A stretch of 58,632 bases of DNA. It comes from Escherichia coli. Lineage in GTDB: Bacteria; Pseudomonadota; Gammaproteobacteria; Enterobacterales; Enterobacteriaceae. The stretch's first letter is position 1. Every line of letters begins with the position of its first letter. A program made the translations under genes and the position numbers. Positions 1-58,632 of the stretch are shown here, one piece after another. The stretch is from the NCBI RefSeq assembly GCF_003334765.1, contig NZ_QOWT01000025.1. One strand, written 5' to 3'. The notes beneath the pieces are model-generated. The model made no database searches. It had not been told where the DNA came from and saw only the letters and a list, made by a program, of their open reading frames with translations.

Positions 1-11715: not shown

Positions 11716-11785
11716 ACAAACGGAATTGCAAACTTACACACGCATCACTGCGTAGATCAAAAAAACAACCACCGCACGAGGTTTC

Positions 11786-13159
11786 ATGATGGAAGGTCAA
11801 CAGCACGGCGAGCAGCTAAAGCGCGGCCTTAAAAACCGCCATATTCAGCTTATCGCGCTGGGTGGCGCGATAGGGACCGGGTTATTCCTGGGTAGCGCCT
11901 CCGTAATACAGTCCGCAGGGCCAGGGATTATCCTGGGTTACGCCATTGCTGGTTTTATCGCCTTTCTGATCATGCGTCAGCTGGGTGAAATGGTGGTCGA
12001 AGAACCTGTCGCAGGCTCCTTTAGCCACTTTGCTTATAAATACTGGGGCAGTTTTGCCGGTTTCGCCTCTGGCTGGAACTACTGGGTACTGTACGTTTTA
12101 GTTGCCATGGCTGAGCTGACTGCCGTGGGTAAATACATTCAGTTCTGGTATCCGGAAATCCCCACCTGGGTTTCTGCCGCCGTATTCTTTGTGGTGATTA
12201 ACGCCATCAACCTGACCAACGTTAAAGTGTTTGGCGAGATGGAGTTCTGGTTTGCCATTATCAAAGTTATCGCGGTGGTAGCGATGATCATCTTCGGCGG
12301 CTGGCTGCTATTCAGTGGCAACGGCGGCCCGCAGGCGACCGTTAGCAACCTGTGGGATCAGGGTGGTTTCCTGCCGCACGGCTTCACCGGGCTGGTGATG
12401 ATGATGGCGATTATCATGTTCTCGTTCGGTGGTCTGGAACTGGTGGGGATCACCGCAGCAGAAGCTGATAACCCGGAGCAAAGTATACCGAAAGCAACTA
12501 ACCAGGTTATCTACCGCATCCTGATTTTCTATATTGGTTCGTTAGCCGTTCTGCTCTCACTGATGCCGTGGACCCGCGTTACCGCCGATACCAGTCCGTT
12601 TGTGCTGATCTTCCACGAGTTAGGCGATACCTTTGTGGCGAATGCGCTGAACATCGTGGTACTGACTGCGGCGCTCTCCGTGTACAACAGCTGCGTATAT
12701 TGCAACAGCCGTATGCTGTTTGGTCTGGCACAACAGGGTAATGCGCCAAAAGCGCTGGCGTCTGTCGATAAACGTGGTGTACCAGTAAATACCATTCTGG
12801 TGTCTGCACTGGTAACGGCGTTGTGCGTACTGATTAACTACCTTGCCCCAGAGTCCGCTTTCGGACTGTTAATGGCGCTGGTGGTATCTGCACTGGTAAT
12901 CAACTGGGCGATGATTAGCCTGGCGCATATGAAATTCCGTCGCGCCAAGCAGGAACAAGGCGTGGTAACTCGCTTCCCTGCTCTGCTTTATCCGCTGGGT
13001 AACTGGATCTGCCTGCTGTTTATGGCGGCGGTACTGGTGATTATGCTGATGACCCCAGGAATGGCGATTTCGGTATACCTGATCCCGGTATGGCTGATCG
13101 TGTTAGGTATCGGCTATCTGTTTAAAGAGAAAACCGCCAAAGCCGTAAAAGCGCATTAA
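11786..13159 (+). CDS. aroP: Aromatic amino acid:H+ symporter, 457 aa
   Basis: ORF track 11786..13159 (457 aa, MMEGQQHGEQLKRGLKNRHIQLIALGGAIGTGLFLG..., multi-pass APC-family permease). Confidence 0.95.
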   Translation: MMEGQQHGEQLKRGLKNRHIQLIALGGAIGTGLFLGSASVIQSAGPGIILGYAIAGFIAFLIMRQLGEMVVEEPVAGSFSHFAYKYWGSFAGFASGWNYWVLYVLVAMAELTAVGKYIQFWYPEIPTWVSAAVFFVVINAINLTNVKVFGEMEFWFAIIKVIAVVAMIIFGGWLLFSGNGGPQATVSNLWDQGGFLPHGFTGLVMMMAIIMFSFGGLELVGITAAEADNPEQSIPKATNQVIYRILIFYIGSLAVLLSLMPWTRVTADTSPFVLIFHELGDTFVANALNIVVLTAALSVYNSCVYCNSRMLFGLAQQGNAPKALASVDKRGVPVNTILVSALVTALCVLINYLAPESAFGLLMALVVSALVINWAMISLAHMKFRRAKQEQGVVTRFPALLYPLGNWICLLFMAAVLVIMLMTPGMAISVYLIPVWLIVLGIGYLFKEKTAKAVKAH

Positions 13160-13168
13160 TCTCTCTAC

Positions 13169-13193
13169 GCCCTCACCCGTACAGGGTGAGGGC
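13169..13193. terminator. Inverted repeat / probable terminator hairpin between convergent aroP and ampE
   Basis: GCCCTCACCC-gtaca-GGGTGAGGGC perfect 10-bp stem in the 42-bp gap; flanking U-tracts are weak, so function is inferred. Confidence 0.45.
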
Positions 13194-13201
13194 AATAATC
13201 T

Positions 13202-14056
13202 TTACACCAACGCCCCGTAAATCGTCAGTAGTGCAATCACCACCACGACTACGAACGAGGTTTTCTTCGCCATTGAAACCGCTGCCTTCGGCGTCTCCAC
13301 CTTATCGACATGCGGTTCACGCGCCAGAGAGAACTGCGCCAGACGCGTTAACACCTGATACTGCGAAGTATGGAAATCACCCAGCGAAGCAAACCAGGCC
13401 GGTAACGCTTTCTCACCATGACCGATCAAGGCATATACCACACCCGCAAGACGAACCGGCACCCAATCCAGTACATGAAGCACGGCATCAATGCCGGACT
13501 GTAAACGATGATGCGGCGTCTGATATCGCGCCAGCCAGTATTGCCATGCACGCAAAAACGCATACCCCATCAGCGTAACGGGTCCCCAGGTTCCCCCCAC
13601 AATCAGCCAGAACAGCGGTGCAAGATAAAAACGAAAGTTAATCCACAGCAATGCATTTTGCAGCTCACGCAAATACTCACGTTCGTCGCAGCCTGCCGGG
13701 ACGCCGTGAATCATGGTGAGTTCGCCAGCCATCGTGGCACGGGCATGGCTATCATTACGTGAAGCAGCTGTCAGATAAGCATGATAATGAAGACGAACTT
13801 TACCTGCGCCAATACACAGCAAACCAATCAGCAGCCACACCAGTAGCGTGGGAACGTTGAACAATACTCCCTGCAATGCGCGTAACAGTAAAAAAGTCAC
13901 GCCCATCGCAATAATGGTCATGCCTAACGTGCGCCCGAGAGAAAAATGTTTCACCCGCCGAAAGAACGCTTCAAGACGATGATCAAGCTGCCAGTGCTCG
14001 CCCAACTTAAACAGGCGCTCGAAAATTAACACCAGTAAGGTTGTAAATAGCGTCAT
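13202..14056 (-). CDS. ampE: Inner-membrane protein AmpE, 284 aa
   Basis: ORF track 13202..14095; known AmpE N-terminus [23 protein letters not shown] starts 13 codons inside, at an ATG overlapping the ampD stop (ATGA at 14053-14056). Confidence 0.9.
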
Positions 14057-14604
14057 GTTGTCTCCTTGCTGACCAGCACACGAAACCGTGCCCAATCAAA
14101 TGCAGGACCGGGATCGGTTTTCCGATCCGGCGCAATATCACAATGGCCCGTCATGTTTTTAGCGATATCCGGATAGCAATCAATCAGTGCCCGCGTAACC
14201 GCCGCAAGCTGTTGATACTGCGCATCGGTATACGCCAGCGTATCGGTGCCTTCAAGCTCAATCCCAATAGAAAAATCATTGCAGCGTTCGCGCCCCTGAT
14301 ACTGAGAGACTCCCGCATGCCATGCACGTTTATCGAAAGGAACATACTGGACTATTTCACCATCACGGCGAATCAAACAGTGAGCGGAGACGCGCAAATG
14401 GGCGATCTCAGCAAAGAAAGGATGTGCCTGCGGATCAATAGTTCCAGTGAATAATGCGTCGATCCACGGACCGCCAAACTCGCCTGGCGGCAGGCTAATA
14501 TTGTGCACCACCAGCAGGGTGGGTGTTTCGTCATCCGGGCGGCAATCGTAATGTGGTGAGGGAACGCGGCGCGCGCCAACCAGCCACCCCTGTTCTAACA
14601 ACAT
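14053..14604 (-). CDS. ampD: 1,6-anhydro-N-acetylmuramyl-L-alanine amidase, 183 aa
   Basis: ORF track 14053..14604 (183 aa, [45 protein letters not shown]...). Confidence 0.95.
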
Positions 14605-14631
14605 GCAGGATCTCCTTATATGTGGTGCTAA

Positions 14632-15585
<954 letters not shown>

Positions 15586-15787
15586 TAGTTGACAGATTTA
15601 TCCGCTCCATCGCGGGCGGATAATCTCCCCTTCCCCAACTTTCTTCGTAACGCCTCGCAAATTTCTTATCTTTCGCTGCAACGAAATAAAAAACCTCGGA
15701 ATCTGCTTTCCCGTTTCGTTTTTTGCCCCTCGCCTGTGCTGATGGCGTTTGCCAAAGTAGCGCCAACCAAATCAAGGAGCGAAACAG

Positions 15788-16228
15788 ATGGACAAGCAAC
15801 GCGGTTTTACACTTATCGAACTGATGGTGGTTATTGGCATCATTGCCATTTTAAGCGCCATTGGTATTCCCGCTTATCAAAACTACCTGCGCAAAGCCGC
15901 ACTCACCGACATGCTACAAACCTTTGTGCCTTACCGTACCGCCGTAGAGTTGTGCGCGCTGGAACATGGTGGATTAGATACCTGCGACGGTGGCAGCAAT
16001 GGCATTCCCTCGCCTACCACCACCCGCTATGTTTCAGCCATGAGTGTGGCAAAGGGCGTGGTGTCGCTGACCGGGCAAGAAAGTCTCAATGGGCTAAGCG
16101 TCGTCATGACACCGGGTTGGGATAACGCAAACGGCGTCACCGGCTGGACGCGCAACTGCAATATTCAAAGTGACAGCGCATTGCAGCAAGCCTGCGAAGA
16201 TGTCTTCCGCTTTGATGACGCCAACTAA
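15788..16228 (+). CDS. ppdD: Prepilin peptidase-dependent type IV pilin PpdD, 146 aa
   Basis: ORF track 15788..16228 (MDKQRGFTLIELMVVIGIIAILSAIGIPAYQNY..., class III prepilin signal GFTLIE). Confidence 0.93.
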   Translation: MDKQRGFTLIELMVVIGIIAILSAIGIPAYQNYLRKAALTDMLQTFVPYRTAVELCALEHGGLDTCDGGSNGIPSPTTTRYVSAMSVAKGVVSLTGQESLNGLSVVMTPGWDNANGVTGWTRNCNIQSDSALQQACEDVFRFDDAN

Positions 16229-16237
16229 GGAGCGGCA

Positions 16238-17623
16238 ATGAATATTCCACAGCTCACTGCCCTGTGTCTGCGTTATCATGGAGTCTTGCTGGATGCCAGC
16301 GAAGAGGTGGTTCATGTTGCGGTAGTCGATGCACCTTCGCATGAGCTACTGGACGCATTGCATTTCGCTACCACCAAACGTATTGAGATCACCTGCTGGA
16401 CGCGCCAACAAATGGAAGGTCACGCCAGTCGCACACAACAGACATTGCCCGTAGCTGTTCAGGAGAAGCATCAGCCCAAAGCAGAGTTGCTAACTCGAAC
16501 GTTACAATCTGCGCTGGAACAACGCGCGTCTGATATTCATATCGAACCAGCGGACAATGCCTACCGCATCCGCTTGCGTATCGACGGCGTATTGCATCCT
16601 TTACCGGATGTTTCACCGGATGCCGGAGTCGCATTAACCGCCAGATTAAAAGTGCTGGGAAACCTGGATATTGCGGAACATCGCCTGCCGCAGGACGGGC
16701 AATTCACTGTCGAACTGGCAGGAAACGCCGTCTCATTTCGTATTGCGACCTTACCATGTCGGGGTGGTGAAAAGGTGGTATTAAGGTTGTTACAGCAGGT
16801 GGGTCAGGCACTGGATGTCAACACGCTTGGAATGCAGCCGTTACAACTGGCGGACTTTGCTCATGCCTTGCAACAACCACAGGGACTGGTGCTGGTAACT
16901 GGCCCTACCGGCAGCGGCAAAACGGTCACGCTTTATAGTGCCCTGCAAAAGCTGAATACCGCTGACATTAATATTTGTAGCGTCGAAGATCCAGTTGAGA
17001 TCCCCATAGCCGGACTAAACCAGACGCAAATCCATCCGCGTGCCGGACTCACCTTTCAGGGCGTTTTGCGTGCGTTATTGCGCCAGGATCCTGACGTCAT
17101 CATGATCGGAGAGATCCGCGATGGCGAAACAGCAGAGATCGCTATTAAAGCGGCGCAAACTGGTCACCTGGTGTTGTCTACCCTACACACTAATTCCACC
17201 TGCGAAACGCTGGTACGTTTACAGCAAATGGGGGTCGCCCGCTGGATGCTATCATCGGCGCTTACGCTGGTAATAGCCCAGCGTCTGGTACGCAAACTTT
17301 GCCCACATTGTCGCCGGCAGCAAGGGGAGCCCATCCACATTCCAGACAATGTATGGCCATCGCCGCTGCCCCACTGGCAGGCACCCGGTTGTGTACATTG
17401 CTACCACGGTTTTTATGGTCGTACGGCCTTATTTGAAGTTCTGCCCATAACGCCGGTCATTCGTCAGCTTATTTCCGCTAATACCGACGTTGAATCGCTG
17501 GAAACGCACGCACGACAGGCGGGTATGCGTACGCTTTTTGAAAACGGCTGCCTGGCCGTAGAGCAAGGCTTAACCACCTTTGAAGAGTTAATCCGCGTAC
17601 TGGGGATGCCGCATGGCGAGTAA
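16238..17623 (+). CDS. hofB: Type IV pilus assembly ATPase (GspE/PilB family), 461 aa
   Basis: ORF track 16238..17623; Walker A GPTGSGKT and C-terminal CxxC...CxxC tetracysteine motif are present. Confidence 0.93.
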   Translation: MNIPQLTALCLRYHGVLLDASEEVVHVAVVDAPSHELLDALHFATTKRIEITCWTRQQMEGHASRTQQTLPVAVQEKHQPKAELLTRTLQSALEQRASDIHIEPADNAYRIRLRIDGVLHPLPDVSPDAGVALTARLKVLGNLDIAEHRLPQDGQFTVELAGNAVSFRIATLPCRGGEKVVLRLLQQVGQALDVNTLGMQPLQLADFAHALQQPQGLVLVTGPTGSGKTVTLYSALQKLNTADINICSVEDPVEIPIAGLNQTQIHPRAGLTFQGVLRALLRQDPDVIMIGEIRDGETAEIAIKAAQTGHLVLSTLHTNSTCETLVRLQQMGVARWMLSSALTLVIAQRLVRKLCPHCRRQQGEPIHIPDNVWPSPLPHWQAPGCVHCYHGFYGRTALFEVLPITPVIRQLISANTDVESLETHARQAGMRTLFENGCLAVEQGLTTFEELIRVLGMPHGE

Positions 17624-18815
17624 GCAACTCTGGCGCTGGCATGGCATAACCGGCGACGGCAATGCGCAAGATGGGATGCTATGGGCAGAGAGCCGTACTT
17701 TACTGCTTATGGCACTACAGCAACAGATGGTTACCCCACTAAGCCTGAAGCGAATCGCCATCAATTCTGCGCAGTGGCGAGGAGATAAAAGCGCGGAAGT
17801 CATTCATCAACTGGCGACGCTACTCAAAGCAGGGTTAACGCTTTCTGAAGGGCTGGCTCTGCTGGCGGAACAGCATCCCAGTAAGCAATGGCAAGCGTTG
17901 CTGCAATCGCTGGCGCACGATCTCGAACAGGGCATTGCTTTTTCCAATGCCTTATTACCCTGGTCAGAGGTATTTCCGCCGCTCTATCAGGCGATGATCC
18001 GCACGGGTGAACTGACCGGTAAGCTGGATGAATGCTGCTTTGAACTGGCGCGTCAGCAAAAAGCCCAGCGTCAGTTGACCGACAAAGTGAAATCAGCGTT
18101 ACGTTATCCCATCATCATTTTAGCGATGGCAATCATGGTGGTTGTGGCAATGCTGCATTTTGTTCTGCCGGAGTTTGCCGCTATCTATAAGACCTTCAAC
18201 ACCCCACTACCGGCACTAACGCAGGGGATCATGACGCTGGCAGACTTTAGTGGCGAATGGAGCTGGCTGCTGGTGTTGTTCGGCTTTCTGCTGGCGATAG
18301 CCAATAAGTTGCTGATGCGCCGACCGACCTGGCTTATAGTGCGGCAGAAATTGCTGTTACGCATCCCGATTATGGGTTCACTGATGCGGGGACAAAAACT
18401 CACGCAGATCTTTACGATTCTGGCGCTGACACAAAGTGCAGGCATTACTTTTTTACAGGGCGTAGAGAGCGTCAGAGAAACAATGCGCTGCCCGTACTGG
18501 GTGCAACTTCTGACACAAATCCAGCACGATATCAGTAACGGTCAACCCATCTGGCTGGCGCTAAAAAATACCGGTGAGTTTAGCCCGCTCTGTTTGCAAT
18601 TAGTGAGAACAGGAGAGGCATCCGGCTCTCTGGATCTCATGTTAGACAACCTCGCCCATCATCATCGGGAAAACACAATGGCGCTGGCGGATAACCTCGC
18701 AGCCTTACTGGAACCGGCGTTGCTGATCATAACGGGAGGAATTATTGGTACGCTGGTGGTGGCAATGTATCTGCCAATTTTCCATTTAGGCGATGCGATG
18801 AGTGGGATGGGATAA
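17613..18815 (+). CDS. hofC: Type IV pilus inner-membrane platform protein (GspF/PilC family), 400 aa
   Basis: ORF track 17613..18815 (400 aa); overlaps the hofB 3' end by 11 nt. Confidence 0.93.
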   Translation: MASKQLWRWHGITGDGNAQDGMLWAESRTLLLMALQQQMVTPLSLKRIAINSAQWRGDKSAEVIHQLATLLKAGLTLSEGLALLAEQHPSKQWQALLQSLAHDLEQGIAFSNALLPWSEVFPPLYQAMIRTGELTGKLDECCFELARQQKAQRQLTDKVKSALRYPIIILAMAIMVVVAMLHFVLPEFAAIYKTFNTPLPALTQGIMTLADFSGEWSWLLVLFGFLLAIANKLLMRRPTWLIVRQKLLLRIPIMGSLMRGQKLTQIFTILALTQSAGITFLQGVESVRETMRCPYWVQLLTQIQHDISNGQPIWLALKNTGEFSPLCLQLVRTGEASGSLDLMLDNLAHHHRENTMALADNLAALLEPALLIITGGIIGTLVVAMYLPIFHLGDAMSGMG

Positions 18816-18843
18816 CGCTGGCGTGTTGCTCCACGCCAGCGTT
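18814..18843. terminator. Perfect inverted repeat between convergent hofC and guaC (probable bidirectional terminator)
   Basis: AACGCTGGCGTG-ttgctc-CACGCCAGCGTT (12-bp perfect stem) overlapping the hofC stop; no strong U-tract. Confidence 0.5.
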
Positions 18844-18849
18844 GGGAGA

Positions 18850-19893
18850 TTACAGGTTGTTGAAGATGCGGTTTTCTTGTTCCTGCACACGAATAAACGT
18901 GGTGCGCTTGGTCAGCTCTTTCAGGCGTGAAGCCCCAACGTATGTACAAGCTGAACGCAGGCCGCCCAAAATATCTCGCGCGGTATTTTCAACCGGGCCT
19001 CGCAGCGGCAGCTTAACGGTTTTACCTTCTGCTGCGCGATATTCCGCAACGCCGCCAACGTGACGTTTCATCGCAGACTCGGAGCTCATGCCGTAGAACA
19101 GCATAAATTTCTCGCCGTTCTCCTCAACGATGCGACCGCCGCTCTCTTCGTGGCCCGCCAGCATGCCGCCAAGCATGACGAAATCGGCACCGCCGCCAAA
19201 GGCTTTCGCCACATCGCCCGGCGTGGTGCAGCCACCATCGCTGACGATCATTCCGCCCAGACCGTGCGCAGCATCGGCACATTCGATTACCGCAGAAAGT
19301 TGCGGATAACCGACGCCTGTTTTGACGCGAGTTGTACAAACAGAACCTGGGCCAATGCCAACTTTAACGATATCGGCACCTGAGAGGATAAGCTCCTCAC
19401 ACATTTCACCAGTCACTACGTTACCAGCACAAATGGTTTTGGTCGGCCACGCTTCACGCGCTTTCGCAACGAACTGCACGAAGTGTTCGGAATAACCATT
19501 CGCCACGTCAATACAAACGAAGTTTAATGCCGGGTTCAGGTCGAGAATCTGTTTAGTTTTTTCGAAATCCGCATCAGACGTACCGGTAGAAACCATCACA
19601 TGTTTCAGCACATCAGCGGAAGAATTGTTGATAAACGCTTGCCACTCTTCGACAGAATAGTGTTTATGCACAGCAGTCAAAATATCAAAAGAAGCCAGCG
19701 CAGAGGCCATAGAAAATGTGCCTACGGTGTCCATATTTGCGGCGATAATCGGCACGCCGGACCAGCTCTGACCTGAATGTTTGAAGGTGAATTGACGTTC
19801 CAGTTCAACATCGGAACGGCTTTTAAGAGTGGAGCGTTTAGGGCGGATGAGAACGTCTTTAAAACCTAACTTCAGATCTTCTTCAATACGCAT
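18850..19893 (-). CDS. guaC: GMP reductase, 347 aa
   Basis: ORF track 18850..19893 ([40 protein letters not shown]...). Confidence 0.96.
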
Positions 19894-20117
19894 GTGCGGA
19901 TTCCTGGGGTTAATGGCTATAAGGGTAAGAGCGCAACTCCAGTGACGCTATCATACGCACTAATCAATGCGGCGCAAGACTGCGAAATTGTCTTTTTTTA
20001 CGCTACAATCCCATAAATTTACCTGGTAAATAGTGAGCGAACGTTTCATCAATTTCGCTTTCGTGCACTCATTTTTAACGTTTTGATAATCATGATGAAT
20101 TCCCGGGAATATAAATT

Positions 20118-20738
20118 ATGAGGTATATAGTTGCCTTAACGGGAGGCATTGGCAGTGGCAAGAGTACCGTTGCCAATGCGTTTGCTGATCTCGGAATTAA
20201 CGTCATTGATGCCGATATTATTGCGCGTCAGGTGGTTGAACCAGGTGCACCTGCGCTACATGCCATTGCTGATCACTTTGGCGCTAACATGATTGCTGCT
20301 GATGGAACATTGCAGCGCCGGGCCTTGCGCGAGCGGATCTTCGCCAACCCGGAAGAGAAAAACTGGCTTAACGCCCTGCTGCATCCGCTGATTCAGCAAG
20401 AGACGCAACACCAGATCCAGCAAGCTACTTCCCCCTATGTACTGTGGGTTGTGCCATTGCTGGTAGAAAACTCACTGTATAAAAAAGCGAATCGAGTGCT
20501 TGTGGTGGATGTCAGCCCAGAAACGCAACTTAAGCGCACCATGCAGCGCGATGATGTAACTCGCGAGCATGTCGAACAAATCCTTGCTGCTCAGGCAACG
20601 CGCGAAGCCCGCCTTGCCGTGGCAGATGACGTCATTGATAATAACGGCGCACCGGATGCTATCGCATCGGATGTTGCCCGCCTGCACGCACACTATTTGC
20701 AGCTTGCGTCGCAGTTTGTCTCACAGGAAAAACCGTAA
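20118..20738 (+). CDS. coaE: Dephospho-CoA kinase, 206 aa
   Basis: ORF track 20118..20738 ([33 protein letters not shown]..., P-loop). Confidence 0.95.
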
Positions 20739-21481
20739 TGCAGACCCAGGTCCTTTTTGAACATCCACTAAATGAAAAAATGCGTACATGGCTGCGCATT
20801 GAGTTTTTGATTCAGCAACTCACCGTTAATTTACCCATCGTTGACCACGCTGGCGCGCTGCATTTCTTCCGTAATGTCAGTGAATTACTGGATGTTTTCG
20901 AGCGCGGCGAAGTCCGCACTGAGCTGTTGAAAGAACTTGACCGGCAGCAACGTAAACTCCAGACCTGGATTGGCGTGCCTGGCGTGGACCAGAGCCGTAT
21001 TGAAGCATTAATTCAGCAGTTAAAAGCGGCGGGGAGCGTATTAATTTCCGCGCCGCGTATCGGGCAATTTCTGCGTGAAGATCGTTTGATTGCTCTGGTG
21101 CGTCAGCGACTGAGCATCCCAGGCGGCTGTTGCAGCTTTGATTTACCTACATTGCACATTTGGCTGCATCTACCCCAGGCGCAGCGCGACAGCCAGGTAG
21201 AAACCTGGATTGCCAGCCTGAACCCGCTCACCCAGGCACTTACCATGGTGCTGGATTTAATTCGCCAGTCGGCCCCCTTCCGTAAACAAACCAGCCTGAA
21301 TGGTTTTTATCAGGATAACGGTGGCGATGCCGACTTGCTGCGCCTGAATCTGTCGCTCGATTCACAGCTTTATCCGCAAATTTCCGGACATAAGAGCCGT
21401 TTTGCCATTCGTTTTATGCCGCTGGACACTGAAAACGGACAGGTACCGGAACGTCTGGATTTCGAACTGGCCTGTTGCTAA
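20738..21481 (+). CDS. zapD: Cell division protein ZapD (FtsZ-associated), 247 aa
   Basis: ORF track 20738..21481 ([28 protein letters not shown]...); start overlaps the coaE stop by 1 nt (TAATG). Confidence 0.93.
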
Positions 21482-21490
21482 GGAGTAAAA

Positions 21491-21688
21491 ATGTCAGAAA
21501 CTATTACGGTGAATTGCCCAACCTGCGGGAAAACGGTGGTGTGGGGTGAAATCAGCCCGTTTCGGCCATTTTGCTCCAAACGTTGTCAGCTGATCGACCT
21601 CGGAGAATGGGCTGCTGAAGAAAAACGAATCCCCAGCAGTGGCGATCTTTCCGAAAGCGATGACTGGAGCGAAGAACCAAAGCAGTGA
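21491..21688 (+). CDS. yacG: DNA gyrase inhibitor YacG, zinc-finger protein, 65 aa
   Basis: ORF track 21491..21688 ([40 protein letters not shown]..., C4 zinc ribbon). Confidence 0.9.
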
Positions 21689-21708
21689 CATTTGTCTGAT
21701 GCCGCACG

Positions 21709-21792
<84 letters not shown>

Positions 21793-21825
21793 AAAACAAA
21801 TTTATCAATGAGTTAGAAATCCCTT

Positions 21826-21908
21826 TAGGCCTGATAAGACGCGCCAGCGTCGCATCAGGCATCGTGTGCGAATGTCGGATGCGGCGAAAACGCCTTATCT
21901 GACCTACA
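21826..21908. repeat. REP/BIME-type palindromic unit, copy 2 (overlaps the mutT 3' end)
   Basis: Direct repeat of copy 1 with only a few substitutions/indels; its last 5 nt overlap the mutT stop region. Confidence 0.8.
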
Positions 21909-22293
21909 GACGTTTAAGCTTCGCAATTACCGGTTCATTGGCTGGCGGAAAATCATCGGCATTAAGACCGACCAGCGACATCCACTCACCGGGTTGCCCT
22001 TCTTTACCCCACGGCTCCCCTTCCCAGCGTTCGACCAGCCAAAACCACAGTGTTATATGCCTGTCCGGGAATTCATATTCCAGTTTTTCAAATAGCGAAA
22101 AATGTTGGGGGGTAATCCCGACTTCTTCCTGAAGTTCACGCACCACCGCCTGTTCCGGCGTTTCACCCATTTCAATTTTACCGCCGGGAAACTCCAGTTT
22201 ATTCGCCATGTGCGCATCTGCTGCGCGACGCGTTATAAAGATTTCATTGTTCTCGTTGCGAATAATACCTACCGCAATTTGCAGCTTTTTCAT
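21904..22293 (-). CDS. mutT: 8-oxo-dGTP diphosphatase (Nudix), 129 aa
   Basis: ORF track 21904..22293 (MKKLQIAVGIIRNENNEIFITRRAADAHMANKLEFPGGKIEMGETPEQAVVRELQEEVGI, Nudix box). Confidence 0.95.
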   Translation of the reverse strand: MKKLQIAVGIIRNENNEIFITRRAADAHMANKLEFPGGKIEMGETPEQAVVRELQEEVGITPQHFSLFEKLEYEFPDRHITLWFWLVERWEGEPWGKEGQPGEWMSLVGLNADDFPPANEPVIAKLKRL

Positions 22294-22305
22294 TGTCTTA
22301 AACCT

Positions 22306-22331
22306 ATAAAAAAGGCGCAGAATCCTGCGCC
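22306..22331 (-). terminator. Intrinsic terminator-like hairpin downstream of secA
   Basis: Stem GGCGCAG (22314-22320) / CTGCGCC (22325-22331), loop AATC; on the minus strand it is followed by UUUUUUAU (plus-strand A-run 22306-22313). Confidence 0.55.
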
Positions 22332-22352
22332 TTTTACTTCAACAGTTAGCTT

Positions 22353-25058
22353 TTATTGCAGGCGGCCATGGCACTGCTTGTATTTTTTACCAGAACCGCA
22401 CGGGCAAGGATCGTTACGTCCTACTTTGCGCTCTCCGGTTTGCGCCGCCAGTGCAGCTGCGGCTGCAGAGTCGTCATCCTGATGGCTAAGCTGCTGCATT
22501 TGCGCTAAACGCTCGGCTTCCATACGACGCTGTTGTTCCAGCTCCTCAACCTCTTCAGGCATACGTACCTGAACTTTGCTCAGCGTACTGATAACTTCAT
22601 ATTTCAACGACTCCAGCATCGCTGCAAACATGGAGAACGATTCACGTTTGTATTCCTGCTTCGGATCTTTCTGTGCGTAGCCACGCAGGTGGATACCCTG
22701 ACGCAGATAGTCCATCGCTGCCAGGTGCTCTTTCCACAGGGAGTCAAGCGTTTGCAGCATGACGCCTTTCTCGAAGTGACGCATCATCTCAGCACCAACC
22801 ACTTCTTCTTTACGCTGATACACTTCGATGGACTGCGCCAGAATGCGCTCACGCAGCGTCTCTTCATGCAGTTCTGGTTCTTTATCCAGCCACTCGGCAA
22901 TTGGCAAATCGAGGTCGAAATCGTTCTTCAGACGTTCCTGCAGCCCCGGAATATCCCACATTTCTTCCAGCGACTGTGGTGGAATGTAGGCATCAATGGT
23001 CGCTTTGAACACATCTTCACGAATGCTGTTAATGGTTTCGCTCACATCGCTGACATCCAACAGTTCGTTACGCTGGGAGTAAATGGCGCGACGCTGATCG
23101 TTAGCCACGTCATCATATTCCAGCAGTTGCTTACGAATGTCGAAGTTACGGCTTTCAACTTTACGCTGGGCGTTGGCAATCGCTTTAGTCACCCACGGGT
23201 GTTCAATGGCTTCGCCTGGCTTCATACCCAGTTTACGCATCATGCCGGATACTCGGTCGGAAGCAAAAATACGCATCAGCGCATCTTCCATCGACAGGTA
23301 GAAACGGGAAGAACCAGCATCCCCCTGACGACCAGAACGACCGCGCAACTGGTTATCGATACGACGGGATTCGTGACGCTCGGTACCGATGATATGCAGG
23401 CCACCTGCTTCCAGTACCGCATCGTGACGTACCTGCCAGTCGGCTTTAATTTTTTCAATTTGCTCTGCGGTCGGATTTTCCAGCGCGGCAACTTCTGCCT
23501 GCCAGCTACCACCGAGCACAATATCTGTACCACGACCCGCCATATTGGTCGCGATAGTCACCGCAGCCGGATAACCTGCCTGAGCAACAATCGCCGCTTC
23601 GTTGGCGTGGAATTTGGCGTTCAGGACGTTGTGCTTAATACCGGCTTTGGTCAGTTCGTTTGACACCAGCTCCGATTTTTCGATGGAGATAGTACCCACC
23701 AGCACCGGCTGGCCTTTCGCAGTACGTTCTTTGATATCTTCAATGATCGCCTGAATTTTTTCCGCTTCAGTCATGTAGACCAGGTCCGGCAGATCTTTAC
23801 GAATCATTGGACGGTTGGTCGGAACAACGACGGTATCCAGCTTGTAGATTGAGCTAAATTCGAAAGCTTCGGTATCAGCAGTACCGGTCATCCCCGCCAG
23901 TTTTTCATACAGACGGAAGTAGTTCTGGAAGGTGATCGAAGCCAGCGTTTGGTTTTCGTTCTGGATCTGCACACCTTCTTTCGCTTCCACAGCCTGGTGC
24001 AGACCATCGGACCAGCGACGGCCCTGCATGGTACGACCGGTGTGTTCGTCAACGATGATAACTTCACCATCTTTAACGATGTAGTCGACGTCACGGGTAA
24101 ACAGCGCATGAGCGCGCAGCGCCGCCGTTACGTGGTGCATCAGCATGATGTTGGCCGGAGAGTACAGAGACTCCCCTTCATCCATGATGCCCTCTTTCAC
24201 CAGCAGTTCTTCAATCAGCACCAGACCACGTTCGGTCAGGTTCACCTGGCGAGATTTTTCGTCCACCGAGAAGTGGCCTTCGCCCTGGAAGGTTTCGGAG
24301 TCTTCTTTTTCCTGACGGATCAGGTGCGGAATAATTTTATTCACGCGTTTATACATTTCCGAGCTGTCTTCTGCCGGGCCGGAAATGATCAGCGGTGTAC
24401 GCGCTTCATCGATCAGGATGGAGTCCACTTCGTCCACCAGCGCATAGTGCAGTTTACGCTGTACACGTTCTTCAGGGCTGAACGCCATGTTGTCGCGCAG
24501 GTAGTCAAAGCCGTATTCGTTGTTCGTACCGTAAGTGATGTCAGCTGCGTAAGCTTCGCGCTTTGCCGGTGCTGGCATGCCCGGCAGGTTGATACCGACA
24601 GTCAGGCCAAGGAATTCAAACAGCGGACGGTTGTTTTCGGCGTCACGTTGCGCCAGGTAGTCGTTGACGGTAACTACGTGCACGCCTTTACCGGTTAGTG
24701 CGTTCAGGTAAGCAGGCAGCGTTGCGGTCAGGGTTTTTCCTTCACCGGTACGCATTTCGGCGATGCAGCGTTCGTTAAGAACCATACCGCCGAGTAACTG
24801 AACGTCGAAGTGACGCATACCAAAGACGCGCTTACTTGCCTCACGTACCACGGCGAAAGCTTCCGGGATCAGATTTTCCAGCACTTCGCCTTTTTCCAGA
24901 CGTGCACGAAACTCTGCGGTTTTCCCTTTCAGTTCTTCGTCGGAGAGTTTTTCCATCTCCGGTTCCATGGCATTGATGATGTTGACCACTTTGCGCATCC
25001 GGCGCAGGGTGCGATCGTTACGACTACCGAAAACTTTAGTTAACAATTTGATTAGCAT
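22353..25058 (-). CDS. secA: Preprotein translocase ATPase SecA, 901 aa
   Basis: ORF track 22353..25058 ([45 protein letters not shown]..., C-terminal zinc-binding [14 protein letters not shown]). Confidence 0.97.
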
Positions 25059-25119
25059 AATAAAATCTCAAACGCCCCGCGTTGCGGAGTTAATAAAATG
25101 AAGTAAAGGTTTATTGTTG

Positions 25120-25837
<718 letters not shown>

Positions 25838-25862
25838 ATTTTATACGACAGTATAAATGTCG

Positions 25863-26801
<939 letters not shown>

Positions 26802-26880
26802 CTATCCAACCGAAGTGTACTATACATTCGGCGGGCCAGTTTAGCACAAAGAGCCTCGAAACCCAAATTCCAGTCAATTC

Positions 26881-28032
26881 TTAATCAGCTTGCTTACGCA
26901 GGAATGCTGGGATATCCAGATAATCCGGCTCTTTCGCAGTTTGCGGCGCATTGTCATTCACGACTTTAGCAACCGGCTTCTGCTCCTGGGTCAGCGGAGC
27001 CATCCCATGCTGCTGGTAGCGATCCATCACTGGCTGCTGAACCTGCTTATTGGTCACCAGAGTGATTTCAGGACGTTTGTCCATGCCGATACCTGTCGCA
27101 ACAACGGTTACGCGCAGCTCGTCATTCATATCCGGGTCAAGAGAAGTACCGATAACCACAGTCGCGTTGTCGGAAGCAAATGCACGGATGGTGTTACCTA
27201 CCGTTTCGAACTCATCCAGACGCAGGTCGAAGCCCGCCGTGATGTTAACCAGCACGCCGCGCGCGCCAGACAGGTCGATATCTTCCAGCAGCGGAGAAGA
27301 GATAGCCATTTCAGCAGCTTCTTCCGCACGGTCTTCACCGCTCGCCACGCCAGAACCCATCATTGCGTAGCCCATCTCAGACATTACGGTGCGTACGTCT
27401 GCAAAGTCCACGTTCATCAAACCCGGACGAGTAATCAGTTCAGCGATACCTTGCACAGCGCCTTTCAGTACATCGTTCGCTGCGCCAAACGCATCCAGCA
27501 GGGAGATACCGCGGCCCAGAACTTTCAGCAGTTTGTCGTTCGGGATAGTGATCAGAGAGTCCACATGCTTGGACAGTTCAGTGATCCCCTGCTCCGCGAA
27601 TGCCATACGCTTCTTGCCTTCAAAGTTGAAAGGCTTAGTGACGACAGCAACGGTCAGGATACCCAAATCTTTTGCCACTTCAGCGACGACTGGTGCTGCA
27701 CCTGTACCGGTACCACCACCCATACCCGCAGCAATAAAGACCATGTCTGCACCTTCCAGCGCCGCACGCAATGCATCGCGATCCTCATCAGCCGCATTGC
27801 GGCCAACTTCTGGATTAGCGCCAGCGCCCAGTCCTTTGGTGATACCGCTACCGATTTGAATCGTCTGTCCAACCGCTGTTTTACGCAGCGCTTGTGCATC
27901 GGTATTTACCGCGAAGAATTCAACACCTTCAATGCGCTCGCGCACCATGTGTTCAACAGCATTACCGCCGCCGCCGCCGACGCCGATGACTTTAATCACC
28001 GCGTCATTGGTAAGTTCCATTGGTTCAAACAT
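26881..28032 (-). CDS. ftsZ: Cell division GTPase FtsZ, 383 aa
   Basis: ORF track 26881..28032 ([30 protein letters not shown]..., GGGTGTG tubulin signature). Confidence 0.98.
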
Positions 28033-28092
28033 AGTTTCTCTCCGATTTGTGCCTGTCGCCTGAGGCCGTAATCATCGTCGGCCTCATAAAAA

Positions 28093-29355
28093 TTAAAACT
28101 CTTTTCGCAGCCAACTATTGAGTCGCTTGATCCACGAGCCAACTGATGCTGTAACACGTTTTTCTACTTCAGCTTCACCGTTAAGATGTGACTCTTTCCC
28201 ATAGTGAAGCAATCCCACCGCCGTCGAATAATACGGCTCCTGAGCATAATCCGTTAAACCGGTAATGTTCAGCGGCGCGCCGATACGCACTTGCGTATGA
28301 AACACGCGCTGAGCACAGGCTGCAAGACCTTCGATCTGCGCTGCGCCACCGGTTAATACAATGCCTGCCGCCAGGTGATGTTTAACCCCTTGTTGGCGAA
28401 GCTTTTCCTGCAACTGCAATATCTCTTCGTTGACCAGGTTGAGCAGCTCGGTATAGCGCGGCTCGATCACCTCTGCCAGTGTCTGACGTTGCAGACTCCG
28501 TGGCGGACGACCACCTACGCTCGGCACTTCCACGCTCTCATCTTTTCCAACGATGGAACCCAGCGCACAACCGTGGCGAACTTTAATCGCTTCGGCGTCG
28601 CTTGGCGGCGTGCCAAAGGCGTAAGCGATATCACTGGTCACGACATTGCCAGCATAAGGAATTACCTTAGTGTGGCGCAATGCCCCACCGGTATAAACGG
28701 CGATATCCATTGTACCACCACCGATATCGACGACGCAGACACCCAGTTCACGTTCATCTTCCGTCAATACCGAATAACTTGATGCCAGTCCGGCAAATAT
28801 CAGTTGGTCAACTTTCAGCCCACAACGTTCAACCGCTTTGACGATGTTTTTCGCCATATCGTTGTGACATGTGATCAGGTGCACTTTTGCCTGCATCCGC
28901 ACGCCCGAAAGTCCTACCGGATTCTTGATCCCTTCCTGATAGTCAATCGCATACTCTTGCGGGATCACATGCAGCACACGATGCTCATCGCGCACACGCA
29001 CCGATTTCGCGGTATGGACGACGTTTTCCACATCTTCTTGCGTCACTTCTTCTTCAGAAATAGGCACCATACCAATTTCATTCTGGCAGCTGATGTGCTT
29101 ACCAGAAAGCGCCAGATATACCGAAGAGATCTGACAATCTGCCATCAATTCTGCCTGGTCAATGGCGCGTTGTACGCACTTGACCACGGATTCGAGGTCG
29201 TTCACCCCGCCTTTATCCATACCACGCGACGGGCAGCTGCCCACGCCAATGATATTGACCATACCGTCGGGCAGAACTTCCCCTACTAAAGCGGCAACCT
29301 TCGCGGTACCAATCTCCAGTCCTACTACCAGTTTTCTGTCCGTCGCCTTGATCAT
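28093..29355 (-). CDS. ftsA: Cell division protein FtsA (actin-like), 420 aa
   Basis: ORF track 28093..29355 ([39 protein letters not shown]...). Confidence 0.97.
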
Positions 29356-30182
29356 TGTTGTTCTGCCTGTGCCTGATTTTGTTGCTGAGTAGATTCCTCT
29401 GGCGGCAAGGGCGCCCAGCCTACTGCCGCTCCAGAGTCATAACGCAAATCAACGTAGCTAATCCGTTTGCCATCGGTTTGCGCCTGCTGCTGTAAAACCG
29501 GATAAAGTTCTACAAAGCGAGCCAAACGTTTCATCGTATCGCCCCGGCCAAGATTGAGCTTAATATCGTTATTCAGCGTCAACTGCCAGGAACGCCGCGC
29601 GGTCATCGCCGCTTCCTTCAGAGTAAATCTGTCCTTTGCCAGCATCTGCCCCATTTCGCGATAGCCCTGCAACACTTCATTGGCGCTGCCTTCCGGGCCA
29701 TACAGCATTGGAAGCACCTGCTTGCTGGTGCGTTCTGGCGGCACGCTGAAGGTATTTCCTTCCGCGTCTACCATATGTTGATCATTCCACCGCGCAATCG
29801 GCACATATTCAACCAGATGAATCTTCAATTCATCAGGCCACTGCTTTCTGACGCTCACCTGCTTAATCCACGGCAGGCGTTGTTCTATTTGCGTCTGGAT
29901 GATGTTGACATCCTGGGTCATAAAGGTACCCGGCTCACCCAATGCCAGGATCGACTGCCGGATATCGTCATTACGTGTGTAATGGCGTTCACCGGTCAAC
30001 ACCAGCTTTGAGAGCGGCAGGCGTTGCGCATCTTCCATCCAGCCCAACACGACCCAGCCGCTCACCAACACTGTCGTTAAAACGGTCAGCAGGAAAAGGA
30101 TCCCCGCCAGACGCGTTCCATTATTGCGGCGAGAAGAAACCTCTTCTTCGCTGTTTCGCGTGTTCAGAGCAGCCTGCGACAT
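29352..30182 (-). CDS. ftsQ: Cell division protein FtsQ, 276 aa
   Basis: ORF track 29352..30182; 4-nt overlap with the ftsA start. Confidence 0.95.
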
Positions 30183-30183
30183 A

Positions 30184-32572
<2,389 letters not shown>

Positions 32573-32625
32573 TCTTTACGCCATTAACTTCTTAAATTCA
32601 TACGATGCAAAAGGCATCGCTACAA

Positions 32626-33693
32626 TTACGCCCGGGCAACCCGGCTCACTTCATTTGCCACTCGCTCGGTGGCATCCGGAATGGATGCAGCGCGGGCGCG
32701 TTCTGCCATGGTTAATAAGGTTTCTCGCGACCACCCGGCCAGGGTGTTGGCGACAGCATCCACGCTAAGCTGTGGCTGCTCGATAATTTTGGCTGCGCCC
32801 GCTTTTTCCAGCGGTAGCGCATTCCAGTATTGCTGGCGGTCTTTATGTTGAAACGGCACAAACAACGCCGGTAGTCCTGCCGCGGCGATTTCACTCACCG
32901 TTAACGCACCGGAGCGGCAAACGACGACATCCGCCCACGCATACGCCGCCGCCATATCATCAATAAATTCCGTCACTTTATGCTGCGGTTGCCCCGCTTC
33001 GGCATACGCCTGTTCAACGGATTGTTGCGAACCTTTGCCGCTCTGATGCCAGATAGTGACTGAATCACCCAGTTTCGCAGCAACCTGCGGCATTGTCTGG
33101 TTAAGAATGCGTGCGCCCTGAGAACCACCCACTACCAGCACACGAACCGGACCTTCACGTCCAGCCAAACGTTGCTGCGGCAACGGCAGCGCCAACACAT
33201 CGGTACGCACCGGGTTACCCACTACTTCCGCATTAGGGAAAGCACCTGGAAACGCCTGCATCACTTTGGTGGCAATCTTCGCCAGCCATTTATTGGTTAA
33301 GCCCGCAATACCGTTTTGTTCATGAAGTACAACCGGAATGCCTAACGACCACGCGGCCAGACCACCTGGACCTGACACGTAGCCTCCCATACCGAGCACC
33401 ACGTCAGGTTTGTACGCTTTCATAATCGCCCGCGCCTGACGCCAGGCGTTGAAGATACGCAGCGGGGCAGCTATCAGTGCTTTTATACCTTTTCCACGCA
33501 GACCAGAGATACGAATGAAATCAATTTCGATGCCATGTTTTGGCACTAAGTCCGCTTCCATACGGTCGGCAGTCCCCAGCCAGCGAACTTGCCAACCCTG
33601 AGCCATTAGATGGTGCGCAACCGCCAGTCCCGGGAATACATGTCCACCGGTTCCGCCTGCCATCACCATTAATCGCTTTCCTTGACCACTCAT
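32626..33693 (-). CDS. murG: Undecaprenyl-PP-MurNAc-pentapeptide GlcNAc transferase, 355 aa
   Basis: ORF track 32626..33693 ([50 protein letters not shown]...). Confidence 0.96.
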
Positions 33694-34934
33694 CGTGAAC
33701 CTCGTACAAACGCCTGCGCTTTCTCCAGACGCGTTTCATAATCAATACGCAACAGCATCATGATGGCTGTCGACATAATCAGTAAGCTCGAACCACCGTA
33801 ACTGATCAGCGGCAATGTCAGACCTTTGGTCGGTAACATCCCCGCCGCCGCGCCTACGTTAACCAGCGCCTGGAAGCTAAACCAGATGCCAATAGAACAG
33901 GCGAGAAAACCGGAAAAACGGTGGTCAATTTCTAATGCTTTACGGCCAATCGACATCGCGCGAAAAGCGACGAAGAATACCATTAAAAGTGCCAGCACCA
34001 CACCGACATACCCCAGTTCTTCGCCGATAATGGCGAAAATAAAGTCAGTGTGCGCTTCCGGCAGATACTCCAGTTTTTGTACCGAGTTACCTAAACCTTG
34101 CCCCCAAAGTTCGCCGCGACCAAACGCCATCAGCGATTGCGTTAACTGATAGCCGCTGCCAAAGGGATCTTCCCACGGGTTCCAGAATGCGGTAACACGG
34201 CGGATACGGTACGGTTCGGCGAGTATCAGCAACACAACCGCTGAAATGCCCATACCGATAATGGCAATGAACTGCCACAATTTCGCTCCCGCCAGGAACA
34301 ACATCGCCAGCGTAGTCACAAACAACACCACCACCGTACCAAGGTCTGGCTGTGCCAGCAGTAACACTGCCAACACAAGAATCACGCCCATCGGTTTCAG
34401 GAAGCCGCGCAGGTTATTACGTACTTCGTCGCCTTTACGCACCAGATAGTTGGCGATATAGCAAAACAGCGACAGTTTTGTCAGCTCCGCAGGCTGGATA
34501 CGCAGCAAACCGAGATCGATCCAACGCGATGCCCCTTTAACCGAGCTACCCACTACCAGGACGATCATCAGCAGGATGATAGATCCGAGCAGCATCGTGG
34601 CACTGTAGCGTTGCCAGAACTCCATCGGCAGACGCAGCGTAATGATCGCCAGAATAAACGCCAAAATCAGATAGACACCATCACGCTTCGCGAAGAAGAA
34701 CGGATCGTTGGTTAAGCGTTGCCCTATGGGCATTGACGCCGAGGTCACCATGATAAAGCCAATCGCCGCGAGGCCGAAGGTCAGCCACAGTAAGGTGCGA
34801 TCGTACATGATCAGGCTGTCGGTATCTTTTTCCCGCGAGCCCATCACCCAGCCCTTTAGCGCCGTGGAGATCCAGACCAGGATACTGAATCCTGGCAGGC
34901 GCGGCATTTTCAGGCGAGGGAGAGATAAACGCAT
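33690..34934 (-). CDS. ftsW: Peptidoglycan glycosyltransferase FtsW (SEDS family), 414 aa
   Basis: ORF track 33690..34937 begins MM; I take the second ATG (34932-34934), which overlaps the murD stop by 1 nt and gives the K-12-annotated 414 aa. The alternative start at 34937 is possible. Confidence 0.9.
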
Positions 34935-36250
34935 CAACCTAACTCCTTCGCCAGACGGGCAAACTCATTGCCTCGTTGTTCAAAGTTCTTGAACTGATCA
35001 AGGCTGGCACAGGCTGGGGAGAGCAGAACCATATCGCCCGGCTGAACACGCGGAGCCAGCAAGCGCATCGCCTGTTCCATAGTTTCGGTTTGTTCTGCCA
35101 CTTCCGGGCGTAGCGCCGCCAGCTGCGCGCCGTCACGACCGAAACAATACAGACGTACGTTATCGCCATTCAGGTAACGCGCCAGTGGGCTAAAGTCCGC
35201 CGATTTACCATCGCCACCCAGCAACAAATGCAGTGTGCCGTCTACGTGCAGGCCATTCAGCGCCGCTTCCGTACTGCCGACGTTGGTCGCTTTCGAATCG
35301 TTAATCCAACGTACGCCGTTATGCTCCAGCACAACTTCAAAGCGATGCGGCAGACCAGTGAATGTGGTTAACGCTTTCAGGCTGCTGGCACGCGGTAACC
35401 CTGCAGCATCTGCCAGCGCCAGCGCCGCCAGCGCATTGGTGTAGTTATGCTGCCCGGAAAGTTTCATCTCTTTCACATTCAGCACTTTCTCGCCTTTAAC
35501 CCGCAGCCAGGTTTCGCCCTGCTGATGATTCAGGTGATAGTCACCCATGTTGACGCCAAAGCTGACGCAGCGTTCATCCGCACCGCGAATCGGCATTGTT
35601 AAGGCATCATCAGCATTAACCACGCAAACTTTCGCGTTTTCGTAAATGCGCAGTTTTGCTGCACGATACTGTTGTAAACCAAACGGATAGCGATCCATAT
35701 GATCTTCAGTCACGTTCAGAATGGTCGCTGCTACCGCCTGTAAGCTGGAGGTGGTTTCCAGCTGGAAGCTCGACAGTTCCAGCACGTACAGTTCACACTC
35801 ATCATCCAGTAGCATCAACGCAGGCAGGCCAATATTGCCACCCACACCAACGTTAACCCCCGCCGCTTTCGCCATTTCACCCACTAGCGTGGTGACCGTG
35901 CTTTTGCCGTTAGAACCGGTAATCGCCACAATCGGTGCTTGTGCTTCGCGACAGAACAGCTCGATATCGCCAACGATTTCGATTCCGGCATCAGCGGCAG
36001 CGCTTAAGGATGGATGCGCCAGTGCAATACCGGGACTGGCGACAATCAGATCTGCCGCCATCAGCCATTCATCATTCAGACTGCCCGTGTGGCGTTCTAC
36101 GGCTTCGGGTAATTTATCCAGGCCAGGCGGTGTCATACGCGTATCCATAACGCGCGGCGTCACACCGCGAGCGAGGAAAAAGTCCACGCAGGAAAGCCCG
36201 GTGAGGCCCAGGCCGATAATGACGACATTTTTACCCTGATAATCAGCCAT
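34934..36250 (-). CDS. murD: UDP-N-acetylmuramoylalanine--D-glutamate ligase, 438 aa
   Basis: ORF track 34934..36250 ([38 protein letters not shown]...). Confidence 0.96.
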
Positions 36251-36252
36251 GA

Positions 36253-37335
36253 TTAACGTACCTTCAGCGTTGCCAGACCAATCAGAACCAGCATCAGCGA
36301 AATAATCCAGAAACGCACAATGACGCGCGGTTCCGGCCAGCCTTTCAGTTCATAGTGGTGATGAATCGGTGCCATGCGGAAAATACGTTGTCCGCGCAGT
36401 TTAAAGGAGCCGACCTGCAGGATGACAGAAAGCGTTTCTACCACGAACACGCCCCCCATAATCACCAGCAGGAATTCCTGACGTAGCAGTACGGCGATAA
36501 TGCCTAACGCACCACCTAACGCCAGCGAACCTACATCGCCCATAAAGACCTGCGCCGGATAGGTGTTAAACCACAGGAAGCCCAGTCCTGCCCCGACTAT
36601 CGCGGTACAGACAATAACCAGTTCCCCGGCGTGTCGCAGATACGGTATATGCAAGTAGCTGGCAAAGTTCATATTGCCGGTCGCCCACGCCACCAGCGCA
36701 AAACCACCGGCGACAAATACGGTCGGCATAATTGCCAGGCCGTCGAGACCATCGGTCAGGTTTACCGCGTTGCCAGTACCCACAATGACGAAGTAAGCCA
36801 GCAGAATGTAGAACAGCCCCAGCTGCGGCATCACATCTTTAAAGAATGGGACCACCAGCTGCGTTGCGGGCGTGTCTTTGCCGGCAAGGTACAGGGCGAA
36901 GGCGACACCCAGCGCAATGACCGACATCCAGAAATACTTCCAACGAGCGATCAACCCTTTGGTGTCTTTACGCACCACTTTGCGATAATCATCAACAAAG
37001 CCAATAACACCGTAACCTACCAGCACCACCAACACGCACCAGACGTACGGATTGGACGGGTAAGCCCACAGCAGTACGGAGATCACAATCGCCGTCAGGA
37101 TCATAATCCCGCCCATGGTCGGCGTACCGCGCTTGCTGAAGTGTGATTCAGGACCGTCGTTACGCACCACCTGACCAAAGGAAAGTTTTTGCAAATGAGC
37201 AATCATACGCGGGCCCATCCACAATGAGATGAACAGCGCGGTCAGCAGGCTGACGATGGCGCGAAACGTCAGATAGGAAAAGACGTTAAAGCCGGAATAA
37301 TATTTGACCAAATGTTCGGCCAGCCAAACTAACAT
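36253..37335 (-). CDS. mraY: Phospho-N-acetylmuramoyl-pentapeptide transferase, 360 aa
   Basis: ORF track 36253..37335 ([51 protein letters not shown]...). Confidence 0.96.
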
Positions 37336-38687
37336 GTCCCATTCTCCTGTAAAGCGCGTACTACCTCTTCCATGGCGGCACTACGTGAACCCTTAACTAA
37401 AATCGTAATTACCTGTTGCTCAGCAATCAGTAATTTAAGACGCGTAATTAACGCAGTTTTATCAGCAAAATGTTCGCCAACGCCGCTGGCGGTGCTGATA
37501 GCATGGCTTTGTTTACCCACGCTTAACACGCGGTCAATACCAGCAGCTTTTGCCGCCTCGCCCACCTGTACATGGCAGGCTTCGCTTTCAGCGCCCAGTT
37601 CCGCCATATCGCCCACCACCAGCACGCGGTAGCCCGGCATTTCAGCCAGTACCTGGACTGCTGCAGTCATTGAACCGACATTGGCGTTGTAGGAGTCGTC
37701 GAGCAGCAACTGGTTTTCTGCCAGTTGGATGGGGAACAGACGGCCTGGAACAGCTTTCAGATTTGCCAGCCCCGCTTTGATAGCATCAAGCGTTGCGCCC
37801 ACGGACATGGAGAGCGCAGCGGCTGCCAGCGCATTCGCAATATTGTGACGCCCCGGCAACGGCAGCAGAACATCGACGCTACCGGTTGGGGTTTGTAGGG
37901 TAAATTCCGTACCGTGCGAGGTCACATGGATATTGGTGGCGGTGAAATCGCTGTTGGCGGCATTGGGTGAGAAACGCCACACTTTGCGTGAGCCAATTAC
38001 GCTCTGCCAGTTCAGCCAGTCGTTGTTGTCGGCGTTCATAATGGCGATACCGTTTTCCGGCAGGCCGCTAAAGATTTCACCTTTCGCTTTCGCGACACCC
38101 GCAAGCGAGCCAAAACCTTCCAGATGCGCCGCTGCCAGGTTGTTGACCAGCGCAGCTTCCGGGCGAGTCAGACTCACAGTCCAGGCTATTTCGCCCTGAT
38201 GGTTCGCGCCAAGTTCAATAACTGCGTAATCGTATTCCGGCGTTAAGCGCAACAGCGTCATCGGTACACCGATGTCGTTGTTGAGATTGCCTGCCGTATA
38301 AAGCGTGTTGCCGCACTGGCTTAAAATCGCCGCCGTCATCTCTTTAACGGAGGTTTTGCCGGAGGACCCCGTCAGAGCAACCACGCGCGCCGGAACTTGC
38401 TGGCGAACCCATGCAGCCAGTTCACCAAACGCCAGACGCGTATCCTTGACGATTAACTGCGGCAGGTCGATGTCCAGCGGACGGCTAACCAGTAGTGCGC
38501 CTGCGCCGCCAGCTTTCGCCTGGTCGGCAAAATCGTGGGCATCAAAACGTTCGCCTTTCAGGGCAACAAACAGGCAGCCCGGCGTCAGTTTTCGGGTATC
38601 AGTGGTTACAGCATCAAGGGTGATATCTGCACCTTGCAGTTCACCGTTGAGAATGTCGGTAAGTTGGCTAAGGGTTACGCTAATCAT
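37329..38687 (-). CDS. murF: UDP-MurNAc-tripeptide--D-alanyl-D-alanine ligase, 452 aa
   Basis: ORF track 37329..38687 ([53 protein letters not shown]...). Confidence 0.96.
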
Positions 38688-40171
38688 GCAATCACCCCCA
38701 GCAGACGCGCCACCGTGACGCGATCGGAGTAGTCCAGACGCTGATTGCCAACAATCTGGTAATCTTCATGGCCTTTGCCCGCGACCAGTACCACATCATT
38801 CTCTTTAGCCTGCATAACGGCGCAAGTCACCGCTTCAGCACGGCCTTCCATCACTTTGGCATGTCCGGCATCTAACATTCCCGCCAGAATATCGTTGATG
38901 ATGGCACGCGGTTCTTCGGTACGCGGGTTATCGTCCGTCACCACCGCCACGTCAGCAAACTCTTCGGCAATTGCGCCCATCAGTGGACGCTTACCTTTAT
39001 CGCGATCGCCACCACAGCCAAAGACACACCACAGCTTGCCCGCACAGTGCAGACGCGCCGCCTGTAAGGCTTTTTCCAGTGCATCCGGCGTATGCGCGTA
39101 ATCCACCACCACCGTCGGTTTGCCTGGCGCAGTGAACACTTCCATACGTCCGCAAACCGGTTGCAGACGCGCGGCGGTTTTCAGCAGATCAGCCAGTGGA
39201 TAGCCGAGTGCCAACAGTGTCGCCAGCGCGAGCAGCAGGTTGCTGACGTTAAAAGCGCCCATCAGATGGCTTTCAATTTCGCCATCGCCCCAACTTGAGC
39301 TAAAGCGAATCGTCGCACCGCTGTCGTGATAGTTCACTTCGGTCGCTTTCAACCAGCGTCCGTGACAGTTCGGATTAATATGATCTTCCATTGATACCGC
39401 AACCGCGTCCGGCAGTTTTGCCAGCCAGCGGCGGCCCACTTCATCGTCGGCGTTAATAATCGCCTGACCGCAATGATGCTCAGAATAAAGCAGCCATTTC
39501 GCGGCTTCGTAGTGTTCCATATCACCATGATAATCAAGGTGATCGCGGCTTAAGTTGGTAAAGACCGACGCCGCAAATTTCAATGCCGCCACACGGTGCT
39601 GTACCAGCCCGTGGGAGGAAACTTCCATTGCGCAAAACGTCGCGCCCTGATCCACCAGCCCCGCCAGCTCATGCTGAACATCGACTGCCGAACCGGTTGT
39701 ATTTTCTGTCGGGATCACTTTCCCCAGCAGGCCGTTACCAACGGTGCCCATTACCGCGCTGGTTTCGCCAAGCAGTTGGCTCCACTGCGCCAACAGCTGG
39801 GTAGTCGTGGTTTTGCCGTTGGTGCCCGTTACGCCCACGAGACGTAAATTGTCAGAGGGTTCATGGTAAAAGCGGCCCGCCAGTGCAGATAAACGCTCGT
39901 TGAGCTGGCTGAGATAGATGACCGGTACGCCGTGCATTTCACGGATTTCACCATCGGTCGCCTCATCTTTCGCCTCTGCAATAATGGCAGCCACACCTTG
40001 CGCTATCGCCTGCGGGATATATCGACGCCCGTCCGCCTGATGACCTACTACAGCTACAAAGAGATCGCCCGCCGCAGCCACACGGCTGTCGAGTGTCATC
40101 TCTCGCAGTGCTCGCGAAGGTGCGTCTGGCACCCACGGAGCAAGAAGGTCGCGCAAATTACGATCTGCCAC
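38684..40171 (-). CDS. murE: UDP-MurNAc-L-Ala-D-Glu--2,6-diaminopimelate ligase, 495 aa
   Basis: ORF track 38684..40171 ([52 protein letters not shown]...). Confidence 0.96.

Positions 40172-58632: not shown

Follow-up and report, generated by a model that had tools for sequence, protein, structure and literature searches.

What do three type IV pilus genes do in Escherichia coli when the rest of the assembly machine is encoded elsewhere, and what switches them on? The genes lie in the 58,632-nucleotide stretch of E. coli DNA that was analysed (the window), which is collinear with E. coli strain EC4 and whose annotated genes run from acnB to sgrR. The region is very probably the ppdD-hofB-hofC operon of E. 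coli, the cytoplasmic-membrane core of a dispersed type IVa/competence pilus system that is switched by Sxy and CRP and occupies its ancestral position. This operon is already well known and belongs to textbook E. coli biology; the point that is possibly new is a conserved promoter layout shared by ppdD and ppdA.

The ORF listing places three intact genes at 15788-18815, all on the + strand and flanked by nadC (+) on one side and guaC (−) on the other. ppdD (15788-16228, 146 aa) encodes a type IVa major prepilin, hofB (16238-17623, 461 aa) a PilB/GspE-type assembly ATPase labelled ‘GspE’ in RefSeq, and hofC (17613-18815, 400 aa) a PilC/GspF-type inner-membrane platform protein. The products are identical to the K-12 MG1655 proteins and exceed the curated cut-offs of their NCBIfam equivalogs (PpdD 269 bits against 138, HofB 823 against 617 and HofC 661 against 401). 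A 9-nt gap separates ppdD from hofB (16229-16237), hofB and hofC overlap by 11 nt (17613-17623), and the ORF listing contains no internal stops in any of the three. Gene identities, compact organisation, gap and overlap had all been proposed in an earlier note on this DNA and agree with the ORF coordinates and NCBIfam scores, and its view that the genes are intact stood up to the check for premature stops. Because of the short gap, the overlap and the lack of internal terminators, the three genes are presumably co-transcribed as a single unit; an Rfam scan of 13000-22500 gave no match inside the operon. A perfect hairpin of 12-13 bp (18813-18844, assigned to neither strand) fills the 34 nt that separate the convergent stops of hofC and guaC; it folds with −24 kcal/mol on either strand (z = −4.7 and −7.6, RNA folding) and is probably a bidirectional terminator.

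PpdD begins with a six-residue leader (MDKQRG/FTLIE, cleaved after G6) that matches TIGR02532 and NF007862 and has the short basic leader, Gly at −1, Phe at +1 and Glu at +5 of a class III signal peptide; the chain in the solved structure of the EHEC PpdD filament (PDB 6gv9) begins at F7. The pilin has four Cys residues (two disulfides). HofB contains Walker A (GPTGSGKT, residues 222-229) and Walker B (287-295) motifs, an Asp box (250-254), a His box (313-318) and a tetracysteine motif made up of CPHC (355-358) and CVHC (385-388). Its Pfam T2SSE domain spans residues 75-453, and of MshEN a weak Pfam match is all that is left; the N-terminus is around 100 residues shorter than that of the TIGR02538 PilB profile, with the alignment beginning at profile position 160. 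HofB scores higher against the PilB profile (486 bits) than against the GspE profile (458 bits), both below their cut-offs, and this, together with synteny-based orthology to pilB, makes the RefSeq product name ‘GspE’ misleading. HofC consists of two T2SSF domains (64-186 and 269-388).

The remainder of the machine is found at other loci. Among the annotated genes of the window, from acnB to sgrR, none encodes a secretin, an A24 peptidase, a minor pilin, a retraction ATPase or PilMNOP alignment proteins, and four PilD sequences searched by tblastn over the full window gave nothing below E = 0.1, in agreement with the earlier note, which had described secretin, peptidase and minor-pilin genes as absent. 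It had also concluded that assembly depends on unlinked loci, and the K-12 annotation supplies these partners as hofMNOPQ, ppdA-ppdB-ygdB-ppdC, pppA, gspO and yggR, with pppA and gspO encoding A24 peptidases and with the true gsp cluster likewise elsewhere. Judged by this annotation, the type IVa pilus system of K-12 is complete at the genome level, but dispersed; the description of the present locus as a ‘complete’ module therefore has to be given up, since it comprises three genes only, among five unlinked sets annotated in K-12. The EHEC pilus was reportedly reconstituted with about thirteen genes. In the proposed mechanism, the PpdD prepilin would enter the inner membrane, where an unlinked A24 peptidase (PppA or GspO) would cut after Gly6, and the hexameric HofB ATPase, acting on the HofC platform, would power pilin polymerisation. 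The minor pilins PpdA-PpdB-YgdB-PpdC would prime the fibre, which would exit via the HofMNOP alignment complex and the HofQ secretin.

The operon is silent in laboratory culture (PMC1635313, PMC3330819, PMC2649431), as the earlier note had stated, but its further statement that the activating signal remains a question holds only in part, as the proximal activator is published. Sxy (TfoX) together with cAMP-CRP at a CRP-S site raises ppdD expression about 90-fold (PMC1635313), Sxy induction leads to processed PpdD pilin and hofQ-dependent DNA uptake (PMC3330819), and CRP and Sxy make direct contact in a class-I-like mechanism (PMC6728893). The search of the nadC-ppdD spacer for promoter elements, which had been suggested beforehand, located the distal CRP-S site at 15641-15662 (+ strand), with the core at 15644-15659 (TTCGTAACGCCTCGCA). 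This core, upstream of the promoter, is the sole match with two or fewer mismatches in the spacer; it has C at position 6 and a conserved TGCGA-type half-site, on the bottom strand and promoter-proximal. In the promoter alignment of 20 Enterobacterales, T15644, C15646, G15647, C15658 and A15659 are nearly invariant, and CRP shifted a 15575-15705 fragment containing the site in vitro (Cameron & Redfield 2006, PMC1635313). A single transcript of the three genes would begin at a very weak core promoter, with a predicted start near 15765, that would remain off unless cAMP-CRP and its co-activator Sxy (TfoX) work at 15644-15659, and the operon looks cryptic because sxy is barely expressed in culture. 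Natural expression has never been seen in K-12, and none of 72 ECOR strains made the pilin in culture (PMC3330819), so that adhesion, uptake of DNA as a nutrient and transformation are each candidate physiological roles. The question of what activates the operon narrows to what induces sxy, and whether there is a second input.

Upstream of these elements, a terminator-like hairpin lacking a T-run (15594-15626, + strand; −16 kcal/mol, z = −3.0, RNA folding) follows the nadC stop and separates nadC from the ppdD promoter; relatives have a hairpin at the equivalent place in the promoter alignment, with a T-run in several. The predicted weak σ70 core promoter (15730-15758, + strand) consists of a −35 element TCGCCT (15730-15735), a 17-bp spacer and a −10 element CAAAGT (15753-15758) preceded by TG at 15750-15751, and these assignments would place the transcription start near 15765. 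Across the 20 taxa T15730, G15732 and A15754 never vary, T15758 and C15764 are nearly invariant, and the geometry is exactly that of a canonical promoter. A consensus σ70 scan of 15400-20200 found no strong promoter, which fits activator dependence. The ppdD Shine-Dalgarno sequence AAGGAG is at 15774-15779 (+ strand), and its GGAG is invariant or nearly so in the alignment. With the predicted start, the CRP-S site would be centred near −113.5, farther upstream than the reported CRP-S range of −62 to −100.

Two further conserved elements lie between the CRP-S site and the core promoter. The first, TGCAAC (15677-15682, + strand; reverse complement GTTGCA), is nearly invariant in Enterobacterales and may be a CytR half-site. 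The CRP-S site is conserved as well: of 16 taxa having an exact TGCAA match, 13 have three or fewer mismatches in the 16-mer at the CRP-S offset, compared with about 2% of background 16-mers. ppdD has a single good box. At the same offset, ppdA promoters from 11 genera carry two copies spaced by 10 bp, as does one Vibrio pilA promoter. The second element is a conserved block, CGGAATCTGCTTTCCC (15697-15712, + strand), 53 bp from the distal CRP-S site and kept as GAAnnCGCCTTCCCGA in relatives; the fragment shifted by CRP in 2006 stops at 15705 and so contains part of this block. The two halves of the block look like TTCCG and TTCCC, the weak half-sites in the CRP-S sites of sxy and ppdA; it has 5/10 mismatches to the CRP consensus, equal to the background median in E. 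coli, and across taxa a mean of 4.6 mismatches against a background of 5.6. Tentatively, this block may be a weak second CRP-S-like site. Block-by-block comparison and cross-species alignments show that ppdD and ppdA have collinear promoters over about 115 bp, apart from one 1-nt indel, and that 52-53 bp separate their conserved CRP-like blocks. When the two promoters were put through a stringent local alignment, the CRP-S part alone was recovered, and 21 of 1000 shuffles reached or exceeded its score. Relative to the predicted start, the site, box and second block of ppdD are at −113.5, −88 and −60.5, and in ppdA the site is at −111.5, the boxes at −96 and −86 and the second block at −59.5.

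This layout is like that of CytR/CRP-regulated promoters and suggests a nucleoside (CytR) input. It is conceivable, though we consider it doubtful, that ppdD, ppdA and probably hofM have composite CytR-CRP-controlled promoters, with a nucleoside (cytidine) as a second direct input. TGCAAC would then be a CytR operator, and a CRP-CytR-CRP complex might gate the three promoters by cytidine, either positively or negatively, a possibility that we hold at rather less than even and that would add to Sxy/cAMP-CRP activation, not replace it. In support of such gating are the collinearity of the two promoters and the conservation of the boxes in 20 ppdD and 11 ppdA promoters from different genera. In the Vibrio pilA promoter a CRP-S-like site comes first, then two TGCAA boxes, the first after 7 nt and the second after a further 5 nt, with offsets as in E. 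coli ppdA. TGCAA or TTGCA occurs 14 times in the upstream regions of 11 K-12 Sxy-regulon members against 4.9 expected (P = 6e-4), and the tandem TGCAA-N5-TGCAA was found at ppdA and hofM only in 162 kb searched. Both the motif and its place between two CRP-like blocks fit the published description of CytR (PMC3454398), and the spacing of these blocks is within the published 49-53 bp. In Vibrio cholerae, TfoX and CytR are both required for pilABCD, the minor-pilin cluster and pilMNOPQ, through a mechanism reported as unknown (PMC4581735), and according to Søndberg et al. no conservation beyond the CRP site had been described for E. coli CRP-S promoters. Against it, ppdD has a single good box, the proximal block is no closer to the CRP consensus than the E. 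coli background median, the hofM boxes fall within the coding sequence of mrcA, these genes are missing from a comparative study of the CytR regulon, and Sxy overproduction alone gives the roughly 90-fold induction (PMC1635313). If the box is indeed a CytR operator, nucleosides would be a cue open to direct testing in a system that for decades has been hard to induce, and the same layout in Vibrio pilA would explain why the competence pilus genes of V. cholerae need TfoX and CytR.

The same box could instead be the −35 element of a class I promoter, with the CRP-S site at −61.5, a start near 15712 and a 75-nt 5′ UTR. The CRP core and the box are 17 nt apart, the distance that separates the CRP core of lac from its −35 hexamer. 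A class I arrangement with the site near −62 is what one expects of CRP-S promoters, and ybaV has TGTAAC at nearly the same offset. We regard this start as improbable and have dropped it, since no conserved −10 element follows TGCAAC at 16-18 bp: in close relatives, GAATCT of E. coli is replaced by GAACCC or GAAGCC, with loss of the key T. A 75-nt 5′ untranslated region taking in the conserved blocks downstream is equally improbable, as the invariant T..G, A...T and C(A) pattern fits −35, −10 and +1 geometry exactly and recurs in ppdA, where the −10 CATACT is exactly 7 nt before the ATG. Nor would a −35 hexamer explain two ppdA boxes 10 bp apart.

That the cluster might be a decaying remnant without function in E. 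coli was prompted by its silence in culture and by the peptidase and secretin not being adjacent, but it is a most unlikely reading. The reading frames are intact, and of 5426 complete E. coli genomes 5425 carry the locus. In comparison with E. albertii, the three genes have dN/dS values of 0.042, 0.076 and 0.060, a range shared with the neighbouring housekeeping genes; near-universal presence and purifying selection (dN/dS 0.04-0.08) indicate that the locus is not decaying. Between these proteins and the EHEC alleles, which are assembly-competent, there are 1, 4 and 10 residue differences (1 in PpdD), with synonymous changes far outnumbering non-synonymous ones. Promoter elements are kept across genera, the near-identical EHEC alleles assemble pili, and the pilin processing and DNA uptake seen on Sxy induction (PMC3330819) also contradict decay. 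The operon is thus a maintained, regulated part of a dispersed machine and not a relic.

Gene order explains the missing peptidase. Among 80 related loci gathered from a 9-sequence alignment with hofC as anchor, all 20 Enterobacterales loci examined have the same gene order, and Vibrio, Grimontia, Amphritea, Pseudomonas, Xanthomonadales and beta-proteobacteria have kept (ampD-nadC-)pilA-pilB-pilC-pilD-coaE-zapD-yacG. The order ampD-nadC-pilA-pilB-pilC-(pilD)-coaE-zapD-yacG-mutT extends from Enterobacterales to Vibrionaceae and Pseudomonas, and partly to beta-proteobacteria. In non-enterics pilD lies between pilC and coaE, the exact slot of enteric guaC, and encodes proteins with the Pfam domains A24_N_bact and Peptidase_A24, although an NCBIfam search of these proteins gave no match. 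The conserved order, pilD in the guaC slot and an operon G+C of 0.52-0.545, similar to the flanks, together indicate that the pilus genes are ancestral at this site, that pilD was lost in Enterobacterales and that guaC is the newcomer in its place, so the missing peptidase would result from lineage-specific loss. The phrase ‘inserted between nadC and guaC’ in the earlier note is accordingly at odds with the ancestral pilABCD order and the flank-like G+C. A horizontally acquired island placed between nadC and guaC, which the unrelated functions of the metabolic flanking genes might suggest, is highly improbable and is contradicted by this long-range synteny, by the base composition and by the absence of mobile-element features at the locus (annotation, Rfam scan of 13000-22500). 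No pilD or guaC remnants were found in the E. coli hofC-guaC and guaC-coaE spacers. Erwinia endophytica has a guaC remnant, and the absence of guaC there is therefore secondary. Pairwise identities of an Erwinia peptidase encoded between mutT and secA decide neither for nor against a relocated pilD.

The comparison with intact type IV pilus loci that the earlier note had called for identified orthologous pilA-pilB-pilC, in the same order and neighbourhood. The pilABCD loci of V. cholerae, P. aeruginosa and other gamma-proteobacteria share the pilin, ATPase and platform genes with E. coli, as well as ampD-nadC upstream and coaE-zapD-yacG downstream; they differ in that Enterobacterales lack pilD, with opposite-strand guaC in its place, and in that the HofB N-terminus is about 100 residues shorter than that of PilB. 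According to the literature, pilABCD of Haemophilus influenzae likewise has a CRP-S site, depends on Sxy and cAMP-CRP and serves DNA uptake (PMC1635313, PMC3330819), whereas E. coli has asymmetric CRP-S sites, no known natural inducing condition and no known chromosomal transformation (PMC3330819).

The haemorrhagic coli pilus (HCP) genes hcpA-hcpB-hcpC of EHEC O157:H7 are the same locus as ppdD-hofB-hofC, with the few residue differences given above, and the EHEC assembly genes are functional in K-12 (pilus reconstitution literature). EHEC reportedly makes pili on minimal casein medium (PMC2920817), which has not been seen in K-12-type strains. HofB and HofC belong to the same ATPase and platform superfamilies as GspE and GspF of type II secretion, but PpdD is a true type IVa pilin, hofB and hofC are orthologous to pilB and pilC by synteny, and the window gene lists show no GspC, D, L or M, or pseudopilins GspG-K, adjoining the operon. 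The CytR/CRP promoters deoP2, cdd, udp and tsx are comparable in layout with the pilus promoters, where two CRP-like sites, the second of them tentative, lie 52-53 bp apart with one or more TGCAA-type boxes between them; the pilus promoters differ in that both sites would be of the weak CRP-S type and ppdD has one candidate box. The deoP2 pair is at −40 and −93, and the pilus-promoter pair (−60 and −113) is about 20 bp farther upstream.

The ppdD-hofB-hofC locus is real, but already known; the earlier note described its content correctly, misjudged its origin and gave an outdated account of its regulation. The three plus-strand reading frames, ppdD (15788-16228), hofB (16238-17623) and hofC (17613-18815), lie exactly where that note had placed them, with the 9-nt gap and 11-nt overlap it described and, as it also stated, without internal stops in either the ORF listing or the sequence. 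Each product scores above the curated cut-off of its own NCBIfam equivalog. PpdD begins with the claimed prepilin leader (MDKQRG/FTLIE), and the pilus chain in the solved EHEC structure (PDB 6gv9) starts at F7 of PpdD. HofB carries the claimed Walker A and tetracysteine (CPHC...CVHC) motifs together with an Asp box, Walker B and a His box, all inside the Pfam T2SSE domain, and HofC contains two T2SSF domains. RefSeq calls HofB ‘GspE’, yet the locus does not encode a type II secretion system. The window is chromosomal E. coli DNA. All three proteins are 100% the same as those of K-12 MG1655, and the 3.3-kb operon region is 100% identical to that of EC4, an E. coli strain with which the window is collinear. 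This region is matched in 5425 of 5426 complete E. coli genomes, one having no match; the search returned 5438 matching places, three of them on plasmid-labelled records.

The annotated content of the window, from acnB to sgrR, includes no secretin, A24 peptidase or minor pilin, and four PilD query sequences gave nothing below E = 0.1 against it, bearing out the claim that no such genes are adjacent. The absent functions are annotated in K-12 at hofMNOPQ, ppdA-ppdB-ygdB-ppdC, pppA, gspO and yggR, in keeping with the proposed reliance on unlinked loci. Elsewhere, leuO and leuL are separated in EC4 by an inserted IS4-like element (ISVsa5; L003 24117-25446, in the coordinates of that locus) that is absent at ~49526-49535 of the window, and the EC4 annotation marks leuO as a pseudogene containing an internal stop.

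That the operon is a decaying relic is ruled out by low dN/dS against E. albertii (ppdD 0.042, hofB 0.076 and hofC 0.060, with flanking housekeeping genes at 0.011 to 0.088) and by the few amino-acid differences (PpdD 1, HofB 4, HofC 10) from the EHEC O157:H7 alleles, which are known to assemble pili and from which the three genes differ by far more synonymous than non-synonymous changes. Non-synonymous change in HofB and HofC is two to four times faster than in PpdD or the neighbouring housekeeping genes (dN against Citrobacter of 0.16-0.21, compared with 0.03-0.09), although both proteins are strongly constrained. Type IV pilus systems mostly vary more in their major pilin than in any other component.

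The position of the operon was compared across 80 loci, gathered with a HofC alignment from one-genome-per-species collections, onto which twelve neighbouring window proteins were mapped. All 20 Enterobacterales loci (Escherichia, Citrobacter, Enterobacter, Pseudocitrobacter, Pluralibacter, Siccibacter, Shimwellia, Erwinia, Pantoea, Serratia, Yersinia, Rahnella, Pectobacterium and one metagenome-assembled genome; one, a short Pantoea stewartii contig, has no upstream flank) share the order ampE(-) ampD(-) nadC(+) ppdD hofB hofC, followed by coaE zapD yacG(+) mutT(-), and in most guaC(-) lies between hofC and coaE. Outside Enterobacterales, in Vibrio, Grimontia, Amphritea, Pseudomonas, Xanthomonadales and several beta-proteobacteria, pilB-pilC is followed by an ORF of ~290 residues and then coaE, with zapD, yacG and mutT next in many loci; ampD-nadC is also kept upstream in Vibrio, Grimontia, Amphritea and one Pseudomonas. 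Since this ORF has Pfam A24_N_bact and Peptidase_A24 domains, it is PilD. The slot taken by pilD in these loci is occupied in Enterobacterales by guaC, on the opposite strand.

G+C content is even across the operon and its flanks. Together with the synteny and the pilD slot, this argues that the operon was inherited at an ancient position, the reverse of its supposed insertion between nadC and guaC; gene order indicates that pilD was lost and that guaC is the newcomer at this site. A PilD remnant was undetectable in the enteric loci and in the E. coli spacers. Two Enterobacterales species, Erwinia endophytica and Pantoea sp. 1.19, have no guaC in the slot; the former retains a C-terminal guaC remnant (68% identity over 44 residues, E = 1e-14), and its loss of guaC is therefore secondary. 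Pantoea sp. 1.19 has ~120-bp G+C-rich tandem repeats, and neither guaC nor pilD, in the hofC-coaE gap (L023 11204-11779), as well as a second hofB/hofC-like pair 7 kb downstream (L023 18156-20500). Erwinia persicina has a 260-aa A24 prepilin-peptidase-like ORF between mutT and secA, ~3.5 kb from hofC (L015 14704-15486), and E. endophytica an apparently truncated one at the same position (L019 13740-14351), which in E. coli spans only ~60 bp; this ORF was compared by pairwise identity as a possible relocated pilD.

The operon is bounded by a hairpin after nadC (15594-15626, -16 kcal/mol) and a perfect 12-13-bp hairpin (18813-18844, -24 kcal/mol, both strands) that fills the 34-nt convergent hofC/guaC spacer; no Rfam family mapped inside it. 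Three Rfam matches lie downstream, all above gathering thresholds (21711-21788, 21828-21904 and 22308-22377): two REP-derived naRNA4 (CssrE) elements between yacG and mutT and an STnc40 sRNA match between mutT and secA. The guaC-coaE spacer (19894-20117) holds the annotated 14-codon ORF yacM, and its sequence GCTACAATC recurs between hofC and coaE in Pantoea sp. 1.19 as GGCTACAATCG, with CACTACAATCG found in the same gap of E. endophytica; the recurring GCTACAATC may belong to the coaE promoter as its -10 region.

Cameron and Redfield predicted one CRP-S site (a CRP site that needs the co-activator Sxy, or TfoX) at ppdD, and reported weak specific CRP binding to a fragment corresponding to 15575-15705 and a ~90-fold induction by Sxy that is strictly CRP- and cAMP-dependent (PMC1635313). 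Expression of sxy leads to processed PpdD and hofQ-dependent DNA uptake, although pilin was seen in 0 of 72 ECOR strains and the search for a condition that induces it naturally found none (Sinha and Redfield, PMC3330819). Søndberg et al. (PMC6728893) showed that CRP and Sxy make direct contact in a class-I-like mechanism, reported that sxy is autoregulated, and state that descriptions of CRP-S promoters in E. coli include no conservation outside the CRP site. The K-12 pilus machinery is assembly-competent, and on minimal casein medium PpdD pili are made by EHEC. The activator is thus already known, and the question of the activating signal raised in the earlier note narrows to the natural signal for sxy.

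The nadC-ppdD spacer contains a single CRP-S-like match, TTCGTAACGCCTCGCA (15644-15659). In an alignment of this spacer from 20 Enterobacterales (mean identity 35%), conservation covers both CRP-S half-sites, with the C that is diagnostic at position 6, the TGCAAC at 15677-15682, which hardly varies, a block at ~15697-15712, the bases T15730 and G15732, A15754 and T15758, and C15764, and the ppdD Shine-Dalgarno. The T..G, A...T, C(A) pattern has the exact geometry of a -35 separated by 17 bp from a -10 (TG-n-CAAAGT), with transcription starting at ~15765, which places a predicted weak core promoter there, in agreement with a consensus scan that found no strong promoter. Relative to this start, the CRP-bound site lies at ~-113.5 and the 15697-15712 block at ~-60.5. 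TGCAAC as a -35 with a start near 15712 was rejected, as no conserved -10 lies behind it. In the stretch that separates the CRP-S site from the TGCAAC box, position 15668 is A here and G in K-12 and EHEC.

The promoter of the unlinked minor-pilin operon ppdA in K-12 (L087 6179-6361, thyA-ppdA spacer, minus strand) is collinear with that of ppdD apart from one 1-nt indel. Its CRP-S site lies at -111.5, its two TGCAAC boxes at -96 and -86 and its CRP-S-like block at -59.5, and its -35 and -10 read TCGTCT and CATACT. The ATG lies exactly 7 nt past the -10 and has no Shine-Dalgarno, suggesting that the ppdA mRNA is probably leaderless. In thyA-ppdA spacers from ten further genera (alignment A4, L098-L107), both boxes are kept, as are the -10 (CATACT, invariant) and the proximal block, which often reads GGAT-AACGCC-TCGTA. 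Upstream of 11 K-12 Sxy-regulon genes, TGCAA/TTGCA occurs 14 times against 4.9 expected (P = 6e-4), and across the 162 kb of E. coli sequence examined, ppdA and hofM are the only places with tandem TGCAA-N5-TGCAA.

CytR operators are characterised by TGCAA and GTTGCATT repeats between two CRP sites 49-53 bp apart (PMC3454398, PMC4581735). Both TfoX and CytR are needed in V. cholerae for pilABCD, pilMNOPQ and the minor-pilin cluster, by a mechanism reported as unknown (PMC4581735), and competence there is inhibited by cytidine. This requirement and the CytR-like layout lead us to propose, as a tentative and rather doubtful hypothesis, that CytR might act directly at the pilus promoters through the candidate boxes. 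Against it, ppdD has a single box; its proximal block is a poor CRP match (in E. coli 5 of 10 mismatches to consensus, the same as the background median, and a mean of 4.6 across taxa versus 5.6 for background); the boxes at hofM fall within mrcA coding sequence; and the element positions depend on a predicted transcription start. Upstream of the PilT-like gene yggR in K-12, a palindrome (CGCAAC-GC-GTTGCA, 84 nt away, L097 ~7156-7169) looks like the optimal inverted pair of CytR octamers, but is within the yggS coding sequence. The conserved composite promoter layout, with its possible CytR input, is the sole lead with some novelty.

At the Vibrio variabilis pilA promoter, a CRP-S-like site is followed by 7 nt, TGCAA, 5 nt and TGCAA, offsets that are those of E. 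coli ppdA. The ppdD-hofBC genes are orthologous to pilABCD, the core of type IVa and competence pili, and work like it, but are without the linked peptidase of that core, and the hcpABC genes of EHEC are the same locus.
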